A stretch of 64,000 nucleotides of DNA from NCBI GenBank assembly GCA_964291655.2, contig OZ219801.1:512001-576000 (forward strand), in the 5' to 3' direction. The stretch is from Chloroflexota bacterium. Lineage in GTDB: Bacteria > Chloroflexota > UBA11872 > VXOZ01. A program made the translations under genes and the position numbers. The first letter of the stretch is position 1. Each line of letters opens with the position of its first letter. The notes beneath the pieces are model-generated. The model did no database searches and was not told the origin of the DNA. It was given only the letters and a program-made list of their open reading frames with translations. Positions 1-64,000 of the stretch are shown here, piece after piece.

Positions 1-1179
1 CGGTGCGCACGGCGGTGCGAGCCGGCCTGGTGGAGTTGGCAATCCAGGCGGTGGACGGCACCAGGATCGCGGCCAACGCCGGGACGCGGCATACCCACGA
101 CGCGCAGGGGCTGCAGCGGCTGTTGTCCCGCACCGAGCAAGCGATCGCGGACCTGGAGGCGCAGAACGCCACGGGGGGCGACGCGCCGCCAGCGACTTTG
201 CCGCAGGAACTTGCCGATGCCCAGGCCCTGCGGCGGCGGGTGGACGACGCGCTCGCCCGCGTCGCGGCTGAGGACGGGCCGCGCTACACGAACCTGACTG
301 ATGCGGACGCGGCCCTGCTCAAGACTGGCATGGGTGGCTTCATCACCGGCTACAACGCCCAGGCGCTGGTCTCCCCTCTTGCGTCCCCGGACGAGGGCGC
401 AGGGGGGAGGTTGATCACAGCCGTGGACGTGAGCGCCAGTGCCGACGACCATCCCCACCTGGCGCCGCTGATCGAGGCGGCGCAGGAGAACATCGACGCC
501 GCGCGGGACGTGGTGACCGTTGCGGACGCCGGCTACCATTCGGGGGCCAACCTCGCCACGTGCCACGCCGGCGGCCACACGGTATTGATGCCCACGACCC
601 ACGAGCGCAGACGCCGCAACCCCTACCATAAAGACCACTTCACCTACCGTCCAGAGACCGACACCTACCTGTGTCCCCAGCAAAAGGTGCTCACCTACAC
701 GCACCGCTTGACCCACAGCAACGGCTACCGGGTCAAGCGGTACCAAGCCAACGGCCGGGACTGCAGAACCTGTCCGGCCTTCGGCGTCTGCACCTCCTCC
801 CAGAGGGGCCGCTCCATAAAGATCAGCGCCTACGAGCCAATACTGCAACGGCACAGGCAGTTGATGGCCACCGCGCCTGCCAAGCAGGTGTACCGCCGCC
901 GGAGTACCATCGTCGAGCCGGTCTTTGGCCTGCTCAAGGAGTGGCACAGTGCCAGGCGCTTCCTGCTCAGAGGCCGCAGCCACGTGACGTCCGAATGGCA
1001 CCTGCTGGCCACCGCGTTCAATCTCAAGAGCCTCCACGCCCTGTGGCGGTCTGGGTGTAGTCCAGCGTCGCCCCGGGGACGAGTCTCTCACTGGCACCGT
1101 CTTGTTCATACCACCCGCCATCTGTCTGTCCTTCTCACCCCATTCACCGTGCCCCGCACCAAAATATTGAGACAGCCTC
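1..1179 (+). mobile_element. IS1182-family insertion sequence, left end outside the window
   Basis: DDE transposase motifs (next feature). The putative right end ...TTGAGACAGCCTC (1167-1179) resembles IS1182-type ends and abuts half of a REP-like palindrome. Confidence 0.75.
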
Positions 1180-1448
1180 TTGGGGAGAGGGCTGGGGTGA
1201 GGGGAATTCTGCTTAACCCAACCGTCTGCCAGCAAGACCGATACGCAAGAGTGCAACAACGGGATAAGAGCTCCCAGGTTGCGGTATATACCCCCCTCAC
1301 CCCCGTATCGAGTACGGGGCAGGCTCTAACCCTCTGCCGGCGGGAGAGGGGAATTTTCCGTCCCGGCAAGGGTTGTGCAATGGTCTCCTTCGGGATAGCG
1401 GTATTGCCAATGCTTGTAAAAGCCTGCCGTCCCCCCAGATGTGACTAG
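3..1448 (+). CDS. IS1182-family DDE transposase (5'-partial; ORF reads through the IS end)
   Basis: AVDGTRIAANA, GYNAQ, ADAGYHS, CRTCP..C, YRRRSTIVEPVFGLLK, FLLRG..V..EW.L.A.AFNL. Homology ends near nt 1050; the tail beyond ~1180 translates repeat DNA. Confidence 0.85.
   Translation: MRTAVRAGLVELAIQAVDGTRIAANAGTRHTHDAQGLQRLLSRTEQAIADLEAQNATGGDAPPATLPQELADAQALRRRVDDALARVAAEDGPRYTNLTDADAALLKTGMGGFITGYNAQALVSPLASPDEGAGGRLITAVDVSASADDHPHLAPLIEAAQENIDAARDVVTVADAGYHSGANLATCHAGGHTVLMPTTHERRRRNPYHKDHFTYRPETDTYLCPQQKVLTYTHRLTHSNGYRVKRYQANGRDCRTCPAFGVCTSSQRGRSIKISAYEPILQRHRQLMATAPAKQVYRRRSTIVEPVFGLLKEWHSARRFLLRGRSHVTSEWHLLATAFNLKSLHALWRSGCSPASPRGRVSHWHRLVHTTRHLSVLLTPFTVPRTKILRQPLGERAGVRGILLNPTVCQQDRYARVQQRDKSSQVAVYTPLTPVSSTGQALTLCRRERGIFRPGKGCAMVSFGIAVLPMLVKACRPPRCD
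1180..1352. repeat. REP-like palindrome pair (GGGAGAGGGCTGGGGTGAGGGG / CCCCTCACC..CCCTCT..GGGAGAGGGG) with a nested CCCCGTATCGAGTACGGGGCAGGCTCT element
   Basis: Inverted arms at 1181-1204 and 1291-1352; nested hairpin at 1301-1327; same motifs recur at 63883-63909 and 63983-64000. Confidence 0.7.
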
Positions 1449-2064
1449 ATAGTTGGCCGTGCTGCAACCGCCGGCAGTATACGGCAGAGTTTTCGCGACT
1501 GATTCGGCAATGGCGTACATTTCGACTTCATGGCCTAATTCCTATGTTTGCCCGGAGTGAGCCGCATCCTCCCCATTCACATCTCGGCGCATGTCAGGAA
1601 GACTACCGGTTTGCGCGAGTAGACCTTGCAAGCATCTCAGCACACTTCACCGTGAAAACGCACTGCACTCACCGACCTGAATGCTGCCGTCCTTTCACTC
1701 ACCCCCATAAGTTGTGGCATAATGCTGGTGCAAACAACCCAGGAGATTTAATCGGGTTACATGATTTGCCGGCAGGCGAGCCCGCAGACCGGCTTCCGGA
1801 CTCAAGAAACCGCAAGCTTCCCTAGATTACTTTCAAGGCCGTGGGTGAAATGGTGCACACTTTTCAGTACGATACGGCAGGAACCGCACGTTTACGTCTG
1901 CCGCCAACTATTGTTTGGGGAATTGCCATCCCGGAATCAAGACAGACGCATTCGGAATAGAGGCAAGGCGGGCTTGTAGGGTAGGACTCTTAGTCCCAGG
2001 CGCCATGTAACTCAAGCACCTGGTTCATACTCGTCACGACTATCAAGAGCAAGGTCACTCGACA

Positions 2065-2871
2065 ATGGATACGATCACACAACTCGCCCAGCGTATAGCG
2101 AACGCGCGCGCTTTTGAATTCGTGATAGTCGCCATTATCATCTTCAATGCCCTCTTGCTAGGCCTTGGTACCTCGCCTACGCTCGACCAGCAGTATGGCG
2201 ACTGGATGCAACTCGCGTATCAGATGATTTTGGCCATTTTTGTCTTGGAAGCGCTGATCAAAATGGCAGCATCTACGCCGCGTGTTGGCGGGTACTTTCG
2301 AGACGGCTGGAACGTCTTCGACTTCTTGGTCATTGTAGTGGCCTTGATTCCGTTCACCGGTCAGTTCGCTACTATCGCCCGGCTCGCCCGACTGCTGCGC
2401 GTAATGCGGCTCGTGTCGACTATCAAAGATTTGCGCGTGATCGTTACTGCGCTAGTCAACTCTATTCCAAGCGTCGGACATGTCATTATGCTGATGGGCA
2501 TTATCGTATATATATACGCCATCATTGGGATTAATCTGTTCAGTGAGCATGATCCGGAGCACTGGCGCAACGTCGGGTATGCCGTCCTTACCCTCTTCAA
2601 TATCATTACCTTCGATGGCTGGACCGATGTCATGTTTACCGCAATGGACCTCAATCCTCTGGCATGGGTCTATTTTGTCAGTTTTGTGGTGGTCGGCACC
2701 TTCGTCGTGATTAACCTGTTCATCGCCATCCTCATCGATAAGATTGGTGATGCAAAGCTGGAGCGAATTCTTGATCAAGAGAAACCTGTGACCAAGGAAG
2801 AGCTCTTGGAGGAACTCCGGGCCACCAAGGAAACGCTGCAAAGGCTCGAAGAGCGGATACAGGACGAATAG
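2065..2871 (+). CDS. voltage-gated cation channel, 6TM BacNav/Cav-like (Ion_trans)
   Basis: YFRDGWNVFDF (S2-S3), S4 RLARLLRVMRLVS, pore TLFNIITFDGWTD, S6 FVVINLFIAIL, C-terminal coiled coil. Confidence 0.9.
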   Translation: MDTITQLAQRIANARAFEFVIVAIIIFNALLLGLGTSPTLDQQYGDWMQLAYQMILAIFVLEALIKMAASTPRVGGYFRDGWNVFDFLVIVVALIPFTGQFATIARLARLLRVMRLVSTIKDLRVIVTALVNSIPSVGHVIMLMGIIVYIYAIIGINLFSEHDPEHWRNVGYAVLTLFNIITFDGWTDVMFTAMDLNPLAWVYFVSFVVVGTFVVINLFIAILIDKIGDAKLERILDQEKPVTKEELLEELRATKETLQRLEERIQDE

Positions 2872-3201
2872 GCCGGCGCCGGGGGCTTCCGCCTCCAGCC
2901 GGACTACGGGCTAGACTCAATTCGGTAGCATGCCGGCGCTTTCTGGGTTCGTTAGCGTGTTGGTATACGCCACACCCGTCGATTGCTACGGGTCCAGAGG
3001 CAAGACGCCTTCCGGGCAGTTCCTGTGCACGCTGTCTACATAGAGGCCCGGCTGCCGGCACGCAAGAGTCCTCGGTGCACCATTGGGAAGCAAAGTCCCT
3101 GTTTGCAGTGGAAATGGCCATATCCTGTCATCACTGAGTTGTATAATGGCTTGTATCACTGTCAAAGAGAGTTTGGGAGGCAACTCCAAATAGCTTCCAC
3201 C

Positions 3202-4929
3202 GTGTCCCAGAATCCCCGTTACGAGGCGCATGAGAACCCGCCCTTCTTGGCAAGTGTAGGGTATGGGTTTCAGTTTAGTCTGCTTGCGTCCGCCACTCTC
3301 CTGGTAACTCCCGTTATCGTGGCTAAGGCCTCCGGTCGAGACGACTCCTACCTCATCTGGATGGTCTTTGCTTCCCTGATCGTGGTGGGCATCACGACGC
3401 TCTTGCAGGTTCGCCGCGTTGGCCCGGTCGGGGGTGGGGCCGTGCTGCCAATGTTCACGGCGGCCTTCTCCATCCCGTTCTGCATTACGGCGGTGGTCGA
3501 TGGCGGGCCCGCGACATTGGGCATGTTGGTCATTGCCTCCGGCATCTGCCAGCTCATCATCTCGAAGTGGCTCTTTATCCTGCGGCGCATGGTTACGCCT
3601 ACAGTCGGTGGCACGGTGATGATGATCCTCTCCGTTACGTTGGCATCGGTTGTCTTTGCTCTGCTGGACGAAGCATCGACTGCCGAACCAACGTCCGCGA
3701 CCGTGACCGCGCTGGTAACGCTCCTTGTCGTTTCCGTGCTCACCTTCCGCGGCAATCCCGTGCTGCGCCTGTGGGCGGCTCCCATTAGCATTGTCGTCGG
3801 CTGCCTCGTTGCCGCCGTTTACGGCACGTACGAGTTTGAACGGGTGCTGCAGGCGCCGTGGCTAGGCCTGCCTTCTGAAGTGCCGGACCTCACGCCCAAT
3901 TTCGGCATCCCGTTCTGGACGATACTGCCGTCATTCGTTTTTCTGGGCATCATCATTTCAATCCAAGCCAACGGAGAATCCATCGCTCTTCAACGTGTTT
4001 CAAGCCGCGAGCCCAAAGCCATCGATTTTCGCCAGGTGCAGGGCACACTGGCCGGTGGCGGCATCGGCAACATCCTCAGCGGCCTGGCGGGCGCGGTGCC
4101 CTTGATCATCCATCCGGGCACGGTGGCTTTCACCCAAGTGACCAGCGTTGCCGCCCGCCGGGTGGGGTATCTAATCGGACTCCTCTTCATTGTGATGGCC
4201 TTTGTGCCCAAACTCTCCGGTCTGCTCAGCACCATCCCCGGACCTGTGATGGCGGGCTATCTCACGCTGGTAACGGGCACGCTCTTCGTGGACGGCGCGC
4301 AACTGGTCATTCAGAGCGAACAGAACCGCCAGAAAGTCGTCGTGGCAGGGGTTGCCTTCTGGGTCGGCGCCGCCTTCCAATTCAAGCTGTTCGCCCTGCC
4401 GGAGCTGGGACCGGTGTGGGATACGCTGCTCAAGAGCGGCATTTCCACCGGCGGGTTCCTGGCCATTATCATGCTGCTCTTCTTGGAGTTTACCTCTCAC
4501 CGCAGCATGCGCTTCAGTTCCCCACTCAACATCGATGCGCTGCCGGACCTCAACGAGTTTATCACCGAATTCTCCAAGAGCAGAGGTTGGAACCAAGCTA
4601 TGACGGAACGCCTCATGGCAGTAGGGGAAGAAACTCTCCTCACCCTTGCACCGCTAGACCTGGAAGCCGAAGAAGAGGAGCACGACGATCGCCTGCTTGT
4701 CGTACTCGCTACCAGCGAAGGCCCCGTGGCAGACCTGGAATTCATCGGCGGCGGCGATGACGAAAACCTGGAAGACCGCATCCGCCAGCTTCAACAACAC
4801 GACTCCGAAACCCCCATCGAACAGGAACTCTCCCTCCGCCTCCTCCGCGGCTTCGCCGACTCCGTCCAGCACAAGCAATACCAGGACAACGACGTCATCA
4901 CCGTCCGCGTCACCGCGCCGGAGTCCTAG
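3202..4929 (+). CDS. NCS2 (xanthine/uracil) family permease with C-terminal degenerate HATPase_c/RsbW-like domain
   Basis: Many TM helices with GFQFSLL, TTLLQV, TPTVGGTV, TSVAARRVG and FVPKL..L.TIP.PV.AG, then a ~140-aa soluble tail. GTG at 3202 is preferred over the ORF-track start 2983. Confidence 0.8.
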   Translation: MSQNPRYEAHENPPFLASVGYGFQFSLLASATLLVTPVIVAKASGRDDSYLIWMVFASLIVVGITTLLQVRRVGPVGGGAVLPMFTAAFSIPFCITAVVDGGPATLGMLVIASGICQLIISKWLFILRRMVTPTVGGTVMMILSVTLASVVFALLDEASTAEPTSATVTALVTLLVVSVLTFRGNPVLRLWAAPISIVVGCLVAAVYGTYEFERVLQAPWLGLPSEVPDLTPNFGIPFWTILPSFVFLGIIISIQANGESIALQRVSSREPKAIDFRQVQGTLAGGGIGNILSGLAGAVPLIIHPGTVAFTQVTSVAARRVGYLIGLLFIVMAFVPKLSGLLSTIPGPVMAGYLTLVTGTLFVDGAQLVIQSEQNRQKVVVAGVAFWVGAAFQFKLFALPELGPVWDTLLKSGISTGGFLAIIMLLFLEFTSHRSMRFSSPLNIDALPDLNEFITEFSKSRGWNQAMTERLMAVGEETLLTLAPLDLEAEEEEHDDRLLVVLATSEGPVADLEFIGGGDDENLEDRIRQLQQHDSETPIEQELSLRLLRGFADSVQHKQYQDNDVITVRVTAPES

Positions 4930-5011
4930 TCCGCACCGCAATGTGTCGAATCTCTACTAAGACTGCACCCCATGGCCGCGTTGCGCATACACAGTAAGGC
5001 GGGCACGTGCT

Positions 5012-5250
5012 ATGTCACCGTCTGCGCTCGACGCCGGGCGTGCATTCTTGGTAACGTCATATAACGAAAGCCTGCACCTTAGCGAGGCCGAATGGCTGGC
5101 GCAAGCCGATTGGGAAGTGTTGCCACGGCACAATCCGCACGTTCGCTTGGTCTGTCACTTCCAATCATGTGCATGGCATCACGTTTCTGAGGTCGACCCT
5201 TTTGACTGGGTAACGGTGGGTTTGAAACCTGCCCATCAACATAGCCGCAG
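5012..5250 (+). pseudogene. decayed REP-associated tyrosine transposase (RAYT/Y1 HUH) fragment
   Basis: LHLSEAEWLAQADWEVLPRHNPHVRL, then in a shifted frame AAT CAT GTG CAT GGC ATC = NHVHGI (HUH motif, 5163-5180), then VGLKPA. This matches the RAYT pattern W..LP.H.P.V.L...MPNHVHGI...GAGLKPAP. Confidence 0.6.
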
Positions 5251-5475
5251 ATTGCTAACCACCAGCCACAATAGCAAGGAGGCCCCGTAACCCAGACACC
5301 ATGGGGCATAGGAACCAGATCTTGACGCTCGCCCTTCACCTAGTCCCGTCCACAAACTATCCGGAGTCCTCTGGCTCGGCCATTTGCTGGCGCAATGGGA
5401 GGAATAAGTTGACCCCCGCAGACAATGGTGTGTACCATTTATACACACAGTCGAATGCAAGAAAGAGGCCGGGCA

Positions 5476-5751
5476 ATGGCCAGAGTCCAGTTGATAATCC
5501 CCGATGAAGACCGTGACCGGTTCGTTCAGCAGGCGCGAAAGGAAGGCATGACCTTCAGCGCATGGCTGAGAGCCGCCGCTCGCGCCCGGCTCGAAGAACG
5601 ACAGCGTGTCGAGCGGTTCGAATCGCCGGAGGACCTGAAGCGGTTCTTCGCAGAGTGCTCCCAGCGTGAAGGTCCCGGCAGAGAACCGGATTGGGAAGAG
5701 CACCTCCGGACACTCCGCGAATCGATAACCGGCGGCCTCCCCGGCGTATGA
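5476..5751 (+). CDS. ribbon-helix-helix antitoxin (VapB-like)
   Basis: MARVQLIIPDEDRDRFVQQARKEGMTFSAWLR; ATGA overlap with the downstream PIN gene. Confidence 0.75.
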   Translation: MARVQLIIPDEDRDRFVQQARKEGMTFSAWLRAAARARLEERQRVERFESPEDLKRFFAECSQREGPGREPDWEEHLRTLRESITGGLPGV

Positions 5752-6149
5752 TCTTTGTAGACGCCAACGTCTTCATGTACGCGGTTGGGCGCTCGCACCC
5801 ACTGCAAGCTCACGCTCAGGAGTTCTTTGCAGACTCACTGCGCAATCACACGCCGCTCTTCACCTCGGCAGAGGTTTTCCAAGAGTTGATGCACGTCTAC
5901 CTGCGGGTCAACAGAACGCACACCTTGGACTCGGCGTTGGAGTTAGTGGACCGAGCCAGTGTCCAAGTATGGCCGCTGGAGGAAGCCGATCTCACTCTCG
6001 CCCGCCAACTCCATGACCGGCATCCCATCTTTAGCGACAGAGACTTGTGCCATCTCGCAAGCTGCCGGAGGCGAGGCGTGATTGAGATCATGACATTCGA
6101 CCAATCACTGGCTGCCGCCGGCTTGATACTGACCGGGAACCCTGAGTGA
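5748..6149 (+). CDS. vapC: PIN-domain toxin VapC
   Basis: MIFVDANVFMYAVG, EVFQE, SDRD..HLA, IMTFD acidic PIN residues. Confidence 0.88.
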   Translation: MIFVDANVFMYAVGRSHPLQAHAQEFFADSLRNHTPLFTSAEVFQELMHVYLRVNRTHTLDSALELVDRASVQVWPLEEADLTLARQLHDRHPIFSDRDLCHLASCRRRGVIEIMTFDQSLAAAGLILTGNPE

Positions 6150-6189
6150 TTTCCGGCTTTGCTAAAGTTGTCGATCGGTTTCTACCTCT

Positions 6190-6355
6190 ACCCCGCCTAC
6201 ATACCCTCCGGCCGTTGGCGGAAATCCGGGTTGATATTCTTCGCTGGGAGTGCGGGCGTCTCGCCCGCAGCCTGCGGCCGTTGGAGAAAACCCGGGCTGA
6301 TATACTGGATCTAGAGAAGGAAACCGGGGGTCTGCTAGGAGAGGTTGTAGGTGAT
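6190..6355 (+). pseudogene. 3' remnant of a type I R-M methyltransferase (HsdM) with an internal duplication and REP-like insert
   Basis: LRPLEKTRADILDLEKETGGLLGEVVG resembles the HsdM C-terminus (LRSLEEIRADILALEKETEGLL.EI). ~32-nt imperfect direct repeats at 6209-6240 and 6275-6306 flank the palindrome TGCGGGCG-TCT-CGCCCGCA (6251-6269). Confidence 0.55.
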
Positions 6356-6372
6356 GGAAGGAAGGGGCCGCC

Positions 6373-6648
6373 GTGAACTACGAGACAAACGCGGAAGAGC
6401 GTGACATTCTCGCTCGCTTCGAGCGGAGCGCGTTGCGTTCTGCGCCTGACGCGGAACGCGAGGTCGAGACCGCCCGTCAGGCGGCCCGCAATACCTTCAA
6501 CAAGACCAAGCGGGTGAACTTGCGCGTAACCGAGCGCGAATTCAACCTCGCTCACTCCCGCGCCCGTGAAGAGGGCATACCCTATCAGGCCCTGCTTTCC
6601 AGCGTGATTCATAGATTCCTCTCCGGTCGGCTGACCGAGAAACGCTAG
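6373..6648 (+). CDS. CopG/BrnA-like antitoxin (no adjacent cognate toxin)
   Basis: EERDILARFER...KRVNLRV...AREEGIPYQALLSSVIHRFLSGRL, typical of RHH antitoxins that pair with BrnT-like toxins. Confidence 0.7.
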   Translation: MNYETNAEERDILARFERSALRSAPDAEREVETARQAARNTFNKTKRVNLRVTEREFNLAHSRAREEGIPYQALLSSVIHRFLSGRLTEKR

Positions 6649-6723
6649 CCCACCACCGCATCGAGTACGGCGCATAGGAGCGACACGTGTCTGATCTCAA
6701 CATCTTTGTGATTTTGGGGGTTA

Positions 6724-7881
6724 TTGGTGAAGCCTTACACTAGTCGGACTCTACTTCTGACCGTTGGAATTCTGGTCTTCTTACTCGTAGCCATTGGCTG
6801 TCAGACCGCGCCGGGGTCGATGGATGGGACGTTGGAGATTCCCTCCGGGCGGGAGCCGAATGCGGCGGTGAGTGGGACGGTGACGTATCGAGAGCGGATT
6901 GCGCTGACGCCGGGGGCGAAGCTGGTGGTGGAGTTGCGGGACGTGTCTTTGCAGGACGCCGCGGCGCCGCTCATTGCGCGGCAGACGATTGAAAGCCCCG
7001 GTCAGGTGCCGATCGCGTTCAACGTGGAGTACAACCGCGACGATATCAACTCCCGCAACACATATGCAATACAAGCCAAAATCATCGAATCTGACGGCCG
7101 GCTCGCCTTCATCAACGATACCGCCTATGACGTCATCACTCGCGGCAATCCCACTACGGTCGACATGCTCCTGGTATTGGTGGAGCCGCCGCCCGATCAG
7201 GTAGAGGAAGGGCAGGACTGGCGCAGGTGGGTGGAGGCGCCGGCGCCGATACTTTGGGCCAACCTGATACCGAACGAAGCCGATCCCTTCCTGCGAATAG
7301 CCTATCACCAGTCAACCATCGAGGGCTGCGCCCGTCCCGGCAATGAGGGACTGAGCGTTGCGGGCACCGACATCATTGCCCGGGTTACGTTGATGCAGCC
7401 GCCGCCGACCTCGTGGGCCATTCCGTGCCACGAGCAGGTGGTGGAACTCGACACGGTGTTACCGGTTGATGTCGCTCTCGAACCGGAGCAGACCTATCGC
7501 GTCATAGTCAACGATCAAGTAACGACGACGTTTTCTCTGCCGAGGGTAGGCTTCCCCGCCTCGGAACTTCGAGAATCGCCGATTGAGCACACAGAGATCG
7601 AAGTGCTAGAGCGCACGCCGACAGAGTACCAATTGCGCGTCGTTTCCGGCATGCCCAGCGGCAGTTGCTCGCACTTCAACGGGTTCGAAATCTGGCGGGA
7701 CAACTCCAACGCGATTGACGTCCGCATCACCCATCACTACGTCGTGGAAGAAGAGGTCGTCTGCACAATGGACTACCCCATTGTCGAGACCATCGTGCCC
7801 TTAGGTTCCGAGTTTGAGCAAGGTGTGGAATACACCCTTACCGTAAACGGCGAGAACAGTCAGTCCTTCGTTGCGCGCTAG
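6724..7881 (+). CDS. YbaY/YscW-family lipoprotein with two C-terminal Cys-pair beta domains
   Basis: Lipobox VAIGC; VSGTVTYRERIALTPGAKLVVELRDVSLQDAAA..IA..GQVPIAF. Confidence 0.8.
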   Translation: MVKPYTSRTLLLTVGILVFLLVAIGCQTAPGSMDGTLEIPSGREPNAAVSGTVTYRERIALTPGAKLVVELRDVSLQDAAAPLIARQTIESPGQVPIAFNVEYNRDDINSRNTYAIQAKIIESDGRLAFINDTAYDVITRGNPTTVDMLLVLVEPPPDQVEEGQDWRRWVEAPAPILWANLIPNEADPFLRIAYHQSTIEGCARPGNEGLSVAGTDIIARVTLMQPPPTSWAIPCHEQVVELDTVLPVDVALEPEQTYRVIVNDQVTTTFSLPRVGFPASELRESPIEHTEIEVLERTPTEYQLRVVSGMPSGSCSHFNGFEIWRDNSNAIDVRITHHYVVEEEVVCTMDYPIVETIVPLGSEFEQGVEYTLTVNGENSQSFVAR

Positions 7882-8271
7882 CCGCACGCTTTAGATTCGC
7901 AGATGTCCTCCCGGTCCAGACTTATAGAGCATGCTGACGCGGACCGCGGGTCTCTGTCGGCAGTGCTCGACCTGCAAGGCGCGACTTTTCCTGCAGGAAC
8001 AGCGCAGCCATTGCTGTTTCGCCCACGCGCTAGGCAAACTACTCCGTTTCACCTGCTGAAGAGACGAGCAAGGGCCTGAATGAGTATAATCAAGCTAGAT
8101 CGTGTCAGCTCGACCCCCAAATCCGTACGCGCACCGTGCAACTGCGTCCAATCCGCTGTCCGGCCCGTCGCCAAGTGAAACATCCGCCTTTTGGTCGCTC
8201 CGTCCCACGTGATAGCCAAGTAGTGAAGCCAGCCGTTAAGCAGCCCCGTTTGCCGGGGCATTGGAGGACTC

Positions 8272-8862
8272 ATGACTGATCTCTCCCAGCACCCGGAACT
8301 CTATGTGCGCCAGGAAATCGAGCACCTGGAAGTCTTTTCGGGCCTGGAGACCCAGAACCGCTACAGCGTGAGAACACCCGGTGGAGAACAACTCCTCTAT
8401 GCCTTCGAAGAGTCGGGACTGCTGGGGCGCAACGTCCTCAGCTCCCACCGACCTCTGACAATCCACGTAGTGGACCGGAACAATACGGAAGTCATCAATG
8501 CCAGCCGGAGCTTCTTCTGGTTCCTCTCCCACCTGCACGTCAGCGACGGCGCGGGCCGGCGCATCGGCTCGATGCAGCGGCGCTTCTCATTCCTCACGCG
8601 CAAATTCGACTTGATGGATGCAACCGGCAGCGTAGTCGCGGAAATGCGCGGGCCAATCTTCCGCCCCTTCACCTTCATGGTCTACCAGCAGGGACAGGAA
8701 ATCGGCCGCGTAACGAAGCAGTGGAGCGGCTTAGGCCGGGAGGCCTTCACCGACGCCGACACGTTCAAAGTGGAGGTGGACACCAGCCGCACCGACCAGG
8801 AATTCTCACTGCTCATGCTCGCCAGCGCGATCTCAATCGATTTAGATTTTTTCGAGAAGTAA
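8272..8862 (+). CDS. phospholipid scramblase / Tubby-C-like protein
   Basis: RQEIEHLEVFSGLETQNRYSV and GRVTKQWSGLGREAFTDADTF...IDLDFFE; GGAGG RBS. Confidence 0.85.
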   Translation: MTDLSQHPELYVRQEIEHLEVFSGLETQNRYSVRTPGGEQLLYAFEESGLLGRNVLSSHRPLTIHVVDRNNTEVINASRSFFWFLSHLHVSDGAGRRIGSMQRRFSFLTRKFDLMDATGSVVAEMRGPIFRPFTFMVYQQGQEIGRVTKQWSGLGREAFTDADTFKVEVDTSRTDQEFSLLMLASAISIDLDFFEK

Positions 8863-9285
8863 CTGGGGCAATGGCATTAGGGCCAACAAGCAGTACTTTT
8901 TCTCTTACAGGGCTACCTGCGTTGGGAAGGGAATTCATAGCCGCAATTTTCCTGAGAGATAGCAAGCGGTCATTCTTCTCCGCTTGCCAGACCCGGCGTC
9001 AAGGAACAGCTGCGGAGCTAGGCCACTCAAGAGTAAGCGCAGCGCCAGGCTAACACTGAAGAGGTGGACTAGCTCAGCCCGAGATTAACAGCAGTCAAGC
9101 TGTTGGTCTGTCGCCCTAATTTGCCCAGACCGATCATGGTTAGGAGACACCAGCAGGACCCAAGAGTTGTCCTATTCAGAGTGTTGCCAAACTGAGGCGT
9201 GGCGGTGCTGTGAAGTGCCGGTTTCGCACTCTTTAGAAACCGCAGTTAGTTGACGCACCACTCTCACTCTAAGCGCTAAGGCAAA

Positions 9286-10107
9286 CTACGGTTTTGTGCC
9301 CATGCATTCGCCAAAGGCAAACGCCGCCATGCCCCCCGGCGTGTCTCTCCATTCTTCGAGGTCATTGCGCCATTCGTCAAACTGCTCGCGCGTAGCCAAG
9401 CCGTACTTCGTAGCGGCATCCACCACCTCGGGCGCGTGAAACCAGTCCAGCACAAACTGAAAGAAGAAGCCAGTATCTGCAGGAGTTCCAAACGAGTCGT
9501 ATGAAGCGGCTGCCTTCACGTCACTAAAGCCGGCACCGAGGAAATGAGCGCGTAGCTCCTTGCCAATTTCAGGGTGACCGCCGTTGCCCGCGAGCAATCG
9601 CGCAAATGTGTTCCAGGCAGGCCGCGTCTTTTCTTCCCCGGGCTCGATGAACGAAGACGAGACGATGAGTTCGCGGCTGAACAGGAGACCGCCCGTTTTC
9701 AAGACCCGTTTCGCGTCATTGAGGGCGGCGGCAGTGTTTGGGACGTGCGTGAGCAGCGTGTGACAAAATGCCACGTCAAAGTAGCCATCTTTAAACGGAA
9801 GCTTAGTTGCGTCACCTACATGGAACGTTGCGTTGTCGTGACCGCCCGCTTGGGCCGCTGACCGGGCAATGGCAATTTGAGACTCCTCCATGTCGATTCC
9901 GTGAAACTCGCCCGGCTCTACCGCTTTGGCTAGACCAACGGAGATGGTGCCCGGCCCGCAGCCAAAGTCTAAGAGACGTTGACCCGACCTGAGGTGAGGA
10001 AGCAGCCCGGCTGCATTCGTCTGCGCACTTCGTTTGTCCAGAAGCTGCAAGAACTCCTCACCATACCCCATCGTGTAGCCAGGATCAGCATGTGTTTGGT
10101 CGGACAT
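9286..10107 (-). CDS. class I SAM-dependent methyltransferase
   Basis: LLDFGCGPGTIS, GDATKLPF.D.YFDV, RVLKTGG. Confidence 0.88.
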   Translation of the reverse strand: MSDQTHADPGYTMGYGEEFLQLLDKRSAQTNAAGLLPHLRSGQRLLDFGCGPGTISVGLAKAVEPGEFHGIDMEESQIAIARSAAQAGGHDNATFHVGDATKLPFKDGYFDVAFCHTLLTHVPNTAAALNDAKRVLKTGGLLFSRELIVSSSFIEPGEEKTRPAWNTFARLLAGNGGHPEIGKELRAHFLGAGFSDVKAAASYDSFGTPADTGFFFQFVLDWFHAPEVVDAATKYGLATREQFDEWRNDLEEWRDTPGGMAAFAFGECMGTKP

Positions 10108-10612
10108 TGCGCGTACTCCTTTGTCGCTAGGTCTAGCTAGTGCGTCCTTGCACAGAGTCTAGGTACGTATATTTCAATGTTAGGTTTCAATCCTGAATCT
10201 GTCTATGCGCAAATGGCGACGGGTACATCTCCAAGAGGGGCCCGCTTTACTCATCGTGAAGGCAGCGAAGCAACCCGGGTGACAGCGTCATGCAATTGGC
10301 AGTTTAAACTATCCTTAGAGAAAGGCTCAGCGATGACCGACACTAAGATCACCTTGCAAACCACTTCGCCAGGGCAATAAGAATGCGGTAGACTGAATCG
10401 TAGAGAGCGCACGCAACTTCCAGGCCTGTGCGTCCCGAGTTCGTGCCTCAATCTCTAGTGGTTTGCGGTTTGTGGGAACAAGACTCAGACTTGGAATTGG
10501 TTGCCGTTCCCGCACCGCGACCGGCGCGAACGCTTGTTCAAACAGCCACATCTGAGGTGCGCATCTACAGAAGTTTCTTGACCGCACGTGACAGCGCAAA
10601 TCGGAGGAAATT

Positions 10613-11035
10613 ATGCCGCTAAACGTCTACTTGGTCTTTACAGACACTTGCCGCGAGGCTTTTGACTTCTACAAGTCTGTGTTTGGAGGCGAGTATGTGG
10701 CTATTATGACATTCGCTGACGGACCTGAAGACATGGAGGTCTTGGAGTCCGATCGGGATAGAATCATGCACGTGACACTGTCGTTCGACGACTGCATCCT
10801 CATGGGCAGCGACACTCCCTCCAATTTTCCCCAGCAGCTCAATCCCGGCAATAACTTCTCCCTTTCCTATAGGTGTCCGAGCAGAGAGAAGGCGGATGAA
10901 TTGTTTGCCAAGCTATCGGAAGACGGATCAGCCAACATGCCAATGCAAGAGACCTTCTGGGGCTCCTACTTTGGCTTCTGCACTGACAAGTTTGGCATCA
11001 ACTGGCAGATCGATTTCGATCTTTCGGAAGAGTAA
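10613..11035 (+). CDS. VOC/PhnB-family protein
   Basis: CREAFDFYKSVFGG, IMHVTL, MGSD, MPMQETFWG..FG..TDKFGINW. Confidence 0.9.
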   Translation: MPLNVYLVFTDTCREAFDFYKSVFGGEYVAIMTFADGPEDMEVLESDRDRIMHVTLSFDDCILMGSDTPSNFPQQLNPGNNFSLSYRCPSREKADELFAKLSEDGSANMPMQETFWGSYFGFCTDKFGINWQIDFDLSEE

Positions 11036-11745
11036 CGTGGAGAGAGCTGGATGTTCGGCAGCCACCACACTGGGGAACGGCCTGGTGAACGTGCAAAGTC
11101 AGCTAACGCATCAGTGGATTCCGAAATCTGCCAGTATGGGCACGTTCTTTACACTTCACGCTGCTGGGCAGGTCTTGTAGCGTGACACTCCGGCCACTGG
11201 TTGACCATGGGGCTAACCAAGCAAACTGGATCCATCTCGTTGACGGATTGTTATTCCAACCCGAGAGCTCATCTAACGGGAAAGTAGGCACAGCTCATCT
11301 GGAAAGGCTCTTGCTGAACTTGGCATTGCCTTGACGCTCGCCCTTTCCGGTTGCACGGTCGGTGGCGAGGCGGGCGAGCATGAATGTGGGTCAGGGTTCT
11401 CTGAGGAAGACGAAGAACCCAATGTCCAATTGGAATTGGACGATTCCTTCGATGCAGGTTGAACCGGCCGGAGGCCGGCCCTATCCTATGATGCCGACTC
11501 CAGGACATTCATCGGTAAAGTAACTAACTCCACCGACGCCACGCTGCGGCGGGTGCGCGTAGAAGTGCTGAGAAAAGAGCGAATTGGGGGAGTGAGCCTT
11601 GTCGGTCACAGCAGGCCGCAAACGCCGCCGGTACGTCTCCAGTCTCGACTCCCAAGCAGGGAATTGTACGTCCTTCAAAGCGTTCGTAAACAAGCCATGA
11701 ATTTGCATATCAACCCAGGACCACTCACCCTATTGAATAATCGCT

Positions 11746-13890
11746 ATGGATAAAAAGCACTCAGTAAGCCGACGCGCGTTGCTGGCCGGCGGAGCCGCAC
11801 TTACTTTGGCCGCGTGCGGCGGGCCGCCCCGTGGACGCGACCCACTCGATTCTGTCCATCAGGGCTTGGCCGCCGCACCGCTGCCACCCCCTTGGAAACC
11901 CATCGTCGTGCGGGGCACGGCGGTCGAGGTTGCCGGCCATCGTTACCGGTTTGACGCAGGCCCGCTCCCGACCAGTCTCGAAGTGAATGGCGCCGAGCTG
12001 CTCTTCGATGCGATGAAGTTGGACATCCGCGTGCAAGACGAGTTGCTTGTCTGGCAGCGGGCACGCACCATCTCGATTGACGCAGCGGAAGTAGAACTGC
12101 TTGCCCGGGGTAACGCCGGCGATTTGATAGCGCAGACGCGCGTCACTGTGAGTTACGACGGGGCATGCCGAATTCGGGTCAGCCTGATACCTCAGGGCGT
12201 CATCACCATAGACTCCATCCTGCTGGATGTCCCCATTCTTCGCACAGAGACGACCCACTACGCGCATCACGTGCTCGGAGCGGATACCATCACGTACTCC
12301 TGGGAGGAAATCGCCGGCGCTCCACAAGCCCAGTGGGGAGGCGGACGCGTTCCCGACAACGGCTGGTCCGGTGACATCACGCCGTTCTATTGGGTAGGAA
12401 ATCCGGACCGGGGCATCGTCTGGTTTACCGACACAATCATTGGACCGCAGCACGAGGGAGCGGTTGCGCAAGTGCAATTGCGGCCGGTAGCGGGAGCGAT
12501 GCGCCTCCTTGTGGAACTCATCACCGGCCCGCTCGACATGCCCAACACGGTGCACCTCGACTTTGGCTTGCAGCCCACTCCAATGCGGCCTACTGCTGCC
12601 CCGCAGAGTCCCGTTCGGCCGGTGCGTTTCCAGTGGTCGGCGGAGGGAAGCCGTTTGGCCGCTGAGCAACTAAATCGCACCCCGGCTGATACACAGAAGG
12701 ACCTGGAGTCTCTGCGGGATCGGGGAGCGACGGCTCTCGTTCTGCGGCAAGGCTGGTCGGACATTCCGGGCTTTCCCATTTTGGAGAGCTCAGAGGACAA
12801 GCGCGCGTTTCGTGAAATAGTAGACCTTACCCACGATGCCGGATTAAAGATCATCCCTGAGATCTCCGTTCTTCAGCTCTCAGATAGAGTCCCCGGGGCG
12901 AAAAAGATCTTAGAAGACATGCCCCTCCCAATAGGGAACATAGTTGCGAACATATCGCCATTGGAGCGGATATACCCGCTGTTTCACACAGATGCCACCG
13001 TTTCGTTATTCGAAGACGCTGTCCGTGAATTTGCCACCGAGTTTCCGATAGATGGTGTGCACGTAACCATGGCTGCACCTGCGGTGAGGCTCCTTGATCA
13101 GAACGAGAGTGTGCCGGGAGCCGTAGCCGCTCTGGACCTCCACGCGCGGCGCGAATTGCTGAAACGTTTGTATGCGCTCTTCCACGGCGGGCTTCGCGAA
13201 AACGATGAGGACGGCATCGTGATTGCCCACTCGCTAATTCCCTGGAGCATGGTGCACGGCTTTGCCGATCTGGCCGTCACGGGACTCTTTCTCTACCAAA
13301 CGATCGCGTCCCGCCGGCTCAGCGACGAGGCGTTGTCTGAGCGCTGGCAGCCCGATCTCGTGCCCTATCTCTACGGCGACGTGCTCCATCAAGTGCCCAC
13401 CCTCTGGCAGGTTTTCGCGGCGGACGCTCTGTTCCCCAGCATTGTAGAAAGCTACGCACGCGAGGACTTGATAACCGACCAGGAGCTGTTCGGCCTGGCG
13501 GCGGTGCACAATACGTCGCTTTGGCCGGAGGAACTCACACCTACCGCTTCCTTTGAAAACCTTGCTCGCTTGGAGCAATTGCGGTCAAGCCTTGGCTTTG
13601 GCGATGCAGCATGGCACCCGTACTGGGAACGCCGACAGCAGCTTATCGTCCAGCCGACCAGTACGTACTTCGGCTATTGGCAAAGCGCTTCCGGGGCAAT
13701 CCTGCTGCTCGTGCTCAATGGGGCTGACGACGAGCAGGACATCCTGATAGAGATGCCGTCTGCCACGTCCGGGAGCGTGTCAAGGCTCTCCGTAGAGGAA
13801 GTGTGGAGCGGTGGGCCCGTTCGTACGAGGGACAACCTGATTATCACGACGCTAGGACGTTCACAACTGGCAGCCCTGCATATCCAGTGA
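11746..13890 (+). CDS. Tat-exported lipoprotein, DUF6067/glycoside-hydrolase-like
   Basis: SRRALL twin-arginine motif plus LAAC lipobox; V.YDG, YWVGNPDRGIVWF, FGLQPTP, WHPYWE as in DUF6067-type proteins. Confidence 0.55.
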   Translation: MDKKHSVSRRALLAGGAALTLAACGGPPRGRDPLDSVHQGLAAAPLPPPWKPIVVRGTAVEVAGHRYRFDAGPLPTSLEVNGAELLFDAMKLDIRVQDELLVWQRARTISIDAAEVELLARGNAGDLIAQTRVTVSYDGACRIRVSLIPQGVITIDSILLDVPILRTETTHYAHHVLGADTITYSWEEIAGAPQAQWGGGRVPDNGWSGDITPFYWVGNPDRGIVWFTDTIIGPQHEGAVAQVQLRPVAGAMRLLVELITGPLDMPNTVHLDFGLQPTPMRPTAAPQSPVRPVRFQWSAEGSRLAAEQLNRTPADTQKDLESLRDRGATALVLRQGWSDIPGFPILESSEDKRAFREIVDLTHDAGLKIIPEISVLQLSDRVPGAKKILEDMPLPIGNIVANISPLERIYPLFHTDATVSLFEDAVREFATEFPIDGVHVTMAAPAVRLLDQNESVPGAVAALDLHARRELLKRLYALFHGGLRENDEDGIVIAHSLIPWSMVHGFADLAVTGLFLYQTIASRRLSDEALSERWQPDLVPYLYGDVLHQVPTLWQVFAADALFPSIVESYAREDLITDQELFGLAAVHNTSLWPEELTPTASFENLARLEQLRSSLGFGDAAWHPYWERRQQLIVQPTSTYFGYWQSASGAILLLVLNGADDEQDILIEMPSATSGSVSRLSVEEVWSGGPVRTRDNLIITTLGRSQLAALHIQ

Positions 13891-14036
13891 GGCTAACAGG
13901 CATAGAGCCAATCAAGAGCCGTGGACGAATTCTCATGCGGCAAGGCTCTAGCTAAGAAGACGGACTTCGCATGCCATAGCCGGACACTGGCGCCGCGCCT
14001 GCTGCCTTCGGTCATACCGACTCAACAGACCTCAAA

Positions 14037-14816
14037 TTACGTCCCGGCACGTGCAACTGATGCATCGCGCGTCTGGGCGGAGAGAGCGACGAAGTCCTCG
14101 GCATTCAGACTCGCGCCGCCAACCAAGCCACCATCCACGTCCGGCTGGGCAATGATTTCGGGCCATACGTTAGGATTGATGCTGCCGCCGTAGAGGATTC
14201 GAATGTCCTCCGCGATGGAAGCATCGAATTCACGCCCAACCACAGCGCGCACGAGACCAATCGTCGCGTTGGCCTCCTCCGGCGCCGCGGCGCGACCGGT
14301 GCCAATGGCCCATATCGGCTCATAGGCCAGAATGGCTGACGCGGCTTGCTGTGATGACAACCCTGAGAGCGCTCGTGTGGTTTGGCGGTCGAGTACTTCC
14401 TGTGTCATGCCTGCTTGGTTCTCGGCATCAGTCTCCCCTACACAAACAATGGGGGTCAAGCCGTGGGCGATCGCCGCGATGACCTTCCGGTTCACCATTG
14501 TGTCGGTCTCGCCAAAGTGACTGCGCCGCTCGGAATGGCCGAGGATGACGTGCGAACAAAGATTCTGCACCATCTGCGGGGAAATCTCGCCCGTAAAGGC
14601 CCCGGCGGACTCCCAATGCATGTTCTGCGCACCAATTGCAACTGTAGAATCCTGCAGGGCATCTCGAACGGCGGCAAGGGCCACAAAGGGCGGACAGACT
14701 ATTATGTCCACTTCAACCCGCGAGCCACATCCATCCTTCAGGTCTTTTGCCAACGCGACGGCTTCCCTGAGAGTCTTGTTCATCTTCCAGTTTCCGGCGA
14801 TGACGAATCTCCGCAT
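14037..14816 (-). CDS. tpiA: triosephosphate isomerase
   Basis: IAGNWKMNK, GAFTGEIS, ILGHSERR, AYEPIWAIGTG, LYGGS, GGLVGGASL. Confidence 0.98.
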   Translation of the reverse strand: MRRFVIAGNWKMNKTLREAVALAKDLKDGCGSRVEVDIIVCPPFVALAAVRDALQDSTVAIGAQNMHWESAGAFTGEISPQMVQNLCSHVILGHSERRSHFGETDTMVNRKVIAAIAHGLTPIVCVGETDAENQAGMTQEVLDRQTTRALSGLSSQQAASAILAYEPIWAIGTGRAAAPEEANATIGLVRAVVGREFDASIAEDIRILYGGSINPNVWPEIIAQPDVDGGLVGGASLNAEDFVALSAQTRDASVARAGT

Positions 14817-15084
14817 GGCAATTCCTTTACCTCGCTACGTTTGAGAGGGACGGGGCTGCGACTCTCGTCTTCCGCAGTGCTTCTGAAGTATCAAGAGTGC
14901 CCGGCTTACGCACACTTCAGGTCCGCACTTCATGGTATAGTATGAGCATATTACACCGAAGCGCTCTGATTGCGCTGCACGTGTGCCCGCATCATCGCAA
15001 GGCATCCTTCCCCTTCAGCAAAGTTATCGCTTCACCGCGCAGCCTGATCTCCGCTCTTAACTTAGGCGTCCAAGCGCCGACTAC

Positions 15085-16281
15085 GTGAAAGCAATGCCAC
15101 AGCGCCGGATTTATCTGGATTACGCCGCCACTACTCCGCTTGACCCACGGGTAGTGGCAGCAATGCTACCGTATCTCACCGACTCGTATGGCAATCCTTC
15201 CAGTTTGCACGCGACCGGACGGCGCGCCCGCCAGGCCATAGAGGACGCCCGGGAGCAACTTGCTGCCACTCTCGCATGTCAGCCGACGGAGATAATCTTC
15301 ACAAGCGGCGGCACGGAGAGTGACAATAGCGCGGTTCTGGGCATTGCCCGCGCACAGCGGACAGCCGGCCGGGGCAATCACGTCGTCACCAGCCAAATCG
15401 AGCATCACGCCGTGCTCCACGCGTGCGCACAGCTAGAAGTAGAAGGCTTCCGCGTAACCTACGTACCGGTTGACGAGCATGGGACGGTAGACCCGCTGGC
15501 AGTGGAAGCCGCGCTGCGCGACGACACGGCGCTCGTCTCGGTCATGGCAGTGAACAACGAGATCGGCGTCATCGAGCCCCTAGCGGAGATCGCGTCAATT
15601 TGCCGGGCACGGAACATCCCTGTGCATTCGGACGCAATCCAGGCGTTCGGCTATTTGCCCGTGAGTGTTGCGGATTGGGGCGTTGACGCGCTTTCACTCA
15701 CCGCCCACAAGTGCTATGGGCCAAAGGGTATTGGGTTGCTTGTATTGCGCCACGGCCTGCCGTTTCAGCCGCTGCTGGCCGGCGGCGGTCAAGAACGCGA
15801 GCAACGGCCCGGCACTGAGAACGTCGCCGCAATTGTGGGCATGGCGAAAGCGCTCCAACTCGCCCAGGACGAGCGCGCAGATCGCGTTAGCCACACCCAA
15901 GCGCTGCGAGATCGATTGGAAAAGGGGATCAAGACTCACATGCCGTGGGTACAGAAGAATGGACACTCCACCAGGCGGGTTGCCGGTATAGCGAATATCT
16001 CGTTTCCCGGCATATCAAACGAGATTCTCCTCCTGCGCATGGATCTGGCTGGGATAGACGTCTCAAACGGCGCAGCGTGCACGTCCGGCACTGTCGAACC
16101 GTCTCACGTGCTGCGTGCATTGGGAAAACCGGACGACTTGGCAACCAGCGCGCTCCGTTTCAGCATAGGCAAAGACACCACGTGCGCGGACATCGACGAT
16201 ACCTTAGAAGTCTTGCAAAGCACCATTCACGCCTTGCGCGCAGAGTCGGCAGCGTCTGTGCAGGGCAGCAGCTTGTCTTGA
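15085..16281 (+). CDS. iscS: cysteine desulfurase (IscS/NifS type)
   Basis: IYLDYAATTP, YGNPSS, FTSGGTESDN, TAHKCYGPKG, SNGAACTSG. Confidence 0.93.
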   Translation: MKAMPQRRIYLDYAATTPLDPRVVAAMLPYLTDSYGNPSSLHATGRRARQAIEDAREQLAATLACQPTEIIFTSGGTESDNSAVLGIARAQRTAGRGNHVVTSQIEHHAVLHACAQLEVEGFRVTYVPVDEHGTVDPLAVEAALRDDTALVSVMAVNNEIGVIEPLAEIASICRARNIPVHSDAIQAFGYLPVSVADWGVDALSLTAHKCYGPKGIGLLVLRHGLPFQPLLAGGGQEREQRPGTENVAAIVGMAKALQLAQDERADRVSHTQALRDRLEKGIKTHMPWVQKNGHSTRRVAGIANISFPGISNEILLLRMDLAGIDVSNGAACTSGTVEPSHVLRALGKPDDLATSALRFSIGKDTTCADIDDTLEVLQSTIHALRAESAASVQGSSLS

Positions 16282-16362
16282 GAGGGCAGGCGCCTCACTC
16301 GGCGACAATTCACGCCGGCGTCTCTTCTCTTGCGGCGTTTGCAATTACCCACGTACGCTACG

Positions 16363-16668
16363 ATGAACTTTCTTGACCTAGAGGTCCTTTCGCATACACT
16401 CGGCGACTACTTAGCCCTCGTGCCGCCGGTAATAGTCCTTGGCGTCTTATTGGGAAGCTTGGAAGCTGCTGCCTACCATGTTTTCTTTGGCCGGGGCGAC
16501 CGCACGACATTCTGGTACTTAGGAATCGGACTCGCGGGGTTCTGGCTCGGTCACGTCGCAGCCGAGTACATTGGGGCCATCTTTCCACCGGTGGGTCTTC
16601 TCCACGCCGGGGAAGCTTCGGCGGCGTGTGTTACGTTGCTCTATATTGCGGATTACGTGCGCAGTTGA
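16363..16668 (+). CDS. small membrane protein
   Basis: Three hydrophobic segments, GFWLGH motif; lies between iscS and the YtxH gene. Confidence 0.6.
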   Translation: MNFLDLEVLSHTLGDYLALVPPVIVLGVLLGSLEAAAYHVFFGRGDRTTFWYLGIGLAGFWLGHVAAEYIGAIFPPVGLLHAGEASAACVTLLYIADYVRS

Positions 16669-16735
16669 TACAATTTTAATAGAGAACAATGGCTATGAGA
16701 CTCTAATCAGTATAGTTTAGTGCAGGAAGGCTAGT

Positions 16736-17074
16736 ATGCCCAAGAATACGGGAAGCTTCATTTTCGGATTGACATTCGGCGCGCTTTGCGGGGTAGTCAT
16801 GGCACTGCTCTTGACCCCCCAGAGCGGCGAGGAAACGCGCGAACTCCTTGGCAAGAAGACTGATGACTTTAGGAGGGGCGCGGAAGACGCAGTCGAGCGC
16901 GCGCGTGAGAGTACCGCCGGCATTGTGGATCGTGGCCGCAGCTTTGCGGAAGACGCGCAGACTCGTCTCCACGCCATTCACGGCACTCAGCAGCCCGCGC
17001 CTGAGCAGGAAACCGCACCGGAGCCACAGCCCACACCCGAGCAGCAGCCGGAACGCGTGCAGCCCCAGGTCTAG
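16736..17074 (+). CDS. YtxH-domain protein
   Basis: FIFGL.FGA..G...ALLLTPQSGEETRE; Q/P/E-rich tail. Confidence 0.85.
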   Translation: MPKNTGSFIFGLTFGALCGVVMALLLTPQSGEETRELLGKKTDDFRRGAEDAVERARESTAGIVDRGRSFAEDAQTRLHAIHGTQQPAPEQETAPEPQPTPEQQPERVQPQV

Positions 17075-17335
17075 GCGAGTTTCGTCTCGCGCCAATTCGC
17101 CACTCGTCACTGGGTTTCGCTCACACACTCTTTCACCTGTGATGAGGAATTGGTTGGAGCTTGGCCTGATCTTCATCTGGGTATCTGTTCAGTAACAGGC
17201 GCCGCGCGCGATGAGAATCGGCGACAGTTGAAAAGGTGCAGACAGAAGACAGGCAACGCATACCAGAACTTGAGGCAGCACAGTCAGCGGGGATATGTGG
17301 GGAGAGAACGTACCCTAAAGAAGAATCATCGGTGA

Positions 17336-17370
17336 GCCTTCCTGTGTCTTCATGGGAAGGCATTTCGTTT
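17336..17370 (+). terminator. terminator/attenuator-like hairpin upstream of mtnP
   Basis: GCCTTCCTGTG-TCTT-CATGGGAAGGC followed by ATTTCGTTT. Confidence 0.5.
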
Positions 17371-17554
17371 AAGCTGTGACTATAGACCAAGTCATAGCGG
17401 CGTTTGCCACGACAACGCGGACACTGGCGCCCCTAATCGGCCTTTCTCTGGCTGACAAAGTGATTGCTACCAGCCGCAAGCAAGCATGGGGACGAAAGCA
17501 CCCTTGGGCAGAATTGCCAGGTGTACCGAAAGAGAGAACTCAAGCCAAATGGGG

Positions 17555-18421
17555 ATGCAGGCCGCTGCGAGAGTGGGCATCATCGGGGGCACGGGATTTG
17601 CAGACATCGAGGGACTGCAAGACCGCCGGGACGTCCACATAGCAACACCCTTTGGGCCGCCAAGCGATGCATTCACCCTGGGCACGTTGGACGGCGTCCC
17701 TCTTGCATTTCTCCCCCGGCACGGCCGGGGCCACGGAGTCCAGCCCAGTGATCTCAACGCCCGAGCGAACATCTACGGCTTCAAGCGCCTCGGGGTCGAG
17801 TATCTCATTTCCATCTCCGCCTGCGGCTCACTGCGCGAAGACCTGGCTCCCCAGCACATTCTCGTACCGGACCAACTCTACGACCATACGAAGCGGCGTG
17901 TTAGCACCTTTTTTGGCGACGGCATCGTTGCCCACGTCGGCTTCGCACAACCGTTCTGTCCGGTGCTAAGAAGTGTGCTCTATCAGACCGGCGAAACGGT
18001 CGGCATAGCAATGCACAGCGAAGGCACATACATCTGCATTGAGGGTCCGCACTTCTCTACAAAGGCCGAATCGGAAGTCTTCCGCGGTTGGGGCATGGAT
18101 GTAATCGGCATGACTGCGGTGCCGGAAGCAAAGTTAGCGCGGGAGGCGGAAATCTGCTACGCCACCCTCGCGTGTGTCACGGACTATGATGTGTGGCACG
18201 ATACAGCGGGCGAGGTTACTGTTGAGATGGTAGTTGAGAACCTGCAGCAGAACGTGGATCATGCCAAGGAGATCGTCCGGCGGGCCTTGACGACACTCCC
18301 GGACGTGCGCGGCGGTTGTCCCTGCCCCGACGCGCTTGCCAATGCCATCATCACGTCGCCGGACAGCATTCCGGCAGCACAACGGGCCGCGCTAGACCTG
18401 ATTGTCGGTAAGTACATATAG
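17555..18421 (+). CDS. mtnP: S-methyl-5'-thioadenosine phosphorylase
   Basis: VGIIGGTG, TPFGPPSD, FLPRHGRGH, NARANI, EGPHFSTKAES, GMT..PEAKLAREAE, VTDYD. Confidence 0.95.
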   Translation: MQAAARVGIIGGTGFADIEGLQDRRDVHIATPFGPPSDAFTLGTLDGVPLAFLPRHGRGHGVQPSDLNARANIYGFKRLGVEYLISISACGSLREDLAPQHILVPDQLYDHTKRRVSTFFGDGIVAHVGFAQPFCPVLRSVLYQTGETVGIAMHSEGTYICIEGPHFSTKAESEVFRGWGMDVIGMTAVPEAKLAREAEICYATLACVTDYDVWHDTAGEVTVEMVVENLQQNVDHAKEIVRRALTTLPDVRGGCPCPDALANAIITSPDSIPAAQRAALDLIVGKYI

Positions 18422-18520
18422 ACCGGAGAAAGATTGGCGCATGCTTGTAGGAGCCAAAGGCATCACCTCTGTACATGCGCTGCGGTCCCATCTTCAAAGC
18501 TGGAGTATCCTGGCAGCGAA

Positions 18521-20729
<2,209 letters not shown>

Positions 20730-20801
20730 AAACCACGCCGGCGCCTCCGCACGGCGCTACAGCGAACCATCAGGTATATGAGGATGAGTAAGGAGACTAG
20801 A

Positions 20802-21983
20802 ATGAGTTTGGGCATTGGCTCATCAGCCAAAGTACTATTCACATCTGAGTCAGTGACGGAAGGTCATCCGGACAAGATGTGCGATGCGATCTCGGACGCG
20901 GTGCTGGATGCATTCATCGAGCAGTACCCCGAAGCGCGGGTCGCGTGCGAAACGGCTACGACAGCGGGGTTGATTGTAGTTCTCGGCGAAATAACGGCCA
21001 AGGCCAACGTAAATATTGCCGAGGTAGCCCGCAACGTTGCCGGAGAGATCGGCTACACGTCGGAAGACTATGGCTTAGACAACGAGACGTGTGAAGTGAT
21101 TGTGTCCGTAAGAGAACAGTCATCCGACATTGCGCTGGGGGTGGACAAAGCTGGCGCCGGGGACCAGGGTATGATGATTGGCTATGCCTGCAATGAAACG
21201 CCGGAGCTCATGCCCGCGCCTATCATGTGGGCTCACAATCTCGTCCGCAAACTCACAGCGCTCCGCAAAGACGGGGCGCTTTCATATCTCCGCCCCGACG
21301 GCAAGTCGCAAGTCACTGTCGAATACAGTTATGGCAAGCCGGTTCGCATAGACACTGTCGTGCTTTCCGCGCAACACCATCCGCATGTCGACCAGGAGAC
21401 AATCCGCCGCGACCTCATCGAACATTGCGCCCGCGCCGTAATTCCTGCCAAGTGGCTGGATGACGACACGCGATTCTTAATCAACCCAACCGGAAGATTC
21501 GTCACCGGCGGGCCGCTGGGTGATGCGGGTTTGACCGGTCGCAAGATCATCGTTGATACGTACGGGGGGATGGCCCGCCACGGCGGCGGGGCGTTCTCCG
21601 GCAAAGACCCCACCAAAGTGGACCGCTCCGCCGCCTACGCTACGCGCTACGTGGCAAAGAATATTGTCGCGGCGGGGCTGGCCGATCGCTGTGAGATTCA
21701 AATCGCCTACGCCATTGGTACAGCGAATCCCGTTTCCATCATGGTAGACACCTTTGGAACGGGTAGAGTGGCTGATGACGAACTCGTTGCCATCATTCGC
21801 GATCACTTTGATCTTCGCCCTGCGGCAATCATCTGCGATCTGGATCTACGGCGACCCATCTATCGCCAAACGGCAGCATACGGACACTTTGGGCGCCCTG
21901 ACATCGACGTGCCGTGGGAACGAATTGACAAAGCAGATCTGCTTCGCAATGCGGCCGGTAATCTCTCAGGCGCCACCACATAG
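20802..21983 (+). CDS. metK: methionine adenosyltransferase
   Basis: [49 protein letters not shown]; AGGAG RBS before 20802. Confidence 0.98.
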
Positions 21984-22061
21984 CCCGCCGCTGCTGCGCC
22001 GGTCGGAATTGCGCCTTTGCAACGTGGTGAGCAGGGCGCATGTGGCGCCCGGCCAATTCCT

Positions 22062-22652
22062 TTAGCGGGACTGGTACCAGACATGAAAGACGCGCTGCAC
22101 GGTCGTGAGCAGCGTGAGTACCGCCAGCATCCATATGACGATCTTTAGCACAATACCTAGAGAGTCCGGGAACAACAACGCCAAGCCGAGTGCGATTACG
22201 CGTTCCGGACGCTGAAACCATCCTACTGTGCAGGAAAGCCCTAACCCCTCCGCGCGGGCGCGCGTGTAGCTCACCATCTGGGACCCTACAAGCATGAGCG
22301 CGATGCCTAGCACAGTCAGGTCGTCCTGCCGGGCGAGGAAGTACCCGATCAACCCCAGGCATATTGCAGCTTCAGACAGCCTGTCCAGGGTCGAATCAAA
22401 GAATGCCCCAAAAGTGGTGCCCCGGTCGCTCACCCGCGCCAGCGCACCATCCACCATATCAAATGCACTGGCAACCAGCACGAGAATCGCGGCCCAGGGC
22501 CACACTCCCTGCCAGACCGCCGCAGCCGCCACGAGGCTAAGTACAAAGCCAAGAGTCGTGACTGTATTTGGCTGAATACCAATACGTGCGAGTGGGCGAA
22601 CCAGCGCCTCCATGGCAGTCTGCGCCCAGGCACGGACGCCTGGATGAATCAT
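22062..22652 (-). CDS. pgsA: CDP-alcohol phosphatidyltransferase (PI/PIP synthase, PgsA1-like)
   Basis: PNTVT, DMVDGALAR...FGAFFDSTLDR, VSYTRARAE, RPER; in an operon with ino1. Confidence 0.85.
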   Translation of the reverse strand: MIHPGVRAWAQTAMEALVRPLARIGIQPNTVTTLGFVLSLVAAAAVWQGVWPWAAILVLVASAFDMVDGALARVSDRGTTFGAFFDSTLDRLSEAAICLGLIGYFLARQDDLTVLGIALMLVGSQMVSYTRARAEGLGLSCTVGWFQRPERVIALGLALLFPDSLGIVLKIVIWMLAVLTLLTTVQRVFHVWYQSR

Positions 22653-22719
22653 GATTCACACTGCTCCATTGACGTGCACCGTAACCTTGCTTGCCTCTTG
22701 CGGTCCAGGATCACTGTGC

Positions 22720-23901
22720 TCATTCCTTTCTACGCCGCTCGACTCTTGCCCAGTCAAAGCGGCGGCTGCGCGGCCTTGCGCTGGCGATGGTCTCTTCATA
22801 GAACGCAACCAACTGAGTCGCGATCTTCTCCCAAGAATAGCCTTGCGCCGCGTGTAATCCCTTGGCGCCAGTCTCGTCGCGAAGCGATTCATGGCCAAGG
22901 AAGCGCATGAGCGTCCGAGCCAAAGCTGCTTCATCTTGCGGGGGAACCAGCTCGCCGGCTCCTGTGCCATCCAGCACTCCACGATACCCTTCAATGCTGG
23001 ACGCCACGACCGGCTTGCCGGCAGCCATGGCCTCGAGCAAGACGATGCCCTGGCTTTCGCCGCCGGTAGACGGCGCGCAAAACACATGGCATGACTTGTA
23101 GTAACGTACCTTCTCTTCTCTACTTACAAACCCGACGAAAAGCACATTCGACAAGCCAAGCTGAGCAACTCTCTTCTCATACTCGCCGCGCTGTTCCTCT
23201 GTGAACGCACCCACAACAATAAGGCGAACGTCATAGGTGCCGCTCTCCTGCACAATTCGCAGTGCCTGCAAAAGGTATGTCAATCCTTTGCGTTTCTCCA
23301 GCCGTCCGACAAACAGTATGTTGAGCATACCGTCATCTAGATTGGGAAAAGGAGGCAACGCGCTTTGGAAGAGCTGCATGTCGATGCCATTGGGAATGAT
23401 GCGGTACCTGGCGGGAAAGTAGCGTTCAATCAGCTCGCGGGCCGCATCAGATACGGCAACCCGTCCCTGCAATCGATTGAAGTACCGCTTCAACAATGGT
23501 TTGCCGTAAAGATACGCGAAGTGGGAGCGCCGGTAGGTATGGAATGTCCCGACGTTTACTGTCCGGGAGTGACGGAGCACCGTGATAGGCAACGCCGGTG
23601 CGAGCGGCTCGTGCAGGTGCACCACGTCGAACCGCTCATTGGCGAGAATTTCCTTCACCTGACGCGAGAGCGTGAGCGAGAGCGAAATGCGCGCCACTGA
23701 GGCATTCGTCGGAACCCTGACGATCGTCTTCCCAACCCGGTAAAGGTTTTCGTAGGGCAATTCTTCTTCAGGCTGGGATGAAGGCGCAAGTATGCGGACC
23801 TCATGCCCCATACCTTGAAACTGCCCATTGAGGTGACTGATGTGCTCGGTCACACCACCGGGATATGCATAGTCGTATGGTGAAACGAGGGCAATCTTCA
23901 T
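22720..23901 (-). CDS. pimA: GT4 glycosyltransferase, PimA-like phosphatidylinositol mannosyltransferase
   Basis: MKIALVSPYD..YPGGV, VVHLHEP, TFHT, GRLEKRKG, APSTGGESQGIVLLEAMAAG. Confidence 0.75.
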   Translation of the reverse strand: MKIALVSPYDYAYPGGVTEHISHLNGQFQGMGHEVRILAPSSQPEEELPYENLYRVGKTIVRVPTNASVARISLSLTLSRQVKEILANERFDVVHLHEPLAPALPITVLRHSRTVNVGTFHTYRRSHFAYLYGKPLLKRYFNRLQGRVAVSDAARELIERYFPARYRIIPNGIDMQLFQSALPPFPNLDDGMLNILFVGRLEKRKGLTYLLQALRIVQESGTYDVRLIVVGAFTEEQRGEYEKRVAQLGLSNVLFVGFVSREEKVRYYKSCHVFCAPSTGGESQGIVLLEAMAAGKPVVASSIEGYRGVLDGTGAGELVPPQDEAALARTLMRFLGHESLRDETGAKGLHAAQGYSWEKIATQLVAFYEETIASARPRSRRFDWARVERRRKE

Positions 23902-23909
23902 GCTCCGCC

Positions 23910-24653
23910 TCACTTTCCGGGAACGAGCGTCTGTCCCAGCCAATCCGCATACCGTCGCATTTTGCGCCGAAAGTAGAGCATAGACTCATCTAGATCAAAG
24001 TACCCGCCGCACGCCATCGTCGTCTTGTGTTTGATTGCTTCCCGCACGTCATTGGCTGTCTTGCCGGGGAAGACGGTGTGCGCCTTGCCAATCCCCTCTA
24101 AAATGTGCGCGTCACTGCCGCCTACCTGGGGCAGGTCAAGTCTCTGTTGAATCTCAAGCGCTTTCTCGTAGCTCATCTTGCCCGCCGGGCTCGCATTCAT
24201 GACTTCGATAGCGTCGAACCAGTACCCTTTTCTCGCCAAGCGATTGAAAGTGTACTGCCGAAAGCTAAGGGTCAACCAAGACATCGGGTGAGGCACAATC
24301 ACTAATCCGCCCTGCTCTCGTATGGCATCGATGGTCCACTCAGCACTGCGCAAGACCGGAAACGCCGTCTCTACCCACAAGCCTATGAGGTGGCCGTCGA
24401 AGGTGGATACCTCGATACCTGGGATCACCTCCACACCCGGGAATTGGTCGGCGAGCGCCGCCGCCTCCAGTGCGCCGTCAATTTCATCGTGGTCCGTGAC
24501 CGCAAGAACCGCTATATCTGTCTCGGCACTTACATATTCCAGCATCTCAAAGGGCGTAAACGTGCCGTCACTCGCCTTCGTGTGGATGTGCAGGTCCGCC
24601 TTGCTGGCAAGGGTCGGGCCTAACAATTCTTCTGGAGACGGTCGCATTCGCAT
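23910..24653 (-). CDS. PHP-domain metal-dependent phosphoesterase
   Basis: ADLHIHT..SDG, VTDHD, GIEVST..GH, PHP, GGSDAH; AGGAGGGG RBS before the ATG at 24653. Confidence 0.88.
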   Translation of the reverse strand: MRMRPSPEELLGPTLASKADLHIHTKASDGTFTPFEMLEYVSAETDIAVLAVTDHDEIDGALEAAALADQFPGVEVIPGIEVSTFDGHLIGLWVETAFPVLRSAEWTIDAIREQGGLVIVPHPMSWLTLSFRQYTFNRLARKGYWFDAIEVMNASPAGKMSYEKALEIQQRLDLPQVGGSDAHILEGIGKAHTVFPGKTANDVREAIKHKTTMACGGYFDLDESMLYFRRKMRRYADWLGQTLVPGK

Positions 24654-24664
24654 ACCCCTCCTAC

Positions 24665-25576
24665 CTATGCCTGTCCCGTGCCGGGGGCCTCGGAGCAAAG
24701 AGGTCGGGCCCACATAGGACGAAACATGTACCACTGCTCCGGACACGAGCGAATCATCTCTTCCAACAATCCTGCAAGTTGCTGCATGGTGGCTTGTATG
24801 TCGCTCTTCTCATCGTCACTGGGAACGGCGTAAATGGGCGGGTAGACGGTGACAGCCAAGCCATTTCCCTCACTGCGCCGGCACTGACACATCACGAGCG
24901 GAGCTCCGGTGCGCAATGCCAGCGCGGCCGGGCCGGCGGGAAGAAACGCCTGACTCCCGAAAAATGTAACAGGAACGCCGCGGCCGCCCATCGGCCGATC
25001 AAACAGCAGTCCTACCACACGATTGGCTTGCAGTTGCCGCAACATGGCGCGCAGCCCGCTCTCCACCGGCACCGTATCAATACCTAAACGCTCACGCACT
25101 CTGCGCACGATCCAATCAATCGTCCCACTACCAAACTGGTCCACTGGGATCAGAACCGGAAATCGTTGCGCCAGCATTGCGCCGCCTAAGTCCCAGAGCC
25201 CAAAGTGACCGGAGAGGAAAATCACGCCCTTGCCTGCCTTCAGGGCCTCAGTGAGATATTCTTCCCCTTGAAACTCGCGCACCCGCTGCTCCAAGCGCTC
25301 TGGGGTCATCCGCATCCAGCTCAGAAAGTCGGCTAAGTACCAGCCGTAGTTCTCCATAGACTTCCTGGCCACTCGCCGCGTCTCCGGATGCAGCAACGGC
25401 TTTCCCAACACATGAGACATATTGGCCATTGCGTTTTCGCGACCTGTCCGCCAAACACGAAAGACCGCCCGGGCCAGCAGACTCGCCATGCGATACTTGA
25501 TAGACTGCGGCAAAGCGCCGTCAAGTGTGGCACCCGTTACCAACAAGAGCCGTCCAGTCAGGCCACTCATCGTCAT
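24665..25576 (-). CDS. PatA/HtrB-like acyltransferase
   Basis: GKGVIFLSGHFGLWDLGG (HxxxxD), DR..G..V.FFG, PAGPAALALRTGAP, PEQW..F.P.W. Confidence 0.85.
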   Translation of the reverse strand: MTMSGLTGRLLLVTGATLDGALPQSIKYRMASLLARAVFRVWRTGRENAMANMSHVLGKPLLHPETRRVARKSMENYGWYLADFLSWMRMTPERLEQRVREFQGEEYLTEALKAGKGVIFLSGHFGLWDLGGAMLAQRFPVLIPVDQFGSGTIDWIVRRVRERLGIDTVPVESGLRAMLRQLQANRVVGLLFDRPMGGRGVPVTFFGSQAFLPAGPAALALRTGAPLVMCQCRRSEGNGLAVTVYPPIYAVPSDDEKSDIQATMQQLAGLLEEMIRSCPEQWYMFRPMWARPLCSEAPGTGQA

Positions 25577-25591
25577 GACACGAACTCTCAG

Positions 25592-26710
25592 CTATGCCTG
25601 TTGCTCCCCGCCCTGGAGGACGTGGCCCGCATCATCACCGGTTCCGGCAATGAATTCCTCGAGCAAATCCCGCGCGCGCTCATCAGTAATCTGCTGTGGG
25701 GGCGACTTCATAAGATAGGCCGACGCCGCGACCAATGTGCCGCTGAGACTGCGGTCGAGCCCGATCTTGGCGAGCCGCACGGCATCGATGACCACACCGG
25801 CCGAATTCGGTGAGTCCCACACCTCCAGCTTGATCTCTGCCCGCAGTGGAACGTCGCCAAAGGCCTTACCGTTCATATGAATATATGCCCACTTGCGGTC
25901 CTGCAGAAACGGCACGTGATCGCTGGGACCAATGTAGACGTTGCCTTCGCCGGGATCGTAATCCAACAGCGAGGTTACCGCGTTCGTCTTGGACTCCTTC
26001 TTGGAGCTCAAACGAGAGCGCTCCAACATGTTGAGAAAGTCGGTATTGCCTCCGACGTTGAGCTGGCTCGTCTCCTCCAAGCGTACACCGCGGTCCCGGA
26101 AGAGCCGCGCCAAGGTGCGATGGACAATCGTTGCCCCAACCTGGGACTTGATGTCATCGCCAACAATTGGGACCCCTGCTTCATGAAAGCGCCGTTGCCA
26201 GTAGGGCTCACGGCCGATAAAGACCGGAATGCAGTTCACGAAAGCGCAACCGGCGCGCAATACCTGCTCCACGTACCACTTCGTCGCTTCTTCGCTGCCT
26301 ACCGGCAGATAGCTTACTAGGACATCCGTGCCGGTGTCTTTCAAAATGCTCACAATATCGTCCGTGGATCCGGGCGCTTTGTGCACGACCTCGCTGAGAT
26401 ACTGACCGATACCATCGTGGGTCATGCCGCGATGGACCGACACGCCAAGCGGCTCAACCTCCGAAAACTTGATCGTGTTATTCGGCGGCTGCCAGATCGC
26501 CTCGCCAAGGTCCTTGCCAACTTTGTTTTCATCAACGTCAAAGGCAGCGGAAAACTCAATGTCGCTCACGTGATAGTCACCCAGCCGCACGTGCATGAGA
26601 CCGGGAACGAAGTCCGAGTCCGCTGCGTTTCGGTAATATTGGACACCCTGGATTAGAGACGACGCGCAGTTTCCTACGCCGACTATCGCCACCCGTACCT
26701 TACTTCTCAC
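25592..26710 (-). CDS. ino1: inositol-3-phosphate synthase
   Basis: [50 protein letters not shown]; GTG start at 26710 with GGGAG RBS. Confidence 0.95.
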
Positions 26711-26816
26711 CGGTTCTTTTCTCCCTAAGATTGTTGCAATTCTTCCAGTCGACTCTTGAATGTGCACTCTCCACGGCGCGCACACCCATGTCCTCCGCTA
26801 AGTTTCGTCGCTCTAG

Positions 26817-27143
26817 CTAAGACGAACTCGCAGTCTGCTCAGCGAGCGCTGCCTCCGCATCTTGTTCGGTTGCCAACAGATCGTCTAGTCCCTGGGAGAC
26901 CTGCTGGAATCCGGTCCGGTTCAGCGCGTAGTGCACCTGTCGCCCGTCCTTCCGCGCATCCACCAGGTTGGCACGGCGCAATATGCTCAAGTGCCACGAA
27001 AGCAAGGGCTGGCTAAGCCGTATTTGCACCCGCAATTCGGTCACCGTCATGCTCTCTTCAGCGGCAAGGAGATGAAGAATCTCCAAGCGAGAACGACTGG
27101 CAAGCGCGCGAAGTTGCCTGCTGAGGTCTCGAACCGGTTGCAT
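26817..27143 (-). CDS. ArsR/SmtB-family transcriptional regulator
   Basis: LRALA..SRLEIL, SQPLLSWHLSILRRANLV..RKDGRQVHY. Confidence 0.88.
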   Translation of the reverse strand: MQPVRDLSRQLRALASRSRLEILHLLAAEESMTVTELRVQIRLSQPLLSWHLSILRRANLVDARKDGRQVHYALNRTGFQQVSQGLDDLLATEQDAEAALAEQTASSS

Positions 27144-27184
27144 TACTACTCCTCGTCAAAATGCGACCACTACGCCTATAATAT

Positions 27185-27247
27185 ATCAATTATCGTTGAA
27201 GTGATTTTTCTTTATATTATCTTGAACTCTCGGTTGCGTCAAGATAA
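27185..27247. promoter_or_regulatory. inverted-repeat operators in the arsR/GT4 divergent region
   Basis: ATCAA-N6-TTGAA (27185-27200) and perfect TTATCTTGA-N13-TCAAGATAA (27217-27247) in an AT-rich stretch. Confidence 0.5.
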
Positions 27248-27368
27248 ACGGAGGCTAGATTCGCTCCCAAGTCGTCGTCTCTCTCGGCAGGGAGAACTCC
27301 TCAGCGAACATTGCTGGGTTGTGCCGCCTTTGTCCCCCCAGGGGGCACTTTGCTAGCATAGAATCAAC

Positions 27369-28481
27369 ATGCAAGTGGCACTAGCGCACGATTACTTCTT
27401 TGCCCTGGGGGGCGCCGAGCAGACCGTGGCGGTCATGCACGGGCTTTGGCCCCAAGCGCCCGTATACACTTCTTTCATTGACCGCGGCACGTTCCCGGTG
27501 GACGTGACCGCGTGGGACATGCGGACCTCATTTCTCCAGCGCATTCCTCATCCTGCGCGCGTACAAAAGTTGCTTACACCGCTCTACCCGCTTGCTTTTC
27601 GCAGCTTTGATATGGAGTCATTCGACGTGGTCATCTCATCGGCCAGTTTCGCCGCAAAAGGCATTCCACGGCGGCCAAACACCTTGCACATCAGCTACTG
27701 TTATACGCCCCCGCGCTTCCTTTGGGGCATGACGCCGGCCACAGACCGCGGTCAGATGTCCCGGCCGCTCCGCAGTCTCGACGCCTTGCTCCGCCCGCCA
27801 TTGCGTCGTTGGGACCTTTGGGCGGCGGCGCAGCCGCACCATCTGGTGGCGATCTCGCGCACCGTGGCGGCACGCATTCGCCGCGTCTACGGCATCGAGG
27901 CGCCCGTCATCTATCCGCCCGTCGCCACGGGCCGCTTTGGCTCGCAGCCCTGCCGCGATGACGGGTATTATGCATTTGTAGGGAGGCTGGAAGCCCACAA
28001 GCACGTGGACCTCGCAGTCGCTGCCGCTCAGGAAGCGCACGTTCCCTTGCGCGTTATCGGCGACGGGCCTCTACGAGAGACTCTGGCCAAATCGGCGCCG
28101 GCCAACGTATCAATCCTTGGCTGGCTGCCGGAGCAGGAGTTGGCCGCACAACTTGCCGGCTGCCGTGCCCTGCTCTTTCCGGGTGAAGAGGACTTTGGCA
28201 TCGTCATGGTGGAAGCCCTGAGCGCCGGCAAGCCCGTCATCGCCTTTGGCGCGGGCGGCGCAACCGAAATCGTGCAGCCGGGTGTAAACGGCTTACTCGT
28301 ACCGGAGCAGTCCGAAACCGCGTTTGCACAAGTGCTCCGGGACTTCGACCCAGATCGATTCGCGCCTGACGTATGCCGCGAAACTGCCGCACGTTTTGAC
28401 GAATCTGTGTTTGCCGGCAAGTTCAAGGAATTCGTCGAGGCAAAGTGGACTGAGTTCAAACAGGACATTCAAGACAACTAG
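27369..28481 (+). CDS. GT4 glycosyltransferase
   Basis: VALAHDY...GGAE, YCYTPPR, VIYPPV, EEDFGIVMVEA..GKPVIA. Confidence 0.9.
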   Translation: MQVALAHDYFFALGGAEQTVAVMHGLWPQAPVYTSFIDRGTFPVDVTAWDMRTSFLQRIPHPARVQKLLTPLYPLAFRSFDMESFDVVISSASFAAKGIPRRPNTLHISYCYTPPRFLWGMTPATDRGQMSRPLRSLDALLRPPLRRWDLWAAAQPHHLVAISRTVAARIRRVYGIEAPVIYPPVATGRFGSQPCRDDGYYAFVGRLEAHKHVDLAVAAAQEAHVPLRVIGDGPLRETLAKSAPANVSILGWLPEQELAAQLAGCRALLFPGEEDFGIVMVEALSAGKPVIAFGAGGATEIVQPGVNGLLVPEQSETAFAQVLRDFDPDRFAPDVCRETAARFDESVFAGKFKEFVEAKWTEFKQDIQDN

Positions 28482-28519
28482 GAGCTATCTCATAGATCTG
28501 TCCGCTAAGCCAAATCGTG

Positions 28520-28716
28520 TTTCGACACTTCGGCACGCTTGTGCTGAGTACTTCGACAAGCTCAGTACAGGCTTTGTCGCAGTGCTCAGAACCGCCAAGG
28601 TCTTCGCGCAGTACTCAGCACGAACAGTATCCTGCCTATTTCCTTCACCCCGAGCCTGTCGATTTCCGTTCGCCCTGAGCCTGTCATATTCCGTTCGCCC
28701 TGAGCCTGTCGAAGGG
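28520..28716. repeat. cluster of CTTCGACAAGCTCAG / CTGAGCCTGTCGAAGGG REP-like units, including three ~25-bp tandem copies
   Basis: TTCCGTTCGCCCTGAGCCTGTC at 28664-28685 and 28689-28710, degenerate copy at 28640-28660; same family inverted at 63852-63871. Confidence 0.75.
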
Positions 28717-28762
28717 CAGGTCTACACAGAGCCATGTACATTCGAGGCAAGTTCCTATCAAA

Positions 28763-29506
28763 ATGAACGATAGCAAGCCCCCCAGTGCCGACGTGCTGGG
28801 CGTGCGCGTGGACTGCGTAACCGTATCCCAGGCGCTCGACCATTGTGCACAATTGCTCGATACCGACGGCCACCACCAGGTGGTAACGCTCAACTCTGAA
28901 TTCGTGATGTACGCCCAGCACGACGCTTCCTTTCGCGCGCTTGTTCGCGAGACCGACCTCGTCGTACCGGACGGCGCCGGCATCGTGTGGGCTGTACGCC
29001 GCCAAGGCAAAGCCAATATCGAACGCGTGACGGGCGTTGACTTGATGCAAGATCTTTGTATCCAGGCCGCTCAGCAGCAAATAGCTGTGTTTCTACTCGG
29101 CGCGGCTCCTGGGATTGCCGCACAAGCGGCAGCAACGCTGCAAGCAAAGATACCCGGCCTCGTGATGGCCGGCACGGCCGTCGGCGCACCTGATCCCGAT
29201 CAAGCTCCCGGACTATGCGCGCAGGTCCGCGAGTCAGGCGCTGGTATGCTCTTCGTTGCCTTTGGCTGTCCGGCGCAGGATTTCTGGATTCAGAAGTACC
29301 AGGAGAAAACTGGCGCGCGCTTGGCAATGGGCGTCGGCGGGAGCTTTGACTATGTCTCCGGCACAGTGGCGCGCGCTCCACTTTGGATTCAGCGGATAAA
29401 CCTTGAATGGTGTTATCGTTTGGTGCGGCAGCCTTGGCGCTGGCGCCGACAGCGTGTGCTCATCGCCTATCTGTGGAGAGTCTTGCGGGAGAAATCATCT
29501 CAATGA
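28763..29506 (+). CDS. WecB/TagA/CpsF-family glycosyltransferase
   Basis: VVTLNSE, PDGAG, ERVTGVDL, VAFGCPAQD.W, MGVGGSFD, RAP.W..LEW.YRL..QPWR. Confidence 0.93.
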   Translation: MNDSKPPSADVLGVRVDCVTVSQALDHCAQLLDTDGHHQVVTLNSEFVMYAQHDASFRALVRETDLVVPDGAGIVWAVRRQGKANIERVTGVDLMQDLCIQAAQQQIAVFLLGAAPGIAAQAAATLQAKIPGLVMAGTAVGAPDPDQAPGLCAQVRESGAGMLFVAFGCPAQDFWIQKYQEKTGARLAMGVGGSFDYVSGTVARAPLWIQRINLEWCYRLVRQPWRWRRQRVLIAYLWRVLREKSSQ

Positions 29507-29614
29507 GCCGAGCAATGCGGGCGGCTATAATGCACCTTGGATGCTGTCCGATCGCTCGCAACTCCAGCACGTGCACTAAGTGATCCCAGTAACGCGCACT
29601 AGTGATGAGAACCG

Positions 29615-30616
29615 ATGAAAGTCCCCACCCGAGAGGACACACGAATACACAATGAGGTGCTGGTAGTTGGCAGCGTCAACACAGACCTCGTGGTGTCGGT
29701 GCCAACGCTCCCCCAAGCGGGAGAGACCGTGCTCGGCGACGACTTGCAGCGAATCGGTGGTGGCAAGGGAGCCAATCAGGCAGTGGCTGCCGCACGCTTG
29801 GGGGCGCGCACCGCTTTCCTCGGCTGCGTCGGGGCCGACGCGTTTGGCGATGCGCGCAAGTCAGAGCTAGAATCATACGGTGTCGCCATTGACTCCGTAG
29901 TTGAAGACCCTGTTCGACCGACGGGAACGGCGCTCATTCTCGTGGATGGCCAGGGTGACAATGCCATTGCCGTATCCCCAGGCGCCAATGCCGCGCTCAC
30001 GCCGTCTCACATAACTGACGCAAAGTCGCTCTTTGCGCACAGCAGCGTGCTTATCTGCCAACTTGAAATCCCGCTCGATACGGTACGTACCGCCCTTGAG
30101 CAGGCCCGCGCACACGACATGGAGACCATTCTGAACGCCGCACCCGGCACCGCTGAGGCAGCAGCGCTACTGCCTTTGACAGACATACTTGTCGTGAATC
30201 GAGCAGAGGCCGCGAGTCTTGTCGGCCGCCCGGTGCAGACGACAGCCGCAGCGCAGGTGGCCGCGCAAGAGCTAAGCAAACACGTTCGGCGCGCAGCCGT
30301 CCTTACGCTTGGCGCGGAAGGCAGCATCCTGGCTACACATGACAGTGTGTCGCACGTCCCGGCCTGGCGGGTGCCTACGGTTGACGCCACCGCCGCGGGT
30401 GACGCCTTTGTCGGCTCGTTGGCAGCAGCGCTCGCGCGCGGTGAAGAGCTAGCAGACGCCGCCCGCTACGCCACAGCGTCGGCCGCAATCGCAGTCGGCC
30501 GATTCGGCGCGCAACCGTCACTGACTACCAGCCATGAAGTCGCCGCTTTTCTCGCTCATCCGCCTCTTGCTGAACGCGCCAACGGCTGCCAACATGAGGA
30601 GAGGAACTGCTCGTGA
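29615..30616 (+). CDS. rbsK: ribokinase
   Basis: VVGSVNTDL, P..GETV, GGKGANQAVAAARLG, QLEIP, LNAAP, DATAAGDAF. Confidence 0.85.
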   Translation: MKVPTREDTRIHNEVLVVGSVNTDLVVSVPTLPQAGETVLGDDLQRIGGGKGANQAVAAARLGARTAFLGCVGADAFGDARKSELESYGVAIDSVVEDPVRPTGTALILVDGQGDNAIAVSPGANAALTPSHITDAKSLFAHSSVLICQLEIPLDTVRTALEQARAHDMETILNAAPGTAEAAALLPLTDILVVNRAEAASLVGRPVQTTAAAQVAAQELSKHVRRAAVLTLGAEGSILATHDSVSHVPAWRVPTVDATAAGDAFVGSLAAALARGEELADAARYATASAAIAVGRFGAQPSLTTSHEVAAFLAHPPLAERANGCQHEERNCS

Positions 30617-30638
30617 ACGTTCCACTGGAGGCGCTCCG

Positions 30639-31652
30639 ATGACAACACCTCAATGGCAAGACGCCCTGGAGCGCTTTGCAAGCCAGCGGATTCTCGTAAT
30701 TGGCGACATGGTGGCCGACGAGCACATCTTTACGCGCGCAAGCGGCATGTCGCGCGAAGCGCCGTTGCCGGTCCTTCATTATGTAGACCGAAAGCTCGTT
30801 CCCGGTGGGGCAACGAATGTTGCTCGCAATGCCCGTGCACTCGGCGCGGAAGTCTGGGTGTCGGGCGTAATTGGGAACGACCACATAGGGCGCGATCTCC
30901 GACAGTTGCTGGAGGACGACGGCATTCACTGCAGTCAGCTTCTTGCCGCAGAGGATCGCCTAACTTCAACCAAGACCCGCATTTGGGCCGGCGGTGACCA
31001 GCAACCCGTGCAGCAGCAGGTTTGCCGCATTGATCGCGTCGAGAGAGACGCTGTCTCGTCAGACCTGTGCCAACGGATTATTTCGGGGCTGCATGACCGC
31101 ATTGCTCAAGTCGACGCCATTGTCGTGGCCGACTACGAAATAAGTATGATCGACGATGCCGTTATCGAGGCAGTCCTAAGCCTTGCCCGCGCGGAGGGCA
31201 AGCCGGTGACCGTGGACTCACACGGCAACCTCAGGCGCTTTCCCGGAGCCCACACATTCACGCCAAACCAACCGGAAGTGGAGTTCACGCTGGGACGAGC
31301 GCTTCAGTCAATTGCGGAATTGGAAGAGGCGGGAGCAGACCTACTCCAGTTACTTGAGACAAGTGTGCTGCTTGTAACTCGCGGCAATGAGGGCATGTCG
31401 CTCTTCACCGAGAATACGACCCCCTGCCACATACCGGCCCTGGGCGAGGACCGGGTGATTGATCCTACGGGCGCAGGCGATACGGTCTCAGCGGTGCTCA
31501 CGCTGGCGCTGCTGGCTGGTTTGCCGCCTGCTCGGGCTGCTATGCTGGCAGCAGCAGCAGCAAGCATCGTGGTGCGCAAGCTCGGTGCGGCGATTCCTAC
31601 CCATGCTGAAATCCTGGCGGTGCTGGCATCTGTGGAAGGCTTGGGCACGTGA
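30639..31652 (+). CDS. rfaE1: RfaE/HldE domain I-like sugar kinase
   Basis: ILVIGDMVADE, SREAPLPV, PGGATNVA, TKTRI, RIDR, TPN..E, VTRG..GM, DPTGAGDTV. Confidence 0.8.
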   Translation: MTTPQWQDALERFASQRILVIGDMVADEHIFTRASGMSREAPLPVLHYVDRKLVPGGATNVARNARALGAEVWVSGVIGNDHIGRDLRQLLEDDGIHCSQLLAAEDRLTSTKTRIWAGGDQQPVQQQVCRIDRVERDAVSSDLCQRIISGLHDRIAQVDAIVVADYEISMIDDAVIEAVLSLARAEGKPVTVDSHGNLRRFPGAHTFTPNQPEVEFTLGRALQSIAELEEAGADLLQLLETSVLLVTRGNEGMSLFTENTTPCHIPALGEDRVIDPTGAGDTVSAVLTLALLAGLPPARAAMLAAAAASIVVRKLGAAIPTHAEILAVLASVEGLGT

Positions 31653-32134
31653 CAGCGGCTAAGATCCTTTCCGAATCGGAGTTACAGCGCCAAGTCGACG
31701 CCCTCCGGCAACAAGGGAAGGTTGTCGTCTTTACCAATGGCTGTTTCGACTTGCTCCACGCGGGCCACGTCGCCTACCTGGAGAGCGCGCGAGCCCTTGG
31801 CGATGCACTCGTCGTCGCTGTCAATAGTGATCGATCCGTGCGCGCGCTCAAAGGGCCGACACGTCCCATCACTCGTGCCCAAGACCGATCGCGTCTACTC
31901 GCGGCGCTGGCGTGTGTGGATTGGGTGATCGTCTTCGACGATGCTACAGCGGAACGCTTGCTAAGCAGTCAGCAACCCGATATTTATGTCAAAGGCGGAG
32001 ACTACACGCGTTCCGAGCCGGTCGAAGCCGCCACGGTCAGAGAATATGGCGGCAGCGTGCGAATTCTGCCGTTCACTGCAGGGTACAGCACGACTGACCT
32101 CCTGCAGAGTATCATTGCCAAGGAAGAAGCGTAG
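31649..32134 (+). CDS. rfaE2: RfaE/HldE domain II-like nucleotidyltransferase
   Basis: VFTNGCFDLLHAGHV, VNSDRSVR.LKG..RP, YVKGGDY, STT. Confidence 0.9.
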   Translation: MTAAKILSESELQRQVDALRQQGKVVVFTNGCFDLLHAGHVAYLESARALGDALVVAVNSDRSVRALKGPTRPITRAQDRSRLLAALACVDWVIVFDDATAERLLSSQQPDIYVKGGDYTRSEPVEAATVREYGGSVRILPFTAGYSTTDLLQSIIAKEEA

Positions 32135-32173
32135 CGAATAAGACCCACCATAGAGTCAGGAGATGAACGTATC

Positions 32174-32626
32174 GTGGCGCAACGAACCCTTGTGATTATA
32201 AAGCCGGATGGCGTCCAGCGCGGGCTCGTCGGGGAGATCCTGGGCCGCTTCGAACAGCGCGGCCTCAAGCTCGTGGGACTGAAGCTTATGTCGGTCGATA
32301 GGTCTCTTGCCGAAGTCCATTATGCCGTACACCAAGAGAAGCCGTTCTTTGCCGATCTGATTGAGTTCATTACCGCCGCCCCCGTAGTTTGCGCCGTGAT
32401 AGAAGGTCCCGAGGCGATTGCGGTGGTGCGGAGTCTGGTAGGAGCCACACGTTTTACCGAGGCCGAGCCGGGTTCGATTCGGGGCGACTTTGCCCTTGAC
32501 CTCACGATGAATTTGATTCATGCCTCCGATGCGCCTGACACTGCGGTAAAAGAGGTCAGTCTCTTCTTCCAGCAGGATGAATTGGTGGACTATACACGGG
32601 ATGGCGATCGCTGGATTACAAGCTAA
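32174..32626 (+). CDS. ndk: nucleoside diphosphate kinase
   Basis: TLVIIKPDGVQRGL, HYA.H..KPFF, PGSIRGD, NLIHASD. Confidence 0.97.
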   Translation: MAQRTLVIIKPDGVQRGLVGEILGRFEQRGLKLVGLKLMSVDRSLAEVHYAVHQEKPFFADLIEFITAAPVVCAVIEGPEAIAVVRSLVGATRFTEAEPGSIRGDFALDLTMNLIHASDAPDTAVKEVSLFFQQDELVDYTRDGDRWITS

Positions 32627-32888
32627 AAGTTGGCCGGCAGCACTGTCGTCTCAGCCGCGCGAGACCGCGAAACGACGTTTTAGCGGAGTCAGGAGCGATC
32701 TGCGCACTCTTACATATGTCCCCGCTTCACCGGCCCGTCAATTAGTGTTGAGTTTAAATACTAGAGCCGCGCCAGAACGACAGCAGCACTCGATCCCGCC
32801 ATCGAGCAACGCATCGCCCAATTTGCCCTATAGTTGAGGCAGTTGGCTGCATCGGTATCCGTCATTGGCAAAGGGAAAGGTTAATCGC

Positions 32889-34301
32889 ATGAAAGACCAA
32901 CGACCGAATATCATCCTCTATACCACCGACCAGCAACGGGGCGACCACCTCGGCATTGCCGGCCATCCGGTGATTGAGACTCCCAATGTGGACGCGTTCG
33001 TCGAACACGGGGCTTACTTTCCCAACGCGTATACGGAGATTCCCTCCACGACCGGCGCAAGGCGTATTATGCATGGGGGTCAGCGCAGCTACGATTGCGG
33101 CCTGATTGGCTACTCCGCGTCAGAGTGGCACGAGCCAAACACCCTGGCGGCGGTGCTGGCCGATGCCGGCTACCACTGCATCAACGTCGGTTGGCGCAAC
33201 ATGCACCCGCGCCGCAAACTCTACGGCTTCCACACGGTCATCCCTCACGAAATTCGCGAGGGAGAGGATGACTATTGGGACTGGCTCCGCCAAGAACTTG
33301 GCCCGTACGCCCACGAGCGCACGGTCGGATCGGATGCCAATGGTTGGCTGGCGCGTCCCTGGATATATGAAGAGCGCTATCACTGCACGAACTGGACCGT
33401 AGACGTGACGATTGAGCAAATCAGAAAGCGCGATCCTACGCGACCCGTCTTTGTCTGGTGCTCGCAACTCCGTCCTCACTCCCCATACGACCCACCGCAA
33501 TTCTTCTGGGATATGTATATCAACCGGCAACTGCCGGAGATTCCCGTTGGCGATTGGGCTGAGCGGTACAACGTGCCCCAGCCCGGCCTGCCTCGCCAAG
33601 CGTGGTACGGCCGGTTGACTGACGAACAGTTGCAGCGCATGCGGGCAGCGTACATGGGCTGCATCACCCACCTCGACTATCAGCTCGGCTACTTGCTGGA
33701 ACTCGTGCAAGGGGAGTTGGACCGCAATCTCATGATCGTATACACGGCGGACCACGGCGATATGATGGGCGACCACAATTTACTGCGCAAGTGCTACGCA
33801 TATGAAGGATCGGCCCGCATTCCGTTTGTCATCAAATATCCGAATAGCCTCGACGTGCCGTCCGGTACGTTCGAGCATCCGGTCGGGCTGCAAGACGTCA
33901 TGCCGACGATTCTCGAGGCAACCGGCACGCCTATCCCCGATTCCGTGACCGGCACGAGCGTTCTGAAAGCGGCGCGCGGCGAACCGTGGCGCGAATACGT
34001 TCACGGGGAGCATTCGCCAGTCTACAGCGAGGACAATGCTGTGCAGTACCTCACCGACGGTAAGGAGAAGTACCTCTGGTTCCCCGTGCGCGGTGAAGAA
34101 CAGTTCTTCGACCTTGCCAACGACCGTCAGGAACTTCACGACAGGGCGAATGATCCGGCCTATGCCGACCGGGTTACGCTGTGGCGCAACCGCCTCATAG
34201 ATTACTTAGGCGAACGCGGCGACGGGTTCTCCGATGGAGAAAAACTGCTAGTCCGTCCTGAAGGCTACGGCCCGGAGGCAGATCAGCCTGCGGCGGTCTG
34301 A
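32889..34301 (+). CDS. sulfatase-family hydrolase with atypical catalytic motif (TTGAR)
   Basis: RPNIILYTTDQQR, TPNVD, PSTTGARR, PHSPYDPP, TADHGDMMGDH..RK, YEGSARIP, YVHGEH, FDLANDRQE. Confidence 0.88.
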   Translation: MKDQRPNIILYTTDQQRGDHLGIAGHPVIETPNVDAFVEHGAYFPNAYTEIPSTTGARRIMHGGQRSYDCGLIGYSASEWHEPNTLAAVLADAGYHCINVGWRNMHPRRKLYGFHTVIPHEIREGEDDYWDWLRQELGPYAHERTVGSDANGWLARPWIYEERYHCTNWTVDVTIEQIRKRDPTRPVFVWCSQLRPHSPYDPPQFFWDMYINRQLPEIPVGDWAERYNVPQPGLPRQAWYGRLTDEQLQRMRAAYMGCITHLDYQLGYLLELVQGELDRNLMIVYTADHGDMMGDHNLLRKCYAYEGSARIPFVIKYPNSLDVPSGTFEHPVGLQDVMPTILEATGTPIPDSVTGTSVLKAARGEPWREYVHGEHSPVYSEDNAVQYLTDGKEKYLWFPVRGEEQFFDLANDRQELHDRANDPAYADRVTLWRNRLIDYLGERGDGFSDGEKLLVRPEGYGPEADQPAAV

Positions 34302-34535
34302 GCGCAAGGGCCGGAGACGTCAACCGACAGTTACTCTCGGGTTTGCCCGGAGCAGACAATGCGGGCGTCGTCTTCCGCACGCCAATTGTGGGAGCGTAAT
34401 CTTCGGGGCACTTTCAGTGCGAACATACACTTCGGCGCACAAACGGTGCCGGCGTATTCGCGCTATACTAAGCCCTAGTCTGCGAATTGGTCACGTTGGC
34501 TCACTGTCTTGATCCGCTGCACGGAGGTCACAGCC

Positions 34536-36311
34536 ATGGCCGGCACAGCCGCATTCGATCCCATCACCTTCGAAGTCGTACGCCATGCGCTGACGGAAGC
34601 CACGGAAGAAATGGCGGTCGCGCTGCGGCGCAGCGCCTACTCCACAAACATCAAGACCCGCGCCGACTTCTCCTGCGCCTTCTTTGACCGTGACTTGAAC
34701 GTCGTGGCCCAGGCGTTTTGCCAAGCAGTGCATCTTGGCTCCCTCGTGCACCTGGTGCCGATTGCCATCCGCGCCTACGGGCCGGAAAACCTCAACCCGG
34801 GCGACGCCATTCTCTGCAACGATCCCTATCTCGGCGGGGTGCATTTGAACGACATTAGCCTCATCTCGCCGGTGTATTGTGATGGCGAGCTCTTCGGCTA
34901 TGTAGCGAATATGGCGCATCACGTGGACGTGGGCGGCGGCGCGCCGGCCAGTGTCGGTGCGTTTCGCGAAGTCTACCAGGAAGGCATCATCATTCCGCCG
35001 GTCAAGCTTGTCGCAGCCGACGAAATTGTTGATGACGTGTTCCGGCTCATCCTCGGCCAGATTCGCTCCAAGCGAGAGACGGCCGGCGACTTTCGCGCCC
35101 AGATCGCGGCTAATACCACCGGCACGCGGCGCTTGCGCGAACTAATTGCGCAGACCGGCCTCGACACGGTAAATGAGTACATCCAGGAATTGATGACCTA
35201 TGCCGAGCGCCGCACGCGGGCCGAAATAGCCAAGCTGCCGCAGGGCGAGTTCATGGCCGACGGCTACGTGGACAACGACGGCTACACCGATGAGCCCGTA
35301 CGCCTGGTTGCCAAGATAGTAATCGACGAAAACGGCGTTTTGTTCGACCTCAACGGCTGCGACCCGCAACGCCGCGCACCGGTGAACTCTACGTTTGCGC
35401 AGACCTTTTCCGCCTGCGCCTACAACCTGAAGTGCCTCATGGACCCCGACATCCCACCCAACCAAGGCTTTTACCGTATGGTGCGCATCGAAGCGCCGGA
35501 GGGCACCGTTGTGAATTGCCGTCCGCCCGCTCCTGTGGTGGGAGGCTGGGAGACCCACGCGCGCCTCAACGACGTTATCTTCAAGGCGCTGGCGCCCGTG
35601 CTGCCGGAGCGTTCGCCCGCGGGAGGCAAAGCGATGCAGTGCCACGCCGGTTTCGGCGGCATCGATCCGCGCAACGGCGAGTACTACTGTTTCCTTGAAA
35701 CTCTGGCCGGTGGGTACGGCGGCAGATTTCAAAGCGACGGCCCGGATGCCGTGCAAACCCACGGCCAAAACACTGAGAACGCCCCGATCGAAGAAACTGA
35801 ACGCTACTATCCTGTGCGCATCTTGCGTTACGAGCTTGTAGACGACTCAGAAGGTCCGGGTAAGTTTCGCGGCGGACTGGGCCTGCGCCGCGACTATGTC
35901 TTTCCCGATCATGACGTAACCTTTACCGTGCTTGCCGATAGAGACAAGGCGGGTCCCTGGGGGCTGTTTGGCGGCGAAGCCGGCCGCCCCGCCTTCTACC
36001 TCCACAAACGAGAAGGCGCAACGGAACATCTGAGCTCCAAGACGACAATCGACGTCCGTCCCGGTGAAGTCATCCGCTATGAGACCTGCGGTGGCGGCGG
36101 TCACGGCCCGCCCTGGCAGCGGGACCCGGTACGGGTGCTCAATGACGTGAGGCAAGGGAAAGTCAGCCGCGAGCGTGCGAGCGCAGCCTATGGTGTAGTC
36201 ATCGACCCAGAGCAATTGATGGTGGACTCCAATGCAACCGATGCGTTGCGCGCGGCCATGCAGGGAGAAAACCTCCAAGACGAGCGTAGTGCGAGGGGGA
36301 GTGACGCGTGA
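34536..36311 (+). CDS. hydantoinase B / oxoprolinase subunit
   Basis: RSAYS.NIK..DFSCA, VHLGS, NDPY.GGVHLND, HHVDVGG, QEG, PIE..E..YP, G.GKFRGG.G, GGGG.G.P. Confidence 0.92.
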   Translation: MAGTAAFDPITFEVVRHALTEATEEMAVALRRSAYSTNIKTRADFSCAFFDRDLNVVAQAFCQAVHLGSLVHLVPIAIRAYGPENLNPGDAILCNDPYLGGVHLNDISLISPVYCDGELFGYVANMAHHVDVGGGAPASVGAFREVYQEGIIIPPVKLVAADEIVDDVFRLILGQIRSKRETAGDFRAQIAANTTGTRRLRELIAQTGLDTVNEYIQELMTYAERRTRAEIAKLPQGEFMADGYVDNDGYTDEPVRLVAKIVIDENGVLFDLNGCDPQRRAPVNSTFAQTFSACAYNLKCLMDPDIPPNQGFYRMVRIEAPEGTVVNCRPPAPVVGGWETHARLNDVIFKALAPVLPERSPAGGKAMQCHAGFGGIDPRNGEYYCFLETLAGGYGGRFQSDGPDAVQTHGQNTENAPIEETERYYPVRILRYELVDDSEGPGKFRGGLGLRRDYVFPDHDVTFTVLADRDKAGPWGLFGGEAGRPAFYLHKREGATEHLSSKTTIDVRPGEVIRYETCGGGGHGPPWQRDPVRVLNDVRQGKVSRERASAAYGVVIDPEQLMVDSNATDALRAAMQGENLQDERSARGSDA

Positions 36312-38413
36312 GTGCGGCAAGATTTCGGCTCGGCGTTGACATTGGTGGTACGTTCACCGACGCCACATTGATGGATGAGAGCACCGGCCGTCTTTGGAAC
36401 GCCAAAGTTTCCTCGACCCCAACCGACCCGGCGCAGGGCTTTCTCTCCGCGACCCGGCGCATTCTGGAAGATTCCAAGTTGGCTCCCGCGTCACTGCGCT
36501 ACGTCGTCCACGCGACCACCGTGGCGACGAATGCCATCATCGAGGGCAAAGTCGCGCCCACTGTGCTCATCACGACCGAGGGCTTTCGCGACATCCTGGA
36601 GATTGCCCGCCAGATTCGTCCTTCGCTCTATGACACGCAGTTTGAGAAACCGATACCCCTCGTACCGCGCGATCGCTGCTTCGGCGTGCGCGAGCGCCTG
36701 GACGCTAACGGCGCCGTCATTACCCCATTGGACGAAGGCGCCATTCCGCACATCGCTGCCACCATCAAGGAAGCGGCGGTAGAGTCCATAGCCGTCTGCT
36801 TCTTGCATTCCTACCTAAACGCGCAACATGAGCAGCGCGTCGGTGAATTACTGCGAGACCTCGCACCGGACATTGCCATCTCCCTTTCCTCCGACGTAGC
36901 GCCGGAAATCAGGGAGTACTTTCGCGCCAGCACTACGGTCATCAATGCCGCGCTACGTCCAATCGTCTCGCGCTACCTTGAAAACATCGAGGAGCAACTG
37001 CGCGCGCAAGACATTCAGTCAGAACTCTTGGTGATGCAAAGCAGCGGCGGGCTCATGACATTTGCCGACGCGCGCCGCAGACCCGTCTTCATGGTGGAGT
37101 CCGGCCCGGCTGCGGGCGTAATCACGGCGGCACACCTGGGTGAGGCATTGGATTACAGAAATGTCATCTCTTTCGATATGGGCGGCACCACCGCCAAGGT
37201 GGGTCTCGTCCAAGACGGCACGCCGCGCATAACCAAAGACTATGAGGTTGGCTCTGTGGCCCAGCCGGGGAGCGGCGGCTTTCGCGCCGGAGGGTACCCC
37301 ATCCGCACGCCAGTGATCGATCTGGTGGAAATCGGCGCCGGCGGCGGCTCTATCGCTTGGATTGATTCTGGTGGCGTGTTGCGGGTTGGGCCCCAAAGCG
37401 CGGGCGCCGTTCCAGGACCCGCCTGCTACGGTCGCGGCGGCGGTGAGCCGACAGTAACCGATGCCAACCTCGTATTGGGCCGTCTCAATCCCGGCTACTT
37501 GCTTGGCGGCGACCTCAAGCTGGATAGCGCGCTTGCGCATGCGGCAATCGAGGAACACATTGCCAACCCGCTAGGCTTGGACGTGGTGAAAGCCGCCCAC
37601 AGCATCGTCGAAATCGCCAACGTGGCGATGATCAACGCGCTGCGTCTCGTCTCGGTGCAACGCGGCCATGATCCGCGAGACTTTGCGCTCACTGCTTTTG
37701 GCGGGGCCGGACCGCTGCACGCCAACCGCTTGGCGCACGAAATGAACATCCCCGTCACCGTTATTCCCACCAGTCCGGGCACAGCCTCGGCGCTGGGCCT
37801 CCTGGTCACGGACATTACCTATGACTATGCCACGACACTCATTGAGCGAGTTGACCGCCTCCCACCAGGGAGAGTGGCGGAAGTATTCGCAGATCTCCGT
37901 AACCAGGGCACGGAGGCTCTTACCGCCGCAGGCGTAGCTCCGGCCGATATGGCTTTCGTGCAGCAGGTGGACTTACGCTACGTCGGCCAAAGCTACGAGC
38001 TCACGTTACCTTGTTCCGATGGCGATGCCGCCGACTTCGCCGTAACCGATCTCCTGGATGACTTTCATGCAGAGCACAACCGCGTTTACGGCCATAGCGT
38101 TCCCGGCGAGCCGGTGGAGACAGTGAACCTGCGACTGACCGCACTTGGCACCATCGTCAAGCCGCCGCTGCTTGCTAAGGATCCAGGTATGCATGCTGTA
38201 CAGGCTGCCCGGCTTGGCAGCCGTCCGGTCTTCTTCGGTGAAGCGAATGACTTCGTGGACTGCCCAATCTTTGATCGCTACCTGCTCAACGCAGGAATCG
38301 AGATTCTCGGCCCCGCAATCATAGAGGAGTACGATTCTACGACCGTAATTCATCCTAAATACTACGCAGTGGTCGATCAATACGGTACACTACTAGTGAC
38401 CCACGTAAGCTGA
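36308..38413 (+). CDS. hydantoinase A / oxoprolinase subunit
   Basis: GVDIGGTFTD, HATTVATNA, ESGPAAG, DMGGTT, GAGGGSIA, GPQSAGA.PGPACY, AFGGAGPLHA. Confidence 0.93.
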   Translation: MSAARFRLGVDIGGTFTDATLMDESTGRLWNAKVSSTPTDPAQGFLSATRRILEDSKLAPASLRYVVHATTVATNAIIEGKVAPTVLITTEGFRDILEIARQIRPSLYDTQFEKPIPLVPRDRCFGVRERLDANGAVITPLDEGAIPHIAATIKEAAVESIAVCFLHSYLNAQHEQRVGELLRDLAPDIAISLSSDVAPEIREYFRASTTVINAALRPIVSRYLENIEEQLRAQDIQSELLVMQSSGGLMTFADARRRPVFMVESGPAAGVITAAHLGEALDYRNVISFDMGGTTAKVGLVQDGTPRITKDYEVGSVAQPGSGGFRAGGYPIRTPVIDLVEIGAGGGSIAWIDSGGVLRVGPQSAGAVPGPACYGRGGGEPTVTDANLVLGRLNPGYLLGGDLKLDSALAHAAIEEHIANPLGLDVVKAAHSIVEIANVAMINALRLVSVQRGHDPRDFALTAFGGAGPLHANRLAHEMNIPVTVIPTSPGTASALGLLVTDITYDYATTLIERVDRLPPGRVAEVFADLRNQGTEALTAAGVAPADMAFVQQVDLRYVGQSYELTLPCSDGDAADFAVTDLLDDFHAEHNRVYGHSVPGEPVETVNLRLTALGTIVKPPLLAKDPGMHAVQAARLGSRPVFFGEANDFVDCPIFDRYLLNAGIEILGPAIIEEYDSTTVIHPKYYAVVDQYGTLLVTHVS

Positions 38414-38489
38414 CAGGAAGCTGAAAAAGAGTACACGCTGGGTATTGTCGGTGAATTCATCAAATCTCCAGTAGTAATTGAGGACGCTC

Positions 38490-39668
38490 ATGGCGGAGAC
38501 TGCCGATGTCGTTGTAATTGGAGGCGGGAGCACCGGTACCAGTATTGCTTGGCAACTGGCAAAGATGGGCGCCGGCCGGGTGGTCTTGCTCGAAAAGCAC
38601 GGTCTTGCTGCCCAGGCCACCGGCGTCACCGCGGGGATCGTCCGCACGCATTATACCCATGAGACTCTCGCACGCATGGCTCTGCGCGCGCGGCAGGTTT
38701 TTGAGAACTTCAACGACGAAGTCGGCGGCGATGCTGGCTTTCGGCAAGCCGGCTTCCTCGCGTTGCTGGGCTCGGACGATGTCGAGACGGTTGCCGCAAA
38801 CGTCGCTATGCACCGCGATCTTGGCATCAATGCCTACATACTCTCGCCGGACGACATTCGAGACGTGGAGCCGCGCCTGGCGTTATTCGGTATTGGCGCC
38901 GCCGCCTGGGAACCGGAATCCGGGTATGCCGACCCGGTTCGCACCACCCTCAGTTTTGCGGATGCTGCCCGTCGGCACGGCGCCGACCTCCGCATTGGCG
39001 TGGGAGCAGAGGGGTTCTTGGCGGATGCAAGCGGCATCGTAGGTGTCGAGACCAACACCGGCCAGATTGCGACACGCTCGGTCGTGGTCGCCAACGGTTT
39101 CTCCGCACGCGGCTTGGTAGCGCCCCTTGGTATCGAGCTCCCTCTCACACCGATACGGCATGGGGTGGCATTCATGCAGCGGGCGAATCACTTTGGCAAA
39201 CCACATCCCATCATTTCCGATCGCGTACAAGGGAGCTACTACCGCCCCCGCGAGGACGGTCACACAATGGTCGGCAAGACCGCACCGTATGACGGGGATG
39301 AAGATCCGGACGTCAATGCTTGGCCCGCCGCGCGGCCTGAAATGCTCCAGACTCTTGCTGAGCGGTACCGACGGCGGTTTCCCAATCAAGGTGCGCCCGC
39401 CGTCAACAGCGCCACGTCCGGCCTGTACGACTGTTCGCCGGACCTGCAGCCGCTGCTCGGCACCGTGCCTGACGCGCCGGGCCTGCACCTTGCCGTTGGG
39501 CTCAGCGGCCATGGTTTCAAACTTAGTCCCATCTTCAGTCAGATGCTGGCTGAGCAATTGCTCACAGGCAGCAGTTCGGTCTTCGATATCGAGATGTTCA
39601 ATCCGGCACGCTTCATCCAGGAACGACGAATTGTACCGCACCACGCATACTCTATTTCAACACTTTAG
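38490..39668 (+). CDS. FAD-dependent oxidoreductase (sarcosine oxidase beta/DAO family)
   Basis: VVVIGGG..G.SIA, GYADP, GLYD.SPD..P.LG, GLSGHGFKLSP. Confidence 0.88.
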   Translation: MAETADVVVIGGGSTGTSIAWQLAKMGAGRVVLLEKHGLAAQATGVTAGIVRTHYTHETLARMALRARQVFENFNDEVGGDAGFRQAGFLALLGSDDVETVAANVAMHRDLGINAYILSPDDIRDVEPRLALFGIGAAAWEPESGYADPVRTTLSFADAARRHGADLRIGVGAEGFLADASGIVGVETNTGQIATRSVVVANGFSARGLVAPLGIELPLTPIRHGVAFMQRANHFGKPHPIISDRVQGSYYRPREDGHTMVGKTAPYDGDEDPDVNAWPAARPEMLQTLAERYRRRFPNQGAPAVNSATSGLYDCSPDLQPLLGTVPDAPGLHLAVGLSGHGFKLSPIFSQMLAEQLLTGSSSVFDIEMFNPARFIQERRIVPHHAYSISTL

Positions 39669-39860
39669 TTTGCACCTATTTGGCCGCGTAAAGGAATCGA
39701 AAGCGAATTCTAGGTCAGTGCATAGAGCGGGCAGAGTTTTGAGAAAGGAGGTGGATTGAGTGACCAAGCAAGCGCCCGCAGGAGACCAAATGTGATGTAG
39801 TCTGAGTGTGTCAATTGGCAGATTGGCACAGGTAACGGAGACCACGGGAGGTCAAGAGCA

Positions 39861-41237
39861 ATGTCTATGGGCAATGGATTTACGACAAGACGCCGGTTTT
39901 TAGCCGGTGTTGCCGGCCTATCAGCCGCCGCCATCGCCGCAGCCTGCGGGACCGTGCCGGTCGCGGATAGCGGCGAGATGATGGAAGAGAAAGAAGCGCC
40001 CAAGGAAGCGGAAGCAGCGCCACAGGCCGAAGTCGTTGAAGTGGTGTGGGCGTGCTACGACCTGCAGGAGCACCGCAATAAGACCCTGCGGGAGATGGCG
40101 GAAGTCTGCAATAACACCTTGGAGAACCGAGTCACCAAACTCGAGATCGTCACCGAGAATTTCCTGGAGAAGATTCGCACGGAGTACGTCGCCGGCACAA
40201 CCACCTACGACATTGTCGTGAACCAGATCAACTGGGTGCAGGCCGGCGCGCGGCAGGGCATGTTCTTGCCAATCAGCGACTATATGAAGCGCGACGGTGT
40301 ATCGCGCGATGACTACCTTGACTCCTCTTCCTGGGACGTCAACGGCGTCATGTACGGCCTGGCCTTCCTCGGCGGCGGCGACGCCATCTACTTCAACAAG
40401 GACTTGTTTGATAACGACGGCGTGCCGTATCCGGAGTTGGGCACAACCTACGAGCAACTGCTCGATGGCGCTGCGAAGATGACGAAACGCACCGGCGATG
40501 AGACCACCCAATGGGGCTACAATTTTGGATACTCCTCACTGGAGGTCAATCTGGGCAGTTTCATCCTCGATTCCGGCGGACAGGTGCTCAATGAGGCGCG
40601 CGACATGGCCGTCTACGGCGAGGACCAGAACGCCATCGCAGGCGCCCAGTTCTACGTAGACATGATCCTCAAGCACCGGGTGGTGCCTTGGGGTGAGGAG
40701 CGGCAAGCGCTGCGCGAAGAGGGCGGCGGCGGCCGCCACATCGGCACCGGCAAAGTCGCGATGTCGCAGATTACGTTGATCCCGCTGAAGGGCGCCTACG
40801 AGGTGCTCGGCGACCGACTGGGTATTGCGCCGCTCGGCACCGGGCCGGCAGGCACCCGCAGCCCGGCCACCGGCAGCAACGCCTGGAGCATCATGTCGCT
40901 CACCGAAGTGCCCGATGCGGCCTGGGACGTGTTTTACGTCCTTTCTCAGAAGGAGGCGCAAGACCTTTACGCCGTGCACGCCCACCCCGGGCTCTTTGCC
41001 TCCGCCGACGTGTTCTTGGGCAACTACCCGGGCATGGACTGGGACATCGTCCTGGATCACTGGCGGGACGGCGGACGCGACTTCTTCCTCACGCCGGAAA
41101 CCGGAGAGTTCTGGAATACCGCAAACTCCAACCTCCAGCCGATGTATACCGGTGAGAGCACTGTGCAAGAGGCCATGAAGACGTCTGCCGACGCTGTGAA
41201 CGTCCTCTTCTCACAGCGCCCGGATGACTGGAATTAG
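39861..41237 (+). CDS. ABC transporter solute-binding lipoprotein (CUT1 type), Tat signal; no permease adjacent
   Basis: TRRRFL twin-Arg, AAAC lipobox, E/A/P linker, IYFNKDLFD..GV.YP, QWG. Confidence 0.85.
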   Translation: MSMGNGFTTRRRFLAGVAGLSAAAIAAACGTVPVADSGEMMEEKEAPKEAEAAPQAEVVEVVWACYDLQEHRNKTLREMAEVCNNTLENRVTKLEIVTENFLEKIRTEYVAGTTTYDIVVNQINWVQAGARQGMFLPISDYMKRDGVSRDDYLDSSSWDVNGVMYGLAFLGGGDAIYFNKDLFDNDGVPYPELGTTYEQLLDGAAKMTKRTGDETTQWGYNFGYSSLEVNLGSFILDSGGQVLNEARDMAVYGEDQNAIAGAQFYVDMILKHRVVPWGEERQALREEGGGGRHIGTGKVAMSQITLIPLKGAYEVLGDRLGIAPLGTGPAGTRSPATGSNAWSIMSLTEVPDAAWDVFYVLSQKEAQDLYAVHAHPGLFASADVFLGNYPGMDWDIVLDHWRDGGRDFFLTPETGEFWNTANSNLQPMYTGESTVQEAMKTSADAVNVLFSQRPDDWN

Positions 41238-41246
41238 CCTTGTCGG

Positions 41247-41283
41247 TAGCGGGGTGCGTTTCGGCGCACCCCGCTATTACTTC
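41247..41283 (+). terminator. rho-independent terminator after the SBP gene
   Basis: TAGCGGGGTGCG-TTTCGG-CGCACCCCGCTA perfect 12-bp stem followed by TTACTTC. Confidence 0.75.
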
Positions 41284-41426
41284 TCGTGACTTTCGTGAAA
41301 CCCAACAGTGCTAACGTTTACTGGCATTCCGAATGCAGCGAGGAATCTAGAGCGCAGAAGAGCGTGACCCGCGTTGCTTGGCATTGTTCAATAGCGGATG
41401 GATTCCCGCTTTCGCGGGAGTCACGA
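41284..41426. repeat. composite REP-like palindromic element
   Basis: TCGTGACTTTCGTGAAA (41284-41300) pairs, with G-U, with TTTCGCGGGAGTCACGA (41410-41426); contains CATTCCGAATGCAGCGAGGAATCT and TGGATTCCCGCTTTCGCGGGA motifs. Confidence 0.6.
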
Positions 41427-41583
41427 ATTAGTGTGACGCGGACTTTCTCTTTGTGGGCGGCCCAACTCTTCTTCGTTAGAGTCCCAGAACCGCTCACGTG
41501 AAGAATCAACTTGAGTTCAAGCTGCCGAACACACCTTGGGTTGAAAATCCTTACTTACTATTCTTTCTCACTGAGGCACCTAA

Positions 41584-42549
41584 ATGACTGTCCGAGACCT
41601 CTATGAAGCCGCCATCGAACTCGGCATTGCCCTCGATCCCCGCAGCCGTGAGACTCTCGATGCAGAACTTGCGCGGCGCAAGCTAGAGTTTGAGTCTTTG
41701 CCCGACTGGAAAAAGCCCTACTTCGACCATGAGAGGCTGCGCAATCCTTACGGTGATGTGCGCATCGTAAACGGCCCGGACGACGCCGAAGTGTTCACTG
41801 CGCTGGCAGGCATCAATATCGGAACTGACGAATTTCTAATCGCCGACCGGCTCAAGGACAAGGGCGTACCGCTTGATGCCATCATTGCCCACCATACCAG
41901 CGGCACCGGCATCGGGCGCTCGCACATCGACGACATCACCCTTATCAACATCGACATATTCGTGCGGGAAGGCATTCCCCGCAAAGATGCGGAAAAGGTG
42001 CTCTTGCCTTGGATAGACGAGTGGCGCACCGGCTACGACGACATGCCGCACCGCATGGGACCCGACATGGCGCGGCTCTTTGAAATACCCTTCGTGCAGA
42101 TCCACACGCCCCAGGATCTCTATATTGGCGTGGGTATCAAGCAAGCATTCGATGAACTCAAGCCGCAGACTCTCGGCGACGCTGAAGAAGCTCTTATGTC
42201 AATTCCCGAATTTCAGGGCGCGGCGCGGCACGGCGCATTCTCGATGGTGCTTGCCGGCGAACCCGATACTCCACTTGGACGCTACCTCATCCAAGATGCC
42301 GGCGGGTGGCTGTGGCCGCCGGAAGCGCAGCCGCTGTTCGCGAAGGCAGGCATTAACACCGTGCTGCAAATCGGGGCCTCTGCGGCTGTTGCGGAGGCAG
42401 GGAAGGAAGCCGGAGTTTCAGTGGTGCGCTTGCCGCATGCCGCCGCGGACAATCTGGGCATCAACCTCTTCTACGACGATGTGGAGCGCCGCTTTGGGCC
42501 GCTCAACATTATTCCGTGCAATTATTTCGAGCGTATCCGGCATGCGTAG
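41584..42549 (+). CDS. NIF3-like (NGG1p-interacting factor) dinuclear-metal protein
   Basis: GI..DPR, D.ERL.NPYGD.RI, IIAHH, IHTPQD, H...DNLGINL. Confidence 0.7.
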   Translation: MTVRDLYEAAIELGIALDPRSRETLDAELARRKLEFESLPDWKKPYFDHERLRNPYGDVRIVNGPDDAEVFTALAGINIGTDEFLIADRLKDKGVPLDAIIAHHTSGTGIGRSHIDDITLINIDIFVREGIPRKDAEKVLLPWIDEWRTGYDDMPHRMGPDMARLFEIPFVQIHTPQDLYIGVGIKQAFDELKPQTLGDAEEALMSIPEFQGAARHGAFSMVLAGEPDTPLGRYLIQDAGGWLWPPEAQPLFAKAGINTVLQIGASAAVAEAGKEAGVSVVRLPHAAADNLGINLFYDDVERRFGPLNIIPCNYFERIRHA

Positions 42550-42598
42550 TGCGCGAGCATCGCGTGTGATGCGACCGCTAGCAAAGGAGTAGGAAACT

Positions 42599-43639
42599 GT
42601 GCGGCGTGTTGAATTGTCCGGCACTCCTTACGAGATGGGTCTGCAGCATGGCACTGCCTGCGCTGAGGCCATCAATACCGCGATTGAGCGAGTAGTCTTT
42701 GGGTCAAGTGTCGCTGCTGCTCACCGTGCACGTGTCGTCCAACAGATGGAGCGCAACGTCGATCGGATCTTCCCTGAGGCGCTCGAAGAGATACAAGGCA
42801 TCGCTGACGGCGCGAGTCTCAAGAGCGAAGACATCCTGGCGTACACGTCGTGTATGGAAGTCGGTCGCAGCGCGGTGGGCTGCACCAACGTTGCCCTGCA
42901 CACAACAGATCACGGCGTCGTGCACTACAAGTCGAATGACGTGGGCAAGGAGTCTCTTGGGTCGTATATCTTCTGGGATATCCGGCCTGATAAAGGCCAT
43001 CCCCTCATATGCGTTTCAGGGCCGGGTGCGCCGTGGATGGGACCGGGCCCCAACGATACCGGCCTTACTTTTGGCGGCAGCAGCATTATGAACACCGACC
43101 AGGACTGGGAACGCGGCATCCCCACCAATCTCCTGCAGCGCTACCTCTTGCAGTACTGCGCGGACGTAGACGAGGGCATTGCGCTCTGTGAGAGTACGCC
43201 GGTGATGAACCACGGCATGAATGTCATGCTGACAGATCCGGCAGAGAACGCGGTAGTGGTGGAACGGTCTGCCACGCGCATGGCCGTACGCCGCATGGAA
43301 GACGACGCTATCTGGTGCGCAAACCACTACGTAACACCGGAAATGCTGCCAGTGGACAACCGGTCAAACGCCGACTTTCGCGCGAACAGTGAGGGCCGCA
43401 CAGCCCTGCTAGCGGCGCTCACCGCTGAAGAGGAACCCCACACCCTTGAGCAAGTGACACGTATCGCGCGCGCTCACGCCGATCCGGTCTCACTCTGCCA
43501 ACACGGGCCGATGCACAGCGTCTTCGGCCTCATCATGGTCTCTCGCGACCGCACGCTGCTCGTAAGCGACGGTTACCCCTGCCAGAATGAACTAGAGATG
43601 CTGAAATTCGACGCCCAAGCGACCGCAATCGCGAATTGA
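42599..43639 (+). CDS. C45-family autoproteolytic Ntn acyltransferase/hydrolase
   Basis: LSGTPYEMGLQHG, EEIQGIA.G, G|CT cleavage site, G.N..GL, ANHY, S..R. Confidence 0.85.
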   Translation: MRRVELSGTPYEMGLQHGTACAEAINTAIERVVFGSSVAAAHRARVVQQMERNVDRIFPEALEEIQGIADGASLKSEDILAYTSCMEVGRSAVGCTNVALHTTDHGVVHYKSNDVGKESLGSYIFWDIRPDKGHPLICVSGPGAPWMGPGPNDTGLTFGGSSIMNTDQDWERGIPTNLLQRYLLQYCADVDEGIALCESTPVMNHGMNVMLTDPAENAVVVERSATRMAVRRMEDDAIWCANHYVTPEMLPVDNRSNADFRANSEGRTALLAALTAEEEPHTLEQVTRIARAHADPVSLCQHGPMHSVFGLIMVSRDRTLLVSDGYPCQNELEMLKFDAQATAIAN

Positions 43640-43649
43640 GGAAGCACTC

Positions 43650-45485
43650 ATGAATCAGCCGATCTTGCTCCTGCATGCCGACCATGCGCTCACCACGCCG
43701 GTAAGTGCAGAGATCCTCCGTTGCGAGGGTTTTCCCTGGCTAGAGGCGAAATCTGCGGCATCTTTCGTAGATGCGCCGCCGGATGTCGAACTCATTGTTG
43801 TCGCAGGCAGCGGCATGGGTAACGAGACCGCGGAGCGCCTCGCTGCCGCAGTAGCAGGTGGCACATCTCTCATTGCCCTGGCTCCCGATCCCGCCCTGCT
43901 GACCGCCCTTGGCGTCACGGCAGGAGAGCAAGTAACGGATGCGTGGCTCACGGTACGGCAACTCCCCCAATGGGAACACGGGAGCCTGCCTCTGCTCTGC
44001 CCGGATGCCATTTCACGGACTTTGAGCGGCGGCGAGACCGTTGCTGAGTTGCGGGATGCCGAAGGCAGCCTGCTCGGCGCGGGCATCGTGGAAGTAAGGC
44101 TAGGTGAAGGCAAGGCGTGGCTCTACGGCTATGACCTCTGCCAGGCCGTCGTCACCTTTCGGCACGGTGACGGAGACCTGCACGAGCGACCGCTGCAAGA
44201 CATGGGACCGCTAAAGGGTCCGCGCCATCTCTACAGCTTCTTCGAGCTTTCCGAGAAAACTACCCGCGATATCCCCGTGGCGGACGTCCATCAAGACATC
44301 CTGCGCACTCTAGTGGCGGAAGCACTGTCCAACACGCCATTGCCTCGACTCTGGTACTTCCCCGAAGCGGCTCCGGCCTTGTGGTTCATCAAGGGCGACG
44401 GCTGCGGCGAAAACGGCGCGCCCGTGTTAGTAGACATTGTGGAGTCGTATGGCGCGTTGCTCACCTTCTACCGGGCGCCCTTCAGCCGCTATGAGGGCGA
44501 CCTGATGAAAGAATGGCACGCGCGCGGGCATGCCGTTTCCATAGAAGTGGACCTTACGAGCATCACGCAATACACCGTGCAGGAAAACGGCACGCAGGCG
44601 CGTTACGGCCGCACGCCGGAAGACCTGAATGAAAACTACCTGCCCGCGCTCCGCGCGAATCTGCAGGAATCATGGGATGTTTTCCGCCGGGAGACCGGTC
44701 TCGACGTGGAAACAATTTGCAGCCACGGCTGTCAGTGGACCGGCCACCCGCTGTTGCAGATAATGCTGGACTTTGGCTGGTATACGCCCACACACTTTGC
44801 CTCCCACGATCCCCGCATGCGGCGGGACGAAAACTACGGCCCCTACATGATCGGCACCGGTTTGTGCATGCCGTACTTCCAGCACGGCGTGGGCATTACC
44901 GATATGTGGCACATGCCCGCGCAATGGGACGAAAGCCAGACCATTGGGCGGCACGAGGACCTGTTGGCCGGCCCCATGGCAGCAACACCCGATCGGGTCG
45001 AAGGCATGGTGGGTCTCACCTCAGAAGAGTATGGCGTGGAGCTCGCGCGCTTTGCCGAATCCGCGGCCACGCGCTGGCACGTGATGCAGATCGCAAACTT
45101 CCATCCCGTCTACGCCGCGGGGCCCCAGGACCACGTAAGAGCGTCGCGCCATGCGCTGGAGTTGGGCATGGAAGGCGCGATTGCGGCCGGCTGCCGCTTT
45201 GAAAACCAAGAGAACTACTCCAGCTTTTCGCGGGCGCGTGCAGGCGTACGCATGACTGAGTCATATTCCCAGGGCGATACCCACTTCATCACGCTCGAAT
45301 CCGGCGCGGACATTTCAGGACTGTCACTCATGCTGCCTGACAACGTTGCCTCTGTGCAGGACAAGAGCACCGGCGCGGCCTTGCCCATCCAGCAGGCAAC
45401 TCTGGAGAGTCGTCGCCAACGTGCAGTGAACATCAGTCTATCGGCGGCAACACCGAAGACTTTGTGCCTCCAACCGAGGTCTTAG
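43650..45485 (+). CDS. hypothetical protein with a polysaccharide-deacetylase-like core
   Basis: Long ORF in an operon; PRLWYFP, IKGDG, WHARGH.VS, SHG.QW, NFHP resemble NodB-like barrels. Confidence 0.55.
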   Translation: MNQPILLLHADHALTTPVSAEILRCEGFPWLEAKSAASFVDAPPDVELIVVAGSGMGNETAERLAAAVAGGTSLIALAPDPALLTALGVTAGEQVTDAWLTVRQLPQWEHGSLPLLCPDAISRTLSGGETVAELRDAEGSLLGAGIVEVRLGEGKAWLYGYDLCQAVVTFRHGDGDLHERPLQDMGPLKGPRHLYSFFELSEKTTRDIPVADVHQDILRTLVAEALSNTPLPRLWYFPEAAPALWFIKGDGCGENGAPVLVDIVESYGALLTFYRAPFSRYEGDLMKEWHARGHAVSIEVDLTSITQYTVQENGTQARYGRTPEDLNENYLPALRANLQESWDVFRRETGLDVETICSHGCQWTGHPLLQIMLDFGWYTPTHFASHDPRMRRDENYGPYMIGTGLCMPYFQHGVGITDMWHMPAQWDESQTIGRHEDLLAGPMAATPDRVEGMVGLTSEEYGVELARFAESAATRWHVMQIANFHPVYAAGPQDHVRASRHALELGMEGAIAAGCRFENQENYSSFSRARAGVRMTESYSQGDTHFITLESGADISGLSLMLPDNVASVQDKSTGAALPIQQATLESRRQRAVNISLSAATPKTLCLQPRS

Positions 45486-45819
45486 CGATCTGCGCCCAAA
45501 GAAGCGGCTATACCGGCAAAGAAACTCGCCGTGCATGCCGTCCTCTCTCCTCTTGAACTGCATGGAACGAATTCTTGTCCTTCAGGTCCGCTAAGACTGA
45601 GCCGATGTGCAGTCGACGTGTAAGAAGCGTTCGGATTAAACGGCGGTTCCAGCTCAACCCAGTGCCAATTCTTGCTGCATGTTACCGCTGGGAACGCAGA
45701 GCCAACCTGCCAAACTGCGACTCTCACACCTGGCAACTGTCTGAGGCTTGAACGCGACGTGGCACCTTGCCAGTTGGGAAACATGCGTCTGTGCCCATTT
45801 GCGTTTGCAAAATGGCGGT

Positions 45820-48735
45820 TCACGTCATCTGCCGCTGCACCAGGTCGCGGAATGGCCCTTCGGTCTGGTAGAGCGCAATGAAGCTGCCTTCCTGGACGAC
45901 GCGTCCCTGGTGGAGTACATAAATGCGCTGGGCTTTGCGGATGGTGGAGAGCCGGTGGGCGATTACGATGCGGGTAGCGGCAAGGCTCTCGATGCCCTCC
46001 ATAACCTGGGCCTGGCTATTCGCGTCGAGCCAACTGGTGGCTTCATCGAGGAACACGATGCGTGGGTTGCGTACGAGCGCCGCCGCGATCCTGATGCGTT
46101 GCACCTGCCCGCCGGAGAATGTCGAAGAACTGTCGCCCACGGCGGTAAACATCTGCATTGGCATTTCGGCGATGTCACAGTCCACGGCGGCGAGCTTGGC
46201 TGCCCGCCAGGCATCATCTAACGTCAAGTCATCGCCAATGCCGATGATGTTGTCGAGCAAATTACCGGGCTTGAGGGAGCCGTCCTGCGTCACGACGCCG
46301 ATCTGGCGCCCAACCGACCTGCGATCGAGATTCGTTAGGTCGCGGCCGTCGAAGTAGATGCCTCCGGCAGAAGGTTCTTCAAGACCCAAAGCAAGCCGCA
46401 ACAAGGTGCTCTTGCCCGCGCCGGACTCGCCGACGATCGCGATGAATTCGCCGGGACGGGCGCGAATTGAAACATCATCGATGATTTTAGGCCCATCCTT
46501 AGTGTACTGAAAACTCACGTGGTCGAAGCGAATGTCACCACTGAGTACCGCCGGGGCGGCCGGCGCCGGGCGGCTATCCGGGACCGCGGCGAGAATCGGC
46601 TTAATCTGTTCGTATACCGGCACCACTGCGGCAATGGCTTCAAGCGAGTAACCCAGCCCGATGATTGACGCATAGAGCGTAATGGAAACCGCATAGACGA
46701 CGAGGAAGCTCCCTAAGGCCAGTTGGTCGGGCCCCCTCCAAAGTGCGGCCCCGAAGAGGGCTGCGCCTGTGAAGGCCGGCATAGCGGCGCTGAACGCAAC
46801 CAGGTGTTCGTTCAGCTTGCTGATTTGCAACTGGGCGAGTTGCTGCTCTCGGTAGCCGCGCGCCCACGAGGCGAAAGCCGACGATTCCGCGCCTGCAGAA
46901 CGCAATTTGCTGATGCCATTGATGAACTGGAAGAGCTCCCCGGCGAGATGCCGCGATGCGGCGTAGAAGCGGCGCTGGGGCTGAATCTGCAACAAGCCTA
47001 TAGCACAGATTGCGGTTAAGGAGACGAGCCCGATCCCGAGACTCAGCCAGGCCAGGGCGGCGTCGTAGAGAAAAAGCAGGGCAAGCATCGGCAGCAGAAA
47101 CAAGAACGAAGTAAGGGCATGAGCAACAACCCCCGAGACCTGATCCCGCAGCACTTGAACCGCCGACATCCGCACCGCAAGCTCTCCAGCAGTAGAATCT
47201 CTGAAGAAGCTTGTCGGCAGTCCAATCAAGCGGTCCCAAAGTGCTGCACCCAGGCGTGCCGTGGCCCGGCCTTCCAGACGCATCATTGCGGTACCGCGCA
47301 GGACTTGAAGTAGAGTGCCCACAATGGCAAGAGCAGTCAATGCGATGACTACCTGAGCTAGCATGCTGTCTACGGCTGCCGGAAGAATCCAATCCGCCAG
47401 TAACCCAAACGCTAGCGCGGGAGCAAGCACCAGAAGGCTGGCGAGAATGCCCGCAATCGCAAACTGCGCAAGATCACTGGCAATGCCCTTTGTGGCAAGG
47501 CTAATGATGTCCTTTGAGTCCGCCGGTCTGTCATGCGGCAGAGGCCGGTAGAATAGCCATGCGTCCTCTTGAATAGCGTTTGCCCGCCTTGCGTTTAGGC
47601 GGTCCGACCGCCCCGCAACCGGGTCTACCTCGCGGTAGCGGCCGTGCATGCGAGGCAGCAGGGCTACCGGGCGGCCGTCTTCTTGCCGGTATCCCAGCAT
47701 GGCGCCGCTGTCTCCTACCCACCAGCGGTCTTCGACAGATAGATGCACCTTGCGGCTGCGCACACCTGATGTTTGCAGTATTTCTTGCAGGGTTAGTTCT
47801 TCATCGACCGTGACCCGTCGTCGCGCCGGAAGGCGAAATTCAATTCCTTCGTGCTTGCCGATCACTTCAAGCACCGCCAACAGACCGGAATCACCAGTGG
47901 CGGTCTTCGGTGCGGAGGATCCGAGCACGCTGAAGAGATTGTGTCTGGCGCGTTCCTCGTCCCGACGACGGTAGGTGGAACGGGCCGTCTGTTCGTTTGC
48001 CTCGTCAGCTACCAGGAGAAGGCGATTGATTTGCTCCGCGCCTAGGGCGAGCTTGTGGAATTCCGCGAGGGAAGGCAACAGTGCGCCTTCATCGAACATC
48101 GCCCGTGAGGTCAAACCGGTAATTCGATTCGTGCTCTGCAATGTTATCCACGTCTCTGCAGTGAGCGGGACGAAGCCGGTGCCTTCCGGATCTCGCTCTT
48201 CGGTGCCTAAGAATGCTGCATCGACGCTGCCGACGTCGACCCACACTACCCCGCCCGGCCGGGCGGATAGAACGCTGCCGACCGCGGCGTCCAGCGAGTC
48301 TTCCGGACTCTTGGGGTCAAACAGCACATCGGGACGGGGACGCGGCTCAATGACTTTTGCCACGGCGGCTGCGAACTCCGTGAGCCAAGCATCGACCTGC
48401 CCGGACATTTGCTCTGCAATATCATATTTCAGCAATTCACTCAGAACGACGCGACGCAGCCGGCAATCCGGCATGCCCTTGGCGACTGGAACCAATGCTC
48501 CACTCTCTCCAACTCCAAACACAAGACGGCCGTCACCGGCGCGCAGCAGGTGTTTAGCGTGAGATGACTGCTCTTGTCCTTGGTACTCGACAAGAAATAC
48601 ATCGAGCACGCCGCTCTCGACGAACCAGGCGATCTTGGGATCATCCAAGCGGATGGGGCGATTACCGGCGACGGACACTGACTCACCGAGCTCAATTGCG
48701 AGCTCGCCGAGCCGTTGGACTCGTCTCGATGTCAT
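45820..48735 (-). CDS. NHLP-type bacteriocin ABC transporter, permease/ATPase with N-terminal cNMP-like and degenerate C39-like regions
   Basis: LDDPKIAWFVESG.LDVF, W...DSGAMLG, FYRPLP, GESGAGKST, FSGGQVQR, LDEATS.LD, IAHRLSTI; matches the TIGR03797-type architecture. Confidence 0.9.
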   Translation of the reverse strand: MTSRRVQRLGELAIELGESVSVAGNRPIRLDDPKIAWFVESGVLDVFLVEYQGQEQSSHAKHLLRAGDGRLVFGVGESGALVPVAKGMPDCRLRRVVLSELLKYDIAEQMSGQVDAWLTEFAAAVAKVIEPRPRPDVLFDPKSPEDSLDAAVGSVLSARPGGVVWVDVGSVDAAFLGTEERDPEGTGFVPLTAETWITLQSTNRITGLTSRAMFDEGALLPSLAEFHKLALGAEQINRLLLVADEANEQTARSTYRRRDEERARHNLFSVLGSSAPKTATGDSGLLAVLEVIGKHEGIEFRLPARRRVTVDEELTLQEILQTSGVRSRKVHLSVEDRWWVGDSGAMLGYRQEDGRPVALLPRMHGRYREVDPVAGRSDRLNARRANAIQEDAWLFYRPLPHDRPADSKDIISLATKGIASDLAQFAIAGILASLLVLAPALAFGLLADWILPAAVDSMLAQVVIALTALAIVGTLLQVLRGTAMMRLEGRATARLGAALWDRLIGLPTSFFRDSTAGELAVRMSAVQVLRDQVSGVVAHALTSFLFLLPMLALLFLYDAALAWLSLGIGLVSLTAICAIGLLQIQPQRRFYAASRHLAGELFQFINGISKLRSAGAESSAFASWARGYREQQLAQLQISKLNEHLVAFSAAMPAFTGAALFGAALWRGPDQLALGSFLVVYAVSITLYASIIGLGYSLEAIAAVVPVYEQIKPILAAVPDSRPAPAAPAVLSGDIRFDHVSFQYTKDGPKIIDDVSIRARPGEFIAIVGESGAGKSTLLRLALGLEEPSAGGIYFDGRDLTNLDRRSVGRQIGVVTQDGSLKPGNLLDNIIGIGDDLTLDDAWRAAKLAAVDCDIAEMPMQMFTAVGDSSSTFSGGQVQRIRIAAALVRNPRIVFLDEATSWLDANSQAQVMEGIESLAATRIVIAHRLSTIRKAQRIYVLHQGRVVQEGSFIALYQTEGPFRDLVQRQMT

Positions 48736-48766
48736 GAGTTGCTCTTCTGATGCAAGGCATACACGG

Positions 48767-50979
48767 CTATTGCGCCTGAATTAGCTTGTAGTACAAGCCT
48801 GTCTTGGCGGCGATGAGTTCCTCGTGGGTACCCCGCTGAATCTCCTGACCGCGATCGAGCACAATTATCTGATCGCAATCGCGGATAGTGCTCAGACGGT
48901 GGGCAACGATCAAGCTGGTACATCCACGCCGCCGCAGATTGTGATCGATGCGCATCTCACTCACTGCATCGAGCGTACTGGTAGCTTCATCCAGAAACAG
49001 CACTGAAGGGTTGTCCACTAGGGCACGAGCGATCTCCATGCGTTGGCGTTGACCGCCGCTGAAATTCGTGCCCCCTTCTTCCACATTAGAGTCATAGCCG
49101 GACTGGCGGCTCATAATCTCGCTGTGAATTAAAGCGTCCTGAGCAGCGGCGACCACCTGTTCGTCAGGCGCAGTTGGGTTCCACATCGTAAGATTGTCAC
49201 GCACTGACGCAGCAAACAGGAATGTCTGCTGATCGACGATTGAGACCGAACGAGTGAGTATCTCGCGGGATATTTGGTTGCGCGGCACCCCATCAAAGCG
49301 TATTTCACCCGACCACGGTGTATATTCGCCGCTAACCAGCTTGAGCAGCGTCGATTTGCCGGAACCGGTGGGGCCGACCAATGCTACCCGCTGGCCGGGT
49401 GCAATAGTTAGGTTAATGTTCTCTATGAGCGGCGGACGATTGGGACGATAGCCAAATGTGACATTGCGCAACTCGATGCTCCCTGCTAAACGCAAGCGCC
49501 CTCCCAGGGTGGAGACTCTGCCGCGCTCAGAATTGGTTGACACTGCAAGCGCAGGGTCTTCAGGCGTGTCTAGAACGTCGTTGATGCGCCGCAGATCTGC
49601 CTCCAAAATCTGAAAGGCGTCCGTAAACTGAACGAACCGGCTTATGGGCTGAAGGAAACTGCCTGAAACCACATAGAATCCCATTAGCATGCCAATTGTC
49701 ATTTCGCCTGACATGACTTGCCAACCGCCGACGCCCAAGACTGTTACGCCGCTCAGGACTATGAAGAACCTTGGGAGCGATGCAATTATTGAGCCGAGTT
49801 CTGCGAATTCTGCCGAGCAACGAGCTCCCGGGCTTGATATCCCGTCCAGCGAGCGAAGAAATCATCCTCCGAAGCTGTTGCGCGCAGCGTCTCTATGTCT
49901 CGTACAACCGACGATCCGGTACCAAAGAGTAATGCCTGTTCGCGCCGCAACTGGCGATTCTCGTCGGTGCGCAGACGGCTGAGTATGCGCATGACAACAA
50001 GGTTCGCAATTCCCAAGCCAGCAATGAGCGCGGCCAGCAACGGATTGAAGATAACCATCAACACCAAGAACAGGCCACTCATGACGAGCTCAATCATGAT
50101 GCCGACGAACTGCCGCGACGAGCCGCTGGCAACATCATTGATCAACTGAACGCGGGATGTTAGGTCTCCGGCATAGCGGTGCGCAAAAAAACCTACGGGT
50201 AGACGGAAGAGACGCGACAGCATGCGCTCCGCATGAACTACCGATAATCGAATAGAGAGTCTGCGCAACGAGTGTTGCTGGAGCCAAGTGAGGAGGTATA
50301 CAAGCACACCGGTCGCAACGGCGGCGGCTACAAGGTACACACCCCAATTTCTCTCCGATCCACGCAGGACATAGTCGACAAATATGCTCAAGAGGATGGG
50401 GAGAGAGAGACCGGGCAACGCAAGCAGGATCCCGCACGCGGCGACAAACGCGAGCGGAGACCTAACGTCACGTAACCAGTGCCAAAGCTCGCGCACGACG
50501 CCGGGCGGAGACCCCCCCGTGCGAAAGTTTGGTCCCGGCTTCGCCGTGAGCACCACGCCGGTGAAAGATCGGTCGAGTGTCTCTTCACTCACGGTGCGAC
50601 GGCCATTGGCCGGGTCATTGAGGTAGAAACGTCCTCTGGCTATCCTTTCAAGAACCAAGAAGTGATTGAAATCCCAGAAGAGAATTGCAGGCAACGCTAT
50701 GTCTTGCAATTCGCTGACCTGTTTGCGCCAGCCTGAGACTTCTAAATCGAACTTCCTGGCGGCTCTCACGATGTCCGCGGCGCTCGTGCCGTCTCGGCTC
50801 ACTCCACATGCGTCGCGCAGTTCTTCGATGGGTACCCAGCGGCCGAAGTGAGCAAGCAAAATGCCCAAACAGGCAGCACCGCACTCGGATGTCTCAAGCT
50901 GTGGGAACAGTGGCGTGTGTACGCGTTTTCTCGCAGTTGTCTTCGCTTGGCTTGCAGGCATCTTCCCCAGCCGCCTCAA
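48767..50979 (-). CDS. NHLP-type C39 peptidase/ABC transporter, split by a 1-nt frameshift near 49808
   Basis: Q.ETSECGAACL, FNHFLV, NDPA catalytic triad; GPTGSGKST, FSGGQRQR, DEATS. Restoring one base at CAG AA- TTC gives a continuous RQxFAELGSIIASLP...GGWQVM. Confidence 0.88.
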
Positions 50980-51869
50980 TTGGTACCGAGCGAGATTAGG
51001 AGGCGTGCCGGTGAAACCTCACGCAGGATTATCCGCATCTCGCACGGATATCCATCCGCCATGGGAGAGGAAATCCTCTCGTTCAGGGTCAAGCTAACCA
51101 TGTGGCCGCGTGCCAGGGCGGGAAGTCCGAGAGCTGCGAGCCAATGGGGAGGTGTGACCGCTTGCGCCGAAACGTAGCTCACCTCAGCTTCCAACGCATC
51201 CGCACCTTCCTGGTATTGGGCCAAAGCCAGGACCTGCGCTTCCATGCCGACCGCAAGACGCCTCGCATTCTCCGGCAACACCATTGCGATCGCCTCAAGC
51301 TCATTCCCGGCATCAACTCGGACACTTGCCACTGTGGCGCCAGCCGCTACCGCCTGACCGAGTGACAAGCTGACGGCCGCAATGACACCGGCGAAGGGTG
51401 TTGCAAGGAACTGACCGGCCGCCTCGAGTGCTTCCAGCTCGATCAACTCCGCACGGGCCGCATCGAGGGCATCGGGAGGCTTTTCGTCTGCACTCTCCAG
51501 AATCTCAACCCGGGAGCGGGCAATTGAGATCTCGCGCCCGAGCTCGGGAATTCGGAGCCGGGCAATTGGCTGCCCTGCTTCCACTTTGTCGCCAACGCCT
51601 ACGAGGAGTTCGACGACAATGCCGGAAGATTCTGCGTTCACGACAAAGCGGTCGCCGGCTTGCGCGAGCATGCATCGTGCCGAGACACTCTCTTCAATGC
51701 TGCCGAAGAGGCCCCAAGCTACAAACCCCAGCATGGCAATACCCAGGCAGACCAACAAGATCCATTCGTGGGGCGCCGTAACACGCAATAGGCCGTTGAG
51801 GGGCTCTGTTTTCCCTCTGCGCGCAAAGGCTTCCTCGCGAAAGAGACGCTGCTTGTTCGTCAACGTCAC
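50976..51869 (-). CDS. NHLP bacteriocin secretion accessory protein (HlyD/MFP family)
   Basis: LFREEAF...PL..LLRVTAP..W, WGLFGSI, SSG.V..L.V..GD.V..GQ.IA, PARLLI; TIGR03794-like. Confidence 0.88.
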   Translation of the reverse strand: MTLTNKQRLFREEAFARRGKTEPLNGLLRVTAPHEWILLVCLGIAMLGFVAWGLFGSIEESVSARCMLAQAGDRFVVNAESSGIVVELLVGVGDKVEAGQPIARLRIPELGREISIARSRVEILESADEKPPDALDAARAELIELEALEAAGQFLATPFAGVIAAVSLSLGQAVAAGATVASVRVDAGNELEAIAMVLPENARRLAVGMEAQVLALAQYQEGADALEAEVSYVSAQAVTPPHWLAALGLPALARGHMVSLTLNERISSPMADGYPCEMRIILREVSPARLLISLGTN

Positions 51870-52322
51870 TGCTCCAAGCTTTCCAGATAGGGCTATTCCC
51901 GGTTGAAGGTTATTCTATCGCAATGCCAGAGCTAATTGAAATGACGAGAACACGGTACCTGTGTATCCCCGGCGCGCCTTGCAGGCTCGAGCCCAACCTC
52001 AGATTCTCAGGTGAGGAAGAGGCCAACGTTTAGCCCGCTGCAATTGCCTGAGAAGATGCAAAAGCAGCGGGCTTTAGAACGAAACGGGTAATGGTCGCTG
52101 AACATGCAATAAGCCGGTTTGCCCTGATACAGCTGGTGCCAAGTAGCGCCCCACGCGCTGTTGTGAATTAGCCGCTGCGACTACTCTTGACCAGCACCTC
52201 TATGCTGGAAGCGTCACGGTCTTCGCCCCACGGATGCCCTGCCCCCAACTGGCCGGCGGCACGAAGCCGAAGCACTGGCATTCCCACTTAAGACGAACCA
52301 AGCAATGGCCCGACACCTGAAC

Positions 52323-52366
52323 AAAAAACAGGTACGATGGACCATTCACAGAGCCCATCGTACCTG
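52323..52366 (-). terminator. rho-independent terminator immediately after the precursor gene
   Basis: Minus strand: CAGGTACGATGG-loop-CCATCGTACCTG followed by TTTTTT. Confidence 0.8.
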
Positions 52367-52389
52367 ACATGCACTAGCTAAAGAAGAGT

Positions 52390-52584
52390 CTACGAGTTTG
52401 GATCGTTCCACCAACCGTTACCGGACTTGTCGTCGGTATCCTGCGGACCCTGGTCATCGCCGGCCCCGACTCCGCCTACGGCATCGTCCATCTCGTCCTC
52501 GGTCAATTCGCCACTGGAAGGTTCCACTTGTTCCGCTTCGGCAGCCGTGGTTTCCTCAGTGGAAGCAGACTTCTCTTTACTCAT
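52390..52584 (-). CDS. double-glycine leader peptide precursor (64 aa)
   Basis: ELTEDEMDDAVGG| with L(-12), E(-8), M(-7), A(-4), GG; GGAGG RBS 9 nt upstream; own terminator; directly upstream of the C39 exporter cassette. Confidence 0.85.
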   Translation of the reverse strand: MSKEKSASTEETTAAEAEQVEPSSGELTEDEMDDAVGGVGAGDDQGPQDTDDKSGNGWWNDPNS

Positions 52585-53133
52585 TTTGGGTTCCTCCGCA
52601 CAAACGCTTTACAAAGTCCTCAGCACCCTAACCGACTGTTACTGATGTCCCATGTTGCGCCAAAGCGCCTCAGGGCAAATTCTCGCCAATGCAACACCAC
52701 ATCACCACAAAGTCTCACAAGCATCCAAATCAAAGGCGGCTGCTCAAGAGAATCGTTGGTAGAGTAACCTCCTTTGGCATCTCTAAATGTCTCCCGGTGT
52801 TGACGTTAGGGACGATCATCTTCGATCGCAACCGTATGTTATAGCACACTTAGCTACTCGTCAAGCCTGTTACACAGTCTACCCGTGATTGTCATGTACC
52901 TCTGTACTCGTCTAGGAGGTGGTAAAGCACCTGGCTTTTTGGCAATTGTCCTGTAAAAAGAGAGTTGGGTGCGATGGCTTTGGGATGAAGCAGTAACTCT
53001 ACGAGGGAGACTAGTTGGAAAACTATGAATGCGCGCATTGCTCTATACACTAGCTTCGCTCAAGCTGACGGCCACCTTGAGCGTGTGAACTACACCCGTG
53101 CTCTGTTGACATCTTGCTGCTGATCTCGCAGAC

Positions 53134-53868
53134 CTACGTGAGCTCAGGCTTCTGCAACACATAGATGATAAAATTCGGCACGCGGAATTCATCGGCGAAC
53201 CCGGGATTCGCGGCAAGCTGTTCGTCCGAAGGGGTTGGCTCCAGCAGGGACTGTAGCAAGAATCCCGCCTCCAAGAAGGCTGAGATGTAGCTGGAGAGCG
53301 TCCGGTGCATGTTGATGAACGGCGCGCCCCACCATTCGAATTCCCGAGGCCCTTCGGCGGTATAGTTGTCAATTGCATAAAAGAGCTTCCGGTCACCCTG
53401 TCTAATCCAGCCGTCGGGCTGCGCCATACGCATCGGGTGTACGTTACAAACAATGAAGCGGCCTCCAGGCCTCAAGACTCGAAACGCGGCCCGGACCGAC
53501 CGTGCATAGTCTTGCACGTCGACAAGCACAATGTATGAGACGGCGAGATCGAAACTCTCATCGTCTATACCGGCAAGGTCTTCGGCGTTTTCGATCGAAT
53601 AGGTTTCAGTGAGTCCCGCCGCCGCGCGCGCTTGCGCGATGAGGGGCTCGGTGAGGTCAATTCCGGTGACATTCGCGCCAAGTGCGGCCAGGACTCGGCA
53701 AAACCGCCCTTCGCCACAGCCGATGTCCAGCACGCGACGACTGGCGACATCTCCCAGCGCCTCAAGCATCCATGTGTCGAGCATGCCGGTGCGGACCGAC
53801 TGGTCCTGTTGCACCCAATCTTGCGCGTGCTTGGTCCACTGCGTACGCAGTTGCTGCTCTAGGTTCAT
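53134..53868 (-). CDS. class I SAM-dependent methyltransferase
   Basis: VLDIGCGEGRF, TGIDL, FDLAVS, RVLRPGGRF, HP, HRTLSSYI. Confidence 0.9.
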   Translation of the reverse strand: MNLEQQLRTQWTKHAQDWVQQDQSVRTGMLDTWMLEALGDVASRRVLDIGCGEGRFCRVLAALGANVTGIDLTEPLIAQARAAAGLTETYSIENAEDLAGIDDESFDLAVSYIVLVDVQDYARSVRAAFRVLRPGGRFIVCNVHPMRMAQPDGWIRQGDRKLFYAIDNYTAEGPREFEWWGAPFINMHRTLSSYISAFLEAGFLLQSLLEPTPSDEQLAANPGFADEFRVPNFIIYVLQKPELT

Positions 53869-53915
53869 ATACCAAACGCACCACTAAGAAGGGAACAAAT
53901 CTGTGCTGAGAATTA

Positions 53916-53990
53916 TGGCTCCGCGGCGAGGACTCGAACCTCGAACCAGACGGTTAACAGCCGCCTGCTCTACCATTGAGCTACCGCGGA
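53916..53990 (-). tRNA. tRNA-Asn(GTT)
   Basis: Reverse complement TCCGCGG TAGCTCAATGGTAGAGC AGGCGGCT GTT AACCGTC TGGTT CGAGGTTCGAGTCCTCG CCGCGGA G CCA; cloverleaf with encoded CCA. Confidence 0.97.
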
Positions 53991-54350
53991 AAGCGGACGA
54001 TTCCAGTGTACCAACGCGCGGCGCAGCCGGTCAACGACCGCGTCAAAATCCACTACGCGAGCGAGGTGGTAGTTTCCACCGTTCTTCAAGCACATTGGAC
54101 CCTGAAACCTTGTTTGAACACGTGTCAGGAAACTCTATCCGCCACCGCGGACACAGTGAACACAGACTTGCTGCCGGAGCGCCCTCGACTGGCGCATGTC
54201 GAATCAAAATGCAGTGGGCATAGTCTCGCCGGGGATGTTCGCGAGCAGGAAGTTTACCGAATTTTCATATTCGGCAGTCTCCCTTACAGTGATGCGGCGA
54301 CAAAGTCCAAATCTCCAGCGAGAATTTGAGTGCCTCCCGCGCCCAGCGAG

Positions 54351-55235
54351 CTACAAAGGCAACAAGCTATCAACCATAATGGCAAGGAACAATAGCGCAA
54401 GGTAAGCCAGCGAGTAAAGGTACATAGGCTTCGCCTTTACTATGTCCGGCTGGTTCCAAAGCTGCCAAGCGTAGTAAATGAAACCGGCGCCAAGCATGAC
54501 CGCGGCGATTAGATAGACAACACTCAACTCCCCTGTGGCGAAGAATGCAATGGCGAGGGCGACGACGAGGAGCGTATAGAGGAAGATTTGCTTCTTCGTC
54601 TTGTCAACACCGGCAACAACTGGCAGCATGGGGACCCCTGCACTCGCGTAGTCATCCTTGAGTAGGAGTGCTAACGCCCAGAAATGTGGCGGCGTCCAAA
54701 AGAAAATCAAGGCAAAGAGAAAGAACGCCGGCAGACCAAGATCTCCAGTGACCGCCGCCCAGCCCACCATCGGCGGGATCGAGCCGGCAGCGCCTCCGAT
54801 GACGATGTTCTGCGGCGTCGCGCGCTTTAGAAGTCCGGTGTAAACAAAAACATAAAAGATCGTCGCGCCCAGCGTCAGGAGCGCACTCAGGAGGTTGGCA
54901 AATGTGAATAAGAGTGCAAAGGCGGCAATATTGAGCGCCACACCAAAGAAAAGCGCGTGCTGAGGTTTGATCGCTCCCCTGGCAATGGGCCGATTTCTGG
55001 TGCGCGCCATCTGCTCATCGATGTCTCGATCCATGTAGTGGTTTAGCGCGTTGGCACCCCCAGAGCCGAGAGCACCGCCACTCAGTACAACCACAATTAG
55101 AATCCAGTGCGGTACGCCATTGCTCGCGAGAAACATGCCGCCCAAAGCAGTAACCAATAGCAATGAAATGATCCGTGGCTTGGTCAATGCCACGTAGTTG
55201 CGAATCTGGCTATAGAATTCAGTTGTTTGGGCCAC
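54351..55235 (-). CDS. cyoE: protoheme IX farnesyltransferase (heme o synthase)
   Basis: LTKPRIISL, N.YMDRDID..M.RT..RP, LKR.TPQNIVIGG.AG, FWTPPHFWAL, DY..AGVPMLP. Confidence 0.95.
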   Translation of the reverse strand: MAQTTEFYSQIRNYVALTKPRIISLLLVTALGGMFLASNGVPHWILIVVVLSGGALGSGGANALNHYMDRDIDEQMARTRNRPIARGAIKPQHALFFGVALNIAAFALLFTFANLLSALLTLGATIFYVFVYTGLLKRATPQNIVIGGAAGSIPPMVGWAAVTGDLGLPAFFLFALIFFWTPPHFWALALLLKDDYASAGVPMLPVVAGVDKTKKQIFLYTLLVVALAIAFFATGELSVVYLIAAVMLGAGFIYYAWQLWNQPDIVKAKPMYLYSLAYLALLFLAIMVDSLLPL

Positions 55236-55517
55236 TATGCAAGGGACCTGTCACTCCCTGAGACCTGTATTCGCACCACTCCGTAAACTCTGCAACAAGA
55301 CCCCCACCGCAGGTTAGCCTTGGCATCCTGCGCAATTATGTCGAGCAACACTTGCGCCAGCACCTTGTGACGCGGCACGCCCGAACCCTATTCCTGTCCG
55401 CCAAGCCCTCGCGTATCCGGGACTGAATTCACAGACCGATTTACTCATCAACCGTGGTGAAGCTCGCGAGCAGAACAAGCAGAAGCAACTGTAGCAGTTG
55501 CGGAAGGACGACAAAGT

Positions 55518-55535
55518 ATGTGCAAAGTTTCACAA
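55518..55535. promoter_or_regulatory. Rex/CRP-like palindromic operator upstream of cyoE
   Basis: ATGTGCA-AAGT-TTCACAA versus the Rex consensus TTGTGAA-N4-TTCACAA. Confidence 0.45.
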
Positions 55536-55675
55536 AGTCACAGTAGCATGTGCCGTTTTGTCGGTCAAATTGCAATGTGACAGACTAGACAGGTTGGAAT
55601 GGCATCAGACAGCATTCGAGGAACGAGCCGCGAACAGTGTGATCTTTGCGCTAGCCAGCTCTGAGATGAGGGCCA

Positions 55676-57097
55676 TCAGGCGTTGGCGAGCGCGGCGCGG
55701 GATTCTCTTAGACGTTCTCGAGCACGCTCTATCGCTGCTATGACTTGGACAGGCGCAGTACCCCCAGGAATGTCGCGGGCCGCAATTGATCCTTCCACCG
55801 AAATCACGTCAAACACTCCTGCGCTGATGCGATTGCAGACCTCTTGATATTCAGCAAGAGAAAGGTCGGCAAGCCCGCAGCCCCGCTCGAGGCAAAGACG
55901 TACGATGCTGCCTACTACCGCGTGCGCTTCGCGAAACGGCAGCCCCTTGCGAACAAGGTAGTCAGCGAGATCGGTGGCAGTTGAAAACCCACCCTCAGCG
56001 GCCTCTCCCATACGCGCGGCATCGACCCGGAGCGTCCCAAGTACGGCGTTCATGATGTCAAGACATGCCACCGTTGTATCCACACCATCAAAGAGCGCTT
56101 CTTTGTCTTCCTGCAAGTCCCGATTGTAGGTCAGCGGCAAGCCCTCTATGAGCGTGAGCAGAGAGAAGAGGTCGCCGAAAACGCGACCGGCCTTACCCCG
56201 CGTGAGTTCCGCGGAATCGGGGTTCTTCTTTTGAGGCATGATGCTGGAGCCTGTAGCGTAGGCGTCGTCAAGTTCGACGAAGCCGAATTCGGCTGACGAC
56301 CAGAGTATCACTTCAGAAGCAAGCCGAGAGAGGTGCACCATGATTTGGCTGCACACGTGCAGCACTTCGATTGCAAAGTCGCGGTCGCTCACGGCATCCA
56401 TGCTATTCGCGGCAATCGCCGCAAAGCCAAGCTCTCGCGCCACATACTCCCTGTCAAGCGGATAGGGTGCGCCTGCCAGCGCCGCCGCGCCCAGGGGCAA
56501 GACGTTCACGCGCGTCCGGCACTCCCGCGACCGTGCAAAATCACGGGATAACATCTCCACGTACGCCAGCAAATGGTGACCGAACGTGACAGGTTGTGCG
56601 CGCTGCAGATGGGTGTACCCAGGCATGGCGGTAGTAGCGTGCGCCGCGGCTTGGTCGAGCAGCGTTTCTTGGAACCGGCACAGTTGCTGACCGAGCGAGT
56701 CCAGCGCCCTCCGGCACCACAGGCGAACATCGGTCGCCACCTGATCGTTCCGGCTGCGTGCTGTGTGAAGCTTGCCTGCCGCAGCTCCCACCCGTTCCTC
56801 CAGGAGGTCTTCCACCGCTGAGTGCACGTCTTCCCAGCGCTCGGCATCCGGGGCGATTGCGCCGCTTTCAATGCCCTCCAGGATTGCCGTAAGGCCCATA
56901 CAAATCGCGTCAGCATCCTCGCGCGAGATGATCTCTTGCTTCACAAGCATGCGGCAATGCGCCAGGGAGCCGGCAATATCCTCGCCGTAGAGCCGCCAGT
57001 CCACCGGCAACGACGTCGAAAACGCCAGCATGTCACCGGCTATTGGTTTGGCAAAGCGCCCGCCCCACAGGGTGGACGGGTGTTCAGACTCTTCCAT
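55676..57097 (-). CDS. argH: argininosuccinate lyase
   Basis: LWGGRF, LHTARSRNDQ, MPGYTHLQRAQP, TGSSIMPQKKNPD, YNRDLQEDK. Confidence 0.98.
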   Translation of the reverse strand: MEESEHPSTLWGGRFAKPIAGDMLAFSTSLPVDWRLYGEDIAGSLAHCRMLVKQEIISREDADAICMGLTAILEGIESGAIAPDAERWEDVHSAVEDLLEERVGAAAGKLHTARSRNDQVATDVRLWCRRALDSLGQQLCRFQETLLDQAAAHATTAMPGYTHLQRAQPVTFGHHLLAYVEMLSRDFARSRECRTRVNVLPLGAAALAGAPYPLDREYVARELGFAAIAANSMDAVSDRDFAIEVLHVCSQIMVHLSRLASEVILWSSAEFGFVELDDAYATGSSIMPQKKNPDSAELTRGKAGRVFGDLFSLLTLIEGLPLTYNRDLQEDKEALFDGVDTTVACLDIMNAVLGTLRVDAARMGEAAEGGFSTATDLADYLVRKGLPFREAHAVVGSIVRLCLERGCGLADLSLAEYQEVCNRISAGVFDVISVEGSIAARDIPGGTAPVQVIAAIERARERLRESRAALANA

Positions 57098-57362
57098 GAA
57101 TACCTAATCCAAATTCCCTCAATCAGCCCCAATGGTCACCGGCTTTTCACCGCCTCCAAACGGGCGAGGCCCGAGTCTCAAGGAGTGTCCGTCACATGCA
57201 GCGTGAGAACTTGCCTCCTGCCGGCGACTGCGCGCACACGGATGGGAGGTCTGAGTTTCAGCGTGCAAGGGAGTAATGTAACGCCGAAATATACATTCTC
57301 ACTCAAGCCGGTCAAGATCTCTTCTCAATCTCGGCCTGCGCGTCAACTCTCCTGCCCTGCGC

Positions 57363-58196
57363 TTAGCCGACAACGCGATAGCCCAGTTCTTTCCGTCCAT
57401 CGACTCTACACCGGATGAGCGCTCCGCTCTCTACTTGCGCGCCAAGCAAGACTTCAGCCGGTCTACGATTCCAGCCAAAGAGTAGCGCAATCTCCCGCGC
57501 CGTGCTAAGCGGAGCATTGGCCACCGCCTGGCGTACAAGCTGGGCTTGTGCTTCTTCCTCTGACAGAGCGAGGGTCAAGTGCTCTGGAGGAATGTGTCGC
57601 TCGACCAAGTCCCAGTCGTGCATAGAGAAGCCCTCCACACTGCCGCCGGCGACAGTGATCAAGTATCGTTCCTGAAGCGAGCGCAACGCTGCCTGATACT
57701 GCCGTTTGCTCGCGCCAGAAAGCGATTGTACTTCCCGGCGAAGGTCGCGCGACCGAATTGGGCCCTGGACAGCGACCACCTGCAGCATGTGTCGCTCAAC
57801 CGGACCTAGCAGGCTACTCTCCAACACGACATCAACCGGTTCATGCAGTCCCCACAGCATACGGAATGCGGGGAACAACTGCCAAGCGATGAAGGCGGCC
57901 CGGTGGCGGAGATAGTGGCCGTAGGCGCAGCGCTTCGCTGCCGGCAGCGTGTTCTTCCAATGCCACACTTCCACAGAAAAGGTCTCGAGGCTACCCCTGG
58001 CGCGCAGCTCTGCATCGCTCACATTGGGCCATGGCAACCCGCCTGGAGAAAAGAGATGTACAAAACCCCGCTCCGCCACGTATGCCGCTGCATCGGCCTC
58101 ATTGAGCACTCCGCGACCGTCATCGAGAAAGTACTTCTGCCGGCGCTCTTCCTGAAGGGCCTCAGGCGAGACAGCGTCTCCAACGTCAACAGCCAT
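57363..58196 (-). CDS. AlkZ-related winged-helix protein
   Basis: A...V.ERGF..LF, W.WK..LP....YG, wHTH-like GP...RDLRR...L..LQ..YLI, A.LFGW. Confidence 0.55.
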   Translation of the reverse strand: MAVDVGDAVSPEALQEERRQKYFLDDGRGVLNEADAAAYVAERGFVHLFSPGGLPWPNVSDAELRARGSLETFSVEVWHWKNTLPAAKRCAYGHYLRHRAAFIAWQLFPAFRMLWGLHEPVDVVLESSLLGPVERHMLQVVAVQGPIRSRDLRREVQSLSGASKRQYQAALRSLQERYLITVAGGSVEGFSMHDWDLVERHIPPEHLTLALSEEEAQAQLVRQAVANAPLSTAREIALLFGWNRRPAEVLLGAQVESGALIRCRVDGRKELGYRVVG

Positions 58197-58282
58197 GCCA
58201 CTGTATGCTCACTCGCTCCCTATGCGGGTACGCCGGCAAAATGGTACGGGGGAGCCCTCCTCCAGGTAAAGTCTGCGCTCCG

Positions 58283-59548
58283 CTACTTGTCCTCCGCATC
58301 ACTCGACTCAAGCCGTTTGGTTTGAGGCAAGAGCGGCTTGTCCTCGCCGTGCAATTGCTGACGCGCTTGCACCTGGGTGCTCAGCCCCCAGATCTTTACA
58401 AAGCCTTCTGCGGCGCGGTGGTCGAAAGCATCGCCGCTCAAGTAGGTAGCCAGGTCTTCACGGTAAAGCGAATGCGGCGATTGCCGTCCGACAACGGTAG
58501 CTTGACCGCGGTAGAGCTTCACTCGCACCGTGCCGCTCACCGAGCGTTGGGTGCTGTCTACAAACGCCATCAGATCACGGTTGAGCGTAGAAAACCAGAG
58601 ACCGCCGTAAACAAGGCGTGAAATCTCTTCCGCCACCACGCGCTTGAAGTGCGACTGGTCGCTGGCGAGCGTCAGTTGCTCCAGAGCCTCATGGGCCTTG
58701 AAGAGGATCGTACCCGCCGGACATTCATAGATCTCGCGGGACTTGATGCCAACCACGCGGTTCTCCACGTGGTCCACGCGCCCCACGCCGTGGGCGCCGC
58801 CCAAGTCGTTGAGTTCTTGGATGAGATCGACGCCGTTCTTTTCCTGTCCGTTGATGGCTACGGGTATGCCTTCTTCGAAGACAATCTCGACGTAGGCGGG
58901 CGTATCTGGCGCGTCCTCCGGTGCGACGGTCCACTCGTACGCATCCTCCGGCGGCTCCACCCACGGGTCTTCTAATGGGCCGGATTCGACGCTGCGCCCC
59001 CACAGATTCTGGTCAAGGCTATACGGCTGACGCGATCCTTCAGGCACCGGAATGTCATGTTCCTTGGCGTACGCCTCCTCTTGGTCACGGGTCAGACCCC
59101 ACTCGCGCACCGGCGCAATTACCTGTAGCTCAGGCGCTAGCGCATGCACAGAGACGTCGAAACGCACTTGATCGTTACCCTTGCCGGTGGAGCCATGCGC
59201 CACCGCTTCGGCATCTTCCTCGCGGGCAACATCCACGAGGAGCTTCGCAATGAGCGGACGACCCAATGCCGTCGCCAAGTAATAGGCATTCTCGTACACA
59301 GCGCCGGCCTTGAGCGCCGGCCAGATGAAGTGATCGATAAAGATGTCACGCGCGTCCACCACATGAGCGTTGCGCGCGCCGGTCTTAAGCGCTTTGTCGC
59401 GAATCGCAGGCAGGTCCGGCTCGTGCCCAAGATCGATGGTAAGCGTGACCACGTCCATGTCGTAATGCTCTTGCAGCCAGCGTATGCACACGCTGGTGTC
59501 CAGGCCACCGGAATAGGCCAGGACTACGCGCCCTCGGCGAGTAGCCAT
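58283..59548 (-). CDS. argG: argininosuccinate synthase
   Basis: VVLAYSGGLDTS, AHGSTGKGNDQVRF, YSLDQNLWGRS, ENRVVGIKSREIYE. Confidence 0.98.
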   Translation of the reverse strand: MATRRGRVVLAYSGGLDTSVCIRWLQEHYDMDVVTLTIDLGHEPDLPAIRDKALKTGARNAHVVDARDIFIDHFIWPALKAGAVYENAYYLATALGRPLIAKLLVDVAREEDAEAVAHGSTGKGNDQVRFDVSVHALAPELQVIAPVREWGLTRDQEEAYAKEHDIPVPEGSRQPYSLDQNLWGRSVESGPLEDPWVEPPEDAYEWTVAPEDAPDTPAYVEIVFEEGIPVAINGQEKNGVDLIQELNDLGGAHGVGRVDHVENRVVGIKSREIYECPAGTILFKAHEALEQLTLASDQSHFKRVVAEEISRLVYGGLWFSTLNRDLMAFVDSTQRSVSGTVRVKLYRGQATVVGRQSPHSLYREDLATYLSGDAFDHRAAEGFVKIWGLSTQVQARQQLHGEDKPLLPQTKRLESSDAEDK

Positions 59549-59665
59549 TATGATGTTCTCCTCTTCACCAAGATTGGTTCATCTCCTAATCATTCGTATC
59601 GGCAAATGCCAATGCCACCCTTACTCTCATTCTGTCTATTGGATGGCAACTGAAAAGGAACCCAT

Positions 59666-59977
59666 CTAGCGGGGCAATAATTCTAGTGCGGCCAAGACAC
59701 CGATTACAACAATCGCAACCGCGTACAGGTGGAGCCGCAGCCGCAACTCCTGTTCACGCAGATCTGCTTTGGTCGCGCGCTCGTTCACGGCATTCTCCAG
59801 CGCCTTTAGGTCGGAGCGCATTGCATCAATGTCCGCTTTCACGACCGATATATCTGCTTTGGTAGCAAGCGCGTTGTGAGATTCGCCCATCGCGTCGATC
59901 ATGGCTTCGGCTTTCGTTTCGCTAAAGCCTGCGCCGATGAGCGTCTTTATTGCCTTGTGGGTGTCGAGCATTGCCAT
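59666..59977 (-). CDS. DUF1640/CCDC90-like coiled-coil membrane-anchored protein
   Basis: DTHKAIKTL..AGF.E.KAEA, repeated ATKAD, C-terminal TM. Confidence 0.75.
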   Translation of the reverse strand: MAMLDTHKAIKTLIGAGFSETKAEAMIDAMGESHNALATKADISVVKADIDAMRSDLKALENAVNERATKADLREQELRLRLHLYAVAIVVIGVLAALELLPR

Positions 59978-60040
59978 CTGTCTTGTTCTCTCTGCCACTT
60001 ACACGGGTCTGCTAACCCGAATCGCTCGTTACCGGAGTCG

Positions 60041-61228
60041 CTAAAGGATCCCCTGCAGCGTCTTCTCAATTCGCGTCAGACCCTCATCGGCTTCCGCATC
60101 GGTCAGGGTGAGAGCTGGAGCCATACGGATGCTGGGCGGCGCCACGCGATTCACAATGAGACCGCACTCCAAGGCGTGTGCCAAGAACTTCTCCGCCCGT
60201 TCTTCACCTAAGTCGAATGCCAGGAGCAAGCCCTTGCCGCGTATGTCCGTGATAGCGTTGCCGTTTCGGGCGCTGATTTCAGCAAGTCCGGCCTTGATGC
60301 GTCCTTCCTGGCGGGCGGCATTCTGCCACAATTCATTCTCGATGACATGCCGCACCACGGCCGCAGCGCCAGCGCAGATGAACGGATTGCCGCCAAACGT
60401 GGAACCGTGATCGCCAGGTACAAAGACCGCGGCCCGCTCGTTGACCATACACGCTCCAATAGGCAATCCACCGCCGAGCGCCTTCGCCAGCGCCATCACG
60501 TCCGGCTGAATGCCATAGTGCTCGTAAGCGAACATTCGTCCCGTGCGGCCGATGCCGGTCTGCACTTCGTCCAACGCCAACAACAGGTCGTTTTCGTCAC
60601 AGAGATTGCTTAGCCCTTGCACGTAATCCTGGCCGGCCTCGTAGACGCCGCCCTCGCCCTGAATAAGCTCCACCAAGATGCCGGCCGTCTTCGGTCCCAC
60701 CGCCGCTTGTGCCGCCGCAAGGTCGTTGAAGGGCACCCGCACGAAACCCGCCGGCATGGGGACGAAGTCTTCCTGGTAGTGCGGATTCGCTGTGGCGGCC
60801 ACGGCAGCGATTGTGCGCCCGTGAAAGGCGTTGCTCATAACGATAATTTCATGCGCCCCGTCACGGTTCAACTTGCCGTATTTTCTAACGATCTTGATAG
60901 TCGTCTCAAGCGCCTCCGAGCCGCTATTCACAAAGAAGACCCGATCCAGCGCGGAGTTTTCTACCAGTAGCTCTGCCAATTCATACTGCCGCGGCACATG
61001 AAAGAGCGAGGACGTATGGAGCAGAGTTGTAGCTTGCTGGGCAATTGCTTTCACCTGTACCGGATGCGCATGTCCCAGTGCATTTACAGCAATGCCTTGC
61101 AAGAAGTCCAGGTAACGCCTGCCGCGGTCATCCCACACCCAAGAGCCATCGCCGGATACCAACGTAACCGGTAGGCGGTTGAATGTGTTCATGTAATACT
61201 GCTTCTCTTTGGCAGGCCAGTCGGTCAT
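60041..61228 (-). CDS. argD: acetylornithine aminotransferase
   Basis: YLDFLQGIAVNALGH, FFVNSGSEA, FHGRT, IQGEGG, DEVQTG.GRTG, LAKALGGG, HGSTFGGNP. Confidence 0.93.
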   Translation of the reverse strand: MTDWPAKEKQYYMNTFNRLPVTLVSGDGSWVWDDRGRRYLDFLQGIAVNALGHAHPVQVKAIAQQATTLLHTSSLFHVPRQYELAELLVENSALDRVFFVNSGSEALETTIKIVRKYGKLNRDGAHEIIVMSNAFHGRTIAAVAATANPHYQEDFVPMPAGFVRVPFNDLAAAQAAVGPKTAGILVELIQGEGGVYEAGQDYVQGLSNLCDENDLLLALDEVQTGIGRTGRMFAYEHYGIQPDVMALAKALGGGLPIGACMVNERAAVFVPGDHGSTFGGNPFICAGAAAVVRHVIENELWQNAARQEGRIKAGLAEISARNGNAITDIRGKGLLLAFDLGEERAEKFLAHALECGLIVNRVAPPSIRMAPALTLTDAEADEGLTRIEKTLQGIL

Positions 61229-61437
61229 GCCGCTCTCTTCCTTCCCACAAAGTTGTGAAAGTCGTCACTTGCCTAGTATAGCGCAGCCCTGGATGGTTTT
61301 GAACCACATGGCCTCGTCCGCAACCGAAGATACGTCATCCCAATGATGCGATTACACATGGACAGGGAGCGCGAAAATCGCTAAACTAGCCCGCAGCAGC
61401 AACTTTCCCCTAACTACGGCAAGGAGTTTCTACTCAT

Positions 61438-62298
61438 ATGAAGTTCATCATGTTCACCAAGCATCTTGAGCATCTCAGCTACGAGGAACTGGCGGATACG
61501 ATTGCCGGCATCGGCTTGGACGGCGTCGATCTGACCGTGCGCAGCCCCGGCCATGTGCTGCCCGAAAACGTCAAGACGGATCTTCCCAAAGCCGTCAAAG
61601 CCATACGAGATCGGGGCTTGGAAGTCGGCTGGATTACGACGAACATCTACAGCGCCGATGCGCCCCACGCCGAGGACATCCTGGCATCTGCCAGCGATCT
61701 GGGCATATCGCAGTTCAAGCTCGGCTATCACAAGTACGACGGCTTTGGTAATATCAAGCGCCAGCTTGCCGAGGTGCGAGTTGCCGTCCAAAGCATCGAA
61801 CGCCTCTGCCACAAGTACGACATGTGCGGCGGCATGCACGTCCACTCCGGTCCAAACTTGGCTGCAATGGCTCCCATCATCGGACTGCAAATCGAGGGCT
61901 TCGACCCACAGGCAATCGGTCTCTACGCCGACCTGGGCCATATGGGTATTGAAGGCAGCTTCGGCGGCTGGATTCAAGGCCTTGACCTGCTCTCCGACCG
62001 ACTGGTGATGCTCGCGATGAAGAATATGGGACAGTTCTGGGAAGAAGACGCTAAGACTGGCGAGTACAAATGGAACCGGAAGCTCGTACCCCTCGATCGC
62101 GGCTTCACGCCGTACACCGAAGCATTCGGCTACCTCAAGCAGATTGGCTACGACGGCTACGCCTCCTTCCATAGCGAATACCAAGGCGCCGCCTCGTGGA
62201 AGAGCCTGGACCACGACGAACTCATCGAACAGACCAAAGCGGACTTTGCTTATGTCAAGAGCATATGTGCGGAACTGGGAATCCCACACGGCGTATAG
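61438..62298 (+). CDS. sugar phosphate isomerase/epimerase (xylose-isomerase-like TIM barrel)
   Basis: FTKHL, G.DGVDLTVR..GHV.PE, H.HSG, D.GH, SFHSEY. Confidence 0.85.
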   Translation: MKFIMFTKHLEHLSYEELADTIAGIGLDGVDLTVRSPGHVLPENVKTDLPKAVKAIRDRGLEVGWITTNIYSADAPHAEDILASASDLGISQFKLGYHKYDGFGNIKRQLAEVRVAVQSIERLCHKYDMCGGMHVHSGPNLAAMAPIIGLQIEGFDPQAIGLYADLGHMGIEGSFGGWIQGLDLLSDRLVMLAMKNMGQFWEEDAKTGEYKWNRKLVPLDRGFTPYTEAFGYLKQIGYDGYASFHSEYQGAASWKSLDHDELIEQTKADFAYVKSICAELGIPHGV

Positions 62299-62397
62299 CC
62301 GGATTGCAGCGTGACGCTTGCTCACGAGACTGATTGCAAACGTAGCATAGGGGACTGTACGGCAAGAAATCGTCCGTAACTTAAGCGAGGGAAGACC

Positions 62398-63729
62398 ATG
62401 TCAGCACTACCCGCAATCCTGGGCGGCGAGCAGGCCGTCACGTTGGACCACGACTACTACGTGCAGTGGCCGATTTACACCGAGGAAGAGGTAGACGTCG
62501 TTTCAGATCTCATCCGCAATCATGCCCTCGCCAGCCAGTTCGGCGGGCCGGGGCCGATCACGGACTTGGAACGGCGGGTAGCAGAAACGTGGGGCGTTAA
62601 GCATGCCTTGGCGCATTCGTCAGGAACGGCATCGTTGCGGGCAGCGCTCTTCGGCGTTGGCGTCGGCAAGGGGGACGAGGTCATTTCGCAATCGGCCATC
62701 CATCCGTTCAACTGCTTGCCAATCGTCGGCAGTGGCGCGGTGCCGGTCTTTGCCGACATTGACCCGGTCACGCTCACCCTCGACCCCGCAGACGTGGAGC
62801 GTAAGATCACGCCCCGCACGAAAGCCATCATGGTCGTGCATTGGCCCGGCTGTCCGGCGGACATGGACTCAATCATGGACATCGCCGGCCGGCACGCATT
62901 GCGCGTCGTAGAAGACAATTGTATCTCCCAAGGAACGACTCATCGCGGACGCATGGCTGGATCTATCGGTGACGCCTCCGCCATCAGCTTTCAGCATGGC
63001 AAGTGCACGTCCGCCGGTGAGGGCGGCGTCTTCATGACCAACGACACGGAAGTCTACCAACGCGCTGCTTGCCTGGGGCACTACGAACGTTTACGCGAAT
63101 TGCCCAATCCCAAGTGGCGCGCGATGACCGGCTTCAGCTTTGGCGAGAAGTATCGCATGGCGACGTTAAGCGCCGCCATCGGCGCCGTCCAAATGAAATA
63201 CTGGAGAGATCGTCTTGCCGTGCGCCATGCGAACACCGACAAGCTGGGAGAAGCCATCGCTGCCATCGAAGGCTTCGCCGCACCGGATTTCCCCACTTAC
63301 TTTCCATCGCCGTACCAGAGCGGTCGCATCATGTTCGATCCCGAGAAACTCGGCGGCATCACTCGCACACGGCTGCTGGAGGTGCTGCAAGCCGAAGGGG
63401 CGCAGGTCTCGTCGCCCGCACAAAAGGACACACTCACTCCGCACGCGAACGGGCTTACCCACATGCTTCACAAGCATCCGGTTTTCCAGGGCAACGAACA
63501 CGGGACAGGAGACGTACTGTGGGAGGTTCTGGGTCCGAACGTTACAAGAATTGACTACAGCAGCGTCACGCTCCCCGTCACCGAGGATCCCGAAATACCC
63601 TACAATTCGATCCGTGTGCCCAGCTTCACCCGTCCGGCGGATGAATTGATCGACCAGTACGTGGCTGCCTTTGCCAAAGTGGCCGCCCACGCGGATGAAC
63701 TGAGCGGCGCGCTTGCCGAAGCCCGTTAG
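62398..63729 (+). CDS. DegT/DnrJ/EryC1/StrS-family PLP aminotransferase
   Basis: SSGTASL, G.GDEVI, GAVPVFADID, ITPRTKAI.VVH, SFQHGK...GEGG. Confidence 0.9.
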   Translation: MSALPAILGGEQAVTLDHDYYVQWPIYTEEEVDVVSDLIRNHALASQFGGPGPITDLERRVAETWGVKHALAHSSGTASLRAALFGVGVGKGDEVISQSAIHPFNCLPIVGSGAVPVFADIDPVTLTLDPADVERKITPRTKAIMVVHWPGCPADMDSIMDIAGRHALRVVEDNCISQGTTHRGRMAGSIGDASAISFQHGKCTSAGEGGVFMTNDTEVYQRAACLGHYERLRELPNPKWRAMTGFSFGEKYRMATLSAAIGAVQMKYWRDRLAVRHANTDKLGEAIAAIEGFAAPDFPTYFPSPYQSGRIMFDPEKLGGITRTRLLEVLQAEGAQVSSPAQKDTLTPHANGLTHMLHKHPVFQGNEHGTGDVLWEVLGPNVTRIDYSSVTLPVTEDPEIPYNSIRVPSFTRPADELIDQYVAAFAKVAAHADELSGALAEAR

Positions 63730-63851
63730 GGGAAAATACCAGCAGAGCAGGCTCGTTGATTCCACGCAGCGCGGGGTTTGTCCCCACTGTAATCGCATCA
63801 ACCGCCGGGGTGAAGAACATGCGGTTTTCGATGCCCTGCCCGGTAGCGCAG

Positions 63852-64000
63852 GCCCTTCGACAAGCTCAGGACACGTTTGTAACCTCGTATCAAGTACGGG
63901 GCAGGCTCTGCGACTGAGTCCTCCAGTTGGGACGCGTTCCTTCTGGTTGCATGTATTGCTTCATTGCCGCAACGCTGCATATTCCCCTCACCCCGGCCCT
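63852..64000. repeat. mosaic of REP-like elements
   Basis: GCCCTTCGACAAGCTCAGGAC (63852-63872), CCTCGTATCAAGTACGGGGCAGGCTCT (63883-63909), CCCCTCACCCCGGCCCT at the window end. Confidence 0.7.

Follow-up and report, generated by a model that had tools for sequence, protein, structure and literature searches.

A conserved four-gene module predicted to export an acidic double-glycine peptide in sponge-linked Chloroflexota

The window analysed here, a stretch of 64,000 nucleotides, belongs to a Chloroflexota genome that is 97.55% complete, in a near-complete two-contig assembly. It contains a minus-strand unit of four genes (Table 1), which encode a small peptide precursor, a HlyD-like adaptor, an ABC transporter with a C39 peptidase domain (ABC1) and a second ABC transporter (ABC2). 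A sequence-only reading had described the precursor as a 38-residue leader joined to a 26-residue core, with a strong ribosome-binding site and a terminator of its own, and we recovered all of these: the translation is identical to the peptide it quoted, GGAGG lies 8 nt upstream of the ATG, and a hairpin with a T-run follows the gene (hairpin at 52366-52329). The same reading mentioned neither the minus strand nor the split of ABC1 into two frames.

Table 1. Features of the peptide export locus, in window coordinates
Feature	Position	Strand	Basis
Presence/absence module: precursor, control regions and three transport genes	45430..53153		blastn against the matching sites of genomes G010 and G011
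ABC2, permease/ATPase, 971 aa, N-terminal extension of ~283 aa	45820..48735	-	TIGR03797
ABC1, C39 peptidase/permease/ATPase	48767..50961	-	start MPASQ.. at 50961; frame split at 49807/49808
Short HlyD-like membrane-fusion/accessory protein (adaptor), 297 aa from GTG	50976..51869	-	Pfam HlyD_3, Biotin_lipoyl_2
Conserved promoter-like element (..TTGCGATAGAAT), ~45 nt before the adaptor gene	51912..51930	-	genus alignment
Intrinsic terminator-like hairpin after the precursor, 15 pairs, then T-run	52319..52366	-	scan
Precursor ORF, 64 aa	52390-52584	-	translation, exact match to the quoted peptide
Core, 26 aa, acidic, ends GWWNDPNS	52393..52470	-	translation; stop codon 52390-52392
Leader, 38 aa, C-terminal end ...GELTEDEMDDAVGG	52471..52584	-	translation
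Conserved 5' untranslated leader	52585..52835	-	genus alignments
Promoter-like site of the precursor (TTGACG, 17 nt, TAACAT)	52836..52864	-	motif scan

The control regions of the precursor gene are conserved in the genus. In the promoter-like site, all ten aligned loci share an unchanged TTGAC and, in the second hexamer, an unchanged TA..AT. The untranslated leader begins with a short hairpin directly after the promoter, in which one pair (alignment columns 20/31) has changed on both sides in two sequences, and it carries a Shine-Dalgarno-like AAGGAGGTTA, not followed by an ORF, about 180 nt upstream of the ATG. A search of positions 51700-53200 against Rfam returned zero families at E<=1, and the untranslated leader may act on mRNA stability or as an operator. 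The ATG and a GGAGG-like site are retained in the genus loci that were read; the terminator-like hairpin can be made out by eye at the equivalent position of the aligned loci, with altered stems in the distant ones. Upstream of the adaptor gene, CG.TAGAAT is invariant in 10/10 loci within a 520-nt spacer that is otherwise unconserved. This element, which a simple promoter scan missed, is a candidate second promoter.

Over the whole ORF, the dN/dS ratio of the precursor ranged from 0.12 to 0.34 in the eight of ten pairs for which it could be computed. The closest pair, the window and locus L011, differs by 0 synonymous and 5 non-synonymous changes, numbers too small to show purifying selection there. 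Judged from these alignments and ratios, the precursor is a real gene, conserved beyond chance and under purifying selection. It matches zero families in Pfam and NCBIfam, and none at E<=0.01 in the profile search. No paralog was found in the genome, where a six-frame scan with a relaxed leader motif returned two matches, the precursor itself and a 37-aa ORF of spurious appearance. The source genome yielded no Nif11 leader and no NHLP precursor either; two TIGR03793 matches below cut-off were rejected, as they correspond to a nitrile-hydratase-alpha-like protein that retains its CTPCSC metal site. By these searches, the precursor is the only candidate substrate for the exporter in the genome.

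The leader has the features recognized by C39 peptidases. A consensus Leu(-12)-X3-Glu(-8)-Leu(-7)-...-GG is given in the part of the literature consulted, which places recognition within the final 13 leader residues (PMC6363468); positions -2/-1 of such leaders are GG, GA or GS, and position -4 is hydrophobic. Here, L/M27(-12), E31(-8), M/L32(-7), G37 and G38 are conserved in 13/13 genus sequences, and the residues invariant in all thirteen are G25, E26, T28, E29, D30, E31, A35, V36, G37 and G38. The one small departure from consensus is Ala at -4, followed by Val at -3, whereas the solved C39 complexes have Val or Ile at -4. Complex predictions of the C39 domain with the precursor gave 0.29, 0.31 and 0.31, below the 0.32 mark, with controls at 0.00 to 0.02; they are weighed neither for nor against docking. 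As the sequence-only reading had noted, the leader lacks an NHLP or Nif11 domain: neither the window peptide nor any of 13 genus peptides matches TIGR03793 or TIGR03798, the latter set even at E<=10. A Nitrospirales precursor served as positive control for the leader models (58.8 bits against a cut-off of 50.9).

The core contains six Asp, one Lys, no Cys and a single WW pair, in agreement with the earlier counts. Its computed charge is -5.3, its GRAVY index -1.76 and its monoisotopic mass, if unmodified, 2731.10 Da; in 12 relatives, ten of them entered without their last residue, the charge lies between -2 and -6. Hydrophobic or amphipathic stretches are absent from it, and Cys appears only sporadically in the cores of relatives. 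Q45, P47, W58, W59 and P62 are invariant within the genus, so that the WW motif proposed for a conservation check beside the cassette is indeed kept in the genus loci, and W58, W59 and P62 are invariant in 23/23 sequences, two of which have other leaders. The peptides P0034 and P0036 have the same Trp-Trp core behind different leaders (that of P0036 resembles the leaders of Nitrospirales GG peptides, and that of P0034 is a third type), and a leaderless relic of the core is found in two Nitrospirales genomes. As far as conservation can tell, the core is the selected part of the precursor. A fixed metal site is disfavored by the Asp-rich middle of the core, which is its variable part. For D-T-D-D-K-S-G, an EF-hand-like calcium site was considered and rejected, as this stretch differs between orthologs.

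In the window, ABC1 is read as two halves, 49786-50979 (TIGR03796 model positions 2-375) and 48767-49738 (positions 396-710), scoring 420.5 and 461.5 bits. Compared with four relatives, the break comes down to one missing A in an AAA run. Contigs from four sequencing runs (X1, X2, X5 and X7) all restore the base, as a T put in behind 49807, and those of X1 and X2, which may be the source samples, are otherwise identical to the window across 4001 bases. Among the 22 runs listed, none is an RNA data set. In each of the 13 relatives with both halves of the gene, the two are in frame, as judged by coordinates, and by translation for L011 alone. Since the base is present in four runs and the halves are in frame in relatives, the split is an assembly error and not a sign of decay. 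The intact L011 ortholog (L011:11626-13821, 731 aa), in which the two halves share 97% and 98% identity with those of the window, scores 911.7 bits with TIGR03796, above the cut-off of 853.3. The Pfam Peptidase_C39 domain is present in ABC1 (E 1e-34), and Cys27 (..SECGAACL..) and His100 (..FNHF..), which we take to be the catalytic residues, are invariant in 12/12 sequences.

The adaptor probably starts at a TTG at 51863, as TTG is found at this place in 10/10 aligned loci and the GTG in 7/10. The order of the trio proposed by the sequence-only reading stands, as do its TIGR03796 and TIGR03797 assignments, but the HlyD-like protein falls below the TIGR03794 cut-off (97.3 versus 156.2 bits), with its best stretch over model positions 6-114 of 421. 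Its length is equal in 14 genus genomes and in a cassette from Nitrospirales, whose adaptor homolog is likewise below cut-off (91.3 bits). Its sequence marks it as a short form of the TIGR03794 adaptor. ABC2 reaches TIGR03797 (729.1 bits against 709.4, model positions 3-686). In an AlphaFold model, the first ~125 residues of its extension adopt a fold resembling the CRP/FNR-type ligand-binding barrel, with pLDDT values of 76-92 over residues 11-120; Foldseek matched this N-terminus to CRP, Vfr, CLP and CprK (E about 2e-5), and the ESM Atlas gave weak leads (0.83-0.85), cNMP-binding clusters among them.

The limits of the locus were given by the genomes that lack it. The precursor was matched in 14 of 16 same-genus genomes (E 2e-11 to 2e-34), the HlyD-like protein in the same 14 and in 0/44 genomes from other genera of the class. 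In the remaining two genomes, G010 and G011, precursor and cassette are missing together: the blastn alignment of the window leaps from 45429 to 53154 in both, and at the empty site of G010 the flanking genes are only 155 bp apart. This suggests that the 7.7-kb unit is one module, an argument drawn from just two genomes of a set of relatives that are not independent. The order of all four genes is identical in 13 of the 14 fetched loci, the contig of the 14th ending after the first half of ABC1, and the cassette is inverted in 7/14. Alignments of the genus loci show no further conserved ORF in the module. Candidates of 56, 43 and 113 aa in the spacer or after ABC2 were discarded, as they are conserved only in a 95%-identical relative. 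Among JGI metagenome contigs, 596 pattern matches were obtained and 0 were confirmed as relatives. The carriers of the module are a small group of sponge-linked Chloroflexota. An adjacent UbiA-family gene, tried as a Trp prenyltransferase, proved to be a heme O synthase (390 bits against a cut-off of 246).

These observations lead us to favor, with moderate confidence, a self-contained secretion module for a linear, probably unmodified, acidic 26-mer with an extracellular role. The precursor would be expressed from its own promoter, with transcription ended by its own terminator. The last 13 residues of the leader (L/M-T-E-D-E-M/L-x-x-A-V-G-G) would dock in the C39 domain of ABC1, which would cleave after Gly37-Gly38. 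A presumed heterodimer of ABC1 and ABC2, together with the short accessory protein, would then export the core, and the CRP-like domain of ABC2 may gate this step. The predicted product is a linear, strongly acidic and hydrophilic peptide, free of dedicated modification save perhaps a minor one, whose conserved working end would be the C-terminal G-W-W-x-D/N-P-N/D. Its likeliest role is extracellular, in signaling or interaction, rather than that of a membrane-active bacteriocin.

The question arises as to whether an enzyme from another part of the genome could modify the core prior to export. TIGR03794/6/7 cassettes were defined via their link to NHLP and Nif11 RiPP precursors, according to part of the text of Haft et al. 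2010 (PMC2887384), and a Nitrospirales MAG has a homologous short-adaptor cassette followed by a true NHLP precursor (the positive control above) with a CCC core. No maturase was found in the 18 kb read around that cassette. Exporter and maturase can thus be unlinked in these genomes, so the absence of a neighboring maturase is weak evidence for an unmodified product. The genus-wide invariant Gln, Trp and Pro residues of the core would be compatible, too, with a modifying enzyme that recognizes them, and candidate modifications include the action of a P450 or another oxidase on the Trp pair (two P450 genes lie elsewhere in the genome), methylation by a neighboring class I methyltransferase, and conversion of the conserved Gln to pyroglutamate following a second cleavage. 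The methyltransferase adjoins the module in 14/14 loci, on either side. However, it stays by the same neighbor while the cassette is inverted, so that its adjacency looks positional, and it is present (77% identical) in both module-free genomes; since it is retained at empty sites, it is unlikely to be a dedicated maturase. A Pfam scan of the 46 larger window ORFs turned up no RiPP enzyme family, in line with the sequence-only reading, and a genome listing of the kind it proposed gave 0 YcaO, 0 SPASM and 0 Trp halogenase genes, with positive controls; these negatives cover recognized enzyme families only. A search for LanC had no match in the genome, but neither did its control, so that a lanthionine enzyme may yet be present. 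In addition, the unit gained or lost consists of the precursor and three transport genes only, and the core, besides lacking Cys, is not rich in Ser or Thr. We therefore consider modification in trans rather unlikely, and retain the unmodified 26-mer as the preferred reading.

Known bacteriocins are mostly cationic or hydrophobic, and those of class II combine a cationic or amphiphilic core with a linked immunity gene. The charge and GRAVY index of the core, its lack of a hydrophobic or amphipathic stretch and the absence from the module of a conserved small ORF for an immunity protein all argue against an unmodified bacteriocin or microcin directed at competing bacteria in the host, and the C-terminal motif is constant, not diversified. 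In favor of this scenario, the module is patchy among genus members, as is common for bacteriocin loci, and class II bacteriocins classically pair a double-Gly leader with a C39 ABC exporter, according to those parts of the literature consulted (PMC2887384, PMC6363468). We judge it very unlikely. Least probable of all, and in our view close to negligible, is a decaying NHLP-type RiPP cluster in which the small ORF is non-functional. A split ABC1, an adaptor of 297 aa set against a 421-position model and scoring below its cut-off, and the want of a maturase could be read in this way. However, the split is absent from 4/4 run contigs and from the relatives, the adaptor is equally short in 14 genus genomes and in the Nitrospirales cassette, and precursor, promoter and terminator are conserved, with dN/dS well below 1. 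The sequence-only reading had named an ORF without conservation, or homologous loci with Cys-rich NHLP precursors, as marks of such a remnant; what we found is an ORF kept under purifying selection and genus loci that encode the same acidic peptide.

A more speculative reading, which we hold to be improbable, is that the acidic G-W-W-x-D/N-P-N peptide is an extracellular 'word' common to the partners in the sponge holobiont, acting on the animal host or as a community signal across phyla and released under control of a small ligand bound to the CRP-like domain of ABC2. It is suggested by the occurrence of the same core behind different leaders in unrelated lineages (the genus, P0036, P0034 and the Nitrospirales relic). 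The symbionts of sponges and corals have not been brought into culture, and a role is known for very few of the molecules that they secrete; here, a compact, genus-wide and apparently intact module has a product that is predictable to the residue. Judging by the genes alone, an NHLP/Nif11-type exporter would serve a short-leader, Cys-free, acidic peptide, and peptides of this kind would escape mining rules that rely on maturases or on Cys-rich cores. Moreover, a split transporter in a near-complete assembly turned out to be an indel error, which means that pseudogene calls in such MAGs need to be checked against reads.

By sequence comparison, the peptide matches no described family, while its exporter is of a familiar type; no description of it was found in full-text literature searches, supplementary tables lying outside their scope. 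The proposal of an uncharacterised exported peptide class thus holds as regards an uncharacterised and conserved peptide, but 'class' is too strong a word for what appears to be a new family within the double-Gly/PCAT kind. The NHLP/Nif11 RiPP export cassettes share the three exporter genes and their order with the module, as described in part of PMC2887384, and their leaders are likewise acidic near the cleavage site and end in GG. In contrast, the precursor here has neither domain and a leader of only 38 aa, its core shows no enrichment in Cys, Ser or Thr, cyclodehydratase and radical SAM/SPASM genes were not found in the genome, the adaptor is short and below the TIGR03794 cut-off, and ABC2 carries a CRP-like N-terminal domain. 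The srp proteusins of sponge microbiomes, in the portions of the two reports used here (bioRxiv 10.1101/2023.06.09.544420, PMC9426513), have an NHLP leader, an LCCCW core, a YcaO enzyme and a Trp brominase, whereas NHLP leader, CCC-W core, YcaO and halogenase were all not found at our locus or genome. They resemble the present system in their small precursors, in their occurrence in sponge-linked bacteria of several phyla, in a conserved Trp near the C-terminus and in a GG-type exporter.

The class II bacteriocins and ComC-ComAB pheromones of Gram-positive bacteria offer another comparison. Instead of a single ComA/ComB pair, the module has two ABC genes in an NHLP-type cassette; unlike ComC/ComDE, it encodes neither a histidine kinase nor a response regulator, and an immunity gene is absent as well; no sensor kinase or response regulator was found in 45430-53153 or in the Pfam-scanned neighbors. 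Its core is strongly acidic and hydrophilic, and its host belongs to a Chloroflexota lineage represented by MAGs. In other respects, as far as the excerpts of PMC7595303 and PMC6363468 describe these systems, they share with ours a short GG leader carrying L(-12), E(-8) and L(-7), a precursor encoded beside its own C39-ABC transporter and accessory protein, and a small linear product, predicted in our case, with no modification enzymes present.

The 64-aa precursor ORF reads as the sequence-only reading had quoted it, with a 38-aa leader ending in AVGG and a 26-aa core that lacks Cys and contains six Asp, one Lys and the WW motif. Among 60 related genomes, the peptide was found in 14 of the 16 belonging to the same genus (E 2e-11 to 2e-34); outside the genus, the same search gave no convincing match, the best (E 0.004) lying within a 257-aa frame that contains a stop. 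Thirteen genus peptides could be aligned, with a mean column identity of 71% and fifteen invariant residues: G25, E26, T28, E29, D30, E31, A35, V36, G37, G38, Q45, P47, W58, W59 and P62. Over the whole ORF, dN/dS was 0.12 to 0.34 in eight of ten pairs, one pair was saturated, and the closest pair differed by five non-synonymous and no synonymous changes. The order precursor, adaptor, ABC1 (the C39-peptidase ABC transporter), ABC2 (the second ABC transporter) is the same in 13 of 14 fetched loci, the 14th stopping within ABC1 at a contig edge. Judged from these comparisons, the precursor ORF is a real gene, tied to the cassette.

Coordinates of the module and of a homologous cassette (window positions unless a locus is named)
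Feature	Position	Strand	Remarks
Promoter-like site	52864-52836	minus	5' of precursor gene
Untranslated leader, ~250 nt	52585-52835	minus	between promoter-like site and precursor ATG
Precursor ORF, 64 aa	52584-52390	minus	GGAGG before ATG
15-pair hairpin and T-run	52366-52329	minus	3' of precursor
Spacer, 520 nt		minus	between precursor terminator and adaptor gene
HlyD-like adaptor gene, 297 aa	51869-50976	minus	
ABC1 (C39-peptidase ABC), two frames	49786-50979 and 48767-49738	minus	TIGR03796 best for both, model positions 2-375 and 396-710
ABC2, 971 aa	48735-45820	minus	
ABC2 N-terminal extension, residues 1-285	47881-48735	minus	without Pfam match
Homologous cassette, Nitrospirales MAG G061	L055 9593-16007		296-aa adaptor, 740-aa C39-ABC, 972-aa ABC2

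Each of the 14 genus genomes with the peptide also has the adaptor, which was found in none of 44 genomes from other genera of the class. The two genus members G010 and G011 lack both peptide and adaptor and keep the flanking 611-aa ORF and methyltransferase; aligned with their sites, the window jumps from 45429 to 53154, which marks an empty site. From these empty sites and the joint occurrence we conclude that the precursor and the three transport genes are gained or lost as one unit. The two flanking genes are 155 bp apart in G010 (L051), and this gap contains two direct copies of a GC-rich palindromic element of about 30 nt; in G011 it is filled by 1287 bp of other sequence. Relative to the methyltransferase, the cassette is inverted with respect to the window in seven of the 14 genus loci (L015-L017, L019, L021, L023 and L024). 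Upstream of its precursor, L024 also carries a second copy of the 3'-terminal stretch of ABC2 (residues 912-971), likely a scar of cassette inversion.

Around the precursor, the promoter hexamers, a 5' hairpin, a far-upstream Shine-Dalgarno-like box and the terminator are conserved in the genus. The hairpin directly follows the promoter and shows compensatory changes between genus loci, and the box, a perfect AAGGAGGT, lies about 180 nt upstream of the precursor ATG and is not followed by a start codon. No Rfam family matched this 5' untranslated region, which may act as an mRNA stabiliser or an operator. In the spacer between precursor and adaptor, only a TAGAAT element that precedes the adaptor gene is conserved.

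ABC1 is broken in the window, which is short of one A in an AAA run when aligned with four relatives. Contigs of all four public runs compared over 48700-52700 (X1, X2, X5 and X7) carry the extra base, a T put in behind 49807; those of X1 and X2, which may be the source samples, show no other letter difference from the window over 4001 bases, and those of X5 and X7 are 95 to 99% alike to it. Judged by coordinates, the two halves are in frame in each of the 13 relatives where both are present; in G008, the translated ortholog is 731 aa long and reaches 911.7 bits with TIGR03796 (cut-off 853.3). On these alignments, the split is an assembly error. The true start of ABC1 is the Met of MPASQ (50961), the longer frame meeting a stop at codon 3 in three relatives, and the Cys and His of the C39 domain are kept in 12 of 12 orthologs.

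For the ABC2 extension, a structure model predicts a beta-barrel plus helix in the first ~125 residues (pLDDT 76-92), a poor stretch at residues 127-207 and then a long helix (219-270). The barrel matches CRP, Vfr, CLP and CprK at E about 2e-5 with low TM, the latter because the alignment is partial. The model thus hints at a CRP/FNR-type ligand-binding barrel, and, more indirectly, at ligand-gated export.

How the module might work can be proposed as follows. The C39 leader recognition rule, as outlined in PMC6363468, involves Leu-12, Glu-8, Leu-7 and Gly-Gly; the last 13 leader residues fit it in that form, with L or M at -12 and -7, E at -8, and Ala at -4. The C39 domain of ABC1 would then cut after G38, leaving a core that begins at Val39 and, if unmodified, has a monoisotopic mass of 2731.10 Da; the core would be exported by ABC1 together with ABC2 and the short adaptor, and a ligand sensed by the CRP-like domain may gate export.

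The question arises as to whether the core is modified by enzymes encoded elsewhere. In the own genome, 97.55% complete, YcaO, SPASM and Trp-halogenase searches gave no match while their controls worked, which argues against modification in trans; the LanC search had an invalid control, and two P450 genes stand elsewhere in the genome, which keep it open. The neighbouring genes likewise speak against modification: the methyltransferase is retained in the two genomes with an empty site and does not change position where the cassette is inverted, and the adjacent UbiA-family gene, considered as a modifier, was rejected as heme O synthase.

Searches of the same genome for other precursors also speak against modification. 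No Nif11 leader was found in it, and the NHLP leader model matched only a 150-aa nitrile-hydratase-alpha-like protein (G000:C2:38291-38743) with a CTPCSC metal motif; its two matches score below the cut-off, and the protein was rejected as a precursor. A six-frame scan with a relaxed leader motif returned the precursor ORF and one spurious-looking 37-aa ORF. On the other side, exporter and maturase genes need not be neighbours, as the Nitrospirales G061 cassette illustrates. Weighing these points, we rank an unmodified or nearly unmodified core first, narrowly ahead of modification in trans.

A profile of the genus peptides matched 34 proteins of 53 to 94 aa among 5.8 billion, and six among 1.84 billion representatives; none of the 34 is annotated beyond 'hypothetical protein', the record of P0036 being likewise unnamed. 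In two of the hits, the same core is joined to a different leader, namely in P0034 (..AGRIAGG, then IGTVDEQ..GSGWWNDPND) and in P0036 (..EKVVGG, then IGTNEDQ..GSGWWSNPNR). WW and the Pro after it do not vary among 23 sequences. The P0036 leader resembles those of a Nitrospirales GG-peptide family with the core ..YAPDG.ILP... In G061, about 60 kb from its cassette (L038 9807-10069), and also in L059, a 50-aa double-Gly peptide reads ..LEKIAGG, then TGPSVSPYYAPDGTILPQN; some 60 nt downstream of its gene, both Nitrospirales genomes have, after an in-frame TAA, the same leaderless piece resembling the WW core. Four further Nitrospirales genomes (L056, L057, L061 and L062) encode related YAPDG-core GG peptides, and no NCBIfam model matched this second short, Cys-free family.

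The G061 cassette itself is 34% (adaptor) and 53% (ABC1) identical to that of the window. Immediately downstream of it stands a true NHLP-leader precursor (TIGR03793, 58.8 bits, cut-off 50.9) ending ..AAG then RCCC, with no maturase seen in the 18 kb fetched. Elsewhere, therefore, the short-adaptor cassette serves classical RiPP precursors; in this Chloroflexota genus it would serve the acidic peptide.

Part of the locus was present in 22 public runs, four of them labelled sponge metagenome; X7, one of those so labelled, holds a copy 95 to 99% identical. Elsewhere in the window we noted a DDE transposase at its start (3-1448), an Ion_trans/PKD-type channel (2065-2871), a YscW-like lipoprotein domain (6724-7881), a sulfatase (32865-34301) and a scramblase-family protein (8272-8862; PF03803, E 2e-45), from a family known mainly from eukaryotes.

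Compared with known systems, the module would work as double-Gly peptide/PCAT secretion systems do, and its scores place it in the TIGR03796/03797 exporter type, with a variant adaptor. The precursor is not a member of the NHLP/Nif11 precursors: the absence of such a domain, claimed from sequence alone, held for all 13 genus homologs, none of which matched either model even at E<=10, and no Pfam or NCBIfam model matches the peptide. Neither is it one of the srp proteusins, which, as outlined in bioRxiv 10.1101/2023.06.09.544420, have an LCCCW core with YcaO. It differs from a typical bacteriocin in being acidic, hydrophilic and without an immunity gene, and we found no description of it in the literature. 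The precursor is a new peptide family, and its exporter a known one put to unusual use.
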